A stretch of DNA of 64,000 nt from Candidatus Binataceae bacterium (lineage in GTDB: Bacteria; Desulfobacterota; Binatia; Binatales; Binataceae). How positions within the stretch are numbered: the stretch's first letter is position 1; every line of letters begins with the position of its first letter. Shown piece after piece: positions 1 through 64,000 of this stretch. Made by a program: the position numbers and the translations under genes. The notes below the pieces were generated by a model that had not been told where the DNA came from, made no database searches, and saw nothing but the letters and a program-made list of their open reading frames with translations. Where the stretch lies: positions 73,450 to 137,449 of the forward strand of contig CAVWAA010000010.1 in NCBI GenBank assembly GCA_963752805.1, written 5' to 3'.

Positions 1-450
1 GACGCCAAAACCGACCAGTGCCTGGTTGCGCTGGTCGGTGATCCGCGCGAGATCATAGGTCGCGCGCGCGTTGGCGACCTGATGATCCAATTCCGGCGAT
101 TCGAGCATGGCGACCAATTGTCCTTGCTGGACCTTATCGCCCTTATCGACGTAAATTCTCTTTAGGTAGCCGGCGATTTTGGCGTACACCGGCGTTTCGA
201 TGTAGCCATGGATCGTGCCCGGCACCTCAATTGAGCGCACTGGCGGCGTGTGGAGGACCGGCACGACCAATACTCGGGGCCCTAGTTCTTCTTGTAGTTC
301 GAGCTCAGTGGTTTGGCGGCTGAGCAAACGGCTGCGCGCCATTACCAGCCCTGTGGTTAAGCCGAGTACGGCCAGCACTAGCAGTGCCCAACCGACAAAA
401 AAGCTGCCACCGGGTGGCTTTGCGCTGTACTCCTGGGGATCTTCCTCCAT
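1..450 (-). CDS. RND efflux periplasmic adaptor (membrane fusion protein), first 150 codons; gene continues past the left edge
   Basis: Own minus-strand translation from the ATG at 450: MEEDPQEYSAKPPGGSFFVGWALLVLAVLGLTTGLV (membrane anchor) ... VRSIEVPGTIHGYIETPVYAKIAGYLKRIYVDKGDKVQQGQLVAMLESPELDHQV (lipoyl-like hairpin typical of HlyD/MFP proteins). Lies about 130 nt downstream of the RND pump on the same strand. Absent from the ORF track because it is open at the window edge. Confidence 0.75.
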   Translation of the reverse strand, partial: MEEDPQEYSAKPPGGSFFVGWALLVLAVLGLTTGLVMARSRLLSRQTTELELQEELGPRVLVVPVLHTPPVRSIEVPGTIHGYIETPVYAKIAGYLKRIYVDKGDKVQQGQLVAMLESPELDHQVANARATYDLARITDQRNQALVGFGV

Positions 451-581
451 CTAACTCGTTCTCGATTCCTCCAGCCTTCTTTATCGCAAACCGAACGTCT
501 GCCGCCGCTGGCAGGTCTTGCCTGGCTCTCTGCAAGCGGAATCCGCATAGCCTGAGCTAGGTCAAACCCGCACCGTTTTCA

Positions 582-3500
582 TCAGGCGCCCGGCGATGTA
601 ACCGCCTCGATTTCGGCGTCGCGCTCGTGCTTGCCCCTAACGTTTCGCGCCAAAGTCGAGTATACCGCCGGCACCACATATAAGGTCATCAACGTGGCGA
701 CCAGAAGCCCGCCAATTACTGCACGGCCGAGTGGCGCGTTTTGCTCGCCGCCTTCGCCGAGCGCGAGCGCCATCGGCAGCATTCCCAGAATCATCGCCAG
801 CGCCGTCATCAGCACGGGGCGCAGCCTGGTGCGCGCCGCCTCGATTGCCGCAGCCGCCGGTGAGTAACCCTGCTCGCGTAATTCGTTGGCGAAGATTATT
901 ACCAGGTTGCCGTTAGCCACGCCGACCCCGACCGCCATGATCGTGCCCATTAATGACTCAACATTAATCGATGTACCGGTGACCGCCAGCATCCAGAGCA
1001 CACCCGCGAGTACCCCGGGCACCGCCATCATGATCACCAATGGCTCCATCCAGGACTGGAAATTCGCAACCATCAGCAGATATACGAGGACCACCGCCAG
1101 AATGAGCCCCAGCTCGAGCGAGGAAAAAGACTCATTCATGGCCTGGCTTTGACCCCGCACTGTAATACGCATCCCCAGCGGAAGCGTTCCAAGGCGAGCG
1201 ATCGCGTGCTCCACTGCCGCCGCGGCACCGCCGAGGTCGCGGCCTTCGACGCTGCTATCCACATCGATCACGCGCTGAACATCATAATGGTTGACGACCG
1301 CCGGCTCGACTTCCTGACGGATGGCGGCAAGGTTGGAGAGAAGTTGCGGGGTTCCGGTCGAATGGTCCATTGCAGCTGGTGAAAGCGGCGTATTGTTTAG
1401 CGCCTGTACCGAATCGATCAGGTGTTGCGGGACTTGTTCCAGCACGCTGTAACTGACCCCGTTGCGTGGATCGAGCCACCAGTTCGGCGCAAGAAGGGTG
1501 TTGGTCGCGAGCGAGGTCAGCAAGTCGGAAGCAATCGAGCGCTGATCGATGCCCAACTGCAGCGCCTTGACCCGATCGACATTGACCCGAATCGTCGGGT
1601 AGTCCAGCAATTGCGGAATACGAACGTCGGTCAGCCCAGGGATCGCGCGCATTGATCGCTCCAGACGCTGAGCGACGCCATAGATTTCGTCGATCTTTAA
1701 TCCAGATACTTGCGCATCGATGGGCGCCGACAATCCGAAATTCAGCACCTGACTGACGATATCGGCGGCCTGAAAATAGACATGTACATCCGGGAAATCA
1801 TGTGCGACCATCTCTCGGATTTTTTGCTGATATTGTATGGTCGGGCGATGCCCGGGTTTGAGTGCGATCAGAAGGTCGGCGTCCTGCGGACCGATGCTGT
1901 CGGTCTGATAAAAGGCGAGCACGTAAGCAAAGGGCGGTAGCCCGATGTTATCGCTTATCTGATCGAGTTCGCTTCTCGGAATGATGCGCCGAATCGCGCG
2001 CTCCACCTGGTCAACGATTAGCTCGGTCTGTTCAACCCGTGTCCCGGTCGGCGCCCTCAGATGCAGCTTCATCATGCCGGCATCGACCGGCGGGAAAAAA
2101 TCCTGGCCAACCACCGGCACCAGAAATACCGATGAGCCCACCAGGACCGCAACGCAAGCCAATCCAAAGCTGCGCCGCGTCACGAATTTGCCGAGGCTCA
2201 CACGATAACCCTCACGAAAACGCTCGAACCCGCTTTCGAAACCGCCGGCAAAGCGCGCCCAAAGCCCGGCACCGGACTGAGCCTCATGCGTCTCCGGCAT
2301 CAGGTAACGCGCCATCGCCGGCACGAGTGTGCGCGAGAGCAGATACGAGGTCAACATTGAATAAACGACAGCAAGCGCCAGCGGCGTGAACAAAAACCGT
2401 GCGACGCCGTACAGCAGGACCACCGGGAAGAATACGATGCAAATGGCCAGCGTGCCGATCAATGCCGGCGTAGCAATTTCGCTGGAACCATCCAGAATCG
2501 CCACCAGCAGCGGCTTATGCATTGCATGATGGCGATGGATATTTTCGATCGCAACTGTGGCGTCATCGACCAGCATCCCGACCGCCAACGCGAGTCCGCC
2601 GAGGGTCATGATGTTGATGGATTGGCCGGAGAGTTTCAGCGCAATGATCGCGGTCAGAATCGAAAGCGGGATCGACAGGATTACGATCAGCATGCTGCGC
2701 GGCGAACCCAGAAAAATGAGGATCATAAGAGCAACCAGGCCGGCGGCGATAGTCGCCTCGCGCACCACTCCCCACAGCGCACCTCTCACGAACACCGACT
2801 GGTCGAACCCGAGGTTTACCCTCATTCCCTTGGGCGCGATTTGCCGGATGAGAGGAATCATCTCGCGCACTTTATTGATGACGGTCAGGGTCGAGGCCGC
2901 CGCGTGTTTGTAAATCGGCAGATAGGTGGCTCGTTTTCCGTCGATTCGCACAACGTTGGTCTGCACCATGTGCGTGTAGGTCACCGGGGCTACTTCCCCC
3001 AAAAAAACCGGAGCGCCATTGACTACTTTCACGGGCAGGTGGTTGAAATTAATGACGTCGCTGGGGCTGCCATTCAACTCGACCCGGTATTCGCGATTGC
3101 CGATTTTGGCCGAGCCGGCGGGAATAATGATGTTGCTCGCGGTAAGCGCGTTGCCGACATCCTGAGCCGACAAGCCATTGGCGTACATCTGGCTCGGATT
3201 AAGGTTGACCATCACCGCTGGATTGCGCCCTCCGAATGGCGACGGCACCGAGATTCCCTCAATGCTGTAAAGGCGTACGCGGATGAATTGCAGGCCGTAG
3301 TCAAAGATCGCCTGTTCTGACAAGGTGTCGCTGGATAGGTTGAGTTGCGCGACAGGGACGTTAGCGGCGTTGTAGTCGACTATGTTGGGTGCCTGCATTC
3401 CCGGGGGAAAGGCTAGAAGCAGAGTCTCGGCAAGTGCGTTAAGCTGCGCGATTGCGGTGGCGGTAGTAGTGCCTGCATGAAAGTAAAAGCGAATCACCCC

Positions 3501-3767
3501 GGCGCCAGCCAGCGACTCGGACTCCATATGCTCGATATCGTTAACGACGCTGCCGGAGGCGCGCTCGTCGATAATCACCACCCGGCGCTCCATATCCACT
3601 GCCGACAAACCAGGATAGCTCCACACCACTACGACCACCGGCAGGTCGATGGCGGGGAAGATATCGGCGTTCATCCGGGTGAACGACAGCACCCCTAGCA
3701 CCAGCATCAGCAGCGCCATGACCGCGGCCGACAACGGCCGGCGCAGGGCGAGACTTACGATCCACAT
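582..3767 (-). CDS. RND efflux transporter, inner-membrane permease (AcrB/MexB-like)
   Basis: 1061-aa ORF. The N-terminus MWIVSLALRRPLSAAVMALLMLVLGVLSF..IFPAIDLPVV and the C-terminal ..ANELREQGYSPAAAAIEAARTRLRPVLMTALAMILGMLPMALALGEGGEQNAPLGRAVIGGLL are hallmarks of ACR_tran pumps. The plus-strand ORFs across 631-3843 are GC-driven shadow ORFs. Confidence 0.95.
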   Translation of the reverse strand: MWIVSLALRRPLSAAVMALLMLVLGVLSFTRMNADIFPAIDLPVVVVVWSYPGLSAVDMERRVVIIDERASGSVVNDIEHMESESLAGAGVIRFYFHAGTTTATAIAQLNALAETLLLAFPPGMQAPNIVDYNAANVPVAQLNLSSDTLSEQAIFDYGLQFIRVRLYSIEGISVPSPFGGRNPAVMVNLNPSQMYANGLSAQDVGNALTASNIIIPAGSAKIGNREYRVELNGSPSDVINFNHLPVKVVNGAPVFLGEVAPVTYTHMVQTNVVRIDGKRATYLPIYKHAAASTLTVINKVREMIPLIRQIAPKGMRVNLGFDQSVFVRGALWGVVREATIAAGLVALMILIFLGSPRSMLIVILSIPLSILTAIIALKLSGQSINIMTLGGLALAVGMLVDDATVAIENIHRHHAMHKPLLVAILDGSSEIATPALIGTLAICIVFFPVVLLYGVARFLFTPLALAVVYSMLTSYLLSRTLVPAMARYLMPETHEAQSGAGLWARFAGGFESGFERFREGYRVSLGKFVTRRSFGLACVAVLVGSSVFLVPVVGQDFFPPVDAGMMKLHLRAPTGTRVEQTELIVDQVERAIRRIIPRSELDQISDNIGLPPFAYVLAFYQTDSIGPQDADLLIALKPGHRPTIQYQQKIREMVAHDFPDVHVYFQAADIVSQVLNFGLSAPIDAQVSGLKIDEIYGVAQRLERSMRAIPGLTDVRIPQLLDYPTIRVNVDRVKALQLGIDQRSIASDLLTSLATNTLLAPNWWLDPRNGVSYSVLEQVPQHLIDSVQALNNTPLSPAAMDHSTGTPQLLSNLAAIRQEVEPAVVNHYDVQRVIDVDSSVEGRDLGGAAAAVEHAIARLGTLPLGMRITVRGQSQAMNESFSSLELGLILAVVLVYLLMVANFQSWMEPLVIMMAVPGVLAGVLWMLAVTGTSINVESLMGTIMAVGVGVANGNLVIIFANELREQGYSPAAAAIEAARTRLRPVLMTALAMILGMLPMALALGEGGEQNAPLGRAVIGGLLVATLMTLYVVPAVYSTLARNVRGKHERDAEIEAVTSPGA

Positions 3768-4098
3768 AGGCGGGCGTCTTTACGAGTCTCCAGAGGCCGG
3801 ATGGCCTGCTCGCCTCCCGCGGAGGTCGAGCGAACGACCCTAAAAATAGGCTAATATCGACCGCGCCCGCAAGTTCGAGATTTTGAATACCCAATTCTGG
3901 CTATGGAGCCCGCGAGTCAATCCCGAGCCGCTGTCATTCCGATCAATACCAACTCCGAGCGGGGAATAACGTCTAAAACCCTGCGATTGTCCTAATTCAA
4001 AGGAGCGCTGGCCAAAAAGACTCTTAAATTGTGCTAAGAATTCGCGCCCATCGTAGTTGTATACCGCAACCGGAAGCGATAAAAAGATCGTTCACGGC

Positions 4099-4176
4099 GG
4101 GGTCGTAGTTCAGCCCGGTTAGAACGCCGGCCTGTCACGTCGGAAGTCGTGGGTTCAAATCCCATCGGCCCCGCCA
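4099..4176 (+). tRNA. tRNA-Asp (anticodon GTC), CCA encoded
   Basis: Hand-folded cloverleaf: GGGGTCG / TA / GTTC-AGCCCGGTTA-GAAC / G / CCGGC-CTGTCAC-GTCGG / AAGTC / GTGGG-TTCAAAT-CCCAT / CGGCCCC-G-CCA. All four stems pair. The layout parallels E. coli tRNA-Asp. Confidence 0.9.
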
Positions 4177-4182
4177 ATCGTA

Positions 4183-4671
4183 TTGAATCGATACGTGCCC
4201 GCGGCGTATCGCGAGTTGCGGAAGTTGAAGCTGACGGAACAAACCAGAAGCGTCTCGCACGAAGATGCGCTGCGCGGCCGGCGATGGGTCTTGATCGACG
4301 CGGAAGGACGCTCGTTGGGCCGGGTCGCATCACGGGCTGCCACGGTCCTGCGCGGCAAGCATCGCCCCGATTTTACTCCCCATCAGGATGCTGGCGATTT
4401 CGTGATTGTCATCAACGCGTCGAAGGTACTGCTGACCGGCGACAAGGCCCAAACTAAACTGTATCATCGCCATAGTGGCTACCCGGGCGGAATACGCACC
4501 ACCAGTGCCGGGAAAATGCGCCAGGAGAAGCCTGAGCGCCTGGTTGAGACGGCTGTGCGTGGGATGCTGCCGAAGAATCGCTTGGGGCGGCGGCTTTTCA
4601 CCAAGCTGAAAGTTTACCGCGGCGGCGAACACCCACATGCTGCCCAAAAACCTGAGACTATCCCGCTCTGA
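4183..4671 (+). CDS. rplM: 50S ribosomal protein L13
   Basis: ..[80 protein letters not shown] is the conserved L13 pattern, and the gene is followed by rpsI as in the universal operon. The ATG at 4183 lies only 7 nt after the tRNA, so the true start may be TTG 4216 or 4225. Confidence 0.93.
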
Positions 4672-4724
4672 ACTAAGATGCTCAGCCGCGGCAGCTTAGC
4701 TAATGAGACGACCACAACCGCAAA

Positions 4725-5123
4725 ATGGCAGAAAAGAAAAACACGATACGACGTACCGGCCGCCGCAAGACCGCGATTGCCAGTGTGCGGCTTGTCCCCG
4801 GCTCCGGCCAAATCTCGATCAATGAGCGAACCCTCGAGAATTATTTCCCGAGGGATACGGCGCGAATGCGCATCATCGAGCCGTTTGAAGTGACCGAAAC
4901 TGCTGGCCAGTTCGACGCTATAATCAGCGTCAAGGGTGGCGGCAGTTCGGCACAGGCAGACGCTGTTCGCCACGGAATTTCGCGGGCTTTGCTGACCAGC
5001 TCTGATGCCTTACGCTCGGCGCTTAGAAAAAATGGAATGTTGACGCGCGATCCGCGCGAAGTCGAACGCAAGAAATACGGCCGGCACAAGGCGCGAAAAC
5101 GTCCGCAATACTCGAAGCGCTGA
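4725..5123 (+). CDS. rpsI: 30S ribosomal protein S9
   Basis: ..[55 protein letters not shown] is the canonical S9 C-terminus. Confidence 0.95.
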
Positions 5124-5132
5124 TCAGGGTCG

Positions 5133-5588
5133 TCATGCCTGTGCCAGCGGCTGCCCGAACAGATCCTCGGCGCGATCGATTTTGATCAGAACCGCGAATC
5201 CCTTTTTCTCGGGGTCGCGGTCCTTTTCCGGCTGGATCAGACGATTCCAGACCTGCTCGTAGACCTCATTCGACTTGTGAATCGCGGCGATGCCGTAGAA
5301 GCGGGCTATGCCCCCAAGCGGCAGAATGCCCTCACCTCGCAGTGAAGATTTCCTGAAAAAGATCGTGACCTTGGTGCCGTCGGACCAATTCTCGGTGGTC
5401 GAACCGCGTCCGCGTTCCCACAATGCTATATGCTCGTCGTCGAACACCATCGTGCTGCCGCGCGGCGTCACTTGTGCGAAACCATTGGGAAGCACAGTCC
5501 CGATCAGACAGACATTGTCCGTAAAGGCTGCGTTGTTGATGTGTTGATGGAGTATTTTCGGTATTTTCGCCATCTTCACGATGACCAC
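5133..5588 (-). CDS. PPOX-class (pyridoxamine 5'-phosphate oxidase-like) flavin/deazaflavin-binding protein
   Basis: 151-aa ORF. ..GFAQVTPRGSTMVFDDEHIALWERGRGSTTENW..VTIFFRK.. resembles split-barrel PPOX-family proteins (motif memory only). The start may be ATG 5573 (MAKIPK..), which removes the overlap with the upstream gene. Confidence 0.5.
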   Translation of the reverse strand: MVIVKMAKIPKILHQHINNAAFTDNVCLIGTVLPNGFAQVTPRGSTMVFDDEHIALWERGRGSTTENWSDGTKVTIFFRKSSLRGEGILPLGGIARFYGIAAIHKSNEVYEQVWNRLIQPEKDRDPEKKGFAVLIKIDRAEDLFGQPLAQA

Positions 5589-6415
5589 GCCACAATGCCG
5601 GTGCCCGTCGACCAGGCTTTCAGCGGCTCATAAGCAAGTACGCGGGGCCGCATCCGCGCCGGCATTGCACCTGCCACCGCCAACCAGTCCCGAACTTCGT
5701 GACCGCCGTTGCCAGCAACGGCCTCGAGATCCTCGGACCGCGCGTAACGGTTCGTGATCTCCGGAACCCCATCCGCAATCAGCCTATCCAGGAACCATCG
5801 ATCGAATTCTTCATTTATCTTACCGGTCTCGGGCGGTCCGACCCAGTGCGATAAACCACCAGTGCCAAGAAACGCCACGCGCTGATTTTCCGGCCAGCGC
5901 TCGACACATGCGCCTACGAAGGCGCCCACGTCGAAACATCGCTTCAGCGTCGGCATCGGAGGCGCGAAGGCGTTCACCACAATGGGAATTATTGGGATGT
6001 TCCAGCGCGGGGTCAGGTGCATCATCGGCGCCATCTCGGCGTGATCGAGCGCAAGCTCTTCCGAAAAGGCGAAGTCCACCCCACCCTCGAGTCCCTCCCG
6101 CAGGATAAAGCGCGCCATTTTGCTTGCGATCGGCACACGCACTTGCGGTAAATCGAATCCTGCTATGGCCGGACCCTCGGCCTCATCTCCTACGCCGATC
6201 AGAAACGCCGGCAGGTTGTCGTAGAAGCAACGGTCAAAATGGTCGTCGGCAAAAGTTATCAGCACGTCGGGCCGCAACTCTTCCAGGAGCTGACGCCCGC
6301 GCGCAAAGCCAGCCCGCAGGTTATTGCGCTCAGGTTCGTGCAAACGATTCCAGTTTTCCTCTGAAGCCATGAAGGGAACGTGCGAGCAAGCGATTCCCGC
6401 CACTATCTGTGCCAT
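5576..6415 (-). CDS. Class III extradiol ring-cleavage dioxygenase, catalytic (LigB-type) subunit
   Basis: 279 aa. MAQIVAGIACSHVPF..VLITFADDHF..ALDHAEMAP..FLGTGGLSHWVG.. matches the LigB-family layout. It is paired with a LigA-like small ORF immediately upstream. Confidence 0.8.
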   Translation of the reverse strand: MAQIVAGIACSHVPFMASEENWNRLHEPERNNLRAGFARGRQLLEELRPDVLITFADDHFDRCFYDNLPAFLIGVGDEAEGPAIAGFDLPQVRVPIASKMARFILREGLEGGVDFAFSEELALDHAEMAPMMHLTPRWNIPIIPIVVNAFAPPMPTLKRCFDVGAFVGACVERWPENQRVAFLGTGGLSHWVGPPETGKINEEFDRWFLDRLIADGVPEITNRYARSEDLEAVAGNGGHEVRDWLAVAGAMPARMRPRVLAYEPLKAWSTGTGIVAWSS

Positions 6416-6418
6416 GGT

Positions 6419-6685
6419 TCATTCTCCTTGGACGATCCTGGGGTTCATCAAGGTGCTGTAATCCCGCATGTGCTTGCCGGCCGGGCCATGCGCCAACAGC
6501 AGCAGCAACGGGTTCACGCCGCGGTCATACAGTTTGCGTATTTCCCATCGCCTCAGCAGGTCCCGCTCCTCGGCCTCCAGCTTATAGTTATCGAGCACGC
6601 CGTCGATATCATCGCGGAACCGTGCCGCCAATTGATTATCGCGCCTGATATCGCGCAGCAGTTTGTCTACCTGATAGCGGCTCAT
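6419..6685 (-). CDS. LigA-like small subunit of the extradiol dioxygenase
   Basis: The internal ATG at 6685 gives MSRYQVDKLLRDIRRDNQLAARFRDD..NYKLEAEERDLLRRWEIRKLYDRGVNPLLLL, the LigA-type pattern. The stop is adjacent to the LigB-type start. The track ORF (to 6766) probably over-extends the 5' end. Confidence 0.65.
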   Translation of the reverse strand: MSRYQVDKLLRDIRRDNQLAARFRDDIDGVLDNYKLEAEERDLLRRWEIRKLYDRGVNPLLLLLAHGPAGKHMRDYSTLMNPRIVQGE

Positions 6686-6971
6686 GTGTGCGGCCCCCTT
6701 TGAGCAGAAGCCATTGACTCCAGAATGAGCCAGCCGCTCCGGCCTTAGGCTCGCTCTGAGACCCACTCCAATCTAAAGGTGCAAAGCCAATATCGTCAAT
6801 CCCGATGCGCTTTGTACCTCGGTGCCTGCGGTGGACTAGGAAGTTATTTGGGTGACCATTTGCGGCGGGAGCAGGATCAGACTAGAGATTTATAATCGGA
6901 AGAGAGCCTCAAGTTCACCCGGCAGATCAACGACCTCCTGATGGGGCGCGGGGCACAGATAGGTTTAATGG

Positions 6972-9900
6972 TTGACGATTGCGATAAAGAGGAGCCACCA
7001 AACGCGGGGCCGCCAGACTCCGAGCCGTAGCTTCTTCGTGGTGGGCATCGGCGCGTCGGCGGGTGGGGTAGCCGCTTTGCGGGAGTTCTTTAGCCATGTA
7101 AAAGCCGATAGCGGCATGGCGTATGTGGTGATCCAGCATCTATCACCGCAATACGCTAGCAATCTTCCGGCCCTGTTGCAGAACCAAACCACGGCACCCG
7201 TGACGCAGGTTACGGAGGCAGTCCGGGTCGAACCGAACCATATCTACGTCATTCCGCCCAATAAATATCTGATCATGGCCGATGGCTGGGTTCGGCTTAC
7301 CGAACCTGAAATGATGCGGGGCGGCCATACCTCGATTGATCTCTTCTTCCGCAGTCTGGCCGATTCCTACCGCAAAAACGCGATCGCAATCCTGCTCTCG
7401 GGTGCTGGGACCGACGGGACATTCGGATTGAGGCGCATTAAGGAAGGCGGGGGGTTCGTGATCGCCGAAGATCCGGCTGAGGCCGAATACCCCGAGATGC
7501 CGCGCAGCGCGATCAACAGTGGGCTGGTCAACCTGGTCTTATCGGTGGCCGAGATGCCGGATAAGTTGTGCGGCTTAAGAGACAGCGCGCAACGCATCCA
7601 GCTTCCGCTCGAACAAGAGGAACCCCTGCCCCAAACAGTAGATGAGGTGACGTTACGGGAGATATTGACGTTGCTGCGCCAGCGCACCGGCCACGACTTC
7701 TCCCAATACAAGCGTCCTACGCTGATGCGAAGAATCGGCCGCCGGATGCAGGTCCACGAAGTGAGCGAGCTGGCCGGCTACCTGAATTTTCTACATGAGC
7801 GCCCCGAGGAGTTGGAGGCGCTGTTCCGCGATCTGCTCATCAGCGTGACCAATTTTTTCCGCGATCGTGAATCTTTTGATTTCGTCGCCGAGAAGGTCAT
7901 TCCGAAGCTGTTCGAAGGCAAGCAAACGAACGACCAGGTGCGAGTCTGGTCGGTCGGCTGTGCGACGGGAGAAGAGGCCTACTCGCTTGCCATGTTGTTG
8001 TCTGAGTACGCGGCGCATCTGCTACAACCGCCTAAACTGCAGGTCTTTGCCACGGATCTCGATGACCGGGCAATCGGTGAAGGGCGTGAGGGCCAATATC
8101 CGGCAACTCTCACAACGGACGTCTCGCCTGAGCCCGTCGAGCAATTCTTCGTCAAAGACGGTGAACGTTACAGGGTAAAAAAGGAGCTGCGTGAGATAGT
8201 CCTCTTTGCAGTGCACAACGTGCTGCGCGATCCGCCTTTCTCCAGGATTGATCTGATTAGTTGCCGTAATCTGCTGATATATCTAAATCGTGAAATGCAG
8301 GAGCGAATCCTCGGAATTCTTCATTTCGCCCTGCGGCCCAACGGCTATCTCTTCCTCGGCGCCTCAGAATCGGCCGAGATCGCGCCATCTTTGTTCATTC
8401 CGGTTGATAAGAAGCACCGGATTTACGGCCGTCGCACAACAGTCGGGCCCGACCTTCGTATCGCTGACGAGTGGCTGAACGCCAAGCCGCGGCTACCTGA
8501 CGTCGTCGGAACCGCGAGCAGCGCCGTTCGCTCAGTTGGTGAGTTGCATCAGGAAGTAGTCGAACAGCTCGCACCGCCGAGCGTGCTCATCAACGAAGAC
8601 TTTGACATTGTGCATATGAGTGCGCACGCCGGCCTCTATCTCCGCTTCACCGGCGGTGAACCAACGCGCAACCTGCTGAAATTAATCCATCCCCAACTGC
8701 GTCCGGATCTGCATGCGGCACTGATCGAGGCCAGGAGTCGGAGCCCGGGCAGCGCCGTGCAAACCCGGCGGCTCAGCCTTGAACTAGAGGGCAAACCTTG
8801 CTGGGTAGCAGTGACAGTACGGCCGGCCACCCATCGCCCCGAAGCAGCCCGCGGCTGTTACCTGGTGATCTTCGAGGAAGCTGCCGAGGCCCCTTCCATA
8901 GGGTCCGGACCAGCACTGGAAGCCGGTGATGTCAGCCGCATGGAATCGGTGGACCGGCTCGAAGAAGAGCTGCAGCGTACCAAGGACCAACTCCGTTTAA
9001 CCATCGAGCAGTACGAAACTTCGACCGAGGAACTGCGCGCTTCTAACGAAGAGCTCCAAGCGATTAACGAAGAGTTACGTTCAGCCACTGAGGAACTGGA
9101 GACCAGCAAAGAAGAATTACAATCGGTCAACGAAGAATTGACCACGGTCAACCAGGAATATCGTGAAAAAATCGAAGAGCTCGGCCGCGCGAACAGCGAC
9201 CTCCAAAATCTGATGGCATCGACCGACATCGGCACCATCTTCCTGGACCGCGCTCTGCAGATAAAGCTCCATACTCCTCCCGCAGAGGAGTTGTTTAACA
9301 TTGTCGGGGGCGATATTGGGCGGCCGCTCCAACATTTCACCCACAAGCTCGACTATGATTCGCTGCCGGCTGACGCGCAGGAAGTCCTGCGGACTCTTCA
9401 GACCATCGAACGAGAAGTCCATAGCTCAGATGGCCGCTGGTATCTGGCGCGTCTGCGGCCTTACCGCACGCTCGACGACAAGATCGACGGCGTCATTCTG
9501 ACTTTCGTCAACATCACCAGCCGGCGCCGGGTCGAGGAACAGTTGCGCGAGCAGGCAGCTCGGCTGCGCGAGCAGGCTGAGATCGTCAACCTCGGTGATC
9601 TGATGGTTCGCGATGCCGATGATCGGATCGTATTGTGGAGCGCCGGCTGTGAGCGCCTGTACGGCTACACTCGGCAGGAGGCACTTGGGAAAGATATACA
9701 TGAACTACTCAAGACCGAGTTCCCGCAGCCGCTGTCAGAAATAAACTCGGAGCTGCAGAGGAGTGGCCAATGGGAAGGCGAGTTGATTCATATTGACCGC
9801 GCTGGGAACCGTATCGTGGTCGTCAGCCACTGGGCGATCCATCGCCCCGAGGAGAATCGTCCGCCCGTAGTTCTTCAGGTCAACAGCGACATTACAGCCC

Positions 9901-11039
9901 GCCGTCAGGCGGAAGAGGCGTTGCGTAACGCCGACCGCAACAAGGACCAATTCCTCGCAACCCTCGCCCATGAGTTGCGCAATCCGCTGGGTGCAATGCT
10001 CAACAACGTCGAATTGCTGCATCGGCCGGCAAAGGGCGGCCAAGAGGTCGAACGGGTGAGTGATGTTTTGCAACGGCAGATCCGGTATTTGCTCCGGCTG
10101 GTGGATGACCTGCTCGACGTCGAACGCCTGGCCCATGGCAAGATCGCGCTACAGAAAAAAAGCACCAGGCTCTCAGACATCGTCAACGCCGCGATGGAAA
10201 TCTGCCGCCCGCTAATCGATCCCGGCTGCCACCACTTTATTGTCTCGCTTCCAACCGAGCCAACGTCGCTCCATGTCGACAGCGACCGCATCGCCCAGGT
10301 GATCGCTAATTTGGTGCACAACGCCTTTAAATACACTCCATCAGGCGGGCGCATCGAGTTGGCGGCCGAAGTCCAGGATCGTGATGTGACTATTCGTGTC
10401 CGGGACACCGGCGCTGGTATTGGGGCTGAGGTTCTGCCGCACATCTTCGACATGTATACACAAGGCGGAGGCTCATCGGGCACAGGACTCAAAGGGCTGG
10501 GCGTCGGCCTCGCTCTGGTCCGTCAATTGGTCGAATTGCACGGCGGCAGCGTCGCCGCCTACAGTGAAGGCTTACAAAAAGGCAGTGAATTTGTGGTACG
10601 GCTGCCGGTCGTAGAGGATGCATCGGTCACTCAACCCCTGCGCCCAATGCCTGGAAACGCCGCGGCCGGCGTTTCCGACGGAAATTCAAAAATTCTGATC
10701 GTCGATGATCATCGCGACGCGGCTGATGCGTTGGCCGCCCTGCTGGAGAGTTTTGGCCACGAAGTAGTAGCCTGCTACGAGGGACCCGCAGCGATCGAAA
10801 CGGCAAAGAGCTGTCGGCCACAGGTAGTCATTCTGGATATTGGTTTGCCGGGAATGAACGGTTACCAAGTGGCGCGGCAAATCCGCAAGATGCTGCCAGA
10901 TGCGAGGCTGATTGCACTGACTGGTTGGGTAGCTGAGGACAACTCTACCCAGGCACAAGAAGCTGGCTTCGACCACTATCTCGTCAAGCCAGTACAGCTC
11001 GCGGAATTGGAAAAGCTGCTGGCAAACCCCGGTAGATAA
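6972..11039 (+). CDS. CheB methylesterase / CheR methyltransferase-fused, PAS-containing hybrid sensor histidine kinase with C-terminal receiver
   Basis: 1355 aa. VVGIGASAGGVAAL.. (CheB-type), ..VWSVGCATGEEAYSLAMLL.. (CheR SAM site), a heptad-rich linker (EELRASNEELQAINEELRSATEELETSKEELQSVNEEL), PAS segments, the H-box LATLAHELRNPL, N/G boxes (HNAFKYT, DTGAGI, GLGVGLALV) and a REC domain (ILIVDDHRD..DIGLPGMNG). The TTG start at 6972 is uncertain. Confidence 0.9.
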   Translation: MTIAIKRSHQTRGRQTPSRSFFVVGIGASAGGVAALREFFSHVKADSGMAYVVIQHLSPQYASNLPALLQNQTTAPVTQVTEAVRVEPNHIYVIPPNKYLIMADGWVRLTEPEMMRGGHTSIDLFFRSLADSYRKNAIAILLSGAGTDGTFGLRRIKEGGGFVIAEDPAEAEYPEMPRSAINSGLVNLVLSVAEMPDKLCGLRDSAQRIQLPLEQEEPLPQTVDEVTLREILTLLRQRTGHDFSQYKRPTLMRRIGRRMQVHEVSELAGYLNFLHERPEELEALFRDLLISVTNFFRDRESFDFVAEKVIPKLFEGKQTNDQVRVWSVGCATGEEAYSLAMLLSEYAAHLLQPPKLQVFATDLDDRAIGEGREGQYPATLTTDVSPEPVEQFFVKDGERYRVKKELREIVLFAVHNVLRDPPFSRIDLISCRNLLIYLNREMQERILGILHFALRPNGYLFLGASESAEIAPSLFIPVDKKHRIYGRRTTVGPDLRIADEWLNAKPRLPDVVGTASSAVRSVGELHQEVVEQLAPPSVLINEDFDIVHMSAHAGLYLRFTGGEPTRNLLKLIHPQLRPDLHAALIEARSRSPGSAVQTRRLSLELEGKPCWVAVTVRPATHRPEAARGCYLVIFEEAAEAPSIGSGPALEAGDVSRMESVDRLEEELQRTKDQLRLTIEQYETSTEELRASNEELQAINEELRSATEELETSKEELQSVNEELTTVNQEYREKIEELGRANSDLQNLMASTDIGTIFLDRALQIKLHTPPAEELFNIVGGDIGRPLQHFTHKLDYDSLPADAQEVLRTLQTIEREVHSSDGRWYLARLRPYRTLDDKIDGVILTFVNITSRRRVEEQLREQAARLREQAEIVNLGDLMVRDADDRIVLWSAGCERLYGYTRQEALGKDIHELLKTEFPQPLSEINSELQRSGQWEGELIHIDRAGNRIVVVSHWAIHRPEENRPPVVLQVNSDITARRQAEEALRNADRNKDQFLATLAHELRNPLGAMLNNVELLHRPAKGGQEVERVSDVLQRQIRYLLRLVDDLLDVERLAHGKIALQKKSTRLSDIVNAAMEICRPLIDPGCHHFIVSLPTEPTSLHVDSDRIAQVIANLVHNAFKYTPSGGRIELAAEVQDRDVTIRVRDTGAGIGAEVLPHIFDMYTQGGGSSGTGLKGLGVGLALVRQLVELHGGSVAAYSEGLQKGSEFVVRLPVVEDASVTQPLRPMPGNAAAGVSDGNSKILIVDDHRDAADALAALLESFGHEVVACYEGPAAIETAKSCRPQVVILDIGLPGMNGYQVARQIRKMLPDARLIALTGWVAEDNSTQAQEAGFDHYLVKPVQLAELEKLLANPGR

Positions 11040-11077
11040 CCCCGATAGACCAGCTCATCCCGGCTGCCGCTGCATAA

Positions 11078-11114
11078 GCGGCCGCAACGTCGAAAGTCGC
11101 GGCCGCTTGGTTTT
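11078..11114. terminator. Candidate bidirectional intrinsic terminator between convergent genes
   Basis: GCGGCCGC (11078-11085) pairs with GCGGCCGC (11099-11106) across a 13-nt loop and is followed by TTGGTTTT. Lies between the kinase stop (11039) and the convergent GFA gene stop (11153). Confidence 0.4.
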
Positions 11115-11152
11115 ACTCTCAACTGAATGCGCCCACGGTGTATTTCAAGCCG

Positions 11153-11575
11153 TTACTTATCGAATCCAGCGACCTTGGGCAGTTGGTCAGCGCCTTCAAG
11201 CCAGGGCACTCGATCCGGCCAAAAGGCATGCCGCAGACTTTCGGCTGGCTGACCGGGATCCGCGTTGGGGTCAATGCATGCCCGGCTGACTGCAATCAGG
11301 TCCGGCAGGGCGTCCAGATTGATGGTCAAGGGTGATCCGCAGTTTTTGCACCGATTACGATGGACCTTGTCGGAACTGTTGAATGTTTGCAGGTCACCCC
11401 CTTTCGTCCATCGAAAACCCGCCTTCGGAAAAATTGATAGCGTAACGAAGGCTGCACCTTGCAGCCGCCGGCAAATTGAACAATGGCAGTGATGGGTATC
11501 CACTGCCGGCTGCATGATCGCAAACTGGTTTGCTCCGCAATAGCATGAGCCCTTAACTTCAGCGAAATTAGCCAC
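11153..11575 (-). CDS. GFA family (glutathione-dependent formaldehyde-activating / CENP-V-like) zinc protein
   Basis: GSCYCGANQFAI..HHCHCSICRRLQGAAF..CKNCGSPL reproduces the Cys pattern of the GFA fold. Confidence 0.8.
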   Translation of the reverse strand: MANFAEVKGSCYCGANQFAIMQPAVDTHHCHCSICRRLQGAAFVTLSIFPKAGFRWTKGGDLQTFNSSDKVHRNRCKNCGSPLTINLDALPDLIAVSRACIDPNADPGQPAESLRHAFWPDRVPWLEGADQLPKVAGFDK

Positions 11576-11835
11576 GACTCGTCCTCCCGCGCGAATGGCT
11601 TCAAGTTACCCACCTACCTGTGGGTAACTTGTCAACCTGTCAACGGTTCTAAAAAATGCCATGGTCTTAATACTTGTTTGGCCCGAATCAGACGTTAGAC
11701 CCTTCACTCACTCACTGAGTCGGCGAGCCCGTTGCCTCCCTCTGGTCAGCCGGCAGGATCAAATCCTACTGCGGTCATCTGCAAAAACGATCCTGCTCTT
11801 CTAGCACGCTTTCGCGCGAATCTTTTTGTTCAGTG

Positions 11836-13566
11836 CTAGGCAGCGCAACGCACCAGCCTGCCGGGATAGGCCTTGGTGTCCTTACCCTCCTCGAACGATA
11901 CTTCGCCATTGACCATGATCCAGCGATAGCCGCGCGGCCGCTGGACCAGGCGCGAATCGTTATTGGGCGGCAGATCGTAAATCATCTCTGGCTCTTCGAC
12001 CGCCAGCTTCAGCAGATCATAAATGATCAGGTCCGCGGCCATTGCTTCGCGGATACATCCTCGATCTTTGAATCCCGCCACCCAGGCCGGCATGTAACTT
12101 AAATGGTAATGCGCTTGCTCAAGCGTGATTGCACCGGCATCACGCACAACGCGCGAGAGCAGGTCGGTCGGGAACATGCCGAGCGTCTGGAACTTTGCAT
12201 GTGCACCACCGTCGGAGAAACCCGCGACCGCACGATGCGCCAGCATCTCTCGGCAGTGATCGGGCCGCGAATTGAATGCCGGGGTCTGCCATTGCGTCTT
12301 CCAACCATCAGCCGCGGAAATGTCCAGCACCACATCAATCACGTGCTTGTCCTCGCTTTTGGCGATATCAGCGGCGGTGCGATCCTGGTACCTGGCCCTG
12401 AGGTCTTGGCTATTGATCTTGCGGCAGATGAAGTGCGAGATATCGCCGACACTGCGCGGTTGCCTGGTCTGGTCATAGATCTGCTTCATTTGCTGACGCC
12501 GAACAGGGTCGCTCAAGCGGTTGATGCGCTCCTCAAAACTGCCCATTAGCGCCTCCCGCCAGACGTCCACGTTGTCAAAGAACGTCCACTTCTCGCCGAA
12601 ACAGCAGCGGAGATAAAGCGGCGCAGTGAGCGCATGCGCCACTAGCGGTACCCCGCGCTTGTTGTATTCGTCCACCACTGCGAGCTGACCGCGAAACACG
12701 TCTGGCCGCTTTTCGATGGGGACCACTGCATTGAAAATCAGCGGCCGATTTGCCGCCTCAGCCAGCCGGCCGGCGAAATCCATGTCACGCCGCGGTCCGT
12801 CTGCGCCCTCGTCGATATTGCCGGAAGCTTGCGCGAATTGGATATGACCGCGATCGTACTTCCGCAGCCCTTTCGCCAAAGCCAGGTAAAAATCGTCCGG
12901 CATGATATCCGAGACCATCAAGGTACCATCATAATCCCGCTGCACTGAAACATTGCCGAGCAACCGCTGCGCCGCCCAGCCATTCGCGCCGGCCGCCATC
13001 GCCTCATCGATGATCTCGATCATGCGGGCCATTTCCTTCTCGGTCGGCCCTCGGCTCTTCGCCTCCTCGTATCCGCCCATCACATAACTGACCAGCGGAG
13101 TAACCGGAACGAGTTGGATCATGTTGACCGCCTTCGGCAGCCGTTCGATTTGATCCATCCATTGCGGGAAGGTCTCCCAGTTAAACGGCATTGCTGCCTT
13201 CATCGCTTCGTACGGGATTGCCTCGTTCCGCTCCATCGAAAGCATCGAACGGTCCGCGTCCTTGGCATGAACCGGTGCAAATCCGAACCCGCAGTTGCCA
13301 TTAGTGACCGATGTAACACCATGCCAGCTTCCGATCGAGCAGGCCGGGTCCCAGAACACCGGCGCGTCATAATGGCAATGCAGATCGACGACGCCCGGGG
13401 CGACGATCAGCCCGCTGGCATCGATGGTCTGAGAGGCATCAATGCTCTTGAGATGACCGATCTTGGCAATTCTGCCGTCTTTGATGCCGACATCCGCCTT
13501 AAAAGGAGGCGTCAAGGTGCCGTCAACGATAGTTCCGCCTTTTACTATTTTGTCGAACTCAGCCAT
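11836..13566 (-). CDS. D-aminoacylase (N-acyl-D-amino-acid deacylase) family amidohydrolase
   Basis: 576 aa. IVKGGTIVDGT..ADVGIKDGRIAKIG..IDASGLIVAPGVVDLHCHYD.. is the typical N-terminus of this amidohydrolase subfamily. Confidence 0.8.
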   Translation of the reverse strand: MAEFDKIVKGGTIVDGTLTPPFKADVGIKDGRIAKIGHLKSIDASQTIDASGLIVAPGVVDLHCHYDAPVFWDPACSIGSWHGVTSVTNGNCGFGFAPVHAKDADRSMLSMERNEAIPYEAMKAAMPFNWETFPQWMDQIERLPKAVNMIQLVPVTPLVSYVMGGYEEAKSRGPTEKEMARMIEIIDEAMAAGANGWAAQRLLGNVSVQRDYDGTLMVSDIMPDDFYLALAKGLRKYDRGHIQFAQASGNIDEGADGPRRDMDFAGRLAEAANRPLIFNAVVPIEKRPDVFRGQLAVVDEYNKRGVPLVAHALTAPLYLRCCFGEKWTFFDNVDVWREALMGSFEERINRLSDPVRRQQMKQIYDQTRQPRSVGDISHFICRKINSQDLRARYQDRTAADIAKSEDKHVIDVVLDISAADGWKTQWQTPAFNSRPDHCREMLAHRAVAGFSDGGAHAKFQTLGMFPTDLLSRVVRDAGAITLEQAHYHLSYMPAWVAGFKDRGCIREAMAADLIIYDLLKLAVEEPEMIYDLPPNNDSRLVQRPRGYRWIMVNGEVSFEEGKDTKAYPGRLVRCAA

Positions 13567-13791
13567 AAAGCCCTCCTGCGCGGCTCAGCCAGAGCAGGCA
13601 TTTGAAACATTCCGTCACATGCACGGCTGAGATTGTCAAGGGCTGGAAGCACGGACCACAGACTGGATCAGTCCTTACCGATCGCTCGCCCAAAAAACCC
13701 CTGTTTCTAAGGCCGACCTTCACGATAGAACTTAAGGTAAAAGCGAAAACAGATGGATCGTAGAGAGGTCAAATGTCGAAAACGGGGACGT

Positions 13792-15267
13792 TCACTTTTG
13801 CACATTCCGCACGGTTCTTGGCTCCTTTCGGTCGGGCGCAGCGCTTTCGCCCACTGCTGAGGGGTGCTCGACCCGATGCAGCAGAGATTCACCCGGGGAA
13901 GGGTCGGGTGCGCCGAATTGGTCGCGCAGCCACTTTTCGCTCACCCGCAATCCGCGATCTACCGCGGGTCCAAGTCCTGCCATCAGTTCGGTCAGGTCGG
14001 CCTTCTCATTAAACCCAATACTGATTTGCGGGTAACGGCGCCGCGGTCCTCGATTCAGATCGATCAGCGGCTTCACCAGGTCGCGACTCAGCGTCGCAGC
14101 TACCCGGCGCGCATCGTCGGTAGCGATGTCCCTGCGCACCACGTCATGCACTTCGGCCGCCGCCCGGCTCCCCGCGCCGCGCGGCAACGAGGTCGTCAGC
14201 TCCTGCCCGAGCACCCCGATCGTCACCATCTTGTCGATGTACATGCACAGCTTCTCGTACATCTCATGCGACGCCTGCCCGCCACCCCTCGACTCTCGAC
14301 AAACTCAATCGCCATCGACTCGGGAATAATCGCGGCCGCGTCAGTGCCGATATTCGCCACCGCCCGCAGCAGCGCCGCCTTGTCAGCCTCCGTGGCGCCC
14401 GGCCCGTACTTGCCGAGCCGCATCGGCTGGCCGTAGACCTCGGCGAACACCACCCAATCTTTGAGCACGTAATTCTTGAAGAGGTAAGCCCAGATTGCGA
14501 TCCGCGCGAGGCCGCCGCGAATCGGCAGCCCCGCCTTGGCCCGCGTGATATGCGTGATGAACTTGAACGGCGCCAACGGCGAGGTCGCCGGCTGAATCCC
14601 GATCTGCTGCGCCGCCGTGCCGGCTGCGCACCCGCAGATTCATCGGTGACAAACGCGAGTCCCACGATTCGCGCCCGACCGGCAATTGCGGACCTAATTC
14701 CGCCGTCCCGCTGAGCGTGCGCACCAGCAGTTGTTCTCCAGAGACCCAGTCGAACATGAACCATCGCGGGTCGCGCCACTTGAGCGCAAACGGCAGCCAA
14801 TACGGCGCGCCCGTCTGCACATTCACCCCGTCGAAGTCCCAGATTATTTCGGTCGCGCTGAAGCCCTTGCCCAGCGCATCGAGCATCTCGAACACCACGT
14901 CGTGCAGGTCCACCTGCGACGAGTCAATCAGGATGTCGCGGATAAACTCGGAATCCTCGATTGACTGCGCGTCATCACCCGCTGCCTGCACGTCGATATC
15001 GAGCTGCGACACCGCCATCTTCCGCGTATGCAGCACGCCCTGGTAGAGCAGATCCTTTTCTTCCATCCGCTCCGCCAGCTCAAGGTAAAGCCAGGGGTCG
15101 CCAAACTCCGCCGTGCGCAGAATCCCGGCCACCTTCTCGGGGGTGAGCCCAATCGACTCGTCGATAATCGAATAGATGTTGCGGATGCCGAGCAGGGTAG
15201 GCGCCGCCTGCTCCTCCCGCAAAGCCTCGATCACAATCGGCCGCCCATATGCATCAAGCAATGGCAT
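13792..15267 (-). pseudogene. Mu gp29-like portal protein (DUF935 family), split over three reading frames
   Basis: Three track ORFs join into one DUF935-type sequence. 14383..15288 gives MPLLDAYGRPI..EKVAGILRTAEFGDPWLYLELAERMEEKDLLYQGVLHTRK..FALKWRDPRWFMF. 14223..14576 gives ..APFKFITHITRAKAGLPIRGGLARIAIWAYLFKNYVLKDWVVFAEVYGQPMRLGKY. 13792..14262 gives ..YEKLCMYIDKMVTIGVLGQELTTS... Frame changes lie near 14590-14650 and 14265-14285. Confidence 0.8.
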
Positions 15268-15433
15268 TATGAAGTCACCCCTCGTCACCGCATCAGGCTA
15301 CCCCGCTGGTGTGCAAAGTCTCCCTGGTCACGGGGAGAGTTTTGGTTACCCTCGCACGGCTGTAGCCGTTCATCTCTTGCTTAAAACCTCCGCGCCTGAC
15401 AGCGCGGAGGAATGTCAGAGCCGCACTGCTTCT

Positions 15434-16142
15434 TCATCTCCCATCCACCGTCAGAAAATAAGTGTTGCTGCTTGCGATATACTGCACCGTCACCCGGTCA
15501 ACGCAGCTGTTCGCCGTGCACGCGTTCGCCGGATAATCCGCCAGCGAATCGGGACACGTGCCGCTGGGGCAGACCAGGCTCGCGCCGCCCCCCGCACTGA
15601 ACGTCCACGTATCAATCACCCCGCTCGCCGGCTGGGTCAGATTGTAACTATGAGTGAGGTTCGGCCCCGAGGTCGAACCGAAACTCAGCACCGTCGCCGC
15701 GTTCGCGCCATTCCCGCATAGCGTGTAATTGTGCTCGTTCTGGCTGCCGCTGTCGGTGCCGCCGCTGTAGCAGGAATTAGCCGACGCATTGAAGCCGAGC
15801 TGGTTCAGGGTCTGCACGCTGCTCGGCGTCGACCCGCACGACCATTGCCCGTTCACCCCCAAGGCAAACGCGCCCGTGCCGCCGCCGGCGCAGGGAGTGC
15901 CGTTCGCCCCGTCGGTGACGTAGTACATCTGGCCGTTGGTGACGATCGCGGGGAGCTGGTAGAAGAAGATGTGCACGATCTGCGGCGCAATCGTGTCCTG
16001 GCCATTGAGCTTCGAGTTGATCGCATTGCGAAACTGCTGCCCCGCCAGATTCCCGTTGAAGTTCGGAATCGGATTGTACTGAGCAGTGCACCACGCCCGA
16101 CGAGCACAGCAGGATCATGAGCGCGAGCAGCGTTTCTGTCAT
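15434..16142 (-). pseudogene. Secreted Cys-rich protein of unknown function; signal peptide and mature part in different frames
   Basis: ATG 16142 gives MTETLLALMILLCSSGVVHC (signal peptide). The mature part (TAQYNPIPNFNGNLAGQQFRNAINSKLNGQDTIAPQIVHIFFYQL.. = track ORF 15434..15976) is in the +1 frame and has no start of its own. The ATG lies inside the terminus of MITE copy M1. Confidence 0.45.
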
Positions 16143-16320
16143 CCCGACAGAGCCGGAGCGCCAGCGAGGCGACGAGGGATCAACGCGAAGCGATTCAGTG
16201 CTCGATGCGCGCAAGGGATCTCCGCGAAAGGAACAGCAGGCTGCCGGTTCAGATTGCTTGGCAGCTCGCTCGGCAGCATTGTCACGCTTCGCTTGCCCCT
16301 CGGCTGCGCACGGGGTGACA
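16137..16320. mobile_element. MITE-like element M1 (~185 bp, TGTCAYCCCGA.. termini)
   Basis: tgtcatcccgacagagc..atcaacgcgaagcgattcagtgctcgatg..ggctgccggttcag..cggctgcgcacggggtgaca. Its left terminus contains the ATG of the signal-peptide gene (16142). Confidence 0.8.
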
Positions 16321-16387
16321 AATAAAGAGTGCGCTGTCACCCTCGCGCGGCTGCCGCGAAGGCTCGCTCCGCTCTTCGCTCCTCATC

Positions 16388-17074
16388 TCAATACCCCAGC
16401 GCCACCCAGCCGATCCCGGTGATGCCCGTCTCATGCGGCACCTGCGCCGATGCGATCAATTGCCCCTGCGTGGTCGTGTTGTTAATCAACAGCAGCGCGA
16501 GCTGATTACCCTGCTTCTGCAACGGGGTCACCGCCTTCGCCATGATTGAGAGCGACGAGAATACCGCCGTCACCGCATCGGTCTCCAGGTACGGCCACAG
16601 CGCCCAAATCGCATTGGGGAACGCGATCGGAAAATTGAAGCTGAACACCGCCGGCATCGGCGGCGGCGGACCCCCTGGCGGCGCCGGATTCCCATAGGCG
16701 CCCAGCGAGATCGTGCCCCATTGCATGATCGGCTGGATTTGCCCCAGGTTGATATCGCTGACGCCAAATTTCAGCCACCCATTGAGGCCGCCCCGGCGTG
16801 AATACACCCGCAGTGTTCAAATCCACACTCGAAGTGAAAGAGATCGTCCCCAGCGCCGACCAGATTCGCTTCGTCGGCAACCTGCTTCGCGTGAATCTGC
16901 TGCAGCTTGTCGAGAATCAGCTGATGAGGCTGGTTCGCGTCCCCCTGGCCGCCGAACGACGCCCCCGGCCAGTCCCCTTCCACCGTATCGGTCTGCGGGA
17001 TGAGATAGACGTCGCCATCCACCCAGACGTAGCCAGCATTTGCATTCAGATATGTAGTGCCGGTCGGATTACAT
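16388..17074 (-). pseudogene. Tail fibre protein, tandem copy B (start lesion plus frameshift)
   Basis: NPTGTTYLNANAGYVWVDGDVYLIPQTDTVEG..ANQPHQLILDKLQQIHAKQVADEANL parallels copy A. The start reads ATGTAATCCG where copy A has ATGCCTAATCCG (2-nt loss). The C-terminal part GLNGWLKFGVSDINLGQIQPIMQWGT..FSFNFPIAFPNAIWAL (track ORF 16388..16807) is in another frame. Confidence 0.6.
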
Positions 17075-17085
17075 GGTGCTCTCTT

Positions 17086-17260
17086 AATACCTCTCCCTCG
17101 TCGGGAGAGGTCGGCGCGAAGCGCCGGGTGAGGGACATTATTCCATTTGCGCGCCCGGCGCGCATTTGAAATGCTTCCGCTTCCGCCGCTGCACGTTCCG
17201 CGATGATTCCTCATCTGCGCTGGCTTCGCCTGCGCGCCTCTCGCTCAGTGAGAGGTTAAA
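17086..17260. mobile_element. G-type TIR element G1 between the two tail-fibre copies
   Basis: Left aatacctctccctcgtcgggagaggtcggcgcgaagcgccgggtgagggac; right cctcatctgcgctggcttcgcctgcgcgcctctcgctcagtgagaggttaaat (imperfect inverted repeats). Confidence 0.75.
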
Positions 17261-17889
17261 TCAATACCCCAGCGCCACCCAGCCGATTCCCGGTCAGCCC
17301 CACTGTTCCGTTCGGAGCATAGGCAATCGTCGGAAACCCGCCGCTCGCCCCGGTCAGCCACCCCATCTGATTATTCTGCTTTTGCAGCGGCGTGATCGGC
17401 ATGAAGGTAATCTCGGGCTGGTTGCTCCCGCCTGCGTTGTTCGATTCCGCATAGGCCGACAGCACCCACACCGCATTGGGAAAGGCTATCGGGAAGCTGA
17501 AGGGAAACAGACATCGGCGGCTTATTCGACGATCCGCCGTAGGGCAGCACGGAAATCGTGCCCCATTGAAGGATCGGATATATCTGCCCAAGATTCACAT
17601 CGTTGGAACTGAGCTTCATCCATCCATTGAGCCCGACTGCCGAAGTGAGCGTGAGTATGGTTTGCAGCGCGGATATGTTCGCTTCATCGGCGAGCTGATT
17701 CTTGTGCAGGAGCTGGGCCTTGTTCAGCAGCGCCTGATGAGGCTGGTTGTCCACTCCGAGCCCGGCGAACGAAGCGCCAGTCGCCGCCCCCTCGCTCTGG
17801 TCGGTCTGCGGAATCTGGTACACGTCGCCGTCAGTCCAGACGTAGGAATTATTCGCCTGCAGATAAACTGTGCCAGTCGGATTAGGCAT
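17256..17889 (-). pseudogene. Tail fibre protein, tandem copy A (frameshifted)
   Basis: MPNPTGTVYLQANNSYVWTDGDVYQIPQTDQSEGAATGASFAGLGVDNQPHQALLNKAQLLH (conserved fibre N-terminus) ..GLNGWMKLSSNDVNLGQIYPILQWGT. It then continues in another frame (track ORF 17256..17591) as FPFSFPIAFPNAVWVLSAYAES.., a gp53-like fibre C-terminal pattern. Confidence 0.65.
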
Positions 17890-17890
17890 C

Positions 17891-17965
17891 TCTTTCTGTC
17901 ACTCTCGCATCTCTTTCTGTCACCCTCGCGTGGCTGCCGCGAAGGGTCCCGCGTCTTCGCTCATC
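17891..17965. repeat. R-family element R1 (TGTCACCCTCGCG.. type)
   Basis: ctgtcactctcgca..ctgtcaccctcgcgtggctgccgcgaagggtcccgcgtcttcgc. Confidence 0.75.
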
Positions 17966-17977
17966 TCAGATTCTCGG

Positions 17978-18058
17978 TTCGCTCCGCTGTGCGCACGTCC
18001 AATAGGCCCTTGCGGGCCGTTCGGCAGACTCCTTAGCTGCGGCTCCGCTGCGCTACAC
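17978..18058. repeat. C-module copy C1
   Basis: ttcgctccgctgtgcgcacgtccaataggcccttgcgggccgttcggcagactcct..gcggctccgctgcgct. Confidence 0.8.
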
Positions 18059-18068
18059 GACTATGCTC

Positions 18069-18739
18069 TCACATGCTCACTGCCCACGTCCCCGAGAAAT
18101 TCCCTCCGCCCGTGTACGGAAACGCCGGCACCACCACATGCGCGATCATCGGAGTCGGCGCCGTGCTCTTCGCCACCAGCGTCCATACCGCCGTGTTATC
18201 TGTGGTCGTCGTCCCAATCACCGTGGACCAGGTCGGATGCGCCCCGCCCGAGGTCCCTGCCGGTAGTGCAGCGCTGAATATTCCCATTCGAATCGGCGAT
18301 CAGATTGCCCACCACGTAGGGATTGGCTGGCCGCCCAAGCCGGATTCGCCGTGCCGATCGCGGCGGGCAGATTCACTCCGCCGGTATTGCCGAACAGCCC
18401 CATCTCCGCGATTGTCAGCGGATTCGCCGCATAGTCAGCCGTCACCAATGAGTAGGCGAATTGCACGGTGCCCGCCGCGATCCCGCCGCTCGGACCGATG
18501 GTCACTGTACCAACCGCGTTGTAGTAAGCGGGATTCGTCGCCAGCGCGGTGTCGGTCGCCAGCGGCCCGGTGCTGCCCGATCCGAAGCCCACCGAGGCAA
18601 CGAACTGCCCAGCGGTCACGCCGCCCAGCAAACTCGCGAGCGCAGTGAGGCCGCCATTGACAACGAGGTTCTCCCGCTCCCAAAGCAACCTGCCGCGCCA
18701 CCAGCACGGCCCTTCGTACAGTCTGACTATGCCCCTCAC
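18069..18739 (-). pseudogene. Fibre / receptor-binding-like protein with a C-terminal GT(S/T)G..P.W..G.T..D.T..W repeat; two frameshifts
   Basis: GTG 18739 is preceded by AGGAGAAAATTG. ..ENLVVNGGLTALASLLGG..FGSGSTGPLATDTALATNPAYY.., then by own translation PYVVGNLIADSNGNIQRCTT in a second frame and AGTSGGAHPTWSTVIGTTTTDNTAVWTLVAKS in a third (track ORF 18069..18287). The joined motif matches the repeat inserted in the sheath. Confidence 0.5.
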
Positions 18740-18750
18740 CAATTTTCTCC

Positions 18751-18828
18751 TAGTAGAACAGGCTTTAGCCTGTTGGTTCTCTTTCTCCTGACTTTTAAAG
18801 ACCACAGGCTAAAGCCTGTGCCACCTCA
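18751..18828. repeat. Twin-hairpin element H1 (left arm degenerate)
   Basis: ..aacaggctttagcctgtt..ccacaggctaaagcctgtgccac. Confidence 0.7.
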
Positions 18829-19162
18829 GAACGTCGGGTGGGGTCTTCGCCCCCTCCAGCACATGTTTGCAATGATCCGGTGACAGTGCGTCCAACGCTG
18901 CGCAGAGCGCCTTCGCCACCGGGTCGCCGGCCGCCGCGCGGGTCGCTATATTCCACGATATCGTATGCGCCGGGTCATCAAACAGAATGCCGCTGCCGGC
19001 GCGGTCGAGCAGCCACAACTCCAGGTACAAGTTCGGATCGTTGGCTTCGATCCACCCCAACAACCCGCCCCAATTATCTGGCGAGGGTGCAGCGCCGAGT
19101 CGTTGCGTCAGCAACTCTTTGACCAGCGGATCCATCGGCCTAGGAGTATTAGGAACAACCAT
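18809..19162 (-). CDS. Hypothetical protein (117 aa)
   Basis: Intact ORF with AGGGAGGAAAATTAAATG supplied by the edge of twin-hairpin copy H2. No family recognised. Confidence 0.5.
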   Translation of the reverse strand: MVVPNTPRPMDPLVKELLTQRLGAAPSPDNWGGLLGWIEANDPNLYLELWLLDRAGSGILFDDPAHTISWNIATRAAAGDPVAKALCAALDALSPDHCKHVLEGAKTPPDVLRWHRL

Positions 19163-19177
19163 TTAATTTTCCTCCCT

Positions 19178-19240
19178 AGTGGCACAGGTTCCAGCCTGTG
19201 TTTTTCTCTTTAAAGACCACCGGCTAAAGCCGGTGCCACT
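19178..19240. repeat. Twin-hairpin element H2
   Basis: agtggcacaggttccagcctgtg..caccggctaaagccggtgccact. Confidence 0.85.
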
Positions 19241-19483
19241 TCAGAACGTAGACACCGAAATCGCCGCCGCCAGGACTGCCGCCGCCCCGGCGAACATCGA
19301 CATATCAGTGTGCTGCGTCGGAATCGTCTCGGCCTTGCCATCCTTGATGCATGCGGTAAAGGTCTCAGCCGAAATCACATCCGGATGAATCTTGGTGGTC
19401 CGGCAATCGTTACCGGCAAGGTCGGTGAAGTTCACTTCCTTGACCCGCGCACATCCGGAGGCGCACAACAGCACAAGCAGCAA
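19241..19483 (-). CDS. Putative small lipoprotein
   Basis: If translation starts at TTG 19483 (after GGAGCAATTAAAATC from repeat C2) the product begins MLLVLLCASGCARVKEVNF.. (lipobox-like ASGC). The upstream part of track ORF 19241..19591 is repeat-derived. Confidence 0.35.
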   Translation of the reverse strand: MLLVLLCASGCARVKEVNFTDLAGNDCRTTKIHPDVISAETFTACIKDGKAETIPTQHTDMSMFAGAAAVLAAAISVSTF

Positions 19484-19568
19484 GATTTTAATTGCTCCGC
19501 TGACGCTCCGCTGTGCGCACGTCGCAGACTCCTTTGCTCGCTCCGCGCGGGGACGCGCTCCGCTAGTG
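19484..19568. repeat. C-module copy C2 (short form)
   Basis: gattttaattgctccgctgacgctccgctgtgcgcacgtcgcagactcctttgctcgctccgcgcgg..gctccgctagtg; starts right after the gpI-like stop. Confidence 0.8.
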
Positions 19569-20435
19569 CTAATGCGCAATCGGCACTCCATTTCTTGTCA
19601 GCGGCCCATCGGCCACGTGCGGCTCGTTCTGCCCGTAGGTAATCCCCGCGTGGTAATAACGCAGGTTCCAGTACGGCACGATCGGCTTGGTATCCGCGAT
19701 CGGGAAGAACGGCGCGCTGATAAAGTCGCTTGGCGCCGGTAACAAAAAGTCATGCTGCGTGAAAATATTCGTCAGCCGGTCGCTTATCGGCGGAATCAAG
19801 GTGTCAAACAGCCGCCAGCCGAATTGCACGCTATCCAGCCAGCAGCGCGCCGGCTTCCAGAAATTGCAGATTGCAGCTACCCGCGCGGCCAGCGTGCTCA
19901 ATTCTGTGCCCGGCGGCACCGTCGATAAGTCAATCAGCACCCGGAACACCGCCCATCCTTCGTTCGACGGCCAAGTGGTGCCGCCCCAGCTGTTCTGCCC
20001 CTCCTGCACAATCGCGTTGGGATAGCCGAGCCCAGCCAGCGCGTTCTTCAGTCCTGCCACCGATCCCATCAACGAATGGAGCGCGGTGCTGAGCTGGATC
20101 AGCGTCCGATACTGCGCATAACTCTGCTGCAGAGTGGGCGTCTCCGCCCCCTCGGCCTGATACTGCAACAGGTCGAGATTAATCAGCGTGTCGATTCCGC
20201 TGACCGGGTCCCAGCCCGGAAAGGCGAGCGTGATAATCTGCGACAGCTCGGGCAGCAGCAGGGGATTCAATACGTCCCAGTCCCACGCCATAGGAAGAAC
20301 CGCAGAATCCACCAGCGACGGAATCCGGTAGACCAGGATCGGCGACAGGTCAAGATCGCCGAGCCGTTCGATCAAATCCAGATGCGCCTGCGAGCGCGCA
20401 TCATTGATCGAAGGCTGCATTTGAAGCTCAGCCAT
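19569..20435 (-). CDS. Phage tail protein I (P2 gpI-like)
   Basis: ..SQAHLDLIERLGDLDLSPILVYRIPSLVDSAVLPMAWDWDVL.. is the Tail_P2_I N-terminal pattern. It lies downstream of the gpJ-like gene as in P2 and Mu. Confidence 0.75.
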   Translation of the reverse strand: MAELQMQPSINDARSQAHLDLIERLGDLDLSPILVYRIPSLVDSAVLPMAWDWDVLNPLLLPELSQIITLAFPGWDPVSGIDTLINLDLLQYQAEGAETPTLQQSYAQYRTLIQLSTALHSLMGSVAGLKNALAGLGYPNAIVQEGQNSWGGTTWPSNEGWAVFRVLIDLSTVPPGTELSTLAARVAAICNFWKPARCWLDSVQFGWRLFDTLIPPISDRLTNIFTQHDFLLPAPSDFISAPFFPIADTKPIVPYWNLRYYHAGITYGQNEPHVADGPLTRNGVPIAH

Positions 20436-20443
20436 TATTCCTT

Positions 20444-20490
20444 ATTTGTCACCCTCGCGTGTCTGGCGCGAAGCGTCCCGCGTCTGCGCT
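20444..20490. repeat. R-family element R2 (half)
   Basis: tttgtcaccctcgcgtgtctggcgcgaagcgtcccgcgtctgcgctc; read as the C-terminus of ORF 20449..20730. Confidence 0.7.
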
Positions 20491-20730
20491 CTTCAAGGAC
20501 TCCAATCCCTTCGTGCTTATCTGCCATTTGCCGCGCGCGGAGCCGGCCTCCACCAGCCCTTTGCGTTTGAGCCCCACTAGGCATGCGGTGGTGGCGTCTT
20601 TGGTCGCCGAGCCGCAGACGCGAAACACCTCATCGACCGTGCAATCCGGATCGCCACCACTCGACTGCGACTCAGCGAGGTAGCGCAAAATCCGCGTTGC
20701 AACCCGCCGCCCGCCCCATTGGCTTGCCAT
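20449..20730 (-). CDS. Small winged-helix-like protein inserted between gpJ and gpI
   Basis: 93 aa. ..RILRYLAESQSSGGDPDCTVDEVFRVCGSATKDATTACLVGLKRKGLVEAG..WQISTKG resembles a wHTH. The last ~12 codons are read from repeat R2. Confidence 0.45.
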   Translation of the reverse strand: MASQWGGRRVATRILRYLAESQSSGGDPDCTVDEVFRVCGSATKDATTACLVGLKRKGLVEAGSARGKWQISTKGLESLKSADAGRFAPDTRG

Positions 20731-20744
20731 TACTTACACTCTGA

Positions 20745-20796
20745 AGTGGCACCGGCTTTAGCCGGTGGTCTTTCAAGAGAAGAAGCCTGTGCCACT
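20745..20796. repeat. Twin-hairpin element H3 (right arm truncated)
   Basis: agtggcaccggctttagccggtg..agcctgtgccact. Confidence 0.8.
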
Positions 20797-22166
20797 CAAG
20801 AGTGCTCCGTCCCAATCAGCTGCGTTAGTGTAATCGCCGTGCAATTCGCCCATTGACCGGCAGTCAACTGAGTATAACTCGGCTGTGTCAATTGTACTCT
20901 ATACACCCCCGGCACTGAACCTATCGCCGCGATAATCTCCTCCGGCACGATGTCTCTTTGAATCCTATTCGCTATGTTCTGCGCGAATTGACCCGCCGCG
21001 GTGTTCGCCGCCGACATCGTCACCCCCGGATCGGCATCAGAGTAAAGTGTCACCGTGCCGACGATCGTGTAATTTACTTCGGTCACCGCGAGCGCATTTA
21101 CGGTGTCGGTCAGCGGCCGAATCGCATCCGAATTGACGATCGCAGCCACCTTGCCGAGAATCACGCTCGACGCCACTCCCGACGTATTCGGCGAGACCGC
21201 CGGCTGCGTCACCGGGCCCATCAGCACGTACACGTTCACCGTCCCCGGCACCGGAGTCGTCACCAGCACGTCCACGATTCCAGGGTCGGCCGACAAGGCC
21301 CAGAAGCGGTAGGCGCCCACCGGCCCGGCCACGCTGAAGCGGTTTGGCGCCGCCTGAATCCGGTCCCGCAGATGGGCATCGGTCTCGATATTGCCTCCGC
21401 CGCTGGTGACGGTGGTATTAGTCACTGCGCTAATCAGCGTGTTCGGATTGAGCTGCACACTCACCTGGCCGACCGCGTAATTGTTTGCCGCCGCGCCGGG
21501 AGTGGTGCAGACCGCGCTTGCCACGCCGACTGTTGCTCCTGCCGGAATAATCAGATCCTGCAGCAGCGCGAACGTAAACACGCCGTCCTGGGTGCCAACC
21601 AGGGTCGCCGATGGAATATCGAAATCGAACGGCTGGGCTGCTGCCAGCGTGAATTGCAGCGTGCAGCTTGCCCCCTGCGCCGGCAGCCGCGTCACCCCCA
21701 GCAACTGCCCCAGATAGTCGAGCATGGGATAGGCCGCGAACGCCACGAGGCACTGCATGGCCGCGTACTGGATCGCATTGCGGACTAAGGATTCGCGGTA
21801 GGCATAGAGGTCGATCAGCAACCGCTCGACTTGCGCCGGATAGAGCGTGCGGCCCGCGAGAGATTGGAAGGACGCGATCATGTCATTGAGTATCAGGTTA
21901 GGGTCGAGTCCATCCGCGTCGTTGACAAAATTCGGTATGGGAAGCGAGACAATGCCGGTCGGCAGCGACACCACTTCGAGCACCGCCACGCAGGTCCAGC
22001 CGCCGGTGCCGTCGGCCGTGAACGCACCCAGCACGCTGCCCCAATTCGGTGGAATCGCCCCGGTAGAACCGGGCGTGCTGCTCCACTGCTGCACATTGGA
22101 GTTAGGGTCAATGATGACCTTCCCCGCAGCAACGGGCGCATTCGGCGACCAGGCAGGATTAGGCAT
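20796..22166 (-). CDS. Baseplate protein J (gpJ-like) with an N-terminal repeat-motif extension
   Basis: ..DAHLRDRIQAAPNRFSVAGPVGAYRFWALSADPGIVDVLV.. is the Baseplate_J core. The N-terminal ~65 aa (GKVIIDPNSNVQQWSSTPGSTGAIPPNWGSVLGAFTADGTGGWTCVA) carry the same motif as the sheath insertion. Confidence 0.85.
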   Translation of the reverse strand: MPNPAWSPNAPVAAGKVIIDPNSNVQQWSSTPGSTGAIPPNWGSVLGAFTADGTGGWTCVAVLEVVSLPTGIVSLPIPNFVNDADGLDPNLILNDMIASFQSLAGRTLYPAQVERLLIDLYAYRESLVRNAIQYAAMQCLVAFAAYPMLDYLGQLLGVTRLPAQGASCTLQFTLAAAQPFDFDIPSATLVGTQDGVFTFALLQDLIIPAGATVGVASAVCTTPGAAANNYAVGQVSVQLNPNTLISAVTNTTVTSGGGNIETDAHLRDRIQAAPNRFSVAGPVGAYRFWALSADPGIVDVLVTTPVPGTVNVYVLMGPVTQPAVSPNTSGVASSVILGKVAAIVNSDAIRPLTDTVNALAVTEVNYTIVGTVTLYSDADPGVTMSAANTAAGQFAQNIANRIQRDIVPEEIIAAIGSVPGVYRVQLTQPSYTQLTAGQWANCTAITLTQLIGTEHS

Positions 22167-22174
22167 TGCTCCGC

Positions 22175-22239
22175 AGTGGCACAGGCTTTAGCCTGTGGCC
22201 TTTCCGGGCAGCAGAACACAGGCTAAAGCCTGTGCCACT
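22175..22239. repeat. Twin-hairpin element H4
   Basis: agtggcacaggctttagcctgtg..cacaggctaaagcctgtgccact. Confidence 0.9.
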
Positions 22240-22253
22240 GAAGTCACTGCTCC

Positions 22254-23726
22254 TCATTCAAACCATCCCTCGACCGCTACGCCTGGCGTTGTCGTACCCA
22301 CTCCGCTGCCTGTATAGGCGCCGATATTCGTGTTGCCCGTCACCAGGCCGCTGAGTCCCGCGTTAATCAGAGCGCTGCCAGCGAGGAAATCGAATACCCC
22401 GGTGCTGGTGGATACGTACTGCGGATTGACCGCATTCTTGTCGTGTGCGGCGAGAGTGGTGGATCCCGCGCATCCGAGGTAACCTTGGTTGCCCTGCACT
22501 CCGCCGATATCGTTGTAATCCTCGGTGCATGACGTATAGCCGCCGTCATTCGCGATTGTCACTGTGCCATTGCCGCCTGATGCGCCGCCGTCGAAGATAT
22601 TATTGCGCAGGTCGAGCGTCGATCCGCTGTAGGTCCCCACGTTCGCCCCGTTGCAGGTGATGCCTCCGTACGATCCTCCCGCCGCGGTGCTCGCGTTGTT
22701 GTTATTCATGTAGAAAGTATTGTTGTAGACCTTATAGGCATTGGCTACCGTGTGGCCGCTGGCGACTCCACCCGGACAAATCTGCATCGCGACGTTGATG
22801 TCGTATCCGATGTTCTGCTGAAACGTGATTGTGCTGTGAGGGGAGAAGACATTCTCAGTGTAATAGCAGGGAGAGACTGAACTGCCCGAGCCGCCAGAGG
22901 TTCCCAACAATCCGAGCGAAGCGCCACCGTCGCAGATGTTGTTCGCGACCAGCGCAGGCGTCGCTGTGGCGCCGTCCCCCTTCACGTCGATATTGCCGTG
23001 GACGCCGCCCGGCCCGACGATATTGCCCTGCACCACCACGGCGCCGGTATCGTGATGCACTTCGAGCAGATTATGGCCCCCGCCCCATTTCACGATATTG
23101 TTGAGAAACTGCACGCCGTCGGCGCCCTGGCCGGAATCCTCGAAGTCCAGTTGATTGGCGTAAGTGTAGACCGTATCTGTGCCCAGACAGGCCGTGCTCG
23201 AGGTTGAGCATCCCACTCCGGTATTGTGGATATAGCTATTCGATACCGTGATGCCGGGCATGGTTCCGCCGCTGGTCTGAAACGTCACCCCCATCTGCTT
23301 GGCGTGTTCGCATTCGAGCTGGTCTATCGTGACGTAGCTGACCGTGGTGCCGATCGCGTCGACGCAGTACTGCGTCGTGTTGTTTTCGTCGAGAATCCAG
23401 CGGCCCGTTCCGAATCCTGAGCATGACGTGAACACGATCGGCGATCCCGACGATCCGGTAACGCCCGCCAGGTCCAACTGCGCGCTGGCGGTTCCGCTCC
23501 CGCCAGTCGATTGCCAGGTATCGCCGCCGCGCATGCAGACCGTCTCGCCCGCCGTAAATCCGGTCTCGACGCTACGCACCTTGTTGATCGTTGCCCAAGG
23601 AGCCGCAAGCGTTCCGGTCCCCGTGCTGTCATTGCCGGTTGAGGACGAGACGTAGACCGTGGTGAGCGCATGCGCGGGAGATGCGCACAGCATCATCGCC
23701 AGGCCGAGCAGAAGCGCACACCTAAT
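22254..23726 (-). CDS. Secreted right-handed beta-helix protein (pectate-lyase-fold-like), start codon uncertain
   Basis: ..ALLLGLAMMLCASPAHA/LTTVYVSSSTGNDSTGTGTLAAPWATINKV.. (signal peptide then a beta-helix-type N-cap) and many G/N-rich turns. At the position where the paralogous context at 32535 has ATG, this gene has ATT (23726). The track ORF start at 23858 lies in a non-coding conserved leader. Confidence 0.6.
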   Translation of the reverse strand: MRCALLLGLAMMLCASPAHALTTVYVSSSTGNDSTGTGTLAAPWATINKVRSVETGFTAGETVCMRGGDTWQSTGGSGTASAQLDLAGVTGSSGSPIVFTSCSGFGTGRWILDENNTTQYCVDAIGTTVSYVTIDQLECEHAKQMGVTFQTSGGTMPGITVSNSYIHNTGVGCSTSSTACLGTDTVYTYANQLDFEDSGQGADGVQFLNNIVKWGGGHNLLEVHHDTGAVVVQGNIVGPGGVHGNIDVKGDGATATPALVANNICDGGASLGLLGTSGGSGSSVSPCYYTENVFSPHSTITFQQNIGYDINVAMQICPGGVASGHTVANAYKVYNNTFYMNNNNASTAAGGSYGGITCNGANVGTYSGSTLDLRNNIFDGGASGGNGTVTIANDGGYTSCTEDYNDIGGVQGNQGYLGCAGSTTLAAHDKNAVNPQYVSTSTGVFDFLAGSALINAGLSGLVTGNTNIGAYTGSGVGTTTPGVAVEGWFE

Positions 23727-23929
23727 GCCTCTCCCCGACGGGAGAGGTCGGCGCGAAGCGCCGGATGAGGGACCTTCAGAAAATGTCTGATGCGCAGGGC
23801 GATTAGATAATAATACCTTTACTAATCCCCCTAGCTGATATATCCCTTCCAAAGTCACTCCGGTCTCCCTGTCGGCCCCTCACCCGCGCTGGCTTCGCCT
23901 GCGCGACCTCTCCCGTCGGGGAGAGGTAT
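23724..23929. mobile_element. G-type TIR element G2 (carries conserved leader copy 1)
   Basis: Left aatgcctctccccgacgggagaggtcggcgcgaagcgccggatgagggacc; right cctcacccgcgctggcttcgcctgcgcgacctctcccgtcggggagaggtatt. Fills the gap between the gpW stop and the beta-helix gene. Confidence 0.8.
23775..23848 (-). promoter_or_regulatory. Conserved ~75-nt leader, copy 1 (upstream of the beta-helix signal-peptide gene)
   Basis: ttcagaaaatgtctgatgcgcagggcgattagataataatacctttactaatccccctagctgatatatccctt. Near-identical to 32579-32653. Lies inside G-type element G2. Confidence 0.5.
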
Positions 23930-24391
23930 TTAGGCCAAACTCCTCGGCACCGTGATCGTCAATTGTTGATTACCCACTCCGCTCACGTCGATCTTCAATT
24001 GCCAGACTATCGTGATAAGCAAATTGGCCCGCGTTCCCCCGACCAGGTTGACGACGACGCTCAACACCCGGACTCTCGGCTCCCACTTCGTTATCCCCTC
24101 GACGATCTCCCGGACCAGCGCCGGACGCGCGACCGTAATCGGCGCATCGATCAATTGCCACAGATCGCAGGCGAACGTCGGCCGTAGCGGGTCGCTCCCT
24201 TTCGGCGTCGAGAGGATAATTCCGATGCACTGGTTGATATCCGCTATCCCTTGCACCACGAGTCCAAGTCCCGCGCCAGGCAGTATGGCGGAATTAATTC
24301 CGCCCTCCCCGGCACCGACGACCGAAGTGTCGAGGCACAGCGACCAATCCGCCGAGGTGATATCGTCAAGTGTAATCGCCCCCGCACTCAT
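23930..24391 (-). CDS. Baseplate protein W (gp25/GPW family) carrying an in-frame palindrome-element insertion
   Basis: ..INQCIGIILSTPKGSDPLRPTFACDLWQLIDAPITVARPALVREIVEGITKWEPRVRV.. is the GPW_gp25 pattern. Residues GEGGINSAILPG are encoded by GGCGGAATTAATTCCGCC (24287-24304). Confidence 0.8.
   Translation of the reverse strand: MSAGAITLDDITSADWSLCLDTSVVGAGEGGINSAILPGAGLGLVVQGIADINQCIGIILSTPKGSDPLRPTFACDLWQLIDAPITVARPALVREIVEGITKWEPRVRVLSVVVNLVGGTRANLLITIVWQLKIDVSGVGNQQLTITVPRSLA
24287..24304. repeat. Palindrome element P1 (variant GGCGGAATTAATTCCGCC), in frame inside gpW
   Basis: Encodes GGINSA within GEGGINSAILPG of ORF 23930..24391. Confidence 0.6.
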
Positions 24392-24405
24392 TTTTAAGAT
24401 TCCTA

Positions 24406-24470
24406 AGTGGCACAGGCTTCAGCCTGTGTTCTTTCTCTTTCAAAGACCGCCGGCTAAAGCCGGGGCCACC
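24406..24470. repeat. Twin-hairpin element H5
   Basis: agtggcacaggcttcagcctgtg..cgccggctaaagccggggccac. Confidence 0.85.
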
Positions 24471-24472
24471 TT

Positions 24473-24781
24473 TCAATCCGCCGCTACCACATCAAAGATA
24501 AACTCACTGCTGTATACCGGCCCTACCGGCCCCGGAAATATCACCGCAACCATTCCATGCCATCGCCCAATCGCGAACTCTCCCGCGATGACTGAATATT
24601 CCCATTCAATAGTCACTGCATTCCAGACGAGCGCCCGCGTGTAGAGAATGCCGTCCTGGTCACGCAGGCAGAGGGTCGCCATGGCGCCGGTGAAGGTGTT
24701 GGCGTTGCCACTCTGCTGTAACAGCGGAAATCCCAGCACTTTGCCGTTATCGGCGGTCGTTATGGTGTAGTACCCCACCAT
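24473..24781 (-). CDS. Hypothetical protein (about 102 aa)
   Basis: ATG 24781 (MVGYYTITTADNGK..) follows CACTAGGAAAAGCAGGC from twin-hairpin copy H6. No family recognised. Confidence 0.4.
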   Translation of the reverse strand: MVGYYTITTADNGKVLGFPLLQQSGNANTFTGAMATLCLRDQDGILYTRALVWNAVTIEWEYSVIAGEFAIGRWHGMVAVIFPGPVGPVYSSEFIFDVVAAD

Positions 24782-24794
24782 GCCTGCTTTTCCT

Positions 24795-24857
24795 AGTGGC
24801 ACAGGCTTTAGCCTGTGTTCTTCTCTTTAACGACCACCGGCTAAAGCCGGTGCCACT
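24795..24857. repeat. Twin-hairpin element H6
   Basis: agtggcacaggctttagcctgtg..caccggctaaagccggtgccact. Confidence 0.9.
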
Positions 24858-24865
24858 TCAGAGTG

Positions 24866-25826
24866 CTAGCCCAGTCTCGCGTCGAACGTAATCACCTGGC
24901 CAAGCCGCGCATCGAATCGAATCGCCAGGTCGAGCATCGCTGCTGTGAATATCACTCGCGGCGCGCCCGGCGACGGAACCGGCGGCGCCAATGACGCCCC
25001 GAGCCCCAGCTCAATCTGCCCGAGCTGCGAAATCTGAATGCCTAATTGGCCGGTAAAAGTCATCTCAATCGTCGCAGACGGTGCGTAAATATCCCGGTTC
25101 GCCAGCGGCAGGCGTATGCTGAGCGACTCCGCTGACATTCACATTCCCGGCATTTCCCCCTGCGTTTCCAGCGGAGCCTCCAACCGCCTGAGTCGCGGTC
25201 GCCGATCCGGCGATCCCATTAGTCCCAGTTTCATTTATTCGTATTGAGATACCGCTGCCGAGATTGCCGGCAACGGATGTCCCGCCAGCTGGGGCGCCTG
25301 GAGCGCTCGTGCATGCACCATTATTCGTTCCGCCGCCAATGCCGTGATGCTCGGTTAGCAGCACGCCATTAATTGTGATGGTGCTGTCTCCACCGTTCCC
25401 CCCCGCGACTGGAGTGGTCGGGTCGTTAGTTCCTGCGGCGCCAGCAGCGCCCAGTGCGTAGGTAAGAGTACCGGAGGGGTTTTTGATCTCCACTTCCGAG
25501 CAGGCCCCGGCTGAGCCGCTAGCCGCCGTGCATGCCGTTGTCGCTCCAGTGAGCTGCCCTCCTCCACCTCCCCCACCTGCGCAAATTCGGAGCATCAGGT
25601 TGATGCAAGTCGTTGGAACCGTATAGGTTGTTCCGGTCGTTAAATATTGCGTATCGGGCTCGATACGTGGCACGTAGGCCGCATAACTCCAATAGCCCAC
25701 CGCGATAGCGATCGCAGCCGAGAGGACTGATCTCCACGTTTTTGAACGCACCTCCAATAGGCCCTTGCGGGCCGTTCGGCAGACTCGTTTGCTCGGCTCC
25801 GCTTCGCTCCGCCTGGTGGTGTTCAC
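24866..25826 (-). pseudogene. Membrane-anchored glycine-rich fibre-like protein (frameshift near 25130)
   Basis: ..SVLSAAIAIAVGYWSYAAYV (TM) ..TTGTTYTVPTTCINLMLRICAGGGGGGG.. is the T.T.P / poly-G pattern of glycine-rich prophage fibre-region proteins. It continues in another frame as track ORF 24866..25138. The 5' ~25 codons derive from repeat C3. Confidence 0.4.
25748..25818. repeat. C-module copy C3 (truncated)
   Basis: cgcacctccaataggcccttgcgggccgttcggcagactcgtttgctcggctccgcttcgctccgcctggtg. Confidence 0.75.
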
Positions 25827-25910
25827 TGCTCACTTGGGAGATGGATTCGGCCATCCTGGCTGCGTTCGCGATTTCGCCGGGCTCGGAGCAGGGCTCGGAG
25901 TCGCGGCAGG

Positions 25911-25940
25911 TGAGGACGGAATTAATTCCGTCCTACTCAT
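25911..25940. repeat. Palindrome element P2
   Basis: tgaggacggaattaattccgtcctactcat; core GACGGAATTAATTCCGTC at 25915-25932. Confidence 0.85.
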
Positions 25941-26200
25941 TTGCTGATGCGACCCATTGTTGACCGCATCGCTGCTGCCGATCTGTTTCTGCAAGTCAGC
26001 GAGCTGCTTGCCGAGTTCCTGGATCTGCTTCTTCAGCTCGTCGCGCTGGATCACCAGGGCTGCGTCCTGCTGCTCATACTGGTCGCGCTCGTCATGCAGC
26101 ATGCTCGCGTATTGAGTCTCGCCCTGGAGATTCTTCTTGCATTGCTCTCCCTGCGATAAAGCCAATGCTGCCGCGCCGACTCCCGCTCGTGCGATGCCAC

Positions 26201-26229
26201 AGGAGGACGGAATTAATTCCGTCATACCG
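26201..26229. repeat. Palindrome element P3
   Basis: aggaggacggaattaattccgtcataccg; core 26206-26223. Confidence 0.9.
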
Positions 26230-26253
26230 ACGGCACAGAGAACGACAAGGCCA

Positions 26254-26282
26254 AGGAGGACGGAATTAATTCCGTCATACCC
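26254..26282. repeat. Palindrome element P4
   Basis: aggaggacggaattaattccgtcatacccc; core 26259-26276; 53 nt from P3. Confidence 0.9.
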
Positions 26283-26510
26283 CCTCTTAATCTCCCCCTG
26301 GTCAGGGGGAGATATTGGAGCCACAGCATCCTCGTAGGGGTCGCCCGGATCGAATGCCTTCGCCGCCTCTGGGTCACACTCGCATTTGCACCACGTCTGC
26401 AGTCCGCAATCCCAGTGTTGCCCGCGTTCACAAGCAGAACACATCTCCATGTGCTTCCTCGTAAAACCTCCCCCCCGACCAGGGGGAGGGTAGGTGAAGG
26501 TTTTCTCTGA

Positions 26511-27248
26511 TTATAGTTCTGCCCATTTTCCGGTCGCAAAATCGACGAAGCCGAGTTCTTCGTACTGGATTGAAATGTTCACCGCCGCGTTCACCCCGTC
26601 GAAGGTATCTGTCGTGTGCGGGGTTGCCGCCACCGAGAACGCGCCCGTGTCCTGCTTCTTTACCAGGATAACGCGGGTAGTGCCGGTCGCTGCGGGAAAG
26701 TTGACAACGCAATTTGCTGTCAATGTGGTGGAACCAACTAAGAGGAATACGTCAGTTGACAGAACTGTATAGGGACAGGACGCTTGGGGAACCTGAGTCA
26801 CCGTGTAGAACCCGCCAGTCCCGGTAACTGTCAGGCTGAGAGTTCCCGCGCCTGTGGACCACGAACAGCCGGTGCAGCCCACGGTCGCCGGAGCCGGATC
26901 GGCGCCAGTCGAGCCGACCAGCAACTGGCCGTTGGTCATCACCGCGGTTGATACCATCGAGCTGGTGCCTTCACCCAGGATGACTCCATGCGCGGTGTAC
27001 GTGGTCGGCGTATATGGACCAATCAGCGAGAGCGTGACGGCTCCGGTGCTGCCCGACACGTTGACCTGGTTCGCGGTCCCGGCGAGCGAGGTCACGCCCG
27101 AGTTAGCGATCACTCGCGAGGTGGCGCCGGCGGTAGTTGTGATCGTAATGCCAGTGCCTGCGGTGTAGATCGTGTTTGCGGCCCATGCCGGCGCGCAAAG
27201 CAGCATCGCCAGCAGTCCCGCAAGCATGCGCAGTTTAGTGTGTTTCAT
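26511..27248 (-). CDS. Secreted protein with a fibre-type C-terminal knob domain
   Basis: MKHTKLRMLAGLLAMLLCAPAWA/ANTIY (signal peptide). The C-terminus SCPYTVLSTDVFLLVGSTT..VNFPAATGTTRVILVKKQDTGAFSVAATPHTTDTFDGVNAAVNISIQYEELGFVDFATGKWAEL is paralogous to the end of 27308..27907. Own SD GAAGGAGAGTAGGAG. Confidence 0.6.
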   Translation of the reverse strand: MKHTKLRMLAGLLAMLLCAPAWAANTIYTAGTGITITTTAGATSRVIANSGVTSLAGTANQVNVSGSTGAVTLSLIGPYTPTTYTAHGVILGEGTSSMVSTAVMTNGQLLVGSTGADPAPATVGCTGCSWSTGAGTLSLTVTGTGGFYTVTQVPQASCPYTVLSTDVFLLVGSTTLTANCVVNFPAATGTTRVILVKKQDTGAFSVAATPHTTDTFDGVNAAVNISIQYEELGFVDFATGKWAEL

Positions 27249-27280
27249 GGACTCCTACTCTCCTTCTGTTATTCTCTCGC

Positions 27281-27309
27281 GGTATGACGGAATTAATTCC
27301 GTCCTCCTC
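27281..27309. repeat. Palindrome element P5
   Basis: ggtatgacggaattaattccgtcctcctc; core 27286-27303. The TGA stop of ORF 27308..27907 overlaps its edge. Confidence 0.9.
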
Positions 27310-27907
27310 ATGCAACGACCCACTGGCCCGGACTGTCGTAGACAAACCACACACTCTCATACGCGATATCGACGTTATAGTTCGCATTGGCCCCGTTGAT
27401 CGTATCGACCCCGTGTGGAGTGACTATCACGTGCTGGGCGAAGCCGTCCGACGCCCGCATTATCACGATCGGCTCAATTCGCGTTCCATCGGCTGGCGGC
27501 AGCAACACAATCGTGGGCGCGCTCGCTCCCGCCGCCACTACCAGGAAGTTGTCGTCGGCATCGACGGTATAAGGTGAATTGGCGAAGGTCACGGAGACTG
27601 CCGGCCCCAGCGTCAACAAGGCCGCGATATCCTGCTGGAACTGCCGCAGAGCGCCGGCTGTGAGTACAGCGGTGACAGTTGCCCCGCTGCGGTGAGCACT
27701 GGCGCTAGTCCCTTCGGCGCCGCGCGTGAGGGAGGAGAACGAATTACCCGACACCGCGCCCGCAATGATTATCTCGCTGTCAATCAGCACTCGAAATGTC
27801 CCGCTAGCAGGGAACGCCGCCGCACTGGTCACCGTTAGAAACGCATCTCCGGCGAGCATCTCCGCCGAGAGCGTCGTTTGAGCATTATTGGCGAACTGCT
27901 CACTCAT
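27308..27907 (-). CDS. Tail-fibre-like protein (no signal peptide) with the same C-terminal knob
   Basis: MSEQFANNAQTTLSAEMLAGDAFLTVTSAAAFPASGTFRVLIDSEIIIAGAVSGNSFSSLTRGAEGTSASAHRSGA (common prophage fibre N-domain) ..NSPYTVDADDNFLVVAAGASAPTIVLLPPADGTRIEPIVIMRASDGFAQHVIVTPHGVDTINGANANYNVDIAYESVWFVYDSPGQWVVA. Confidence 0.55.
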   Translation of the reverse strand: MSEQFANNAQTTLSAEMLAGDAFLTVTSAAAFPASGTFRVLIDSEIIIAGAVSGNSFSSLTRGAEGTSASAHRSGATVTAVLTAGALRQFQQDIAALLTLGPAVSVTFANSPYTVDADDNFLVVAAGASAPTIVLLPPADGTRIEPIVIMRASDGFAQHVIVTPHGVDTINGANANYNVDIAYESVWFVYDSPGQWVVA

Positions 27908-27910
27908 GCT

Positions 27911-27940
27911 GAGGAGGACGGAATTAATTCCGTCATACCC
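27911..27940. repeat. Palindrome element P6
   Basis: gaggaggacggaattaattccgtcataccc; core 27917-27934; 4 nt upstream of the ATG at 27907. Confidence 0.9.
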
Positions 27941-27947
27941 TTTTGTT

Positions 27948-28116
27948 TGTCACCCCGAGCGAAGTCGAGGGGTCGACGCGCAGCGATTCAGTGCTCGATG
28001 CACGCTTGCGCGCCGATCGGTTTGAACCAGCAGGCTGCCTGTTCAAATTGTTTGGCGACCAACCTGGCGGCATTGCCGCGCTCCGCGTTGTTTCCTCGGC
28101 TGCGCTCGGAATGACA
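27948..28116. mobile_element. MITE-like element M2
   Basis: tgtcaccccgagcgaagtcgaggggtcgacgcgcagcgattcagtgctcgatg..ggtttgaaccagcaggctgcctgttcaaattg..cctcggctgcgctcggaatgaca. Confidence 0.85.
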
Positions 28117-28162
28117 AAACCAAAGCCGGAAGGTAGGGTGGGGGTCGTCGTCTGCATCTTTC

Positions 28163-28735
28163 TTATCGCGCTCGCAGGGTCATCAACTGATTAGGCACTC
28201 CCGTATTTCCCTCACTCGGATCGCTATGCGTGTGAGTGTTATACGTGTCAATAATCCCGTTCACCGAATCGGTGTGCTCGTCGGTTTTGAATGTGACATC
28301 CCCATTCGGCGCGCTCAGATTGATGTTGCCCCCATTCGCGGTGATATTCGCGCTACCGCCATTGACCGTGATGTTAATCGTCCCGTTGCTCGGGACGTTG
28401 ATCGCGAGCGTGTGACTACTGCGGTCATACTCAAACGTCGCGGTGTCCTTCATGGTCACGTGCCACTTATCGGCGGTCATTGAGGGCGGCGTCGTATCGG
28501 CTTGCGAATAGATCGCGCCCAGCACTGCGCCGTCTTCGTCATGCGCGTCCATCAGGCACACCACCTGCTCGCCGATATCAGGAATCCAATACGCCTTGTC
28601 GTTCTGCGACTTCGGCACCACGATCGGCAGCCACCATGAAATGAGCTGATTGCGGTCGGGAAATGTCACTCTCACGCGGCAATTCTGCACGTCCTGCGCC
28701 TGCACCAAGCCAACTCGAAACTGCCGTCGTGGCAT
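28163..28735 (-). CDS. Baseplate assembly / spike protein V (P2 gpV, Mu gp45-like)
   Basis: ..FRVGLVQAQDVQNCRVRVTFPDRNQLISWWLPIVVPKSQNDKAYWIPDIGEQVVCLMDAHDEDGAVLGAIYS.. followed by the ..TVNGGSANITANGGNINLSAPNGDVTF..THTHSDP spike tip. Confidence 0.85.
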   Translation of the reverse strand: MPRRQFRVGLVQAQDVQNCRVRVTFPDRNQLISWWLPIVVPKSQNDKAYWIPDIGEQVVCLMDAHDEDGAVLGAIYSQADTTPPSMTADKWHVTMKDTATFEYDRSSHTLAINVPSNGTINITVNGGSANITANGGNINLSAPNGDVTFKTDEHTDSVNGIIDTYNTHTHSDPSEGNTGVPNQLMTLRAR

Positions 28736-28753
28736 GTTCTGGTTCGTCGTGCA

Positions 28754-30470
28754 TCACAACCCTGTCTGCTTCCACGCCGCGCCATTGCAGTAGATTTCGC
28801 AGTGCGTGGTGCCAGCACTGGTCGCGGTCGTGCCGTTTGCGCAGGCTGCGGTGCTGTTCGTCTGCGTGCCTCTCGCGCCTTCCATCGCCGCGTTGCACGT
28901 TCCAAAATTCGCCAACAGCTGGGGCTTGACGATAAGCGGTTCATCATAGGTGGTTGGGTTGCCGGTGTTGGAATGGTTGAAGTAGTGATAATCGAATGCG
29001 CCCGCGCTGGCCAGCGTGCTGCCAGAGTCAACATTACTCAACGGAGTAGTGCATACCCCACCCTGGAACCGGCCTTGTATGTGTACTGCGTCTACGTCGG
29101 TGCCGCCGTTGATTACTATGCAGTTGGTTGGCTCCGTCGAAAACCCGCCGCCATGCTGAATATACCAGGCGGGCATGTTGATGTTGTAGCCGCCCGTAAT
29201 GCTTAGCGGGAGGGTCGTGGCATCGACCTTGCTCAGTTCCTCGTACATATTCGGCATGTAGATGCCGTCTGGAAACAGGCTGCCGATCGGCTCGATGCTC
29301 ACGTATTTGACACCAGTCGCGTTAATGTCCACGATGGCGCACGTGTTGCACACAAAGTCAGTCCACCTGCCGCGATGACCAGTCCGCGAGTGCTGGCGCC
29401 GGTACCGCCTCCGGTTATCCATATGCCGTTAGCATAAATTAGGTTGCCGCTTCCGCCGCCCTGGCCATCAACGAGCATGGCGGTGGAGTTATTAGCTTCG
29501 CTGATGTCAAGTGTGCGAGATATGCCAGGCCGGAGACGTTATCAACCCACAGCGACGCTTCGGTGATGGTCGCGCTAGCGCTCGGGCTTAGGATACAGCC
29601 TTCCACGTCCATGTGGGTATTGTTGGCCGTGATGTTCGCGCTGCTTGCTACTATCGCGGTGCCGTTGAACGTGCTCGCAGCGTTAATTTTGCCGCCGCCA
29701 TTACGCGCCCAGGTGTGACAAATCAGGCGGCCGGAATCAGTCAGCGAAATGCAAGGTCCGGTGCCGCTTGTGTCAGTGCAATTTATCGACGCGCCGTCCA
29801 GTTCCAGAGCTTGTGGATAGCCGGTCGATTGCGCATTCGGAGAGCCGACCGTCAGAACTGATGGCACCGTGTAGGAGACGCCGGGATCGCCATGCACCAC
29901 ACATGCCGCCGTTGGCGCGGCGCCTCCGGGGCATTGGCTGAATGCGGTTACTATGCCCGTGGTGAGAAGACCTGCATGAATTACATGAGGGACGGGATTC
30001 GCATGCTGGCTGGCGGATGCATAATACATCTCATTGCCGGTTTCAGTCGGGCTAGTGATGGCTGCGCTGCCCGCTGTCGCCCCATTCGGGCCAATGAAAT
30101 TAACATTGTATGTTCCCGCGGCAGCGTTGGTCGGACTTACGATGGTGCCTAGATACTCACCTCCGCTCGTTGGAATCACCGCCCCCGCGTCAACGCAGTC
30201 TCCAGCGGTAGTAGGATCGACTTGAGCGTAATCACCCGCGGTAATGCCGCCGCTAAACACGCATGGAGCCACGCCCATGATCTGAATGGTCGCCGTTCCT
30301 GAAGTACCGCAACCTGCGACGCACGGCCCTTGCACTCCCGCCGTCGCTCCCGCTGGTGCAATTTGTGCCTGGTTGGAGCTGGTTACGATAGCGAGTATGT
30401 TGAGCGTCGTGCCGGTGCTGGAGTTCGCGAGAGAGAGCGGTATTCCTGCGGTGCGCGCCACGGCGAGCAT
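28754..30470 (-). pseudogene. Large G/T/A-rich tailspike-like (beta-helix-like) protein, frameshifted near 29430
   Basis: Track ORFs 29439..30470 and 28754..29422 join through a third frame (own translation ..VDGQGGGSGNLIYANGIWITGGGTGAS..). Repetitive turns such as INAASTFNGTAIVASSANITANNTHMDVEGC suggest a beta-helix. The 5' boundary with the preceding gene (30383-30650) is unclear. Confidence 0.35.
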
Positions 30471-30548
30471 GCCGGAGCAATGTCGCTCGCATTCGCGGTC
30501 AACACCTTATCCCAGAGGGTGGCCGCACGTTCCTGCACCGAGACTGTC

Positions 30549-32535
30549 TCATTCGTTCCCAGAGCGATATTGCTGGTGGAACTTAATCGAATCACCAGCG
30601 AACGGATGGACATTGCAGAGCTGGGTGGACGAGATGTTCTTGACTTCATAGCGCCGCTTCAGCGTCTGATTTCCCGCTTGCGGCAGGTTGAACTGGCAGG
30701 CCCCCGACGAGCAGTTGCAATCGACCATCTGGTCGCTGCTGAGTGGGCTATAGGGAGAACCCGCATCGACGAAAGTAGTGATGCCAACCCCTGGCGCGGT
30801 GTATGGCACAGTGCTGCTACAGTGCGTTATCCAGGATGAATCGCCGGCGTCCCAGGTATAGGCCACATCCATTTTATTCGTTGGCGAGACCGAGCGCCGG
30901 GCAACTGGAACCCTGAATGCCGCCTGTGGCGAACGTGGTGAATGTCGCTGTGTGTGCGGCGTCCTGCACAATATGGAAACCGATCTCGCTGCCGGTCAGA
31001 CATCCGGAGGTCGGCAGGGTATAGGTAACGCTCGCCCCGGACAGGGAGCCGATGTACTCATGCCGGATCGGCCAGGAACCGCCCGCCGCCGAAGTGGAGA
31101 GACAGGTAACGGCAGTGTTGACGGTCGGCAGCGTATCGTTCTGCACCTGCTCCAGCGGGGAGAAGGAACCTGGCGAGCCCAGCGCCGGCAGAGCCGCCTT
31201 TCCCGCCGTGCCGCCGCCGAGCGCCGTCCAGAAGGGAGACGCATTGATGTCAGCGCCGCTGACATCCGCCGCGCCGATAGCCTGTGCCGCCGCCTGCCCC
31301 GCCGCGGCCTGGCCGGTGCAGCCCTGCGCGACCGTGCAAGGCACCATCTGCGTCGCGAGCGGACTAATCGTTGCCCCGCCAATCCTGGCAATCGTCGGAC
31401 TCGCGGGGGTGCCGCCGAGATCCCCCGCGACCTGGGCATAAGCGCTCACAGCCGGGTGGACGCCGCAACTGGCGAGTGTGAGCACTGCCGTCGCGGCGTT
31501 CCATTTTGCGTAATAGTACACTGTGGTATTTGCGGCCGGCGCGCCACAGGCATTCGCCCGCGCGGTAGTTGCCGCGCCACTCACTGCCGTGACGTTGGCG
31601 TCGGACAGGCCGGGTTGAGTCGATGCCCACGTTACTCCAGTGTTGGCCGCAAATAGAATGTCGGACGGTGCAGTTGAGCCAATAGCTACTTCGATATCGA
31701 CGGTCTGCCCGTCGGTGAGCACTGTGCTGGCTGGAGCTGTCAGGGTGAGCGCCGTCGAGGTTGTCCCGTTGGCGACGCGATTGATGTCAGCACAATTAGC
31801 AGTGGTGCAAAGCGTCTGAAGAGTGGCCGCACCTGATGTGACAACAGGCGTGTGGGTAAAGCCGGGAGTGCCGCTCGATGGGGTCGGCGGCACGGTACCC
31901 GCGCTGCAATCAGATACCCATGACGAGCGTGTCGCATTGTATTTATATCGCCACGTTGCTTGATTGCCGACGGTAGTGCCAAGCGCGGGACAGGTAGCGC
32001 CCTCGATTCCGCCGCTCGCGGAGGTGGTGAATGTCGCGGTGTGGGCGGCGTCCTGTATCGCGGTTACGTTTATGCTCGCGTTGTCGATGCATCCCGAGGA
32101 CGGGAGTGTGTATGTGACGTTGGCGCCGGACAGGGCCCCGCTGTACCAGTGAGTATCTGGATAATTGCCGCTCGGATTGATGCAAGCCAAAGTCGCACTG
32201 GCAGTTGGCAACGGACTATTTGTCGTTTGTTCGAGGGCTGCCCACGGCCCCGGTGAGCCTGCCGCGGGCATAGCGGTAACGCCGTTGCAACCTTGCGCGA
32301 CCGTGCAAGGCACCGTCTGCGTCGCGAGCGGACCAATCGTCGCGCCGCCAATCTTGGAGACCGTCGGACTGCTGTTGGTGCCGCCGATATCCCCACCGAT
32401 CTGTACTCCGCCGCTGACTGGACCGCCACTGCCGCTGATTCCGCCACCTCCGCCGATCGATTGGGCAAAGGCTGCCGACGCGAGCAGCAAGAGAGCCGCG
32501 ACAATAATGACACACTCTGCGGCACAAGGCCGCAT
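30549..32535 (-). pseudogene. Secreted protein with two ~230-aa internal repeats and a knob-like C-terminus (frameshift near 30880)
   Basis: MRPCAAECVIIVAALLLLASAAFA/QS (signal peptide). The unit IGGATIGPLATQTVPCTVAQGC..TYTLPSSGC..VTAIQDAAHTATFTTSASGGIEGATCPALG occurs twice. After ..SSCPALGLAN the sequence continues in another frame (track ORF 30549..30971: KMDVAYTWDAGDSSWITHCS..GSPYSPLSSDQMV..). Confidence 0.5.
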
Positions 32536-32656
32536 CTCCCCCTGTCGAGGAGGACGGGCGAAGCGCCGGGTGAGGGACCTTCAGACAATGTCTGCTGCGC
32601 GGGGTGATTAGCTGATAACACCTTTACTAATCCCCCTAGCTGATATATCCCTTGCA
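32532..32656. mobile_element. G-type element G3 (left TIR plus leader copy 2; right TIR replaced by P7)
   Basis: catctccccctgtcgaggaggacgggcgaagcgccgggtgagggacc followed by the leader. The ATG at 32535 lies at its edge. Confidence 0.7.
32579..32653 (-). promoter_or_regulatory. Conserved ~75-nt leader, copy 2 (upstream of the 553-aa signal-peptide gene)
   Basis: ttcagacaatgtctgctgcgcggggtgattagctgataacacctttactaatccccctagctgatatatccctt. Contains the 13-bp palindrome CAGACAATGTCTG (32582-32594), whose core GACAATGTC equals that of the operator-like site at 50641. Confidence 0.5.
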
Positions 32657-32674
32657 AATTAATTCCGTCATACC
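32657..32674. repeat. Palindrome element P7 (half copy fused to G3)
   Basis: aattaattccgtcatacc; the left half is replaced by the conserved leader. Confidence 0.7.
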
Positions 32675-32727
32675 GACGCGCTCCTTTGCGCGGCGCAGAG
32701 AGGCTCCTTCGTTTCTTCATCTGCTAG

Positions 32728-33009
32728 TTAGAAATCACAGAATGAATAGGTCGTGCCGCTCGCGCTGATCGCGGCGACGTCGCCCCCCGGCACCATCTTC
32801 GGTCCCGCCGCGGTCAGCACCCAGCTCGCCCCCGGCGCCAGATAGATATCGCTCGACGTTGCGGTGTTACTTGATCCGATCGCCACGTTCATCGGATTCG
32901 TCGTGCCGGTGTTCTGGATCAGCATGTAATGGCGCCCCGTCAGGCCGGCGATATCGTTGGCCCCCACAATCGCGGTCGAAGATGAGGTGACCGCGCCGTG
33001 CAGGTGCAT
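32728..33009 (-). CDS. Hypothetical small beta-rich protein (93 aa)
   Basis: Intact ORF MHLHGAVTSSSTAIVGANDIAGLTGRHYMLIQNTGTTNPMNVAIGSS..; no family recognised. Flanked by twin-hairpin H7 and the G3/P7 repeats. Confidence 0.45.
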   Translation of the reverse strand: MHLHGAVTSSSTAIVGANDIAGLTGRHYMLIQNTGTTNPMNVAIGSSNTATSSDIYLAPGASWVLTAAGPKMVPGGDVAAISASGTTYSFCDF

Positions 33010-33037
33010 ACCGCGTATGCCCGCGAAATCAGCAGCA

Positions 33038-33114
33038 GAACACAGGCTAAAGCCTGTGCCACCAGGAAAGGAATTGTCTGCCTCTTAAGTGGCACCGGCT
33101 TTAGCCGGTGTTCT
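33038..33114. repeat. Twin-hairpin element H7 (arms in swapped order)
   Basis: gaacacaggctaaagcctgtgccac..agtggcaccggctttagccggtgttc. Confidence 0.8.
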
Positions 33115-33517
33115 TCAAGGAGTTTTCTGCGCAAAGGTAATCACCCCCACCGCAGTCGGCGTGGTCCCGCCGAGCTTAGGCACAGTTGATCTCCGCCTGG
33201 CGCGGTAAAACAAATTGAGTGAAGCGACCACGTCGCGCGTGGCAGCGCTCATCGCACCCGTCAGCGCGGTTGTCCCGGTATCGCAATCGGTCGTGGTTTT
33301 GGTCCCATAATCAAATTCGAGCGTCGGCGAAGTGCCGCCGAGGTCTATAGCTGTAGCCGCAGACCTGGATTGGTTCGCCGGTCTCGGGGAGAACGATCTG
33401 ATGCTCGCCTGCTCCGCTGGTGGTGATCGAAATCGCCGCGCTCTCCTTGGGCACGTTGGAGGATTGACACCAATCAGCCCCGGTCATCTGGGCGCTGGCG
33501 GATACCGCAATCAGCAT
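33115..33517 (-). pseudogene. Hypothetical secreted protein, frameshifted near 33330
   Basis: ..LLYAMLIAVSASAQ/MTGADWCQSSNVPKE.. (signal-peptide-like). After ..QVCGYSY the sequence continues in another frame (own translation DLGGTSPTLEFDYGTKTTTDCDTGTTALTG..VITFAQKTP, stop 33115-33117). The start codon is unclear. Confidence 0.3.
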
Positions 33518-33560
33518 TGCGTAGAGCAGAACTGCCAGACTAAAGAGGTCGAATCTTAAT

Positions 33561-33769
33561 CAGCGGAGCCGAGGAATCAACGCGAAACGGTAGCGGCGAT
33601 ATCGCCAGGCGGGTTGCCAAACAATTTGAACTGGCAGCCTTCTGGTTCAAACGGATCGGTGCGGAGCGTGCAATCGAGCACTGAATCGCTTCGCGTTGAC
33701 CTCTCGGCTGTGCTCGGGGTGACATCAGAAGAGCCAAAACGTTGATCTCGGCTGCGCTCGGAATGACAG
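33561..33769. mobile_element. MITE-like element M3 (opposite orientation, one terminus truncated) plus an adjacent solo terminus
   Basis: cagcggagccgaggaatcaacgcgaaacgg..caatttgaactggcagccttctggttcaaac..gaatcgcttcgcgttgacctctcggctgtgctcggggtgaca, then gttgatctcggctgcgctcggaatgacaga (33741-33769). Confidence 0.75.
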
Positions 33770-33771
33770 AA

Positions 33772-34754
33772 TCATACCTTTCGCACCTCCACTTCGGTCG
33801 TATAGCCTGTGCTGCGCTCCAGCCGGTGCTTGCTTGATTCGATGTGATACTTGCCGTCGAATGCCGAAGCCCTGTAGCGCGTTGACGCCGGCGGCCAGCA
33901 GAATCGTCCCCTCCGTCTCGATTCGGCCGGTCACCTGGTCCTTGTTCGCATCGTGCAGCGCGCTGTCCGCCTTGAGCTGTGCATGCTGCGGCGTTTCGCA
34001 GCGCGTGACGATATGCAGATCGTCGCCAGTAGGGACGGAATCAACGCCTCTCGCCTCCGACTGCGCGCGATCAATTGCTTCTTCGGCGGATTCTGATAGG
34101 CCACCGTCGCACTCCGGTAGATTTGCTGGGTGCGGGTCTTAAATTCGAAGCTCTTGGCGATCCGAAGGAAGGGCGGAATTGGTTCTGCTAAAGAGTCAGC
34201 ACAGGCGCCGCCTGCTCCAGCGGCGTCCGCGCATAGAAGATGAGCTGCGTCCCCCGAACCGAGAAATCATAATTGTGTGCAACCGCAATGCGCCGCAGGA
34301 AATACAGATCGGTCTCATTGTGCTGGGTCAGCCGCGACCAGGTAACGTTGATGTTGGCGGGGGCGCCGGTTACCGTCATTCGATGCCGGCTGGCGACCGT
34401 GCCCGCGACCTGGAGCAGGGTCTGCGATTCATATGCCGCGCTCCTGGGGGTGCGAATCGACGGCGTGATGCCCGCGGCGATGCACTTCAAATGAAACGTA
34501 TCGGGCGGCCCCTTCAGCTCCAGTTCGTCCACCTGAAAATCACCGCAGTTGAGCAGCTCCTCGCCGTCGTAACCGATCAGCAGAGTGACGATATCGCCGC
34601 ACACCGGGAACCACGGTCCCTGCCATCGGCGGTCGCGGTCCTCCAGCGTCACTGCGACTTCGTCACTGACGTGGGCTATTTTGTCGACGTAGCTGATCTC
34701 AGTCACCATCCCGGAAACGTCCGCCGTGATATTCACTCCCGAGTAAGTCAGCAC
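33772..34754 (-). pseudogene. Tail protein D (P2 gpD / Mu gpP-like), frameshifted
   Basis: VLTYSGVNITADVSGMVTEISYVDKIAHVSDEVAVTLEDRDRRWQGPWFPVCGDIVTLLIGY..CGDFQVDELELKGPPDTFHLKCIAAG..QHNETDLYFLRRIAVAHNYDFSV is the Phage_GPD pattern. The C-terminal part is scattered over other frames (..GRIETEGTILLAAGVNALQGFG then FDGKYHIESSKHRLERSTGYTTEVEVRKV, stop 33772-33774). Confidence 0.75.
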
Positions 34755-34868
34755 CCATCGCGGATGCCGGACTGGAAATGCAAACGGTCAGCCGCCAATC
34801 AGCGCAGCACCCTCACCCTTCCCTCTCCCGCAAAAGAGCAGTGAGGCCTCGACCGCGCGCCCGTTTTA

Positions 34869-34910
34869 GACCCTCGCGCGTGGCTGCCGCGTAATGCCCC
34901 GCGTTTTTGC
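34869..34910. repeat. R-family element R3 (fragment)
   Basis: gaccctcgcgcgtggctgccgcgtaatgccccgcgtttttgc. Confidence 0.6.
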
Positions 34911-34970
34911 CGGCCTTATCGTTTCCACGGTGGCAAATCCTCTGTTTCCTGCTTACCGCTGGATTCACTA

Positions 34971-35138
34971 TCAGGAGCGGCACTCCGATACCAGCCCCGC
35001 CTCGAATACCGCCTCGATCGGAATCTGCGGGTTGGTCTGGATAATCGGACCGAACAGGGACGCATCGCCGTAGTACTGCCAGGCAATCGAGTCCCATCGC
35101 TCGCCGGCGATGGTGATATGTGGAATGAACGCGCCCAT
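34971..35138 (-). CDS. Tail protein X-like (LysM-like) small protein, possibly truncated
   Basis: Own translation from ATG 35138: MGAFIPHITIAGERWDSIAWQYYGDASLFGPIIQTNPQIPIEAVFEAGLV.. follows the gpX pattern (GDRWD.IA..YYGD...ANP......G). The last codons may be frameshifted, since the alternative frame reads IGVPLLIV. Confidence 0.45.
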   Translation of the reverse strand: MGAFIPHITIAGERWDSIAWQYYGDASLFGPIIQTNPQIPIEAVFEAGLVSECRS

Positions 35139-35168
35139 TCTTAATAATGACCCTCTTTGCGGCTACGC

Positions 35169-35230
35169 CGCATCTCCCCCTGACAGGGGGAGAACGACGC
35201 CGTTGCCGCGGCGCAGAGAGGGCCCTTTCA
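35169..35230. repeat. Hairpin-plus-tail repeat, copy a
   Basis: catctccccctgacagggggagaacgacgccgttgccgcggcgcagagagggccctttcac. Confidence 0.7.
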
Positions 35231-35386
35231 CTCCGACAGCCGCTCCATGAACCTCATCAACGCGATCGATTCTTTCGACTCGGGCGGATACAGCAGAATC
35301 TCTTCGCCAAGCAGGCGGATAATCATGTTCATCGTGATGATGTCGATCTCTCCGCCTACCCTCATTACTTTTTTCAGTGCTTCCAT
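35228..35386 (-). CDS. Hypothetical small protein (52 aa)
   Basis: MEALKKVMRVGGEIDIITMNMIIRLLGEEILLYPPESKESIALMRFMERLSE. AT-richer than its surroundings and bracketed by direct repeats at 35169-35230 and 35698-35762. Coding status uncertain. Confidence 0.3.
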   Translation of the reverse strand: MEALKKVMRVGGEIDIITMNMIIRLLGEEILLYPPESKESIALMRFMERLSE

Positions 35387-35697
35387 TCGCTCAAAAATTG
35401 TAGGTCGATGATGGCGGCAGCAATGGACCCGGGTCGGGCTCGGCATCCGCCGCATGCGGCTGCTTCCGCCACCAGCGGAGCCACCATCGCCGCCAGCGCC
35501 AGCGATTCATCCCGCCCACCTCGATGTCATAGCCGCCAATGAGCGCGGGCACAGGAGACCGAAGTCGCGCCGGTCAGAGCAATTCCCTTATAAGTGACTG
35601 TGCTCATTTGCCTCGGGGCAGATCATCGCCACGTTGACGCAGCCGGAAAGGAGCAGCGCCGGCAGGAGGAGGAAAGGACCCCCTCTGCGCCGCCGAA

Positions 35698-35762
35698 ACG
35701 GCGGCGTTCTCCCCCTGTCAGGGGGAGATGCGGCGCTGTGCCGCAGAGAGGGTCCTTTGATC
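35698..35762. repeat. Hairpin-plus-tail repeat, copy b (direct with copy a)
   Basis: ggcggcgttctccccctgtcagggggagatgcggcgctgtgccgcagagagggtcctttgatc. Confidence 0.7.
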
Positions 35763-35769
35763 CTGCTCT

Positions 35770-36452
35770 TCATCCGGCCCTCACGATCGTCGATGGCGAC
35801 ACGTTGGCGGGATTGCCTGGTTGCGCGCGGCCGGGCCGCTGCCCACTACGCCACTCATCCCGGGCTGCGAATAGCGTCGCTGCACTGTAGGTCGCGCCGC
35901 CAAAGACCCCGGCACCGATCAGTTGCGCGATTTCGGACACCGGGGCGAGATTACCCGAGCTGATCGCTTCCAGCGGATCGAACGGGGACCGCAGTTGCTG
36001 CGGTCCTCCGATAATCTGCTGCACGATCCCAGGGGGCGGAGTCGCCCGTCGAGGGGGAGCAAGAGGATCGAAGTCCACCCCCGGGATCCACTCATGCAGC
36101 TCGACCTTGGCCGAGATTGCGATAAAGCTGCCGTCGTCGGCGAGCTGATGATGGGTCTCTTCGAGCTATTCAATCACGAAGTATCCCCGATGCACCCCGT
36201 TGCCGAAAATTAATGCTCGCGCCTGATGGTCCTCGGCCGCCGCCCGCAGCAGGTTCATCTGAGTCGCAGGATTGACGAACGCGACGTGGAAGCCGAGCTC
36301 GAGCGAAATCTTCTGCAGTTCGGTCGCTAGCCATTGCAGGCGCGGCCGCGCCTCGACCACCTCATGCTCAGCATAGTGTAGTCAGTCGTGGAGCGAAAAG
36401 CCTCCGGCGAGGTCAGCACTTCAAAGAAGATTTCACCTAATATCGCGAACAT
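35770..36452 (-). pseudogene. Tail protein U-like (Phage_P2_GpU family) with one frameshift and one in-frame TAG
   Basis: Own translation from ATG 36452 (SD AAAGGA): MFAILGEIFFEVLTSPEAFRSTTDYT, then a +1 shift to YAEHEVVEARPRLQWLATELQKISLELGFHVAFVNPATQMNLLRAAAEDHQARALIFGNGVHRGYFVIE, a TAG at 36166-36168, then LEETHHQLADDGSFIAISAKVELHEWIPG.. in the same frame. Confidence 0.65.
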
Positions 36453-36605
36453 TGCTTCATCCTTTCGGTTGTCGGAGGTCGACTGAAGTGAAAACACTCG
36501 TGCAACACTGGCCTTCGTTTCTGACGGCCCTATCAGTCTTATGTCTAAAGTGTCCGGCTGGTCTCGTCCGCTTCGCCCAATAGCATCTCCTACGGGGGCC
36601 AGCTG

Positions 36606-36989
36606 TCAGCGTCCTGCGGACAGGCGCCGCCATTTCAGCAACCGCCGACGGATAAAGTCAGGATTCAGTCCAAGGCAGTCGCAAGTTTCCGCAAAGGAAA
36701 AGAACGGACCGTTGTCGTATTCTCCGAAAATCCAGAAGTCTGCTTCCCGATATAACCGTTCGCGCAAGCCGGGAACGCAGTTTCCGTTAATGGCACTGAT
36801 CGTGGACACGGATTGCCAGCATTCGATAGCGTCCAGTAGAATCTGTTGCAGCATCCGCCTTTCCCCCTCGAAGTCCGCGAATTTGTGAAGCCGGTCAAGA
36901 AATTGCTCGGGCGTGAACAGATCAGGTGTGAAAGGCTTGTCGAAGTCGCTTATCGAATTGTCACCGTTCCAGATCTCACCTAGGCGCAT
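36606..36989 (-). CDS. Hypothetical protein (127 aa) in an AT-richer island occupying the chaperone/tape-measure slot
   Basis: Intact ORF with a strong SD (GCGGAGGTAAACATG). MRLGEIWNGDNSISDFDKPFTPDLFTPEQFLDRLHKF..LYREADFWIFGEYDNGPFFSFAETCDCLGLNPDFIRRRLLKWRRL. No family recognised. Composition visibly differs from neighbouring phage genes. Confidence 0.6.
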   Translation of the reverse strand: MRLGEIWNGDNSISDFDKPFTPDLFTPEQFLDRLHKFADFEGERRMLQQILLDAIECWQSVSTISAINGNCVPGLRERLYREADFWIFGEYDNGPFFSFAETCDCLGLNPDFIRRRLLKWRRLSAGR

Positions 36990-37198
36990 GTTTACCTCCG
37001 CAACGCCTATCGGCCTTAATAGGCATATTTCACAGGTCGTCCGGGTTCATATTCCGAGCAAGTTCACTGGCGCTCTTTTAAATCGAGCCGAGCTAAATCG
37101 TGCAGGCATTCGGCTCTTCGCCATTGGCTATTCGTGCTTAACGTATTCGGCCGAATGACCGCAGGTGTTCATCACTTCTTAGCTCATTCTTAACTCAT

Positions 37199-37720
37199 TC
37201 AAATCGCGCCGATGTTGGCGCGGAATTGCGCTAGCTGATCGACCCCGTTGACCACGTACATATTCGCCATCAGGTCGTACAGCAGGAACTGCACTCCCCC
37301 GATGTAGTATTCGCAATGATAGACCACCAGCGTGGTGGGGAAATCGACCTGCTCATGCTGCTTGAAGTTGAGCGGGCCGCCGTCTTTGAATTGCGCCGTC
37401 ATCAGTCCGATGAATGGCACTTCCGCGGTTCGCCCCTGCGAGGTGTACATCTCTTTCGATGCGCGAATCTGGAACTGATGCGACGCGAAAATCGACATAT
37501 TCGCCATCACTTCCTCGTACACGCTAATCCACTTGAGCTTGGCTTCGAGCTTGTCGATGCCCGCGGGAAACTCGCCGGTGCCGAACATCCCGAGGCCCTT
37601 GTGGTCAACCATCTTGGCCTTGGGGAAGGCCAGCTCCACCTCTTCGGCCCGGCCGAGCAGGGAAGAGCCGTCCATATAGATATTGGCGTTGGTGATGCGC
37701 GAGACGTTAATAAGTGCCAT
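37199..37720 (-). CDS. Major tail tube protein (P2 FII-like)
   Basis: MALINVSRITNANIYMDGSSLLGRAEEVELAFPKAKMVDHKGLGMFGTGEFPAGIDKLEAKLKW.. is the Phage_tube (FII) pattern. It lies directly downstream of the sheath gene. Confidence 0.85.
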   Translation of the reverse strand: MALINVSRITNANIYMDGSSLLGRAEEVELAFPKAKMVDHKGLGMFGTGEFPAGIDKLEAKLKWISVYEEVMANMSIFASHQFQIRASKEMYTSQGRTAEVPFIGLMTAQFKDGGPLNFKQHEQVDFPTTLVVYHCEYYIGGVQFLLYDLMANMYVVNGVDQLAQFRANIGAI

Positions 37721-37747
37721 TGCTTTGTTCCTTCCGGTCGGCTTATT

Positions 37748-37856
37748 CTGTCATTCTCGCGCGTCTGTCCTTGCCTGGCGCGCGAAGAATCCCGAAGACG
37801 CCAGTAGCGAAGACGCGGTGACCCTTCGCGGCAGCCACGCGAGGGTGACTGAGACA
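37748..37856. mobile_element. R-family element R4 (complete, between sheath and tube)
   Basis: ctgtcattctcgcgcgtctg..ggcgcgcgaagaatcccgaagacgc..gcgaagacgcggtgacccttcgcggcagccacgcgagggtgactgagaca. Confidence 0.8.
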
Positions 37857-37862
37857 AACGCC

Positions 37863-40034
37863 TCATCCAGTCGCGGCCGCCGTGGTTCCTGCGGTGCTCG
37901 CGGCCCCGGTCAGGGCCGACAGCAGGGTCGTGTCAATAAATACGTTGAAGGTCAGCCGCTCGGCCGGCGGCGGCGGCATGCAATCGATATCGAAGACCAG
38001 CTGCCCCGCGGCGATTTGCGATGGCGGATTTTCTGCTGGATTATAACTCGCGGTGCCTGCGACCAGCGCGCCGCGTCCGATCAGCACGCGGATAAAGCTG
38101 TTGACGCTGGCGAGAATCGTCGTGATCAGCGCGTTCGAAATCGGCTGGTCGAGGAACTGCATCATCGAGAGCATCACGCTCTGCTCGATCACGTCCATCG
38201 TGCGGCGAATCGGGATAAAGACGTCGGGCGTGGTGTAGGACGGAAAGCCCGCGCTGCGATTGCCCCACACCCGGATGCCGGTGCCGAAGGCCTGGAACGC
38301 AGTGAGTATTCCCTGGCTATTGAGCACATTGGTGTCGCTGGCCGAATCGATGAAGCTCGAATAAACCGAGACGTCAGGCCCGAGCACGCCGATAATCTGC
38401 GTATTCGACGGCGACCACCAGTATCCCTGCGCCAGGTCCTTGGCCGAGGTTGCGCCTGCGACCCACGGCGACAAAGGGCCCGCATGAGTGAGGTTGGCAA
38501 TCGTCTGAATCGCCTTGCCGGCGATTGGATCGACTCCGATTCCGGTCGGCACGATTCCGCTGTCGAGAAACAGTTGCTGCGGGCCGCAGAGGACCGCGCG
38601 CTTGTCGCTGGTATTGAACGAATTGCCCGAAGCGCCCCGATTCGAAAGCAACGTCGCCGGCGAGCTGCCCGCCGGACAATCGACGAAGTACATCGCGCGC
38701 ATCGCGACGGCCACCGCCGCCATCCCGGCCGCCACCGTCGCATCCTGCGATCCGGCCGTCTGCCCGGAGGCAACGTAAGCGCCAAAGCTCGGCGCGATCA
38801 GCAGCTTGGGAAAGAAACCCATCAGGCCGTAGCTGAGCTTCCAGCATTGCATCCCGGTGTAGACGTTGCCGGTGACATTGCCGACCAGGTCGCTGTCCGC
38901 CAGCTTGCTTGGGTCCGCATAATTGCAGCTAAGCTTGACGCTCTGTCCTGCGGTCAGCAGTCCGCCGCCGGTCGCAGTGATGACGCCGTTGACGCGGTCG
39001 ACAGTGAAGTCCGCGCCCTCGACGTAAGTGGTTGTTCCCGCCGAGTTGGTGAGCTTGATCGTGGACAGCCCCATGTGGCCGACGTTGATCGTCTGCGCTC
39101 CCGATGCCGGGAACGCATAGATGACTGCGGTGAGCGTCGAGTAATGTTTGGTCTGGTCGAAGACGTTGACCGTTATCGCCTGCCCCGCGCCCTGCGCGAA
39201 GACCTGATTGAGCGCATAGGGAATCGTGAAGCCCTGAATCAGCGGGCCGAAGGTGCCTGACTGTCCCGGCGCCAGCGAGTTCGGATTCGACCCCGCCACC
39301 AGCATGGGGGTCTGGAGATTTGCAATCGGCCCCTTTGCTGTGAGCGTCCAGGTGATGCTGCCGGTCGCCGTGGCGATAGTGTCGGTCGCTGTGTTGCCGA
39401 CGATTGTTGCCCAGGTCGGCGCCGCCGTGGCGCTGGTTATCGCCGCCTTGCCGATAGCGACTAAGGTCCAAGTGACCGTGCCATCGACGACCGTCGCGCC
39501 GAGCGCGGTCGGCCATACCGGCCCTGCGCCGGTAGTTCCTGCGGTAGTGCAGCGCTGCGTATTGCCGTTGGTATCGAGCACCAGGTTGCCGGCCACATAC
39601 GCGGTTGTCGCGGCCCAGTTCGGCAGCGTGATCGCAGTCGCGGTCTGGATATTGCCGTTGCTGTCGATACATTGCTGGCCAGCCGCCGCGCCGATCGCGA
39701 CCAGCGTCCAGACCGTGGTGCCGTCATTCGTAGTAGCGCCGAGTGTGCGCGCCCAAGCCGGCGTCGTAGTGCCGGTGGTGCCGGCGGTGGTGCATTTCTG
39801 AGTATTGCCGTTCGCATCGACGATCAGATTGCCGACGAGTTCTGCGGTTGAAGCGCTCCAGGCCGGAGCCGCCTGCACCAGCCAGGACAAATCCCATAGC
39901 GGCAAGGCGCCGGGGACGGCAAACAGGGGAGCCGATCCGACCAGCCCGATGACCGCGGAGTTGACGACATTGATCGGAACCGGTCCGAGATTGAACTCGA
40001 AGACCTCGACCCCGTGGAGGAAACTAGCTGGCAT
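37863..40034 (-). CDS. Contractile tail sheath protein with a ~195-aa repeat insertion near the N-terminus
   Basis: MPASFLHGVEVFEF..VIGLVGSAP start. C-terminal ..GIRVWGNRSAGFPSYTTPDVFIPIRRTMDVIEQSVMLSMMQFLDQPISNALITTILASVNSFIRVLIGRGALVAG..AGQLVFDIDCMPPPPAERLTF is the sheath C-domain pattern. Residues ~41-236 are 3-4 copies of a G.L..D.NGN.Q.CTTAGTTG..P.W....GAT..DGTV.WTLVA motif. Confidence 0.85.
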   Translation of the reverse strand: MPASFLHGVEVFEFNLGPVPINVVNSAVIGLVGSAPLFAVPGALPLWDLSWLVQAAPAWSASTAELVGNLIVDANGNTQKCTTAGTTGTTTPAWARTLGATTNDGTTVWTLVAIGAAAGQQCIDSNGNIQTATAITLPNWAATTAYVAGNLVLDTNGNTQRCTTAGTTGAGPVWPTALGATVVDGTVTWTLVAIGKAAITSATAAPTWATIVGNTATDTIATATGSITWTLTAKGPIANLQTPMLVAGSNPNSLAPGQSGTFGPLIQGFTIPYALNQVFAQGAGQAITVNVFDQTKHYSTLTAVIYAFPASGAQTINVGHMGLSTIKLTNSAGTTTYVEGADFTVDRVNGVITATGGGLLTAGQSVKLSCNYADPSKLADSDLVGNVTGNVYTGMQCWKLSYGLMGFFPKLLIAPSFGAYVASGQTAGSQDATVAAGMAAVAVAMRAMYFVDCPAGSSPATLLSNRGASGNSFNTSDKRAVLCGPQQLFLDSGIVPTGIGVDPIAGKAIQTIANLTHAGPLSPWVAGATSAKDLAQGYWWSPSNTQIIGVLGPDVSVYSSFIDSASDTNVLNSQGILTAFQAFGTGIRVWGNRSAGFPSYTTPDVFIPIRRTMDVIEQSVMLSMMQFLDQPISNALITTILASVNSFIRVLIGRGALVAGTASYNPAENPPSQIAAGQLVFDIDCMPPPPAERLTFNVFIDTTLLSALTGAASTAGTTAAATG

Positions 40035-40053
40035 TGTGTTTCACCGCCTCCTG

Positions 40054-40144
40054 TGTCACCCCGAGCCCAGCGAGGGGTCCAGGCAAATCGCTTCGCGTTG
40101 ATCCCTCGTCGCCTCGCTGGCGCTCTGGCTCTGTCGGGATGACA
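40054..40144. mobile_element. MITE-like element M4a (internally deleted, ~90 bp)
   Basis: tgtcaccccgagcccagcgaggggtcc..cgcttcgcgttgatccctcgtcgcctcgctggcgctctggctctgtcgggatgaca. Confidence 0.75.
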
Positions 40145-40158
40145 GAAGGGGCAAGAGC

Positions 40159-40326
40159 GTCACCCCGAGCGAAGCCGAGGGGTCAACGCGAAGCGGTTCA
40201 ATGCGCGATACGCGCTCTTGCGACGGTCCGTTTGAACCAGCAGGGTGCCGGTTCGAATTGTTTTGTGGCTCACCCGGCATCATGCTTCCGCTCCGCGTTG
40301 ATTCCTCGGCTGCGCTCGGAATGACA
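40159..40326. mobile_element. MITE-like element M4b (full length)
   Basis: gtcaccccgagcgaagccgaggggtcaacgcgaagcggttcaatg..gtttgaaccagcagggtgccggttcgaattg..gattcctcggctgcgctcggaatgaca. Confidence 0.85.
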
Positions 40327-40336
40327 GAACAAAAGC

Positions 40337-40552
40337 TCAATAGCGAAAATTGTAGTTATGCCCCCCGACGCCCGGAAAAATCCCGATGCACCCCAGAAAC
40401 CACAGCAACACCAGCAGCCCGACCAGGAGCTTGATCAGCACCCAGACTGGCGGCGGCAGAATCAGCAGCGAGGCGAAGGCCACCTGGACGATGTAGAAGA
40501 CGATCGTCAGCACAATCGCGATGATGATCAGGCCGATCAGACATTCAATCAT
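40337..40552 (-). CDS. Small two-TM membrane protein (holin candidate)
   Basis: MIECLIGLIIIAIVLTIVFYIVQVAFASLLILPPPVWVLIKLLVGLLVLLWFLGCIGIF.. The start follows GGAGCGAATTAAAA from repeat C4. Located in the lysis region between the head and tail modules. Confidence 0.45.
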   Translation of the reverse strand: MIECLIGLIIIAIVLTIVFYIVQVAFASLLILPPPVWVLIKLLVGLLVLLWFLGCIGIFPGVGGHNYNFRY

Positions 40553-40635
40553 TTTTAATTCGCTCCGCTTCGCTCCGCCGTGCGCACGTCGCAGACTCCT
40601 TTGCTCGCTACGCGCGCGGACGCGCTCCGCTAGTG
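40553..40635. repeat. C-module copy C4 (short form)
   Basis: tttttaattcgctccgcttcgctccgccgtgcgcacgtcgcagactcctttgctcgctacgcgcgcgg..gctccgctagtg; abuts the ATG at 40552. Confidence 0.85.
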
Positions 40636-40651
40636 TTTAAATCCGCTCTTT

Positions 40652-40678
40652 AGTGGCACAGGCTTTAGCCTGTGATTC
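40652..40678. repeat. Twin-hairpin element H8 (single arm)
   Basis: agtggcacaggctttagcctgtg. Confidence 0.75.
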
Positions 40679-40682
40679 TTCT

Positions 40683-41168
40683 TCACGAGATGAACCTCAA
40701 TGCGATGCTCACCGCTAATGCGACCAGCCATGCGACCGCGGTGACTGCCCAAATCCGGCCCTGCAGGTTCGCCTGGTTGTTTTCAAGCGCGCCGATGCGG
40801 TCGCTCAGGACGTTGCGCTCGCGGTCGCTGGCATCCCGCCCCGCGTAGAATTTCTCCTCCATCGACCGGATCAACGCTGTCGCCTCAGACCGCGGCATCA
40901 GCATCTTGGCCTGGTCATCGAGCTGGCCGCGGAACTCATTGCTGCGTTCGTTGTATGCGCGCTGTGCCTCTTCGGACTTCACGATCGCCTTTTCATTCGC
41001 CACGAAGGCCAGTGCCACTGCTTCCCTTTGCGCACTCACCGCCGCCTGCATCGCGAGGTCGGCCGCCCGGAAGCGGGCGTCGTATTGCCGGTCGCGCTCA
41101 TCGAGCAGCCGCTCGAGGAACTCGCGCAGGCCGACTGACGGCGCATCAGCCATAGGCGCATCAGTCAT
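40683..41168 (-). CDS. Coiled-coil protein with a C-terminal TM anchor (lysis-cassette associated, unknown role)
   Basis: ..FLERLLDERDRQYDARFRAADLAMQAAV..NERSNEFRGQLDDQAKMLMPRSE..LENNQANLQGRIWAVTAVAWLVALAVSIALRFIS. Intact 161-aa ORF. Confidence 0.5.
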   Translation of the reverse strand: MTDAPMADAPSVGLREFLERLLDERDRQYDARFRAADLAMQAAVSAQREAVALAFVANEKAIVKSEEAQRAYNERSNEFRGQLDDQAKMLMPRSEATALIRSMEEKFYAGRDASDRERNVLSDRIGALENNQANLQGRIWAVTAVAWLVALAVSIALRFIS

Positions 41169-41176
41169 AGATTTTC

Positions 41177-41194
41177 GACGGAATAAATTCCGTC
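41177..41194. repeat. Palindrome element P8 (one mismatch)
   Basis: gacggaataaattccgtc; just upstream of the ATG at 41168. Confidence 0.7.
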
Positions 41195-41204
41195 CTGCCC
41201 TCCT

Positions 41205-41605
41205 TTAAGTGGCACAGGCTTCAGCCTGTGTCTTCTCATACGCGGCCAGCCAGCGCGCCAGATATTCCGGGTTGCGCTTGCCTTCGACGAATACTGCCTG
41301 CTCGCCGAGGTTCCACGCCTGCACGATCAAATCGCGCTCGTCCTGGTCCGCATTCAGCCATAGATGCGTCCGCAGAAACGTCGCGCACGCTTTGATAAAT
41401 GCGGTGGTCCAGGTGTCGTCAGTGGCGGGCGGGAAGCGCAGAACGGCGATGTAAAATCGTTTGAAGGTCGCCGGATGCATCTGCAGTAAGCCGAACGACT
41501 TGGCCTCCATCTCCAATCCTGTATTCGTCCTCGTTTGATTCGATGATCGCGAACGCGCGGACTTCGTCTGCGTACTCACCTGCGATGCTGTAGTTAATCG
41601 CAATA
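41205..41605 (-). pseudogene. Lytic transglycosylase (SLT-like) endolysin, frameshifted near 41510
   Basis: IPIAINYSIAGEYADEVRAFAIIESNEDEYRIGDGG (track ORF 41419..41784 frame; catalytic-Glu context IIES), then AKSFGLLQMHPATFKRFY.. (track ORF 41205..41651 frame; GLLQM motif). The 5' end abuts palindrome copy P9. Confidence 0.5.
41208..41234. repeat. Twin-hairpin element H9 (single arm)
   Basis: agtggcacaggcttcagcctgtg. Confidence 0.75.
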
Positions 41606-41635
41606 GGTATGGCGGAATTAATTCCGTCCTCCTCA
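41606..41635. repeat. Palindrome element P9
   Basis: ggtatggcggaattaattccgtcctcctca; at the 5' edge of the transglycosylase remnant. Confidence 0.85.
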
Positions 41636-41696
41636 TCGTCCACAGATCCACTTGCCTCCGCTACTTCGTCGCGTCGCGCCACAGCCCACGGACAGG

Positions 41697-41894
41697 TCAA
41701 TTGCGCGAGTACCTGGCGCCAACCATTCGCTTGCGCATTGGCACTACCCTCGCACGCTTTTTCTGCGGCTGCCGCCGCTTCCAACTCTCAACGGCAAAGC
41801 ACAGCGAGTAGCCGGCGCCGATAGCGGCGAGCATAATGCCCGAGGAGGACGGAATTAATTCCGTAATACGGCCCATCAGAAAATCAGTGCTCAC
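41697..41894 (-). other. Small ORF interrupted by a palindrome element; Gly/Ala-rich TM segment (possible signal-anchor or holin fragment)
   Basis: GTG 41894 (after GGAGCGAATTAAAATC of C5): MSTDFLMGRITELIPSSSGIMLAAIGAGYSLCFAV.. Residues ITELIPSS are encoded by P10. A second frame continues ELEAAAAAEKACEGSANAQANGWRQVLAQ.. toward the transglycosylase. Confidence 0.25.
41842..41870. repeat. Palindrome element P10
   Basis: gaggaggacggaattaattccgtaatacg; inside the small ORF 41697..41894. Confidence 0.85.
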
Positions 41895-41998
41895 GATTTT
41901 AATTCGCTCCGCCTACGCTCCGCTATGCGCACGTCCAGTAGGCCCTTACGGCCGTTCGGCAGACTCTTTTGTTCGGCTCCGCTTCGCTCCGCCTAGTG
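41895..41998. repeat. C-module copy C5 (long form)
   Basis: gattttaattcgctccgcctacgctccgctatgcgcacgtccagtaggcccttacggccgttcggcagactcttttgttcggctccgcttcgctccgcctagtg; abuts the GTG at 41894. Confidence 0.9.
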
Positions 41999-42001
41999 CC
42001 C

Positions 42002-42032
42002 GGTATGGACGGAATTAATTCCGTCCTCCTGA
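42002..42032. repeat. Palindrome element P11
   Basis: ggtatggacggaattaattccgtcctcctga; provides the stop of ORF 42015..42362. Confidence 0.9.
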
Positions 42033-42362
42033 GAATGCTGCATAGTCGAGCACCAGCGGATCATCAGCCGGCACCGTGACATGGTCGCCCGGCAGGATTG
42101 CGCGCCAGGCAGTCGCATACGCCTTGCGCCAGCCGAGCCCGTCAGCGGTCATCGATGGGCCGAAGTAAATCGCGTCGGGCGGGAGCTGCGTCAACGGCAT
42201 CGGATAGGTCACGACGCTCAGCCAGCAGGGCTTGTCGATGCTCGGGACGCGATAGAGGTCGCGGCTCCTCGAGTAGAGAATAGTAACCAGCCTTGTCCCC
42301 TTCCGGTTGCCTCTCCCCCTCGGGAGAGGTCGCCGTGCTTTGCGCGGCGGGTGAGGGACCAC
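42015..42362 (-). CDS. Hypothetical protein; the 5' ~25 codons are repeat-derived
   Basis: ..TILYSRSRDLYRVPSIDKPCWLSVVTYPMPLTQLPPDAIYFGPSMTADGLGWRKAYATAWRAILPGDHVTVPADDPLVLDYAAF. The N-terminal PPRKARRPLPRGRG is read from G-type element G4, and the stop lies in palindrome copy P11. Confidence 0.35.
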   Translation of the reverse strand: MVPHPPRKARRPLPRGRGNRKGTRLVTILYSRSRDLYRVPSIDKPCWLSVVTYPMPLTQLPPDAIYFGPSMTADGLGWRKAYATAWRAILPGDHVTVPADDPLVLDYAAFSGGRN

Positions 42363-42519
42363 CAGAAAGATTTTCGACTGTGCTTTTAGCCACGTTATGT
42401 TCTCTCTTTTCTCTCAGTGGGTTCCCGCTGGTCCGGGTTTCGATCCGTCGATTCGCCTGGCGGTCCCTCATCCGCGCCGGCTTCGCCTGCGCGAACTCTC
42501 CCGACTGGGAGAGGCATTT
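42306..42519. mobile_element. G-type TIR element G4
   Basis: Left ttgcctctccccctcgggagaggtcgccgtgctttgcgcggcgggtgagggacc; right ggtccctcatccgcgccggcttcgcctgcgcgaactctcccgactgggagaggcattt. Confidence 0.8.
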
Positions 42520-42701
42520 CGGACGTCGCCTCGAATGCTTGTCTCAAGCCCTGCAATTCGACCCATGCTTCTTCTAATCCCGGCGTCCACCGGCAGCGTC
42601 GCGATAATCCTTGACCAGCTCGTCGTCGATACTGACGCTCTTGCTGCCGCGACTATGCTGCGGCCCGAACGCGGCGATCCGGTAGTAGCTGCGGCCGCGC
42701 A

Positions 42702-42863
42702 TCACGCAGGGCAGACCAGGCCCGGCCGATGCCATTCCAGAGGTACCGGCAGCGGATGCTTATCGACGCCGAGCCACAGGCCGCGCTCGCGTCCGGCACC
42801 GGTGACGGCATAGAATTGCCCGCCCGCACTGAGAATGACTTCCACTTCGGCTTGCTCACCCAT
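42702..42863 (-). CDS. Hypothetical small protein (53 aa), possibly the 5' part of a frameshifted gene
   Basis: Own translation from ATG 42863: MGEQAEVEVILSAGGQFYAVTGAGRERGLWLGVDKHPLPVPLEWHRPGLVCPA. A second frame continues MRGRSYYRIAAFGPQHSRGSKSVSIDDELVKDY... Confidence 0.25.
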   Translation of the reverse strand: MGEQAEVEVILSAGGQFYAVTGAGRERGLWLGVDKHPLPVPLEWHRPGLVCPA

Positions 42864-42905
42864 AAGTCGGATGCCTCTCTGTCATTCCTCTCGTCATTCT
42901 CGGGC

Positions 42906-42934
42906 GGTATGACGGAATTAATTCCGTCCTCCTA
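42906..42934. repeat. Palindrome element P12
   Basis: ggtatgacggaattaattccgtcctccta; its TAA (42918-42920, minus strand) terminates the upstream gene. Confidence 0.9.
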
Positions 42935-43237
42935 CCTGCAGGATCTCAGGCGGCTGCTTGTTGAGCATCTCGGTCAGTCCCGCCAGCAGGATCTTCGCCA
43001 CCTCCAGATTCGGCACGTCGAGAGTCGCCTCGCCGATTACCGTGGGACCGCCGGCGAGACGCGGATGAGATTAATGCCGAAAATTTGCATATCCGCTGCC
43101 TGCGCCTGCACCAGCGGCACGTGCATCGCGTAGAGCTTGTAGCGCCTGCGGCCGTTGGCATAATCGTCGCGCACCCAGGAGCTGGTAACCATCGCGGCCG
43201 CGGGCACCGGTGGGGCTCCATTCTTGGTGATATCCAT
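42918..43237 (-). pseudogene. Hypothetical head-tail region protein, frameshifted at a CCGGCGG run; stop codon supplied by a palindrome element
   Basis: MDITKNGAPPVPAAAMVTSSWVRDDYANGRRRYKLYAMHVPLVQAQAADMQIFGINLIRVSP, then (own translation, other frame) GGPTVIGEATLDVPNLEVAKILLAGLTEMLNKQPPEILQVGGRN, ending at the TAA inside GGACGGAATTAA of P12. Confidence 0.35.
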
Positions 43238-43340
43238 GATTCTTAATGGCTCCGATTACGCTCCGCTGTGCGCACGTCCAATAGGCCCTTACGGGCCGTT
43301 CGGCAGACTCCTTTGCTCGGCTCCGCTTCGCTCCGCCTAG
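43238..43340. repeat. C-module copy C6 (long form)
   Basis: gattcttaatggctccgattacgctccgctgtgcgcacgtccaataggcccttacgggccgttcggcagactcctttgctcggctccgcttcgctccgcctag; fills the whole gap between the gp37-like stop and the ATG at 43237. Confidence 0.9.
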
Positions 43341-43342
43341 AG

Positions 43343-44221
43343 TCAGTTATTCGGTGCGAACGGGACGCTGCCGCCGCTTGCTAATGCGGTCACTACGTCG
43401 CTGTACGCATAGCTGACCGCGACCGTCGCGCCGCTCGGGATTCCGCCGCTTGCATTCCGCATAATAATTCCGTTCACCCTATCCACTGAGTAGTCACTGC
43501 TCGCGATGTAGGTAGTGGCAAGGTCCGCGCTCTTGACGATCACCGCCGAAATATTTTGCTGCGGCAGGGTGATGCTACCCGGTGTTCCGGCGAACGTCAG
43601 TAAGACGGAATTAATTCCGTCCTCCTCTCCGACCTGTACTGCGGTCACGCCCGCCTCTTCCTGCGCCGTGCCCTTGATGAACAGCGGATAGTTGGGTAGC
43701 TGATAATTCTCGATTACGACCGTACGGGTGGCGAAGATGATCTCGTAGACCCAGACACCGCCCTGCCTATCGCGGTCGACGAAGCGTTCGCGGATTGCCT
43801 TCATCGGGGTGCATCCGGTATTCACCTGAAAGCCCAGCAGGGCGAGTCTGATCGCTTCCAGAATCTGGTAGGCCCCCGGACTCGTGCCGCTCGGCTGTCC
43901 GCCGAACGCCCACCCCAAATCACGAATCCGGAGGCCTACCGCAAACTCAAGCGTGCGCTCCTGCGCGACGTGGCCGATATCGAGAATTTCGCCGTAGTCG
44001 CCGCCCATATAGATGACCATCGCGACCCCGATGCGATGGCGCATTTCGTAGGCTTCGGGCTTGTCGGGGAAGTGGATGACTTCGATCATCTGCGATCCGA
44101 GCGCAGCGCCGAGATAAGTCTGCAACTGGGCGACAATCGCAGCCTCGATCGCCGCGATATCGAGCGGAGTGGCCGGACTGAAGGTCTGCCCGGTCCAGGG
44201 ACTATCAAGAAATGCTACCAT
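43343..44221 (-). CDS. Mu gp37-like protein (DUF1834) fused through an in-frame palindrome element to an extra C-terminal domain
   Basis: MVAFLDSPW..LDIAAIEAAIVAQLQTYLG..IEVIHFPDKPEAYEMRHRIGVAMVIYMGGDYG.. is the gp37 pattern (~195 aa). It is followed by VGEEDGINSVLL (P13) and an ~80-aa domain, ..YIASSDYSVDRVNGIIMRNASGGIPSGATVAVSYAY, resembling the sheath segment YVEGADFTVDRVNGVITATGGGLLTAGQSVKLSCNYA. Confidence 0.65.
   Translation of the reverse strand: MVAFLDSPWTGQTFSPATPLDIAAIEAAIVAQLQTYLGAALGSQMIEVIHFPDKPEAYEMRHRIGVAMVIYMGGDYGEILDIGHVAQERTLEFAVGLRIRDLGWAFGGQPSGTSPGAYQILEAIRLALLGFQVNTGCTPMKAIRERFVDRDRQGGVWVYEIIFATRTVVIENYQLPNYPLFIKGTAQEEAGVTAVQVGEEDGINSVLLTFAGTPGSITLPQQNISAVIVKSADLATTYIASSDYSVDRVNGIIMRNASGGIPSGATVAVSYAYSDVVTALASGGSVPFAPNN
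43599..43628. repeat. Palindrome element P13, in frame inside the gp37-like ORF
   Basis: agtaagacggaattaattccgtcctcctct; read as EEDGINSVLL. Confidence 0.9.
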
Positions 44222-44225
44222 CTCA

Positions 44226-44357
44226 GATTCTTCGGTGGTTTCGCTTACGCTATGTCGCAGAACCCCCTCTTATCATTCCATCCTGTGCGCACGTCCAATA
44301 AGCCCTTGCGGGCCGTTGGGCAGACTTCTTTTGCTCGGCTCCGCTTCGCTGCGCCTA
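44226..44357. repeat. C-module copy C7 (long form with a diverged 3' third)
   Basis: gattcttcggtggtttcgcttacgc..cctgtgcgcacgtccaataagcccttgcgggccgttgggcagacttcttttgctcggctccgcttcgctgcgcctag; fills the gap between the gp36-like stop and the gp37-like start. Confidence 0.8.
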
Positions 44358-44358
44358 G

Positions 44359-44820
44359 TCAAAATCCTTTCAGCGTGCTTCTTCGAAAAATTCGTTGGGG
44401 CAGCGAGGGATCGCTGCCGAAGTTCTCGTCCATCACCACTGCTGGATTCGCAGGGTCGGCCGGCTCCTGGCTATCGGTGCTGAGGCCCAGCGTCCGCTTG
44501 CCGTCGCTCACCTCTTGCAGGAATGCGATTGCCTTTTCGTACTTGTCCTTGGCATCGGCGAGGTCGTGAATCGGCCGCAGCGAATTAAGATGATACATCG
44601 CGATCGCGCAGCAGAGCCGGGTCAGGATCGCCGGCGGGTCGGTCAGCGGCAGAGCGAAGCGCGATTCGAGGTACGCATCGATTTCGTCGGACGCGTCATT
44701 GAGAAACGTCGTCAGGAATCCGGTGTTGACCGTGGTGACGGTCGGGTCTTCGTTGGTGAGCTGCACCAGGTCCCGGTAGGGATAGCGCGCCTGCATATCG
44801 GTGACGATTGCGTAGCTCAC
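44359..44820 (-). CDS. Mu gp36-like protein (DUF1320)
   Basis: MSYAIVTDMQARYPYRDLVQLTNED..FLNDASDEIDAYLESRFALPL..PAILTRLCCAIAMYHL.. is the DUF1320 pattern. Confidence 0.75.
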   Translation of the reverse strand: MSYAIVTDMQARYPYRDLVQLTNEDPTVTTVNTGFLTTFLNDASDEIDAYLESRFALPLTDPPAILTRLCCAIAMYHLNSLRPIHDLADAKDKYEKAIAFLQEVSDGKRTLGLSTDSQEPADPANPAVVMDENFGSDPSLPQRIFRRSTLKGF

Positions 44821-44837
44821 GATTGCTGCTGCCTCTT

Positions 44838-45010
44838 TGTCACCCCGAGCGAGGCCGAGGGGGCAACGCGAAGCGATTCGGTGCTCGATACCGCATTCAG
44901 CGACGATCAGTTTGAACCAGCAGGCTGCCGGTTCAAATTGTTTGTCGGCAGCGCACCTCGCGACATTGCTTGCGCTTCGCGTTGATTTCTCGGCTCCGCC
45001 CGGAATGACA
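44838..45010. mobile_element. MITE-like element M5
   Basis: tgtcaccccgagcgaggccgagggggcaacgcgaagcgattcggtgctcgata..gtttgaaccagcaggctgccggttcaaattg..gatttctcggctccgcccggaatgaca. Confidence 0.85.
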
Positions 45011-45016
45011 CAAACA

Positions 45017-45886
45017 TCACACCACCGAGTTCAGTTCTTCCACCAAAGCTTTGAGGTCGAATCCGCTCGGGGCGGTGCCTGCCGCGTTTATCCAGTCGAA
45101 GGCCAGCTCTGCGTGGGCCTCTTCCACGTAGGGCATGCCGTCGTCGAACTTCGCCGCCATAAAGGCTGGAGTGACCGGCTGGAGTTTGCCCCAGGTTACG
45201 ATCCAGATTGTGCCGTCGCCGTCGTACTTGACAATCGGGACATCGTGGCCGCCGGCGAGCTGGGCGCCCGCTACATAGTCCCACGCGTCTCCCGCGTTGA
45301 ACTGATTCATCGCGCTGTCGGGGAAATTGAGCCCGAGCCGCGACGCGCCGAACAGGCACACCGCCCACTTGAGTTGATCGAGTTGCGTCGGATCGAGATT
45401 GGCTGAACCGTCGAGCTTTCTGTTCCCTCGCTCGCTGCCCAGCCATCCAGTCGCGGTCAGATACTGAATCACCGTGAGCTCGTCCGCGCCCTGGTCGGTG
45501 CTCGGGTCCTTGGGATTGTAGCCGGTGATCGCGCTGAATAAAGCGCCAGCACCTGCGCTGTGGTCGGAATCGTGATTGTCGCCCACGTTCGCCGTCCGCA
45601 GCATCTCCTGATGTCCGCAGTCAGCGATAGTGCAGTCCCCGACCGCATCATTGCCGAGCATCATCCATCCGCCGGGCGATTGCCGCATGACCTCGGTCAC
45701 CCAGTCGGGGGACGCTGCCGGCGCCGGGCCGAGGTCGGCGAGATGACGTGACATAATATGAGCACGCGCGAAGCTCGCGCGCGTAAATCGTGCAGGTTTA
45801 CGGCCCAGTTTCAAATTGCTACTTTCACCGACCGAGCATGTCGGCGCCAGACACGCGCTGGAATGACAGACAGTCCCTTTTGTCAC
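45017..45886 (-). CDS. Putative papain-like cysteine peptidase in the head module
   Basis: ..WMMLGNDAVGDCTIADCGHQEM.. (candidate nucleophile Cys) and ..AGGHDVPIVKYDGDGTIWIVTWG.. (candidate His). Assignment is from motif spacing only. The start is uncertain (45886, or ATG 45754). Confidence 0.4.
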   Translation of the reverse strand: MTKGTVCHSSACLAPTCSVGESSNLKLGRKPARFTRASFARAHIMSRHLADLGPAPAASPDWVTEVMRQSPGGWMMLGNDAVGDCTIADCGHQEMLRTANVGDNHDSDHSAGAGALFSAITGYNPKDPSTDQGADELTVIQYLTATGWLGSERGNRKLDGSANLDPTQLDQLKWAVCLFGASRLGLNFPDSAMNQFNAGDAWDYVAGAQLAGGHDVPIVKYDGDGTIWIVTWGKLQPVTPAFMAAKFDDGMPYVEEAHAELAFDWINAAGTAPSGFDLKALVEELNSVV

Positions 45887-45924
45887 CCTCGCGCGTGGCT
45901 GCCGCGCGAAGGGTCGCGTCTGGC
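45847..45924. repeat. R-family element R5 (two abutting ends)
   Basis: gccagacacgcgctggaatgacaga..tgtcaccctcgcgcgtggctgccgcgcgaagggtcgcgtctggc. Confidence 0.7.
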
Positions 45925-46059
45925 TGCTGCTTCGATCTCTTCGATTCGCCCGGAGAGCATCGCCGAAATTTCGATTAGCGGCTCGTTAATCGAGATCTTC
46001 GGAATCAGCAAATCAACTTTGTCTCGCAGCAGCCGCAGGAATGTGAGTTCATCGGTCAT
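45883..46059 (-). CDS. Hypothetical small protein (58 aa); C-terminus read from repeat R5
   Basis: Own translation from ATG 46059 (after GAGCGAGTTAAAAATCTGAC of C8): MTDELTFLRLLRDKVDLLIPKISINEPLIEISAMLSGRIEEIEAAARRDPSRGSHARG. Confidence 0.3.
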   Translation of the reverse strand: MTDELTFLRLLRDKVDLLIPKISINEPLIEISAMLSGRIEEIEAAARRDPSRGSHARG

Positions 46060-46063
46060 GTCA

Positions 46064-46097
46064 GATTTTTAACTCGCTCCGCTCACGCTCCGCTGTG
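46064..46097. repeat. C-module copy C8 (3' part only, fused to H10)
   Basis: gatttttaactcgctccgctcacgctccgctgtg. Confidence 0.7.
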
Positions 46098-46159
46098 ACA
46101 GGCTTTACTGTGTTCTTCTATTGAATTTTTAAAGACCACCGGCTAAAGCCGGTGCCACT
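46095..46159. repeat. Twin-hairpin element H10 (left arm degenerate)
   Basis: gtgacaggctttactgtg..caccggctaaagccggtgccact. Confidence 0.75.
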
Positions 46160-46181
46160 TAGAGCTCCACTAGTGCTTCTC

Positions 46182-46712
46182 CTAACGAACGACGGCCGGG
46201 CCCAGGGTCATTACAATGCCCGGTACGCCTGCCACTGCTGCGCAGGTCGCAACCACCGTCTCGCTGTAGGGCCCCTCACTCGCATTGTTATAGGTCACCA
46301 CAGCGGTAATGTTGGCGGTGCCCACCGCGAGCCCGTGAAGCATCGCGGTCATGCCCGAGGGTGCATCGACGGCCGCGACTGCTGGATTGTCAGATGTGAC
46401 CGCCAGCGAGGCGAGGGTTGGGTCGATTGCGGTAAGGGTCGGCGGCGTGGCGCCGTCGGTCTTTTCGACCGTAATCAAATAATCGTCCAGGTCAAGGATA
46501 GAAAAAGAAGGTACTACTGCTGCCATTCGACTCGCACCTCCATGCGGAACTTTCGCGATATTCATCACGATGCCCGCGCTGCTTTGTTCTGCCGCGACCA
46601 ATTCCGCGACAGCGCTGTTCAATGTAGTTAGCGCGCTGAGGATCTCATTCAGCGCGGCGGTCTGCGTCTTCAGCTCCGCCAGGATCTGGTTGAAAATCCA
46701 GGTGTCCGCCAT
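46182..46712 (-). CDS. Head-associated protein with an N-terminal coiled coil and a C-terminal Ig-like (Big_2-type) domain
   Basis: MADTWIFNQILAELKTQTAALNEILSALTTLNSAVAELVAAEQ.. then ..LASLAVTSDNPAVAAVDAPSGMTAMLHGLAVGTANITAVVTY.. (Big_2-like). Confidence 0.55.
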   Translation of the reverse strand: MADTWIFNQILAELKTQTAALNEILSALTTLNSAVAELVAAEQSSAGIVMNIAKVPHGGASRMAAVVPSFSILDLDDYLITVEKTDGATPPTLTAIDPTLASLAVTSDNPAVAAVDAPSGMTAMLHGLAVGTANITAVVTYNNASEGPYSETVVATCAAVAGVPGIVMTLGPAVVR

Positions 46713-46728
46713 TCTGTCGTTTCCGCCT

Positions 46729-46822
46729 CTGTCACCCTCGCGTGGCTGCCGCGAAGGGTCCCGCGTCCTCGCTTCTGCGTCTCGGGATTCCTCGCGCGCC
46801 AGACACGCGCGGGAATGACAGA
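46729..46822. mobile_element. R-family element R6 (complete, ~94 bp)
   Basis: ctgtcaccctcgcgtggctgccgcgaagggtcccgcgtcctcgcttctgcgtctcgggattcctcgcgcgccagacacgcgcgggaatgacaga. Confidence 0.8.
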
Positions 46823-46832
46823 CAGGCCTTGC

Positions 46833-47828
46833 TTATGCGAGCCATTCGCTGACTATCAGGGTTGCGTCGTTCAGGTAGATATTCGCCACTGGGATCGCTG
46901 CTTGATCGCGCCACGCACCGCCGGTCGTCCTGCGCCGAAGGTCGCATGCAGGAGCTGCCTGGCAACCTCCTCGAGGGCTGGCGGCACTACCAGGAAACGT
47001 GTGGTCGGCGGCCCGTTCCAGGCGCCGAACGGCACGCCTGCGTCGCTCTTGATCCCGCGCAACGCTGCCACTGCGGCCCCGTAATTCGCCGGGTTCGAGA
47101 GGTCGGTATTGCTTGCATAGGTCAACTGCCACAGGCCGACGCCGGCGTTGCATCGCACGTCCACGCCGTAGCGGAACAGCCGCTGCGAGAATACCGCTTC
47201 GTCAGTCACGGTGTTCATCCGGCTCACTGCGTATTCGCGCCGCTTCTGGAAGATGAAGGGCTTGATCGGCCGCGCCCCGTCGACCAGGTACCAGTAGGGG
47301 CCGGTGCCGGTCGAATTGACGTTCGAGTAAGTGGCACCGGACGAGGATTCGCCCGCCAGTCCAGCCGGATGCGTTGCGTAGTAGAGATTGTTGCCGTCGT
47401 AGCAAATCGGCACCGGGATCGGTAATTTTGCCAATCGTCACAGGGGCCCCAGTGATCGCTGCCTTCATCATGCCGAAGACCAGTTGGTCGGGATGGGTCT
47501 TCGCGTCCCATCCGAGCAGTTCGACCGCCGGCGCATAGACGCCGTACTGGTCGTCTTCGATCCGTTCGCGCTCAAGGCTGATAGTGTCTTCGAAGGTCTT
47601 ATTGACGATAGTGTAGGTATGGGCTTCGAGCGTTTGCATTATCCGGTCGCCGACCCATTCGCGGAACCCGGTGGTGCGGCCGAGCCAGGGATAAATCGTC
47701 TGGCTGGTGGACGACGGCACGATCGAACAGATCTTGTCGTAGTAGGAGGGCGCCGCCTCGAAGCCCTTCTGAAAGATCATGTCGAACCCGGTGAAGAGGG
47801 TAGTGAGGTTTTGCGCAGATACTTCCAT
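46833..47828 (-). pseudogene. Major capsid protein, Mu gpT-like, split over three frames
   Basis: MEVSAQNLTTLFTGFDMIFQKGFEAAPSYYDKICSIVPSSTSQTIYPWLGRTTGFREWVGDRI.. (gpT N-terminus, track 47202..47828), then ..PIPVPICYDGNNLYYATHPAG..KPFIFQKRREYAVSRMNTVTDEAVF.. (track 46871..47434). The true C-terminus AIPVANIYLNDATLIVSEWLA is in a third frame (end of track ORF 46833..47153). Confidence 0.8.
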
Positions 47829-47843
47829 GATTGTTTATTCCTT

Positions 47844-47907
47844 AGTGCGCACCGGCTTTAGCCGGTGGTCTTACAAAAGAAGAACACAGGCTAAAGCCTG
47901 TGCCACT
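47844..47907. repeat. Twin-hairpin element H11
   Basis: agtgcgcaccggctttagccggtg..cacaggctaaagcctgtgccact. Confidence 0.9.
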
Positions 47908-48107
47908 TAATCCACCCTCGGAGTGCCGATTCCTGTGATTTGTTGCGTGGCCACGTACCTGCCGTAAATCGCAAACAGGGCGCCGCCTAGGGCGGTTACG
48001 TTAGCTGGGGTCGGTCCACCCTGCGTGAACATGTCCGCCACAGCGCCGACCGCAGCGACGATTCCACCCCACATTGCTTTCGATGCGTACCAGGATTTTG
48101 AATCCAT
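47907..48107 (-). CDS. Small two-TM membrane protein
   Basis: MDSKSWYASKAMWGGIVAAVGAVADMFTQGGPTPANVTALGGALFAIYGRYVATQQ.. Intact, with SD AGGAAATT from the edge of H12. Confidence 0.45.
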   Translation of the reverse strand: MDSKSWYASKAMWGGIVAAVGAVADMFTQGGPTPANVTALGGALFAIYGRYVATQQITGIGTPRVD

Positions 48108-48122
48108 AATTTCCTAGCCTTG

Positions 48123-48194
48123 GTGGCACAGGCTTTAGCCTGTGTTCTTTACTCTCTTAACTTTAAAAGACCACCGACTAAACCGGTGCCACTT
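48123..48194. repeat. Twin-hairpin element H12
   Basis: ggtggcacaggctttagcctgtg..caccgactaaaccggtgccact. Confidence 0.85.
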
Positions 48195-48206
48195 CAGACA
48201 AACTCA

Positions 48207-48718
48207 TTATGCTGTCGCCAGGGCGAACTGCTGGAAGAAGTCGACGTACACCAGGCCACCGTCGATTGCGATCACGGTACCTGCGACAGGCGCCGCGGCG
48301 GTGTTGGTCGAGGTGCTGACCGTATGATCGTCAGCGCAATAAACCAGCGACCCGATATTCGCGAAGGTGATGCTAGAATCGTTGTCCATGCCGAACACGC
48401 CGCGGGCAACCTTCACCGAGATCGCGCCGGCTGCGCCGACAACGCCGGCTGCGCCTGGAAACAAGAATCCGTTGCCCGTCTGATTGAGCGCGTTGACGCC
48501 CGGCGGCAGATCGCCGCCGGCATAAACGGTCTCAAGGATACCAAGAACCTTCAGCGTAGCTCCACTGCAGTGCCTGGTACGGCATAGCCGGTAGTGGTGA
48601 TGCAGACCATGCCACCGACATAGAGGCTGGTCGACGCTTGCACAGGGATCAGCCCGTAATGCTGGCGCCGGCTGCCGGACCATTCGGGGGTGTTTCGTGA
48701 TGCACTCAGTGGTGCCAT
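48207..48718 (-). pseudogene. DUF2190-like head decoration protein, frameshifted near 48570
   Basis: Own translation from ATG 48718: MAPLSASRNTPEWSGSRRQHYGLIPVQASTSLYVGGMVCITTTGYAVPGTAVELR(stop), then in the +1 frame GATLKVLGILETVYAGGDLPPGVNALNQTGNGFLFPGAAG..VARGVFGMDND.. (track ORF 48207..48683). Confidence 0.55.
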
Positions 48719-48733
48719 TTTTGTTTTTCCTTA

Positions 48734-48801
48734 AGTGGCCCAGGCTTCAGCCTGTTTTCTTTTTCTCTAACTTAAAGAACACAGGCTAAAGCCTTGCCAC
48801 T
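48734..48801. repeat. Twin-hairpin element H13 (degenerate)
   Basis: agtggcccaggcttcagcctgtt..cacaggctaaagccttgccact. Confidence 0.75.
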
Positions 48802-48864
48802 AAAGAGTTTCGGCCTGCTTGCCCGAATTGGTATCATCAAGCCGCAGACTCGGGCGCGGGAATC

Positions 48865-50346
48865 TCAGGTCCCACTTCGTCTGCACCGCGGCGCATTTTC
48901 GAATTGTTCTTTGCTTTCCAGCCCGAGGTTGGCGAAGATGTCGATCTGATTCTGATTGAAGATAGAAGCGCCCTGGGGAGCATCGCCGATGCGCCCGGTG
49001 AAGGTGCCGTCGGCGCCCGCCTGCAGAATCCTGGGCTGCGCACCGATGAACTTCGCGAAGCCGTCTGCATCCGCCAGCGCATAGGAAATCATCACGTCGC
49101 GCTGGACCGGCAGCAGGCGGCCGGCGTGAATCGCAGCGTCAACCTTCTGAGTAGCGGCATCTCTGGCTCGGTTGGCTTCCAGGTCACTCATCTTGGCCAT
49201 GAGTTCAATGACTCGCGGATGCCTGGCAACCGCCTTCTCCAGCTCCGCCTTAGTCATCGCAGAACCATCACCTTTAGCCTCCCCCGCAAAGGAGCGGGCG
49301 AGGGGCCTAATCGCGCTCATCTTCGTTACTTCGCTGCTGCGCTTGGCGAAGCGTTCTTTCTCAGCCGCGTGCTTGGCCGCCAGCTCGGCTTTTTCGCCGT
49401 CGGTGGAGCACTTGGCCATTTCGTCGGTCTGGCGCGCCGCCATCTGGTCGGGGTTCTCGTTGCCGTAGGGATCGTTTGGATCCTGGCCGGCGGCGGTCTC
49501 GCCATCATCATCACCGCCGTCATCATCCTCACCGTCACTACCTGCCCCGAGGGCCGCGCCAGCCATTTCGAGGATTTTTTGCGGGGGCATGTCGGGGAAG
49601 AGATCTTCGAGTCCGGCGACGATATCGCTGATGCTTTTTTCGCCCGCCGCCATCTTTTTCTTTGCCATGGTAATGACGGAATTAATTCCGTCCTCCTTAA
49701 TCGCCTTAATCGCGTGTGCAATTGCAGGTAAATTCACCAGCGCGGGATTATTCGTGAGGGCCGCGCGCAGGATACGCTCGACCTTGCCGTCTTTATTGTG
49801 CTCGAACACCGGGGAGACGTAGCGGTATTTCTTGGCGATGACCGCTTCGGCCGCATCGGCGGTCCATTCGATCCGCGCGAAGATCGCACCGTTCTCGACC
49901 TTGAACTGCTTGATCCACCCCGCTGCCGGCGCCGGCCGCCCCTCGGGGGCAGCGAGGTCGGTGCTGTGGTCATAATCGAGCACCATCCCGACCTGCGGCA
50001 TTCTCGCAATACTCGCGGCGATGATTGAATCCGGGTCCTGGTTATCGAAGGGCCCGCGCCCATCGACCGCAGAGAACTTGCCGGCGGGGATGAGCTGGAG
50101 CCATTCGGGGGCAGCGTCAGTGTTAATTGCAACTGCACAGGCAGAGACAAGGGCAGCACTTTCAGCCTGGCTCCCTTCCTCAGAGTCGCTCTCACCTCGC
50201 TTCTCTCGCGACTGGGCGGGAGAGGCACAGGCTAAGCAGGCGAGAGGCAGAGCGGCGGAGGCGTGTTTGTAACCGCCGGTGGGTCCTTTAACCTTCGGCT
50301 GCGGTAACGGGCCTTCGTGCTTGTTGCCAAAGCGTTTCGCCGCCAC
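48865..50346 (-). CDS. Mu gpI-like head maturation protease plus scaffold region, with an in-frame palindrome element between the two parts
   Basis: ..APEWLQLIPAGKFSAVDGRGPFDNQDPDSIIAAS..VLDYDHSTDLAA..AAGWIKQFKVENGAIFARIEWT..YRYVSPVF is the Mu-like protease pattern. IKEDGINSVIT is encoded by P14 and is followed by MAKKKMAAGEKS.. and an acidic, helical scaffold-like half. The true start is uncertain; the first ~60 codons contain repeat-like sequence (50226-50245). Confidence 0.75.
   Translation of the reverse strand: MAAKRFGNKHEGPLPQPKVKGPTGGYKHASAALPLACLACASPAQSREKRGESDSEEGSQAESAALVSACAVAINTDAAPEWLQLIPAGKFSAVDGRGPFDNQDPDSIIAASIARMPQVGMVLDYDHSTDLAAPEGRPAPAAGWIKQFKVENGAIFARIEWTADAAEAVIAKKYRYVSPVFEHNKDGKVERILRAALTNNPALVNLPAIAHAIKAIKEDGINSVITMAKKKMAAGEKSISDIVAGLEDLFPDMPPQKILEMAGAALGAGSDGEDDDGGDDDGETAAGQDPNDPYGNENPDQMAARQTDEMAKCSTDGEKAELAAKHAAEKERFAKRSSEVTKMSAIRPLARSFAGEAKGDGSAMTKAELEKAVARHPRVIELMAKMSDLEANRARDAATQKVDAAIHAGRLLPVQRDVMISYALADADGFAKFIGAQPRILQAGADGTFTGRIGDAPQGASIFNQNQIDIFANLGLESKEQFENAPRCRRSGT
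49670..49698. repeat. Palindrome element P14, in frame inside the protease/scaffold ORF
   Basis: gtaatgacggaattaattccgtcctcctt; read as KEDGINSVIT. An ATG follows 8 nt after the hairpin on the coding strand. Confidence 0.9.
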
Positions 50347-50640
50347 GCGCAGGAGTCTCGCACCATGCTGCCCGCGGCGGACGGACTGATTCGAAGAGGG
50401 CGCCGCCCAAACAAGTCAAAATCCCGTATACTTCCTTACAGCTGCCGACCGCCAGACGTCCGCGATAACCCGACGCATTGCCCGAGCCAAGTCTGTAGAT
50501 GTTGAGCGCGGCTGAGCATAAAGGTTCGCGAAGGCTATAGGATGCAGGGGTGCTCGCTATGGCAGCAGCTACGGCTCGACCACTTGGACGCGCTCTCATT
50601 GGCTTCCATCCTGATGACTCGGCCCGACTGACAAAAGAGG

Positions 50641-50651
50641 TGACAATGTCA
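50641..50651. promoter_or_regulatory. Operator-like palindrome TGACA-A-TGTCA upstream of the head-gene block
   Basis: GGTGACAATGTCACC is a perfect 15-bp palindrome about 290 nt upstream of the protease ORF start. Confidence 0.35.
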
Positions 50652-50856
50652 CCCCTATGCGGAACGATGTGCGGAATCGTAGAAGGCGCAGGTTAAGAGT
50701 GGTCAGCGCTGCAGTGCGGCCGACATCTGCTGACCGCCGATAGTAACTACCTCAGCGCGGCAATGCGCACTGGCTATAATCGGCCGGGGAGTTTAGTTGA
50801 CTTTGCCGTTTGATCTGTGAGGCCCGGTCTCGCGGATGACGAAGGGCCGAACCTAA

Positions 50857-51297
50857 TCAGATTTTCCGCTCGCTCGCGCAGACGGCTTCATAGACCCGTG
50901 CTAATTCGCGCGCGCTCAGCCTTTCGAGTGTTACAACAGCGCGCCCGAGCACGCGCGCGGCGAGTTCGCAAACTTCATTGTTCGAGCGCCGCGTCTTAGC
51001 CGCCTTGATGCGAATCGCGTCGAGGATCTGCTGGGGCCACTGCCCATTGCGCGCCGCCGGCAAGCCAGGATCGAGCGATCCTCCATTCACTCTCACCACA
51101 CCGCTCGTTCCAAAGTTGATCAGGTTATTGTCGCCGCGGATAGTGATCTGCGGGACCTTCAGCTTGCGCTCGGCAGGGCTGGCGGTACGAAGCGGTTCGA
51201 AGCTTTGCGGCCTAGGCTTTGCCAACTCTTTGTCATGTTGCATTAACTTGTAGCTTCCCCCCTCGACAATCTTAGCCCGGCGGCGCGTAAAGTCCAC
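50857..51297 (-). CDS. Hypothetical protein (146 aa) downstream of the HTH gene
   Basis: Intact ORF MDFTRRRAKIVEGGSYKLMQHDKELAKPRPQ..ITIRGDNNLINFGTSGVVRVNGG... No family recognised. Confidence 0.45.
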   Translation of the reverse strand: MDFTRRRAKIVEGGSYKLMQHDKELAKPRPQSFEPLRTASPAERKLKVPQITIRGDNNLINFGTSGVVRVNGGSLDPGLPAARNGQWPQQILDAIRIKAAKTRRSNNEVCELAARVLGRAVVTLERLSARELARVYEAVCASERKI

Positions 51298-51341
51298 ACC
51301 TTTTTTGGCGCCAGCCGCTTTTACGCTCGAAGTAGTAAGCG

Positions 51342-51785
51342 TCAGGGCGCGGCGCGCCGGAGAAAATCCAGAATTTTCGCCCGGTGAATCTCGCCTTTGC
51401 CCGGGCGCCGATAGAACTCATACGCGGCGGCCACCACGCGAGCCTTGTCGCGAGACTTCATCCGGTACTGGTCACCGCGAAGGGCTAGGGCGCTCTCGAC
51501 GTGCTCGATTATCTGGGCCAGCAGCTCAAGATCGAGCGATGTTTGATCGGTTAGTGATGGTGACTCGTCGTCGGAGCGTTTTGGTCCCCGGCCAAGGTAC
51601 AGCCACTCCGCGCAGAAGCCGGTCGCGTCGGCGATCTTCGTGACAGTTTGAAACTTCGGGTTCTTGGCGCGTTTGAGCCAGGCTGAGATCGTGGTCTGAT
51701 CAACGCCGCTCACGCGCTCCAGCTCTTTTTGCCCGCCTACGTGGTCAACCACCTCGCGCAGGCGCTCGATGAAGCCGTATTGCAC
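51342..51785 (-). CDS. XRE-type HTH regulator (prophage repressor candidate)
   Basis: ..FIERLREVVDHVGGQKELERVSGVDQTTISAWLKRAKNPKFQTVTKIADATGFCAEWLYLGRG is an HTH_3 pattern. No S24 peptidase domain. Start chosen at GTG 51785; the track ORF extends to 51938. Divergent from the plus-strand early-like ORFs. Confidence 0.6.
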   Translation of the reverse strand: MQYGFIERLREVVDHVGGQKELERVSGVDQTTISAWLKRAKNPKFQTVTKIADATGFCAEWLYLGRGPKRSDDESPSLTDQTSLDLELLAQIIEHVESALALRGDQYRMKSRDKARVVAAAYEFYRRPGKGEIHRAKILDFLRRAAP

Positions 51786-52002
51786 AGAAACCCCGCTGCA
51801 ATGGATCGTTGGCCTCGATAAATGGCTTGACCATGTACGCCCAAAGTCGTAAGCTCGATGACCAGCATGCAAAATCGCACAATACGCAACGCGACGGAAG
51901 AAGCCAACCGGCAAAGACAGCGGATTCACACTTATCATAGCCTGCCGTTTGGCAACGCATTCGGCTTGACTCGCGCTTTGGCCTTTTTTGTTCTGTTCGG
52001 CG

Positions 52003-52013
52003 TGACATTGTCA
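52003..52013. promoter_or_regulatory. Operator-like palindrome TGACA-T-TGTCA in the divergent repressor/early region
   Basis: cGTGACATTGTCAat lies between the HTH gene (minus) and the first plus-strand ORF (52089). Same half-sites as 50641-50651. Confidence 0.35.
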
Positions 52014-52088
52014 ATGAGAGGGTTCATAGCCGACAGATTCCTATTTTAAACACACTCGCATGTACTGCGGACATCGGAGGACGCGCAA

Positions 52089-52313
52089 ATGAGGCTTGAA
52101 CTCTGCCGGTCGCATCTCGAGATTCTGCCCGAGGGGGAGGCCGACCTTGCTTACATCGAGGATACGCTAGGACTCCGCAAGGCCGGCAGCCAAATCCCGC
52201 TGATCCGACTCGATTATGCGGGCGGACGCGTGACTCTAATCCGTTTGGCTGCCGGCAGTCTCCGCGCTTCACAGCCGCGGCGCCGGCGGCACGAAGCGCA
52301 GGCCGAAGAATAG
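52089..52313 (+). CDS. Hypothetical small protein (74 aa)
   Basis: ATG preceded by GGAGGACGCGCAA. First plus-strand ORF of the divergent module. Confidence 0.4.
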   Translation: MRLELCRSHLEILPEGEADLAYIEDTLGLRKAGSQIPLIRLDYAGGRVTLIRLAAGSLRASQPRRRRHEAQAEE

Positions 52314-52398
52314 TCGCACCATGAAAGACGATGCCGGTCTTGGGAAAGCCACCACCGGCAAAGCCGACCAGGAATCACAACTCTCTGGAGGACGAGAG

Positions 52399-52605
52399 AT
52401 GAGCGAAGCGATTAGGCTGCCGGACGTAAACGAAATTGCAACTTGGCTTGGTGAGCGCTGCCATCTTGAACGAGCCCGCCTGCGCAATGAACTTGCTTTT
52501 ATTCACGGCGATCGCGCGCACGGTGGACCACCGCGCGAGGATTTGGCTGCCGCGTTGAAATTCCGGCTTGCGGCAATCGATAAACGCCTCGACGGCATTA
52601 CTTAA
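52399..52605 (+). CDS. Hypothetical small protein (68 aa)
   Basis: ATG 52399 preceded by GGAGGACGAGAG: MSEAIRLPDVNEIATWLGERCHLERARLRNELAFIHGD... Confidence 0.4.
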   Translation: MSEAIRLPDVNEIATWLGERCHLERARLRNELAFIHGDRAHGGPPREDLAAALKFRLAAIDKRLDGIT

Positions 52606-52740
52606 TGGCAGAAGCCGCTCTGAGCGCTGACTCGCACGTCAACATAGGAGCGTCAAAGTAAAAACCTCAAAAATCGATACGCGGACTTCTGTGGCCGGGT
52701 GAAAATCTGGCGCCGCAATTAGCAGAGCACAGGAAAGGCA

Positions 52741-53226
52741 GTGAGCCCTTGCTCGAAGCAAAGGACAAATAGGCAACGCAAAATGAGCATGCGATATACA
52801 CAGCCTGCGGGCGCAGTGCGGACGCCAGATGCGAGACGATGGTTGCCTTTAACCGTAAAGAAATCGCTGCTGCACACACTGGTTGAGCTGGTGGGTTGCG
52901 AGTCTGCTGAGAAGATGATCGCCGAATTTGGCGGAGCACGTATCTGGGTGCCGGTCCGAAGCACGGCGGACGCGAAGCTCACCCAGGTTCTTGGAGACCG
53001 CGCCGCATCCGCGCTGTGCGCCCATTTTGGTGGGGATTACCTGCAGGTCCCCAATACCATGACCGGCGGAAACGTACACCTCCGCATTGCTGAATTGCAC
53101 CGGCAGGGTTGCAAGATCAACGATATCGCGCTGGCCGTCGGCCGCAGCCGCCGTACCGTTTTTCGGTTGCTCCGCAAGAAGATTACGGATTTGCGCAGAA
53201 CCGGGGGATGGGAGGCGGATCAATAG
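52741..53226 (+). CDS. Mor-family transcriptional activator-like protein
   Basis: ..LLHTLVELVGCESAEKMIAEFGGARIWVPVRS..LCAHFGGDYLQVP..RIAELHRQGCKINDIALAVGRSRRTVFRLLRK parallels the Mu Mor layout (GG..vYiP block, then a C-terminal HTH). Confidence 0.55.
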   Translation: MSPCSKQRTNRQRKMSMRYTQPAGAVRTPDARRWLPLTVKKSLLHTLVELVGCESAEKMIAEFGGARIWVPVRSTADAKLTQVLGDRAASALCAHFGGDYLQVPNTMTGGNVHLRIAELHRQGCKINDIALAVGRSRRTVFRLLRKKITDLRRTGGWEADQ

Positions 53227-53786
53227 GTGGCGAGCTAACCCGTATATCGCTCATGCGCGTAGGATTCGCCTCGCTCTCCAGAGCGCGACAATCTACAACA
53301 TTGCAGTTCCGGCAGTCGATGCGGATGACATCGTCACCAGTTTGGACGTTGCCGTTGTCTGGCTAACTTGCTCCAATGCGCCACCTGATTCAGTTATACC
53401 AGGTGAGCGTCATGAGTTCCGGTAGTATGTGGGCCAGCCGCACGCTTTCAGCCTAGTTAATGTGGTTGCCAACCCTGGATTGCTCCGGAACTCGCGGTAA
53501 CGAGCATGAGCAACACGGGTCTCTCAATACCTCCTTTGTCGCGGAATAATGCTGTTTGCGTGATCGCATATCATTTCGGTTTTCCGGCGCAGTAGCCATG
53601 GGGTTTGGGTCTAGTCGTCTTGTGGGAGTATCGTACAAGATATTGAACTCCGCATCACTGAGGTCGAGACAATACTAGCGCAGCGAAATAGTACTGTATT
53701 CGCCCAACTCAATTAATGATAACAAAAAGATAAATGCTCAACCAGGAAACGATTCGTCAAAGGCAGAACACCGCACGAAATTCAGC

Positions 53787-54233
53787 CTACGCACTCGCTG
53801 CGTCCTCCAGAACTTGGCTGGCGTGGTCCGCAGGGTTCACCTTGCGGTAGACAGCCGCGATTTTCCCCTGCTCGTCGATGAGATAGCTGATGCGTGCAGG
53901 ATAACCAGCCCGGACATCGCTGCAGGCTCCATAAGCCAAACCAATTTTGCGGTCGGTATCGCACAGCAAGCTGAATGGGAAATGGTTCTTGCGGGCAAAA
54001 GCGGCGTTAGAGGCAACATCATCGAAGCTAACGCCGAGAATGACGATGCCGCAGTTTTCGAAAGCCGTGTATTGGTCGCGGAACCCGCAACCCTCGCGTG
54101 TTCAGCCTCCGGTATCGGCTTTCGGATAAAACCACAAAAGAACCTTGCGGCCACGCAGAGATGAGAGTGACAGGGGCTGCCCCTCATGCGTGGTCGCGGT
54201 GAACTCTGGCGCGTTTTCACCAACGTTAAGCAT
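53787..54233 (-). CDS. bcp: BCP/PrxQ-type peroxiredoxin with in-frame UGA at the peroxidatic-Cys position (candidate selenoprotein)
   Basis: Own translation from ATG 54233: [43 protein letters not shown]-[TGA 54102-54104][59 protein letters not shown]... One 149-codon frame. The UGA replaces the Cys of the conserved PGCT motif, and the resolving Cys sits 5 residues later as in BCP. Confidence 0.7.
54074..54092 (-). promoter_or_regulatory. SECIS-like hairpin 9 nt downstream of the in-frame UGA
   Basis: mRNA UGA ACACGCGAG GGUUGCGG-GUU-CCGCGACC forms an 8-bp stem (7 Watson-Crick pairs plus 1 G-U) with a G/U-containing apical loop. The spacing resembles the E. coli fdhF SECIS, whose upper stem starts 11 nt after the UGA. 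Confidence 0.5.
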
Positions 54234-54702
54234 CAGATTTACTCCACCGTACCCGATTAATTCCAATCGATATTCGCTAAATTCATCTGCTTTCGCAACA
54301 AATACGCTGTGTTACAGCGCGCTCTCCCCTGCGACATTGAATATGGCAGCCGCGAGCCGCGGGCATCGCGGCATTGTTCTCGAGCCGAAACTCCTACTGG
54401 TTTTAATCTGCGAAAATCTCGAGTAACAATTGGCGAGCGCAAAAAGGGCAGGGCGGCTGCGGCGCCGGCATATGGAGGGGAAATGGGCTGCGCCTGATTA
54501 GGCGGGAAGCGCAGGGTCGAGGCCGTAATCAGAAACCTCAACACGTCGAAACAATTGCTGCCGGCACCACCGCCGCAAAACAAAATATGCCGTGAACGCT
54601 TTGCCGAAAACACCGGTGACGATGTCACCCGTTGCATACTAATCCACGGAACTTGACCATCTGGATGCTTGCAATAGTTGTCGCGAGACGTAAGACCCAG
54701 AG

Positions 54703-55929
54703 TCAGGCACCCGACTGAAATTTCGCAGTGCCACGCAATAAGTCTTCGATTTCGGCACCGCTGTAACCTAATTGTTCCAAAATCTCGCGAGTATGAGCGC
54801 CAACCTCCGGCGCTGCCGACGGTTGACGTTTTGACTCACCGCTGACGAACAGCGGGCTGTTGACGGTCTCGATGTGACCTGCCAGCGGGTGATTCAACCC
54901 AATGATCGCCTCTGCGGCGCGCAGTTGAGGATCTTTCACGACATCCTCGAGCCGCGGCAGTGGCGCCCATTTGATATCGCTGCGCTTGAAGACGTCGGCC
55001 CATTGAGCCAGATCGCGGGCTTCGAACTGAGACCGCAGGATTTCATACAGGGCCGCCGCGTTTTCTTCGCGGGCGGCATTCGTGCAAAAGAGGTCGCTCG
55101 CCGACAACTCCGGCTGGTCAAGGATTCGGCACAAGCGGGGAAATTCAACGTCCGGATCTATCAGAACCAGCAAAAAAATCTTGCCATCGCGGCTCAGATA
55201 GGCGGCGGTGAGCGGATTTGGCGGATGGCCGCCTGCGCTCCGCTGAGGGAACTCTGCATTGAGCAGCTTCGCCTGGATATCACATGCATTCGCCCAGGCG
55301 CCGCTTGCGAGCAACGAGGTTGTGACGCGCGCGCCCTGACCTGTACGCTCCCGCCGGTATAGCCCAAGCATGATCGCACCGAACATCGACATCGCGGTCG
55401 GATGATCTCCCATCGCAGGCCGCGGGGCAGCCGGCGAGCCATCGCTACCGGTCACGCTCATCATCAGTCCGGAGCGCGCCCAGTAAGCCAAAGCGTCGAA
55501 GGCCGGTGCATCGGCATCCTCGCCAGCGTCTCCATAACCGGTCAAATGTGCGTAAATTAGCCGTCGATTGGCCGGTGCAAGATCTTCCCAGGTAAGACGG
55601 AACTTCTCGAGCAGGGTTCGCTGATAATTAGTCACGAACACATCCGCAGTGCCGACTAAACGGAGGAGCACTTCGCGGCCTTCAGGTCGGCCAAGATCCA
55701 GTGCAATGCTCTTCTTGTTGCGATTGGTTAATACCCAGCACCAGTCCAAATTGCATTTGGCTACGCCGGGAAGCTTGGAGAACAGCCGCCACAGGTCGCC
55801 ACCGCCTGGCCGCTCTATTTTGATTACTTCAGCACCGAAGTCGGACATCACTGTCGCCGCCGCAGGCCCGGCGACGTAAGTTCCACAATCGATCACGCGG
55901 ATTCCAGCGAGTACCCCGCGCTCATCCAT
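54703..55929 (-). CDS. Family III CoA-transferase (CaiB/BaiF-like)
   Basis: ATG 55929: MDERGVLAGIRVIDCGTYVAGPAAATVMSDFGAEVIKIERPGGGD.. is the CoA_transf_3 N-terminus. The track ORF start at 56004 probably over-extends. Confidence 0.85.
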   Translation of the reverse strand: MDERGVLAGIRVIDCGTYVAGPAAATVMSDFGAEVIKIERPGGGDLWRLFSKLPGVAKCNLDWCWVLTNRNKKSIALDLGRPEGREVLLRLVGTADVFVTNYQRTLLEKFRLTWEDLAPANRRLIYAHLTGYGDAGEDADAPAFDALAYWARSGLMMSVTGSDGSPAAPRPAMGDHPTAMSMFGAIMLGLYRRERTGQGARVTTSLLASGAWANACDIQAKLLNAEFPQRSAGGHPPNPLTAAYLSRDGKIFLLVLIDPDVEFPRLCRILDQPELSASDLFCTNAAREENAAALYEILRSQFEARDLAQWADVFKRSDIKWAPLPRLEDVVKDPQLRAAEAIIGLNHPLAGHIETVNSPLFVSGESKRQPSAAPEVGAHTREILEQLGYSGAEIEDLLRGTAKFQSGA

Positions 55930-56031
55930 CAATAGTACCTCCAAAAATCCTTGGCACGTCAGCCACGAGTTGGGCTTGTATGGCCCCGCATCCGTGCAAC
56001 GCATCGCGCATTGAGGAAAAAACCGTCACGC

Positions 56032-57006
56032 CTATTTGTTGAGTTTTAAGATCCGGGCAGCGTTCTCGGAGTAAATCAACTCTCGCTCAGAAGGTGTGAG
56101 CCTTATACTGTCAATAAATTCACGTGTGCGCTCCATAAAATTGGTGCCACGCATGAAGTAGTCGGTGCCGAAGATAATATGATCAAGCCCCACCAGTTCG
56201 CGCGCGCATTCGAACGCTCCCCGGTTCCAACCAAGCGCTGTATCGACGTAGAACTTGCGCATGGTTTCGCTCGGACGCTGCCTCGGCTTAAGATAGGAGC
56301 CATAGAATCCGGGGGAGTCGAAAGCGATGTCGATACGGCGGGCGAGAAAGGGCAGCGCACCGCCGAGATGAGCGAGTACCAAGGTCAGCTCAGGGAAATG
56401 CTCGAACAAATTGCAGTGCACGAGCTTATACGCAGACAACGTCGTATCGAACGGAAATGAAAGTAAGGTCGGCGGCTGGTCGTCGCGATATGAGGGCGAA
56501 TTCGCCGGATGCATGAATACCGGCGTCCTGCGCCGATTTACCTCTGTCCAAAACGGCACAAATTCCGGTGCGTCCAAATAGCGTCCCGCGATATTCGAGG
56601 TGACTAACACGCCCACGCACCCGAGTTGATCAAGCGCCCGCGCCATTTCGCTGAGGGCCGCGTCGCCTTCGTTGAACGGCAGATGCGCCAATGCTTTGAA
56701 ACGGCTGGGCTCGCGGCGGCATGATTCCGCGAGTGCATCGTTTACCAGCCGGCACAATTCCGGGGCGCGCTCGTCAACTCGGCTGTACAGCGGCGGCGTC
56801 AACAGGATTTCAACATCGATGCCAGCACGGTCAATATCCTCCAGGCGCGCATCGTGATCCCATACAGGCAGTGGAGTGTTTGCCCAGAGCGCGAACTTCC
56901 GGCCATTCTCGTCCTGCCTGAGGTCGATGGCCTCCGGATAGATATGCTGCATCGCCTTGAAGAATTCGGCCGGGAAGGCGTGGCAGTGAAAGTCGATTTT
57001 GCGCAC
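56032..57006 (-). CDS. Amidohydrolase-2 family protein (ACMSD-like metal-dependent hydrolase/decarboxylase)
   Basis: MRKIDFHCHAFP.. (HxH metal site) ..VFMHPAN..LVLAHLGGALPF..IFGTDYF... Confidence 0.8.
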   Translation of the reverse strand: MRKIDFHCHAFPAEFFKAMQHIYPEAIDLRQDENGRKFALWANTPLPVWDHDARLEDIDRAGIDVEILLTPPLYSRVDERAPELCRLVNDALAESCRREPSRFKALAHLPFNEGDAALSEMARALDQLGCVGVLVTSNIAGRYLDAPEFVPFWTEVNRRRTPVFMHPANSPSYRDDQPPTLLSFPFDTTLSAYKLVHCNLFEHFPELTLVLAHLGGALPFLARRIDIAFDSPGFYGSYLKPRQRPSETMRKFYVDTALGWNRGAFECARELVGLDHIIFGTDYFMRGTNFMERTREFIDSIRLTPSERELIYSENAARILKLNK

Positions 57007-57054
57007 AATTCGCCTGACGACGCAGCTTGGGTTACGAGCCCGCGGACGAACAGG

Positions 57055-57705
57055 TCAGCGGTTGCCGCCCATCATCGCCTTCATCGCCTCGGCCATCTCG
57101 CCCAGCGCTTTTTCAACCGATGGGCGCTCTTGTACTTTGTTCCACCAAGCCGCGAGCCTGGGACGATGCTCCAACGGGGCCTTGGCGCCGAATCCCGGCA
57201 GCATATTGGTGACGAAGAACGTCGTCGGAGCCAACGCACAATCCGCCAGGGTAAAATCCTGGCCGGCGGCGAAATTACCTGGTTCAGCCAGCATCGACTC
57301 CAGTTGATCGAGCCGCGTCTGCAATTCCGTCAGCCTCTCATTCACGATCTTTTCGTCGCGGCTTTTCGGATTCAACTGTCCGAACAACGCACGCAAGGGC
57401 GGCTCGAGGTAGAGGTCATGGAAACGGGTCAGGAGGCGGACCTTGGCCCGCGCTTCTGGACTCCTGGGCAGGAGGGGAGGATTAGGAAACTTCTCCTCAA
57501 GATATTCGTTGATAATCTCTGATTCCGGGATGATGGTGCCGTCGGCATCGAGCGTGGGAACCTTACCGAGCGGATTGATTTTCAAATACTCAGGCGATTT
57601 CATCCCGCCCGGCGGCGCCACAATTTCAATGTTGGCGCCCTTTTCATAGACGACAATGCGCGATTTGGTCGCGAAGTTCGAGAGATTCATGCCGTAGAGC
57701 TTCAT
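57055..57705 (-). CDS. Glutathione S-transferase
   Basis: MKLYGMNLSNFATKSRIVVYEKGANIEIV..INPLGKVPTLDADGTIIPESEIINEYLEE.. is the GST N-domain pattern. Confidence 0.85.
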   Translation of the reverse strand: MKLYGMNLSNFATKSRIVVYEKGANIEIVAPPGGMKSPEYLKINPLGKVPTLDADGTIIPESEIINEYLEEKFPNPPLLPRSPEARAKVRLLTRFHDLYLEPPLRALFGQLNPKSRDEKIVNERLTELQTRLDQLESMLAEPGNFAAGQDFTLADCALAPTTFFVTNMLPGFGAKAPLEHRPRLAAWWNKVQERPSVEKALGEMAEAMKAMMGGNR

Positions 57706-57840
57706 TCACTTGACTCCTGGTCGTTTTGCTTCGAGCCGCTGCCGTGAAACCCGCGCCCGGATTTGAAGTGCAAAGATAGGCCGTCGGACAAATCCTTATT
57801 ACAGAGACGCGCACGCTCCGCAAGGTGAGCATGAGTTGAA

Positions 57841-58125
57841 TTAGTCGCTCGCGTTCTGGGCATGATTCATCTGGTCGAGGTGCTCCGCGACTCGATTTAT
57901 TTCTCGGGTCGCCTCCTCAACCGTCTTTTGCGCGCGGTCGGCCGCGATTTGCGCCTGCTGAGCCGCGGCTCGTGCTCGATTTGCCGCGGCCTCAGCCTGC
58001 TCGGCCTTCAGCTCAGCCTGCTGTGCGCTTAATTCAATTCGCCTGGCCTGGTCTTCCGATCCGCTACACCCAGCGAATCCAGTCGCGCCGGCAAGTGCGA
58101 GGGCGCCCGCAACGCTCAACCGCAT
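57841..58125 (-). CDS. Small coiled-coil lipoprotein
   Basis: ATG 58125: MRLSVAGALALAGATGFAGCSGSE (lipobox FAGC), then Ala/Gln-rich heptads. Confidence 0.6.
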   Translation of the reverse strand: MRLSVAGALALAGATGFAGCSGSEDQARRIELSAQQAELKAEQAEAAANRARAAAQQAQIAADRAQKTVEEATREINRVAEHLDQMNHAQNASD

Positions 58126-58276
58126 GACGGTTGATGCAGGACACCTGATGAGCCTGCGCCACACGGCTTGCGGGTGCAGAGTCAGCAGAGAGCTGGACCC
58201 GAACGCAGGATTGCGGGCCATGTGAAATCGGCTGGCGACAGCGAGACGGTGGTTGATGCCGAAACCGGGGAAAATC

Positions 58277-59155
58277 CTATTGCCCTGGTGCCAACGCTTC
58301 CATCACACGTGGATCTGGCAGCGTTTCGCTGTCCGCGCGAATCGGCAGGATGCAGACGTGAGTAGCTCCGGCCTTCAGATGCGCATCGATACGGTCGCGG
58401 ATCTTCTGCTCGTTACCCCAGGCCACAATCGCATCGACCAACGCGTCGCTGCATCCGTTTTGAAAATCTTCATCCTTCCAGCCGAGCGCCTTCAGATTAT
58501 TGGTGTAATTCGGCAGGCGCGGCACATAGGTTTTCATATAAGTCCGCGCCATCGCGCGGGCTTTGGCCGCATCAGTTTCGAGAATTACCGCCTGCGCCGC
58601 GCAGATCCATGGTTTGGTCCCAATTGCTGCGCGCGCTTTCGAGGTATGCTCGGGAGGAACGAAGTATGTGTGTGTCCCGTTGGCCTCGCTGGCTGCAAGC
58701 TGAAGCATTTTGGGATGAAGCGCGGCAAGGACTACAGGCACCTCTTGGGGTGGCTGCGGCGCACGATAAAGCGCACCTTTCATCTTCGGCAGGTATTCCC
58801 GCATGTAGCTGTACGGCTTGTCATAGGAGTGGCCGCGCAAGTTAACGACCAAAGGCCGATGACTCACCCCGATGCCCAACAGGAAACGCCCGCCTGAGGC
58901 TTCGGCAACCGTCTTCGACGCGGCCGACATCGTGAGCGGGTCGCGCGCATAAATATTCGCGATGCCAGTGGCGAAGACAATTTTCTCCGTATGGCCCGCC
59001 AGGTAGCCGATATGGGCGAATGGATCCCGCCCCACCGCCTCCGGTATCCACATTGCGCCATAGCCCAATTTTTCGGTCTTGCGAACGAATTCGACCGTCT
59101 GAGCTGCGGTCATTGCGTCGAGGAAGAACCAGATTCCGATTTTGCCGATATCCAT
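58277..59155 (-). CDS. LLM-class (luciferase-like) flavin/F420-dependent oxidoreductase
   Basis: MDIGKIGIWFFLDAMTAAQTVEFVRKTEKLGYGAMWIPEAVGRDPF..GRFLLGIGVSH... Confidence 0.8.
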   Translation of the reverse strand: MDIGKIGIWFFLDAMTAAQTVEFVRKTEKLGYGAMWIPEAVGRDPFAHIGYLAGHTEKIVFATGIANIYARDPLTMSAASKTVAEASGGRFLLGIGVSHRPLVVNLRGHSYDKPYSYMREYLPKMKGALYRAPQPPQEVPVVLAALHPKMLQLAASEANGTHTYFVPPEHTSKARAAIGTKPWICAAQAVILETDAAKARAMARTYMKTYVPRLPNYTNNLKALGWKDEDFQNGCSDALVDAIVAWGNEQKIRDRIDAHLKAGATHVCILPIRADSETLPDPRVMEALAPGQ

Positions 59156-59379
59156 AGTGACTTCTTAATTAGTCGCACCGCTGCGGGCTATCAAGGTACA
59201 GGTAGCGCCTTCTTCGGTGGAAGATTCCATCCCCGACCCAATAATCACTTTTGCGGCGGACTATTGCGCTAACTGTCTTCTCCCGTCGCCGCCGATCGTT
59301 GAAAAACTGTTTCCAAATGAGTTCGCGCCGCGATAGATCTGGGGGACTCTGGCGCGCCGTTAAGGAAGGGAACGTCTCC

Positions 59380-60237
59380 ATGAAATTCGGTTTGATGTTT
59401 GTCAATTCCGGTCCGTTCAGCAACCATGACCTGCTCGCTCACTTGGCGCAGACTGCCGAGCAATGCGGCTTCGAGTCCCTCTGGACGGTCGAGCATGTCG
59501 TCATTCCCAAGGATTATCAATCGCCGTATCCCTATTCTAAAAGCGGCAAAATTCCCGGCGGCGAGGACGTCGCGATTCCGGACCCGCTGCTGCCGCTAAG
59601 CTTCGCCGCGGCACTCACGAAGAAGATTCGCCTGGCAACCGGTGTGGTGATTCTGCCCCAGCGCCATCCGTTGTATCTTGCCAAGGAGATCGCCACGCTA
59701 GACCTGCTTTCGGGCGGCCGCGTACTCCTTGGCGTCGGCTCGGGATGGCTCAAAGAGGAGTTCGACGCACTCGGGCTCGATTTCCATGCGCGTGGCGCTC
59801 GCACCGACGAGGCGATTCAGGCAATGCGCGAGTGCTGGCGCGAGAATGCTTCGAGTTTCCACGGCAAGCACTTCAACTTCGGTCCAATATTCAGCTACCC
59901 AAAACCGCCGCACAACGACGTGCCGATTCATATCGGTGGCCATTCACCGGCTGCGGCTAAAAGGGCCGGGCGGCTGGGCGACGGCTTTTTCCCGGCGCTC
60001 GGCGAAATTCCGAAGCTCCAGGAGCTATTCGCGACGATGCGCGAGGCGGCTCAGAAGGCGGGCCGCGATCCCAGTGACATCGAACTCTCATGCATGGCGC
60101 GCGCGGCGATCGATTCGGTCAAAGCGGTCGAGGACATCGGTATCAGCCGGGTAGTCGTCGCACCTCCAGCATTCGATAAAGAAGGACTCTCGCGCGGTCT
60201 CGAAAAAATCGGCAACGAGGTAATCGCCCGTGTATGA
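59380..60237 (+). CDS. LLM-class oxidoreductase, paralogue 1
   Basis: ATG 59380 (SD AAGGAAGGG): MKFGLMFVNSGPFSNHDLLAHLAQTAEQCGFESLWTVEHVVIP..LLSGGRVLLGVGSGWLKEEF... Confidence 0.85.
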   Translation: MKFGLMFVNSGPFSNHDLLAHLAQTAEQCGFESLWTVEHVVIPKDYQSPYPYSKSGKIPGGEDVAIPDPLLPLSFAAALTKKIRLATGVVILPQRHPLYLAKEIATLDLLSGGRVLLGVGSGWLKEEFDALGLDFHARGARTDEAIQAMRECWRENASSFHGKHFNFGPIFSYPKPPHNDVPIHIGGHSPAAAKRAGRLGDGFFPALGEIPKLQELFATMREAAQKAGRDPSDIELSCMARAAIDSVKAVEDIGISRVVVAPPAFDKEGLSRGLEKIGNEVIARV

Positions 60238-60389
60238 CCCCGGGTCGAACCGCTTATCATTAAGCCTCCCGCTCTGTCTGTGCCTCTCCCGCTGCTTGCG
60301 GCGGCAGTGAGCGTGATTTGTGGAAAAGGGTCTGGATCAGAGCGCTGCGGTCATCTCAAGCGGCAACTGAAATCAAAAGGAATCATCCG

Positions 60390-61244
60390 ATGAAACTTGG
60401 AATCAGCTTCGCCAATTCAGGAAAGTTTAGCCGGCCTGAACTATTCGCCGAACTCGCCCGCGATTGCGAGACCCTCGGCTTCGAATCGATCTGGACCGTC
60501 GAGCACGTCGTTATTCCGCAGCCACATATGCCCTATCCCGGTTCCAAAGACGGCCAAATGCCTGGCGGGGATCAGGTGCCGATTCCCGATCCGTTGATCC
60601 CGCTGGCCTATGCCGCGGCCATTACCACGAAATTGAAGCTCTCCACCGGAGTCATCATCCTGCCGCAACGCCATCCGCTTTATCTGGCCAAGCAGCTCGC
60701 AACGCTCGACCTCCTGTCCAACGGCCGCATGATGATTGGAATTGGCAGCGGCTGGATGAAAGAAGAATTCGACTCGTTACAGATTCCGTTCAACGTACGT
60801 GGCGCCCGCACCGACGAATCGATCCAAGCGATGCGCACGTTATGGAGTGAGCCGGTTGCGAGCTTTCATGGCAAGCACTTCCACTTTCACGACGTGAAAA
60901 GCTATCCAAAGCCGGTTCAGAAAAGCGGAATTCCGATTCACATTGGCGGCCATTCGCTGGCAGCCGCTCGCCGCGCCGGCCGCTTCGGCGATGGTTTCTT
61001 CCCAACGCTCACTAGCCCGGAAAAGCTGAGCGAATTGTTCGCTGTTACGCGAGAAGAAGCCAAGAAGGCCGGGCGCAATCCAGAAGCAATCGAGTTTTCC
61101 GCGATGGCCGCGCCGAAGGCGGATTCGCTGAAAGCGCTCCGCGATATCGGTGTGACACGGATAATTATGGCACCACCGTCCTCAGATCCGGCTAAACTTC
61201 GCGCCGGCCTGGAGAAGATCGCCGATGATTTGGCAGACATCTGA
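60390..61244 (+). CDS. LLM-class oxidoreductase, paralogue 2
   Basis: ATG 60390: MKLGISFANSGKFSRPELFAELARDCETLGFESIWTVEHVVIP..; collinear with, and clearly similar to, the upstream paralogue. Confidence 0.85.
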   Translation: MKLGISFANSGKFSRPELFAELARDCETLGFESIWTVEHVVIPQPHMPYPGSKDGQMPGGDQVPIPDPLIPLAYAAAITTKLKLSTGVIILPQRHPLYLAKQLATLDLLSNGRMMIGIGSGWMKEEFDSLQIPFNVRGARTDESIQAMRTLWSEPVASFHGKHFHFHDVKSYPKPVQKSGIPIHIGGHSLAAARRAGRFGDGFFPTLTSPEKLSELFAVTREEAKKAGRNPEAIEFSAMAAPKADSLKALRDIGVTRIIMAPPSSDPAKLRAGLEKIADDLADI

Positions 61245-61335
61245 CGCTTTGACCGCTCGCGGCTAGCAATCAGCGAGGTGATTCAGCGCGGCCGGGGGGC
61301 CGAGCAAGCCTAAAGCCTTAGCGCCCGGCGGCCAC

Positions 61336-62482
61336 TTACCTGATTGCCGTCCGCTGAGCTTGAGCCGTCTCGACCTCAGCCGCATCCTCTAATCCGAAGC
61401 TCCATTCGAACCTGCCTCGTGACGTCTGCAGAGTCACGCGATATCGATGACCGGAGGATAATGGTGTGCGAGGAATCAGCACCACCGCACCGTAAGCATC
61501 CAGCAGTTCACGGCCGCGTTTTTGCTGGATAGGGTCAGAGCTGCGGTAACTGGCCGCATCGAATCCGCATGCTTCAAGCGCGTCATCCAATGTCTGGTCG
61601 TGGAGCGAATAGGACCGCAATCACGAGCCGTCGACCAGTTTGCAGCGTAATCGGCAAGCCGGCCGGCCGCTCATAACCTGCGCATCCAGCCATAGGGTTC
61701 GGCCATTCGGTGCCGCTCAGCGCGTTGATGGAGATATTGGTGTTCGCAGGAGGAAACTCAATCGGGTCGCCGTGCTGCTGAGCCTCAAGCGGACCGCGCA
61801 AGGCCAATGCGGCGGCCCGGCGCGGATACTCGCCAAAACTGCCGTAACCGCCAAGCCGCGCCCATGGCGCAAGCAGTGATAGCCGGTGGAATGGAGCCAG
61901 TATCAAATTGTCGATGTCGCCCGATTCACTCCTACCCTCCCATGCGACATCAGCTCCCTGAATAACGTCGGCTGCAAGCGGCCCACCAATTGCCGCTTCT
62001 GCGCCTGCCGCCGTATAGGACGGGCTGTGTGAATTCTCGAGATGCGCTCGTGGGCCTATCCTGCGGTCGTAAGCGCGGAACCCGACGGCGTCCGCTGGTC
62101 CCTGAGCGATCAGGTAGCGGGCGTGTTCTTCGCTGCCATAGCTCAGGTGAGCATTTTCGGCAACAGCACGCAGACCCGCCATCCGCCGCCATTGATTGAG
62201 TTCGGAAAGCCACAGCGGCGCAGGCAGCGGTTCCATTGCCGCCGCCGATAAACCTCGCTCGAATACTGGCGACGGCAACGATCGGAAAGTCGTGGCCGGT
62301 AAGGCATCGCGAACCTTAAATGCTTTTTTTCCCCTCGCGGCCGGCACTATGCATATGGGTGCAACACCGCCCTCAGCGGATTTGAGGCTACCAGGCCCAG
62401 GGTCGTCTGATTTTAAATTTCGCCCAGAAGTTAATGAAGCTACGAGCGCGAGTATTCCCAATAACCCGAAAACCTTCTTCAT
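61336..62482 (-). CDS. Secreted CAP/SCP-domain protein; C-terminal ~90 codons are in a second overlapping frame
   Basis: ATG 62482: MKKVFGLLGILALVASLTSG.. (signal peptide) ..LNQWRRMAGLRAVAENAHLSYGSEEHARYL.. (CAP-like). Track ORF 61583..62512 stops at 61583, and the overlapping ORF 61336..61620 (RSYSLHDQTLDD..) may be its displaced C-terminus or a separate gene. Confidence 0.5.
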
Positions 62483-62608
62483 ACCCCCGGTCTGATGCCC
62501 CCACACGCACAAACGGCCCGCTTACGATAGTTGCTCGTCTCACCCGGGTAAAGTGGTGAGACCGTTTTAGGGCAGGAGAAGCTCGCCTTCAAACGATGCT
62601 GCCGAAAA

Positions 62609-63166
62609 TTAGCGGCCGGCGAGGCGGTCGAGAATCACGCTCGCGGCCGCGCGTACTGACAAATGATTATACTCGGCCGGCCCGCAGACCGCATCGAGGA
62701 CGACGTCGGCGCGCTCACGCATCGCCGGCGCGAGTCCGAATCCCGTACCAAACATCAACATAATCGGTGGTCCCTCGATGTTCTCGACTTTGCTTCTCAA
62801 CTCCCGGTAGGACGCACCGCCGCTTGCGCTTGCTGATGTATAGACCAGCAAAGGAAAAGCCTTCGCCAAAACCTCGGCTGCTTTCAGTGCCGCCTCGAGG
62901 TCTTCGACCACTTCGACCAGATCAAGCGCTTCACGGCGGCGGGAATCGTAGAGACGGCCATAGCCGAGCCTCCAATGGTCGAGCACCCGCAATGCGAATG
63001 CCCGTTGCTCGGCCACCGGATGGACCACGTACATCGCCCGAACACCGTAGGTGCGCGCGGAGCGGGCGATATCATGCAGGTCGAGGCTGGTGATGGCAGA
63101 GGTCACGATCCGGCCGTTGCGGTTGAGCACCGGATGGTGGATTAGAGCGACGAATAGATCCGCCAC
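62609..63166 (-). CDS. SPOUT-like SAM-dependent RNA methyltransferase (family often found next to trmD)
   Basis: GTG 63166, 1 nt after the trmD stop: VADLFVALIHHPVLNRNGRIVTSAITSLDLHDIARSARTYGV..; C-terminal ..MLMFGTGFGL... Confidence 0.6.
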   Translation of the reverse strand: MADLFVALIHHPVLNRNGRIVTSAITSLDLHDIARSARTYGVRAMYVVHPVAEQRAFALRVLDHWRLGYGRLYDSRRREALDLVEVVEDLEAALKAAEVLAKAFPLLVYTSASASGGASYRELRSKVENIEGPPIMLMFGTGFGLAPAMRERADVVLDAVCGPAEYNHLSVRAAASVILDRLAGR

Positions 63167-63167
63167 T

Positions 63168-63857
63168 TCAAAGTTTGTCCGTCCTGGAAAGCGGACGGGG
63201 ACGGCGTTGCGCGGTACGCTTGCGGGCTTCAGCCTCGCGCCAGGCGTCGATCCGGCGATGGTCACCGCTCAGCAGAACTTCCGGCACTCGCATTCCGCGA
63301 AATTCCTCGGGCCGGGTGAAATGCGGATATTCGAGCATACCCGAAGGACCGAACGATTCTTCCAGCAGTGATTCCGGATTGCCAAGCACACCTGGAAGCA
63401 GGCGCGCCACCGCCTCGATCACAACCATCGCCGGCAGCTCGCCGCCGCTCAGCACATATTCACCAATCGAAATTTCGCGGTCGACCATCGACAGCACGCG
63501 TTCATCGATACCTTCGTAGCGGCCGGCAATCAGAAGCAGGCCCGCCGCATTCTGAGCAAAGTCTCGCGCGATTGCCTGGTCCAGAATTTCGCCTTGCGGA
63601 CTCATGAGGATTCGCAGAAGCTTCGGATGCCGCGCCATCGCGTCATCAATAGCCGCGGCAAGCGGCTCCGGGCGCATCACCATGCCGCTACCACCGCCAT
63701 ACGGAGTATCATCGACCTGGCGATAGTTCCCGAGTCCATATTCCCGCAGATTGCGAGTGCGAATCGTGATCAATCCGCTCGCTTGTGCCCGCCCGATAAG
63801 GCCGGCCTCGAGCGCAGCAAACATTTCGGGAAACAGGGTGATTACATGAAATTCCAT
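63168..63857 (-). CDS. trmD: tRNA (guanine37-N1)-methyltransferase
   Basis: ATG 63857: MEFHVITLFPEMFAALEAGLIGRA..YRQVDDTPYGGGSGMVMRPEPL..LIAGRYEGIDERV..EISIGEYVLSGGELPAMVVIEAV is the canonical TrmD pattern. Confidence 0.93.
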   Translation of the reverse strand: MEFHVITLFPEMFAALEAGLIGRAQASGLITIRTRNLREYGLGNYRQVDDTPYGGGSGMVMRPEPLAAAIDDAMARHPKLLRILMSPQGEILDQAIARDFAQNAAGLLLIAGRYEGIDERVLSMVDREISIGEYVLSGGELPAMVVIEAVARLLPGVLGNPESLLEESFGPSGMLEYPHFTRPEEFRGMRVPEVLLSGDHRRIDAWREAEARKRTAQRRPRPLSRTDKL

Positions 63858-63916
63858 TTTTTCACTGGCCAGCATTTGCCATCACAGAACCTCCGCTGGT
63901 GAAGGTTATCGCCGCT

Positions 63917-64000
63917 CTAATTGCACCAGCGCGGATTGGCAATGCGGATGACGGCGTTCGGCTCTATCTGCCGGGCGTTATCGGACGAACTGTGGATTAA
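63917..64000 (-). CDS. rimM: Possible 3' end of rimM (partial, runs off the right edge)
   Basis: Position upstream of trmD fits the conserved rimM-trmD order. Own translation ..IHSSSDNARQIEPNAVIRIANPRWCN(stop) only loosely resembles the RimM PRC-barrel end. Confidence 0.3.
   Translation of the reverse strand, partial: LIHSSSDNARQIEPNAVIRIANPRWCN

Follow-up and report, generated by a model that had tools for sequence, protein, structure and literature searches.

Nested CBM5/12-like modules in the tail sheath of a Binataceae prophage

The tail sheath encoded by a Mu-head/P2-tail prophage of a Binataceae bacterium carries a long insertion built of a module that recurs in other tail proteins of the same phage, which raises the question of how this insertion is organised and what it may do on a contractile tail. 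The window analysed, 64,000 nucleotides of contig CAVWAA010000010.1, holds the intact sheath gene at 37863-40034 on the reverse strand, coding for a protein of 723 aa. Its identity was confirmed by the Pfam families Phage_sheath_1 (PF04984; aa 427-594, 45.1 bits with a cut-off of 31.4) and Phage_sheath_1C (PF17482; aa 607-700, 33.2 bits with a cut-off of 26.9) and by phrog_23, which matched aa 237-719 (E = 1e-73). The best Foldseek match of the full sheath model was the R2 pyocin sheath 3j9r (E = 6e-13, target-normalised TM 0.66), and the sheaths of T4 and A-1(L) were matched as well. The tail tube gene (37199-37720, reverse strand; Pfam Phage_tube, E = 1e-34) lies directly downstream, so that the gene order is the one expected of a tail sheath locus. 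A homologue of the same length is 99% identical to the 723-aa protein.

The N-terminal arm with the first core strand (aa 1-40; 39915-40034, reverse strand) is conserved in all orthologues, with invariant residues up to A39 in the alignment. Between this arm and the conserved body, 196 residues are inserted (aa 41-236), corresponding exactly to nucleotides 39327-39914. An insertion with these nucleotide limits had been claimed in an earlier note on this DNA, and both peptides quoted there were found verbatim in the open reading frame. In orthologues of 512 aa, only about 10 residues separate '...GTAPAWAV' from '...SPTLVSS', which makes the segment a true insertion in the 723-aa sheath; the alignment with insertion-free orthologues that the earlier note had called for thus supported it, the 512-aa sheaths bridging the site with about 10 residues and more distant orthologues lacking the insertion. 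Its composition is distinctive, with 10 tryptophans in 196 residues (5.1%, against 0.9% in the rest of the sheath).

The insertion is confidently predicted to be all-beta. In the AlphaFold model of the full sheath its pLDDT was 85-95, and 88.3 when it was modelled alone, with strands throughout, which speaks for a folded rather than a disordered segment. Besides the core, the full AF2 model contains two confident beta domains, at aa 41-236 and about 296-376. The latter (38907-39149, reverse strand) is a second, Ig-like accessory domain with matches to phrog_807, NF052337 and phrog_20240; for this domain, PF27730 (UCP028589) is among the precomputed Pfam annotations of many homologues, though not of the closest, full-length ones. 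With two extra beta domains, the protein falls among the multi-domain sheaths (type 3 of Evseev et al.), defined by a core plus at least two additional compact domains. The module repeated in the insertion is itself not an Ig-like decoration domain, a beta-sandwich of about 90-100 aa, because it has about 55 aa and four strands per unit and matches no Ig family. In three close comparisons, dN/dS was 0.125-0.157 for the insertion and 0.08-0.10 for the core, indicating purifying selection on the insertion.

The earlier note had read the insertion as three to four tandem units of about 45 aa. Instead, three modules of about 55-60 aa were found, two of them intact (aa 55-114 and 135-194) and one split in three. 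An HMM built from the two complete sheath units matched module A (aa 55-114; 39693-39872, reverse strand) at 39690-39869 with E = 5e-36 and module B (aa 135-194; 39453-39632, reverse strand) at 39450-39626 with E = 4e-35, and it also recovered partial sheath copies at 39633-39683 and 39330-39443. The pieces around the complete modules, all likewise on the reverse strand, correspond to successive parts of one further module. Piece 1 (aa 41-54, PGALPLWDLSWLVQ; 39873-39914) aligns collinearly with the beginning of the single module that the 575/590-aa orthologues have. Piece 2 (aa 115-134, containing AGQQCIDSNGNIQTAT; 39633-39692) aligned on its own to module positions 12-27 with 18 bits and carries the AGQQ.ID.NGNIQ signature of single-module orthologues, and piece 3 (aa 195-236, containing TSATAAPTWATIVGNTATD and ending in GSITWTLTAKGP; 39327-39452) aligned to module positions 31-55. 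Spliced together, the three pieces gave a collinear module match of 24 bits, compared with 63-80 bits for intact single modules, and the module tree grouped the spliced host module with the single modules found in the 590-aa class (support 88-92). Unit A formed a clade (support 95) and is present only in the orthologue class of about 720 aa, and module B occurs in the classes of 658-671 and about 720 aa.

As read from the sequence, the architecture is therefore nested: one degenerate host module is split in three and two complete modules sit inside its loops. A simple tandem-repeat reading was dropped on account of the AGQQ.ID.NGNIQ and AAP.WAT signatures, the HMM match of the spliced pieces and the module tree, all of which place the single module of the orthologues with the flanking pieces. 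Domain-in-domain insertion would be unusually compact here, with whole modules nested in a module of about 55 aa. During alignment, MAFFT at first matched unit A to the single module carried by the 575/590-aa orthologues. The DNA identities, at only 69% for units A and B and 74-78% over about 70 nt to the fibre copy, also led us to reject a recent duplication or gene conversion involving the sheath and fibre genes.

The number of modules varied among 120 sheath homologues together with protein length: none at 507-532 aa, one at 566-595 aa, two at 657-671 aa and three at 706-738 aa, the exception being two module-free homologues of 584 aa that contain an unrelated insert. In all module-bearing homologues the modules occupy one and the same site, and the sheath orthologues with 0 to 3 modules come from prophages of related Binataceae. 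The core tree of the sheath required at least eight changes of module state. It contains 110 cluster representatives with a complete N-terminus, and 42 of these have the three-module architecture, with identities as low as 67%. The clearest pair was P0061 (575 aa) and P0092 (508 aa), which share 454 of 470 residues (97%) from residue ~106 on and are unchanged from ~136, whereas their N-terminal segments, where the module lies, are different. Because a nearly unchanged sheath body thus occurs with and without it, the module is, by this comparison of natural variants, dispensable for the sheath.

The same module was detected in two further genes of the phage, as the earlier note had proposed. 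The gpJ-like baseplate wedge protein (456 aa; 20796-22166, reverse strand; Baseplate_J at aa 147-414) bears one N-terminal add-on module at 21981-22157 (E = 1.3e-11), and 12 of 16 alignments with gpJ orthologues of relatives begin at residue 59-72, 11 of these at 67-72. The fibre-like gene (18069-18805, reverse strand), matching phrog_5417 and phrog_4176 ('tail fiber protein'), has one module at 18171-18318, with parts in two reading frames (E = 6e-7 and 7e-8), and is broken by two frame changes near 18320 and 18258; a tblastn search with the intact 282-aa frame of a genome of the same genus resolved the gene into three collinear pieces in three frames. Beyond these three genes, no further significant match of the module HMM was obtained in the window or in the 3.38-Mb genome. 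Among related prophages, the module is commonest in the fibre-like gene and less common in gpJ, and in the sheath it is confined to the phage's own genus. A second sheath lineage, of the CIS type, contains it as well.

Profile comparisons bring out a distant link that probably places the module in the wider CBM5/12 (chitin-binding type 3) group. The insertion scored 16.1 bits against Pfam CBM_5_12 (PF02839), below the gathering score of 26.2 (E = 0.012), and 4 of 71 module-bearing relatives matched this family at E ≤ 1e-3 (best E = 2.3e-7). A profile of 78 units matched the chitin-binding domain of ChiA1 (1ed7; E = 0.001) over module positions 3-34 only, and the cyanophage Pam1 tailspike (7eea, residues 494-545; E = 0.02) over profile positions 2-57. 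Relatives in which the module is fused to pectate-lyase, beta-helix and DUF2961 domains point the same way, so that a kinship with a carbohydrate-binding family is supported, with the CBM_5_12 match itself sub-threshold. Foldseek comparison of the insertion model with the PDB gave no significant match (best E = 0.025, with 7eea ranked first), nor was the similarity to solved CBM5/12 structures significant (ChiB 1e6r, E = 1.0). Multi-bead models of tiny domains align poorly, and the search of BFVD was more informative, yielding pectate-lyase tailspikes, baseplate wedge proteins, tail fibres and a chitin-binding type-3 protein (E = 0.09), with single-module superpositions at an rmsd of 1.3-3.4 Å.

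With the chitin-binding domain of Bacillus circulans chitinase A1 and other CBM5/12 members the module shares a small, all-beta build and the N-terminal pattern W-x5-Y-x2-G-x2-(I/V)-x-(D)-NG-x2-(Q/Y)-x-C, but its second half (AGTSG..P.W....G.TT.DG.V.W) is longer and has a conserved motif of its own, and its units stay sub-threshold in Pfam; conserved tryptophans occupy module positions 4, 39 and 54. The Pam1 receptor-binding domain is the sole solved structure to match the whole module, albeit weakly, and there the module is an element of a podovirus tailspike rather than a sheath insert. Searches of Pfam and NCBIfam returned no family of its own for the module. It does match phrog_20658 (E = 1.6e-12 for the insertion), as do 64 of the 71 module-bearing proteins, the name 'head decoration' being an annotation label. 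At least 3,389 representative protein clusters (50% identity) contain the module, with up to 15 matched stretches per protein; they are mostly tailspikes, fibres, baseplate and decoration proteins, and six of the ten highest-scoring proteins (all above 900 aa) have no Pfam family apart from one sub-threshold BNR_2 match. The module also occurs at the C-terminus of the major capsid protein of Glutamicibacter phage Voltaire, in a tail protein of Tunturi_3 and in a beta-helix protein of Bacillus phage PK1. In this it resembles the Ig-like domains of virions (such as T4 Hoc), small promiscuous surface domains of capsid, tail and fibre proteins, which according to Fraser et al. 2006, as cited in PMC9230969, are shuffled among virion proteins and thought to be weak carbohydrate binders. 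It is of a different fold family, though, and in the present sheath aa ~296-376 fill the Ig-like role separately.

That a sheath should be decorated at all is less unusual than the earlier note had held. Sheaths often bear extra outward domains, most of them Ig-like, for which an adhesion role has already been proposed (PMC9230969; AlgoCIS, PMC8894135); this sheath has an Ig-like extra domain of its own and the module recurs in CIS-type sheaths. Like the type 3 sheaths of Evseev et al. 2022 (PMC9230969), among them T4 gp18, phage 812 and Alg2 of AlgoCIS, the protein has a conserved core formed by its N- and C-terminal parts, and its extra beta-rich domains follow the N-terminal part as insertions. 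The additional domains of those sheaths face away from the tube and reach outwards (PMC9230969; PMC8894135); contraction does not require them, and a contribution to adhesion or stability has been proposed (PMC9230969). The known extras, however, are mostly Ig-like sandwiches of about 100 aa, while here there are three nested CBM5/12-like modules of about 55 aa, of which close orthologues have between 0 and 3. Type 3 sheaths are moreover tied to large genomes (PMC9230969), whereas this phage is small, its phage-like genes taking up roughly 35-40 kb of the window. It is thus the nested CBM5/12-like sheath modules that are new, the decoration of sheaths with extra domains being a known habit.

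The function that we favour, and hold to be reasonably likely, is that of an adhesion coat which faces outwards and offers many weak sites for glycans; what we infer here are the outward orientation, the sugar binding, the ligand and the benefit. By analogy with solved sheaths, the modules most likely lie on the outside and point away from the tube. The host module would have entered the sheath loop behind the N-terminal arm first, and the two complete modules, which are nearer to the phage's own fibre-like copy than to the host module, would later have been inserted in its loops after module positions ~10 and ~27. The modules are accessory, as the contractile core works without them. Each of hundreds of sheath subunits could then show three weak putative glycan-binding sites and, together with the copies in gpJ and the fibre-like protein, give a reversible many-site adhesion of the tail to host surface or matrix polysaccharide, which would improve the chance of the baseplate finding its receptor. 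The whole tail would probably be sticky for host surface sugars. A CBM-like fold is no guarantee of host binding, as the neck-fibre CBM of phage A-1(L) failed to bind its host (PMC10966104).

Other explanations were weighed against such an adhesion coat. The modules might act as structural cement, touching neighbouring subunits and stabilising the extended metastable tail like decoration proteins or disulfide networks, with no sugar binding. Of the two roles that have been suggested for extra sheath domains, one is stabilisation (PMC9230969), the sheath of phage Milano has evolved extra inter-subunit links (PMC10811340), each complete module has one unpaired cysteine (C81 and C162) and the host module another (C122), and the PHROGs label of the module family reads 'head decoration'. 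Cementing of a lattice would nevertheless be senseless on the fibre-like, tailspike, baseplate and enzyme proteins that also bear the module, chitin-binding domains are among its relatives, and near-identical sheath bodies exist with and without it; we regard this role as unlikely, though it is the strongest competitor. The presence of one module type on three proteins of a single tail would also suit a docking function, in which the modules bind each other or a common partner and keep the fibres folded back until the host is met, and the fibres of A-1(L) are documented to fold back along the sheath (PMC10966104). Most related prophages, however, have the module on the fibre-like protein and gpJ and none on the sheath, so that it works without a sheath partner, and docking seems improbable.

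The repeated gains, losses and recombinational swaps, together with the degenerate host module (24 bits against 63-80), could in turn reflect a mobile coding segment that is tolerated in a permissive loop and drifts without function. Such accretion is already disfavoured, and we consider it very improbable, in view of the dN/dS of the insertion (0.125-0.157), close to that of the core, the retention of the three-module architecture in 42 of 110 representatives down to 67% identity and the confident fold prediction. As for an artefact, such as a chimeric contig or misjoined repeats, the genome is indeed a metagenome-assembled one of 34 contigs and 70% completeness and neighbouring genes contain frameshifts, but independent ENA, JGI, NCBI and Logan assemblies share the architecture at 89-99% identity and the two units, 69% identical in DNA, are too diverged for misassembly, which leaves this explanation with a negligible chance.

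The adhesion coat may be extended to a bolder picture, which we consider doubtful, though somewhat less so than docking. The whole tail would be a graded adhesion organ made from one portable lectin-like module, placed on the fibre-like protein first, then on gpJ and finally on every sheath subunit, where nesting multiplied it. Contraction would rearrange hundreds of sites, and the shift of avidity for the host's polysaccharide layer at firing might help to draw the baseplate across a thick matrix or to set it free; the module would also represent a family of virion lectins, so far uncurated and comparable in extent with the Ig-like domains.

The prophage copy appears partly decayed, with truncated head, portal and gpD genes and a frameshifted fibre gene, and may therefore not make particles; Binataceae have no cultured phage and the host is uncultured, so that the practical impact would be modest. 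If the module were defined as a family, phage decoration and receptor-binding proteins would be annotated better. The sheath literature has not settled whether adhesion or stability is what accessory sheath domains are for (PMC9230969), and the natural alleles with 0, 1, 2 or 3 modules on nearly the same sheath body amount to a ready-made experiment that could tell.

The tail sheath gene in the window (37863–40034, minus strand, 723 aa) is intact. Pfam Phage_sheath_1 and Phage_sheath_1C domains were found above threshold at aa 427–594 and aa 607–700, respectively, aa 237–719 matched phrog_23 'tail sheath', and the tail tube gene (37199–37720) lies directly downstream. The AlphaFold2 model of the sheath (81 homologues, mean pLDDT 78.7, pTM 0.75) gave the R2 pyocin sheath as the best match in a Foldseek search of the PDB (E 6e-13, TM 0.66 normalised to the target), followed by the CIS, T4 and A-1(L) sheaths. 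The insertion described in the earlier note at 39327–39914 corresponds exactly to sheath residues 41–236. Because 512-aa orthologues bridge the same site with about 10 residues between the conserved N-terminal 40 residues and the conserved '..SPTLVSS' segment, this ~195-residue segment is a true insertion, real and well-defined.

Despite its composition (22% Thr, 18% Ala and 10 Trp among 196 residues), the insertion is predicted to be folded and not disordered low-complexity sequence, as its model, folded alone with its own alignment, reached pLDDT 88.3 with strands only and no segment below 50. The codon comparison with three close relatives (91–96% aa identity) gave dN/dS of 0.125–0.157 for the insertion and 0.08–0.10 for the core, clearly indicating purifying selection on the insertion, slightly relaxed.

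The repeat unit of the insertion, a module of ~55 aa, varies in number among 120 sheath homologues, whose length classes comprise proteins of 507–532 aa without modules (together with two of 584 aa carrying an unrelated insert), 566–595 aa with one, 657–671 aa with two and 706–738 aa with three. In the two 584-aa sheaths, P0109 and P0120, the different insertion of ~72 residues resembles a duplicated Ig-like region, so the sheath surface was elaborated at a second site too. A further homologue, P0014 (805 aa), has a basic C-terminal tail of ~80 residues unlike other sheath homologues, which is probably a read-through into a downstream repeat element and not a real extension. On the tree of the sheath body, from which the insertion columns were taken out, the three-module class formed a single clade and module number changed at least eight times. 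P0061, a one-module homologue of 575 aa, and P0092, a module-free one of 508 aa, agree at 454 of 470 aligned residues (97%) from residue ~106, show no mismatch from about residue 136 on, and are just 68% identical in the first 40 residues. The pattern is that of a recombination within the sheath gene that exchanged the N-terminal segment, and it shows that the sheath body can work whether or not the module is present.

The single module of the 575/590-aa proteins has the signature '..PLW(D/Q)....V.AGQQ.(I/V)D.NGNIQQ....AGTT....P.WAT.L..T..DGT..W.L..', and the window sheath keeps it, twice interrupted. Host piece 'PLWDLSWLVQA' is followed by a complete module (unit A, aa 55–114), piece 'AGQQCIDSNGNIQTATAIT' by a second one (unit B, aa 135–194), and piece 'KAAITSATAAPTWATIVGNTATD..GSITWTLTAKGP' comes after the latter. 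When spliced, the three flanking pieces gave one collinear alignment with the module profile, at 24 bits; taken singly, the second and third pieces each aligned to the expected half. In the module tree, which has just 59 columns and is weak evidence, spliced sequences clustered with single host modules (support 88–92), and units A and B were placed with modules of the fibre-like gene and not with the host module (support 86). The spliced-piece match and the tree thus indicate a nested arrangement in place of the tandem array reported earlier, and the placement of A and B suggests that the nested units came from the fibre gene of the phage itself. DNA identity was 69% between A and B and 74–78% over ~70 nt between these and the fibre copy, so no copying among the three was recent. 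Of the nested modules, the 658-aa class carries the second alone, and in P0057 and the more distant P0167 the modules stand in tandem instead. Such varied arrangements mark the loop as a hot spot to which modules were added several times and in different ways.

An HMM made from the two obvious units scored the complete sheath units at E 5e-36 and 4e-35 and also picked up partial copies, one lying between the two and one following them. The gpJ-like baseplate protein, in which Baseplate_J occupies aa 147–414, has one copy at its N-terminus (21981–22157, E 1.3e-11), and another lies at 18171–18318 in the fibre-like gene, spread across two reading frames. The module is therefore common to sheath, gpJ and fibre-like gene, as the earlier note had proposed, and the HMM found no further copies in the window or the 3.38-Mb genome. 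The fibre-like gene, weakly matching phrog_4176 'tail fiber protein', has an intact 282-aa frame in the same-genus genome G002. A tblastn search with that protein hit the window in three collinear pieces in three frames, indicating that the window gene, as assembled, is interrupted near 18320 and again near 18258.

The 40 relatives searched comprised 24 genomes of the same family, 13 of which had the module, and 16 belonging to the class but to other families, none of which did. The sheath family occurred in 17 genomes, the window's own included, with the module in the sheath of only three, all of the window's genus. The gpJ orthologues carried it in 4 of 16 cases, the other 12 aligning from residue 59–72 (11 of them from 67–72). 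More genomes had the module in a fibre-like protein of ~220–340 aa, among them some whose sheath and gpJ lack it. This gradient of frequency (fibre > gpJ > sheath) suggests that the module spread from the distal tail end upward. The module also sits in a sheath outside the window's lineage. P0200 (324 aa, probably cut by a contig end) has a CIS-type sheath N-terminus (hits to 9ezm, 8bky, Pvc2, Afp2) with two modules behind it, which this second sheath lineage acquired independently.

Close relatives of the prophage join a Mu-like head (protease, gpT, Gp36, Gp37) to a P2-like tail (sheath, tube, gpU, X, D, V). In the window, several structural genes seem truncated and dispersed intergenic repeats are frequent, and this copy may be decaying. 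The major head ORF (47202–47828) has 208 aa versus 399 aa in the 94%-related prophage locus L020, the portal fragment (14383–15288) 301 aa, and the gpD-like fragment (34188–34754) 188 aa covering just profile positions 197–375; the three may reflect decay or indel errors in the assembly. Dispersed repeats make up the 650 bp of intergenic DNA that precede the sheath gene on its upstream side (40035–40680), and further copies of them (72–98% identity) lie between other structural genes at 27949–28126, 44839–45013, 33562–33723, 16134–16320 and 19486–19568. Between its gpD-like and gpV genes, L020 has a 1,331-aa ORF without a Pfam family (17599–21594), and the window has different content there. 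Sheath aa ~296–376 (38907–39149) and the Gp37-like protein (43343–44221) have an Ig-like domain in common (PF27730 'UCP028589'; phrog_20240/phrog_807), which makes it a second module present in two virion proteins.

The insertion matched phrog_20658, labelled 'head decoration', solidly and Pfam CBM_5_12 below threshold (E 0.012, 16 bits versus 26). Searched exhaustively with a profile, 1.84 billion representatives yielded 3,389 proteins at E ≤ 1e-3, with up to 15 module stretches per protein and the longest of 4,464 aa. Among 71 module proteins scanned, 64 matched phrog_20658 and four CBM_5_12 (best E 2e-7). Other Pfam partners were DUF2961, Beta_helix/pectate-lyase-like, Baseplate_J, Tail_P2_I, Gp80 fibre, P22-type stabilisation protein and sheath; six of the ten top-scoring proteins (all >900 aa) had no Pfam family, bar one sub-threshold BNR_2 match. 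Against PDB sequences, a 78-unit profile hit chitinase A1 of B. circulans in its chitin-binding domain (1ed7, module positions 3–34, E 0.001) and, over the whole module, the receptor-binding domain of the cyanophage Pam1 tailspike (7eea, residues 494–545, E 0.02), which Foldseek of the insertion model independently ranked first, weakly (E 0.025). Among predicted viral structures the insertion matched pectate-lyase tailspikes, tail fibres, baseplate wedge proteins, one major tail protein and one protein named 'chitin-binding type-3'; superposing single modules gave rmsd 1.3–3.4 Å at 26–39% identity, and none of the top 50 was described as a sheath. In deposited phage genomes, Tunturiibacter phage Tunturi_3 carries the module in a tail protein, Glutamicibacter phage Voltaire at the C-terminal end of its major capsid protein and Bacillus phage PK1 in a beta-helix protein. 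We take the module for an uncurated, divergent offshoot of the CBM5/12 kind, a candidate and not an established member of CBM5/12 itself, which phages shuffle from one exposed virion protein to another.

Decoration of the sheath, regarded as unusual in the earlier note, is less so than stated there, as additional sheath domains are common, mostly Ig-like, situated away from the tube and unnecessary for contraction, with adhesion or stability as proposed roles (PMC9230969); those of AlgoCIS point outwards (PMC8894135). The window sheath fits this kind. What sets it apart is the fold of its added unit, the nesting that brings three modules together, a copy number polymorphic from 0 to 3 and the small size of the phage. 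Cementing of the sheath lattice by the modules appears unlikely, and their serving to dock fibres still less probable, both ranking below glycan adhesion. Family relations and partner domains favour this last role, and the modules, with orientation and binding inferred, would probably provide reversible glycan adhesion through many weak sites.

Follow-up and report, generated by a model that had tools for sequence, protein, structure and literature searches.

A peroxiredoxin frame interrupted by a single UGA

The window, by which we mean the whole 64,000-nucleotide stretch of DNA analyzed here, holds a peroxiredoxin-like frame with a TGA at the position of the catalytic cysteine, which raises the question of whether this codon is read as selenocysteine (Sec) and whether it is still read that way in this very organism. 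On the minus strand, positions 54233..53787 form one frame of 148 residues plus stop (447 nt) with a single internal TGA, opening with an ATG (54233-54231) and closing with a TAG (53789-53787). From the standard ORF listing one obtains no more than two fragments, a 54-aa N-terminal one (54266..54102) and a 60-aa C-terminal one (53969..53787), so the full gene is indeed missed by ORF calling, as the initial annotation had claimed, and its coordinates for the gene, the TGA and a downstream hairpin all proved exact when we re-read the sequence. The features of the locus are these:

53787..54233, minus strand: predicted coding sequence of a Sec-containing BCP/PrxQ-like peroxiredoxin (TGA=U translation, Pfam, PDB and 34 TGA-bearing orthologues)
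54242..54245, minus strand: putative Shine-Dalgarno-like GGAG, with an 8-nt spacer to the ATG, from reading the sequence
54102..54104, minus strand: UGA codon 44, predicted Sec at the peroxidatic (Cp) position of P37-x3-T41-x2-U44 (alignment with Cys-form TGC/TGT codons and with 3drn)
54087..54089, minus strand: Cys49 codon TGC, probable resolving Cys at Cp+5, within the 5' arm of the SECIS stem
54074..54092, minus strand: candidate bacterial SECIS core, an 8-bp stem (7 Watson-Crick pairs and 1 G-U pair) with a GUU apical loop
53892..53894, minus strand: Arg114 codon CGC, conserved peroxiredoxin active-site Arg (PARISYLID aligned with PARITFVID of 3drn)

Read through the TGA, the product matched Pfam AhpC-TSA (PF00578) at 114 bits against a cut-off of 26, and because this match covers residues 4-127 (profile positions 1-123 of 124), one AhpC-TSA domain spans the TGA. 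The best PDB match was 3drn (Bcp1; 1e-28, residues 1-143), followed by 5enu and 2ywn; the top 12 PDB matches were all BCP-type, and the top NCBIfam models were Bcp and PrxQ. These alignments with solved BCP proteins place the TGA at the peroxidatic residue of FYPKxDTxG-C/U-T, and P37, T41, U44 and R114 each pair with their counterparts in 3drn and 5enu, such that the Pfam match and the 3drn alignment agree on the earlier assignment of a BCP-type peroxiredoxin with UGA at the catalytic Cys; the resolving Cys proposed 5 residues past the UGA is likewise present as Cys49. Scores against the NCBIfam Bcp model (NF006960, 109.8 bits) and the PrxQ model (NF053650, 93.1 bits) lie below the respective equivalog cut-offs of 140 and 260, and we therefore describe the product as a BCP-like Sec-peroxiredoxin and not as a curated equivalog.

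The UGA codon is conserved among orthologues

Orthologues were drawn from 30 relatives and from a 301-genome sample of the class (Binatia-like MAGs), about 330 genomes together. Among the 30 relatives, the best orthologues of ten genomes each had exactly one TGA and several others were stop-free; the class sample held an orthologue at E <= 1e-48 in 85 genomes, and approximately 66 of the 86 class-wide matches had exactly one TGA, many of these coming from complete single-contig genomes. We extracted 44 coding sequences for comparison, 34 of them TGA forms and 10 of them Cys forms. The TGA occupied the Cp codon in all 34 Sec-form orthologues (protein identity 54-79%), and the alignment with Cys orthologues, one of the checks recommended beforehand, placed TGC or TGT exactly opposite the TGA in the 10 Cys forms. 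In a maximum-likelihood tree built with the Sec/Cys column masked, the Cys forms were nested among the Sec forms, with at least three switches between the two. Apart from the Cp codon, 33/34 TGA forms were intact, the remaining genome copy having a second TGA near its end. This is the opposite of a pseudogene pattern and supports the earlier view that the gene is not dead; the lesioned copies seen were two, namely that genome copy and a short metagenome contig with a TAA at codon 129.

That contig, a JGI metagenome contig (L066:744-1190), carries the same TGA, and its TAA leaves it with a database protein of only 128 aa. It is also the closest relative of the window gene (~92% nucleotide identity), and dN/dS between the two was 0.155 for the codons ahead of the TGA and 0.159 for those after it, the latter value therefore indicating purifying selection on the stretch that ribosomes would never reach if the TGA acted as a stop. 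A second metagenome contig (L092:1047-1493), which is 76% identical at the aa level and shares the convergent neighbour gene, encodes Gly (GGA) where the TGA would stand and retains a perfect hairpin downstream, along with several radical substitutions and a Ser replacing the conserved LLCDT cysteine, and it may be an inactivated or repurposed copy. Within the trio formed by the window gene and these two short single-sample contigs, dN/dS ranged from 0.13 to 0.17. A Cys at Cp+5 was restricted to the window genome, one genome of the same genus (G001) and L066, with most Sec orthologues having Arg (CGC) at this position.

A SECIS-like hairpin shares its nucleotides with a conserved peptide

Downstream of the UGA, the transcript can form the hairpin GGUUGCGG-GUU-CCGCGACC, with its stem starting 9 nt and its loop 17 nt past the UGA. 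The bSECIS model describes a loop of 3-9 nt with a G within its first two positions and then a U, a stem of 4-16 bp, a distance of 16-37 nt from the UGA and an MFE of <= -7.5 kcal/mol (PMC13188914); the hairpin lies within all of these bounds, with its 3-nt GUU loop, 8-bp stem, 17-nt spacing and -11.9 kcal/mol when folded alone. As a single sequence it is no better than chance (48-nt context folding against shuffles, z = -1.3, with 18/200 shuffles as good; not significant), so that the evidence for the hairpin comes from its conservation.

The same hairpin was found at the same place in 31/34 Sec forms, as GGYCGYGG-GUU-CYGCGAYC, and three Sec-form members of a sister family (f2) had an alternative hairpin, GGGCUC-7 nt-GAGCCC. 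Codon choice in the loop region was strongly skewed: the Gly codon contributing the loop G was GGG in 34/34, although GGG is the least used Gly codon in the rest of the gene and was in the minority at other invariant Gly codons (0 to 5 of 34), and the loop-region Phe codon was TTC in 30/31, versus roughly even use at other Phe codons. Among the Cys forms, 7/10 had C at that loop position and 8/10 had no hairpin. Judged from these codon counts, the SECIS loop codons are under extra synonymous-site constraint. Hence the SECIS-like, G/U-loop hairpin of 8 bp first proposed at 54092-54074 is supported both by its fit to the bSECIS description and by its frozen synonymous sites.

Variation in the stem was wobble-compatible (GC to GU, CG to UG), with 96.9% of cells paired versus 26-50% when the partner was slid, and even the Arg-to-Cys change that creates Cys49 (CGC to TGC) retains the stem through a U-G wobble. 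A covariation test on the stem found zero double compensatory substitutions, and shuffles equalled the observed values; the F-R-D codons fix the 3' arm, which explains why double changes are missing. Two Cys forms retained a hairpin: one (L034, genome G017), with TGT at the Cp codon, kept the same hairpin, and the other (L077, genome G053, from the sister family), with TGC, kept that family's alternative. The hairpin must therefore be partly a by-product of the G-R-G-F-R-D codons, and both cases are consistent with recent Sec-to-Cys conversions from Sec-form neighbours in the tree. Comparison among the orthologues shows the predicted SECIS to be written inside the codons of the conserved peptide G-(R/C)-G-F-R-D, a case of dual coding in which 19 nt must satisfy both an RNA structure and a protein sequence.

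An Rfam/Infernal search around the hairpin, also recommended with the initial annotation, returned no matching family: neither the whole window at the gathering threshold nor positions 53950-54200 by E-value matched a SECIS family. To our knowledge, Rfam offers no general model for bacterial SECIS elements, and a null result was expected for this reason.

Sec machinery in the window genome and its relatives

The window is part of contig C10 of a 3.38-Mb, 34-contig assembly that is 69.9% complete and in which all contigs exceed 33 kb. The search for Sec machinery that had been suggested as a check came out divided, with selA found intact (494 aa, 579 bits versus a cut-off of 268) and selB, selD and tRNA-Sec not found anywhere in this assembly. 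A 50-bit RF01852 match was considered as tRNA-Sec and rejected, ARAGORN identifying it as tRNA-Ser(UGA). The assembly holds 31 tRNA genes and is missing tRNA-Cys, tRNA-Glu(UUC), tRNA-Pro(UGG), tRNA-Arg(ACG) and others, and these tRNA gaps together with the contig set show directly that roughly one third of the genome is missing from the assembly. Because completeness is only about 70% and tRNA-Cys is missing too, the absence of selB, selD and tRNA-Sec is weak evidence, and it differs from a lack of machinery in a complete genome, which had been named at the outset as grounds for rejecting the selenoprotein reading. Pointing the other way, the chance of losing all three unlinked loci at ~30% incompleteness is only ~3%.

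Gene order around the missing loci was compared with genomes of the same genus. The tRNA-Sec gene was absent at both sites that carry it in those genomes, which themselves differ from one another there. The selB block (with an adjacent ABC transporter; common to G001 and G002) and the selD block of G002 were absent as whole 11-13 kb units with their neighbours, with no precise deletions. Since the two same-genus genomes do not agree even with each other in gene order, synteny is only suggestive as to whether these loci were deleted or left unassembled. At ~62000-63000 of contig C12, a homologue of the gene neighbouring tRNA-Sec in G002 adjoins unrelated DNA of lower G+C with small ORFs, possibly an element that inserted where a tRNA once stood.

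Across the 30 relatives, tRNA-Sec was present in 22 (66-76 bits), selB in 27 and selD in 28, and every genome among them with a TGA-peroxiredoxin had at least two of the three. Of the 29 listed selD matches (relatives G002-G028, e.g., L062-L065), 22 had one in-frame TGA, a pattern by which selenophosphate synthetase is itself a predicted selenoprotein across the class. The Sec trait appears truly lost in 2/30 relatives (G020 and G026). G020, which is 100% complete, showed no tRNA-Sec, selB or selD in our searches and has three weak Prx-like matches with one TGA each.

Other TGA-interrupted redox genes in the same genome

We scanned the window genome for further TGA-interrupted genes with a home-made codon-usage method, which was noisy (262 candidates, the peroxiredoxin itself being missed), and kept only those candidates with a redox motif and Pfam confirmation. 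Three further redox genes remained, each with a single Pfam domain spanning or reaching the TGA:

Contig C1, 55247-55813, minus strand: AhpC/TSA-like gene with W-U-P-K-C (UxxC), TGA at 55655-55657, Pfam 79.5 bits, hairpin less canonical
Contig C6, 18875-19729, plus strand: CMD/AhpD-like gene with C-P-F-U, TGA at 19394-19396, spanned by Pfam CMD
Contig C6, 8041-8889, minus strand: GrdB/PrdB-like gene with U-P-V-C, TGA at 8419-8421, Pfam GRDB 55 bits

The AhpC/TSA-like gene is a candidate selenoprotein of the Prx-like thiol:disulfide oxidoreductase type, and the CMD/AhpD-like gene, with a 7-bp hairpin and GUA loop 18 nt downstream of its TGA, is a candidate AhpD-like selenoprotein. The GrdB/PrdB-like gene is likely a second selenoprotein, having an 8-bp hairpin with a GUU loop after its TGA and keeping this TGA in the same-genus G001 at 84% aa identity. 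The hairpins of the CMD/AhpD-like and GrdB/PrdB-like genes both have G-U-N triloops and start 22 nt from the U of the UGA, compared with 21 nt in the peroxiredoxin.

Weighing the readings of the UGA

Taken as a family, these genes almost certainly encode selenoproteins in this lineage, and we consider it likely that this particular organism, too, still reads UGA44 as Sec. Two readings that would remove Sec from the gene altogether have next to no probability. A Cys-peroxiredoxin gene broken by a nonsense mutation, or misread through a sequencing error, in this assembly alone cannot account for the same TGA codon in 34 independent genomes at 54-79% identity with the downstream hairpin conserved, and is in practice refuted. 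Nor is it credible that this organism uses TGA as a regular sense codon for Trp or Gly. Public gene calls for L066 and for another contig (L093:271-717) give the Sec codon as Trp, and W stands at this position in the database proteins P0002 and P0003, the contigs fitting only with TGA=W; this Trp is an artefact of the alternative code chosen for short contigs. In the window genome, TGA is the commonest ordinary stop (648/1295 long ORFs), and genome-wide reassignment is excluded because it ends half of the long ORFs. In addition, the sole tRNA-Trp has the anticodon CCA, no tRNA with a UCA anticodon was found in the assembly, and the relatives possess tRNA-Sec, selB and selD.

A reading that deserves more weight, and that we still regard as unlikely, is that of a selenoprotein relic, in which Sec decoding was lost very recently (selB, selC and selD gone, selA undecayed) and UGA44 now stops translation after 43 residues. 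Such a loss would fit the failure to detect three of the four machinery genes in the assembly, the absence of tRNA-Sec at both syntenic sites and the lack of any counterpart here to the selB and selD blocks of a same-genus genome; of the two closest metagenome relatives, one has a nonsense codon (L066) and the other a U-to-G replacement (L092), and two of the 30 relatives (G020 and G026) appear to have lost the trait. These absences come from an assembly that is 69.9% complete, retains only contigs >33 kb and lacks even tRNA-Cys, so they weigh little, and the selB and selD regions are gone as whole 11-13 kb blocks, unlike precise deletions. Against a relic also stand the intact selA, the four TGA-containing redox genes that are intact with intact hairpins, and the dN/dS of 0.16 past the TGA. 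It is similarly improbable that we are seeing loss of the Sec trait in progress, with selB, selC and selD really gone and selA persisting along with four UGA-bearing redox genes whose SECIS hairpins are intact. If this were true, the relatives would show the first fates of an orphaned gene (U44 to Gly; a nonsense codon), and the lineage would offer a dated natural series for the dismantling of a selenoproteome.

Proposed decoding and catalysis

In our preferred reading, that of active Sec decoding, SelA would make Sec-tRNA(Sec) from Ser-tRNA(Sec) and selenophosphate, and SelB, the Sec-specific elongation factor, would carry this product and bind the hairpin 9 nt past UGA44, so that Sec is delivered at the UGA instead of release factor 2; conservation of codon and hairpin is what suggests these steps. 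The gene would then encode, as we think probable, a BCP/PrxQ-type thiol peroxidase with a thioredoxin fold whose peroxidatic Cys is replaced by Sec (U44). From what is known of the family, the selenolate would reduce peroxide and become a selenenic acid, which Cys49 at Cp+5 would resolve to a selenenyl-sulfide that a thioredoxin-type reductant could re-reduce. This selenolate/selenenic acid/selenenyl-sulfide cycle follows established BCP chemistry, and the pair formed by Cp and the Cp+5 Cys is presumably that of Sulfolobus solfataricus Bcp1. Most Sec orthologues are without the +5 Cys and may be 1-Cys enzymes or may use the conserved Cys91 or Cys104.

Relation to known Sec-peroxiredoxins

The initial annotation had stated that the family is not new, and the literature agrees: a Sec-peroxiredoxin with a TxxU motif was described in COG1225 ('Peroxiredoxin') in 2005 (Zhang, Fomenko and Gladyshev 2005, PMC1088965), twelve bacterial examples and five Cys-to-Sec events were later reported (Zhang et al. 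2006, PMC1794560), and Sec-peroxiredoxins are listed in a 2026 review with PrxU of Eubacterium acidaminophilum as the experimental case (PMC13188914). The window gene resembles the surveyed COG1225 proteins in its PF00578 domain, its PxxxTxxU motif with a predicted Sec at the peroxidatic position, a candidate SECIS inside the coding sequence just downstream, widespread Cys homologues and repeated Sec/Cys switching. It differs from them in having a SECIS co-encoded by a conserved GRGFRD peptide, and whereas the surveyed proteins came from marine metagenomes, Deltaproteobacteria, Clostridia and similar sources, this one is a class-wide Binatia-like orthologue. In a full-text literature search, we found no paper linking Binatota with selenoproteins.

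PrxU, thioredoxin-dependent and the sole Sec-peroxiredoxin for which the review cites experimental proof (Sohling et al. 2001, via PMC13188914), also has Sec at the peroxidatic position and belongs to a different subfamily (NCBIfam NF040737): the window protein scores 50.9 bits against its cut-off of 270, over a shifted range of the 233-position profile, and was rejected as a PrxU orthologue. Compared with Cys-type BCP/PrxQ proteins (Escherichia coli Bcp, NF006960; S. solfataricus Bcp1, 3drn), it is alike in length (~150 aa) and in the spacing of Cp and Cp+5, and unlike them it has a predicted Sec at Cp and scores below the NF006960 cut-off, with most of its Sec orthologues having Arg at Cp+5.

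Implications

General knowledge of selenoproteins is unchanged by this gene, and the case mainly illustrates how such genes are truncated by gene callers: with the ORF split and the Sec codon translated as Trp in public metagenome pipelines, databases give the wrong catalytic residue, or none, for an entire class of uncultured bacteria. The gene is also a clear example of a SECIS signal and a conserved peptide, GRGFRD, residing on shared nucleotides. For the biology of the Binatia-like lineage, the genomic record presents a consistent selenium user, equipped with tRNA-Sec, selB and a selD whose own product is a predicted selenoprotein, in which the predicted Sec-peroxiredoxin is retained as a conserved orthologue.
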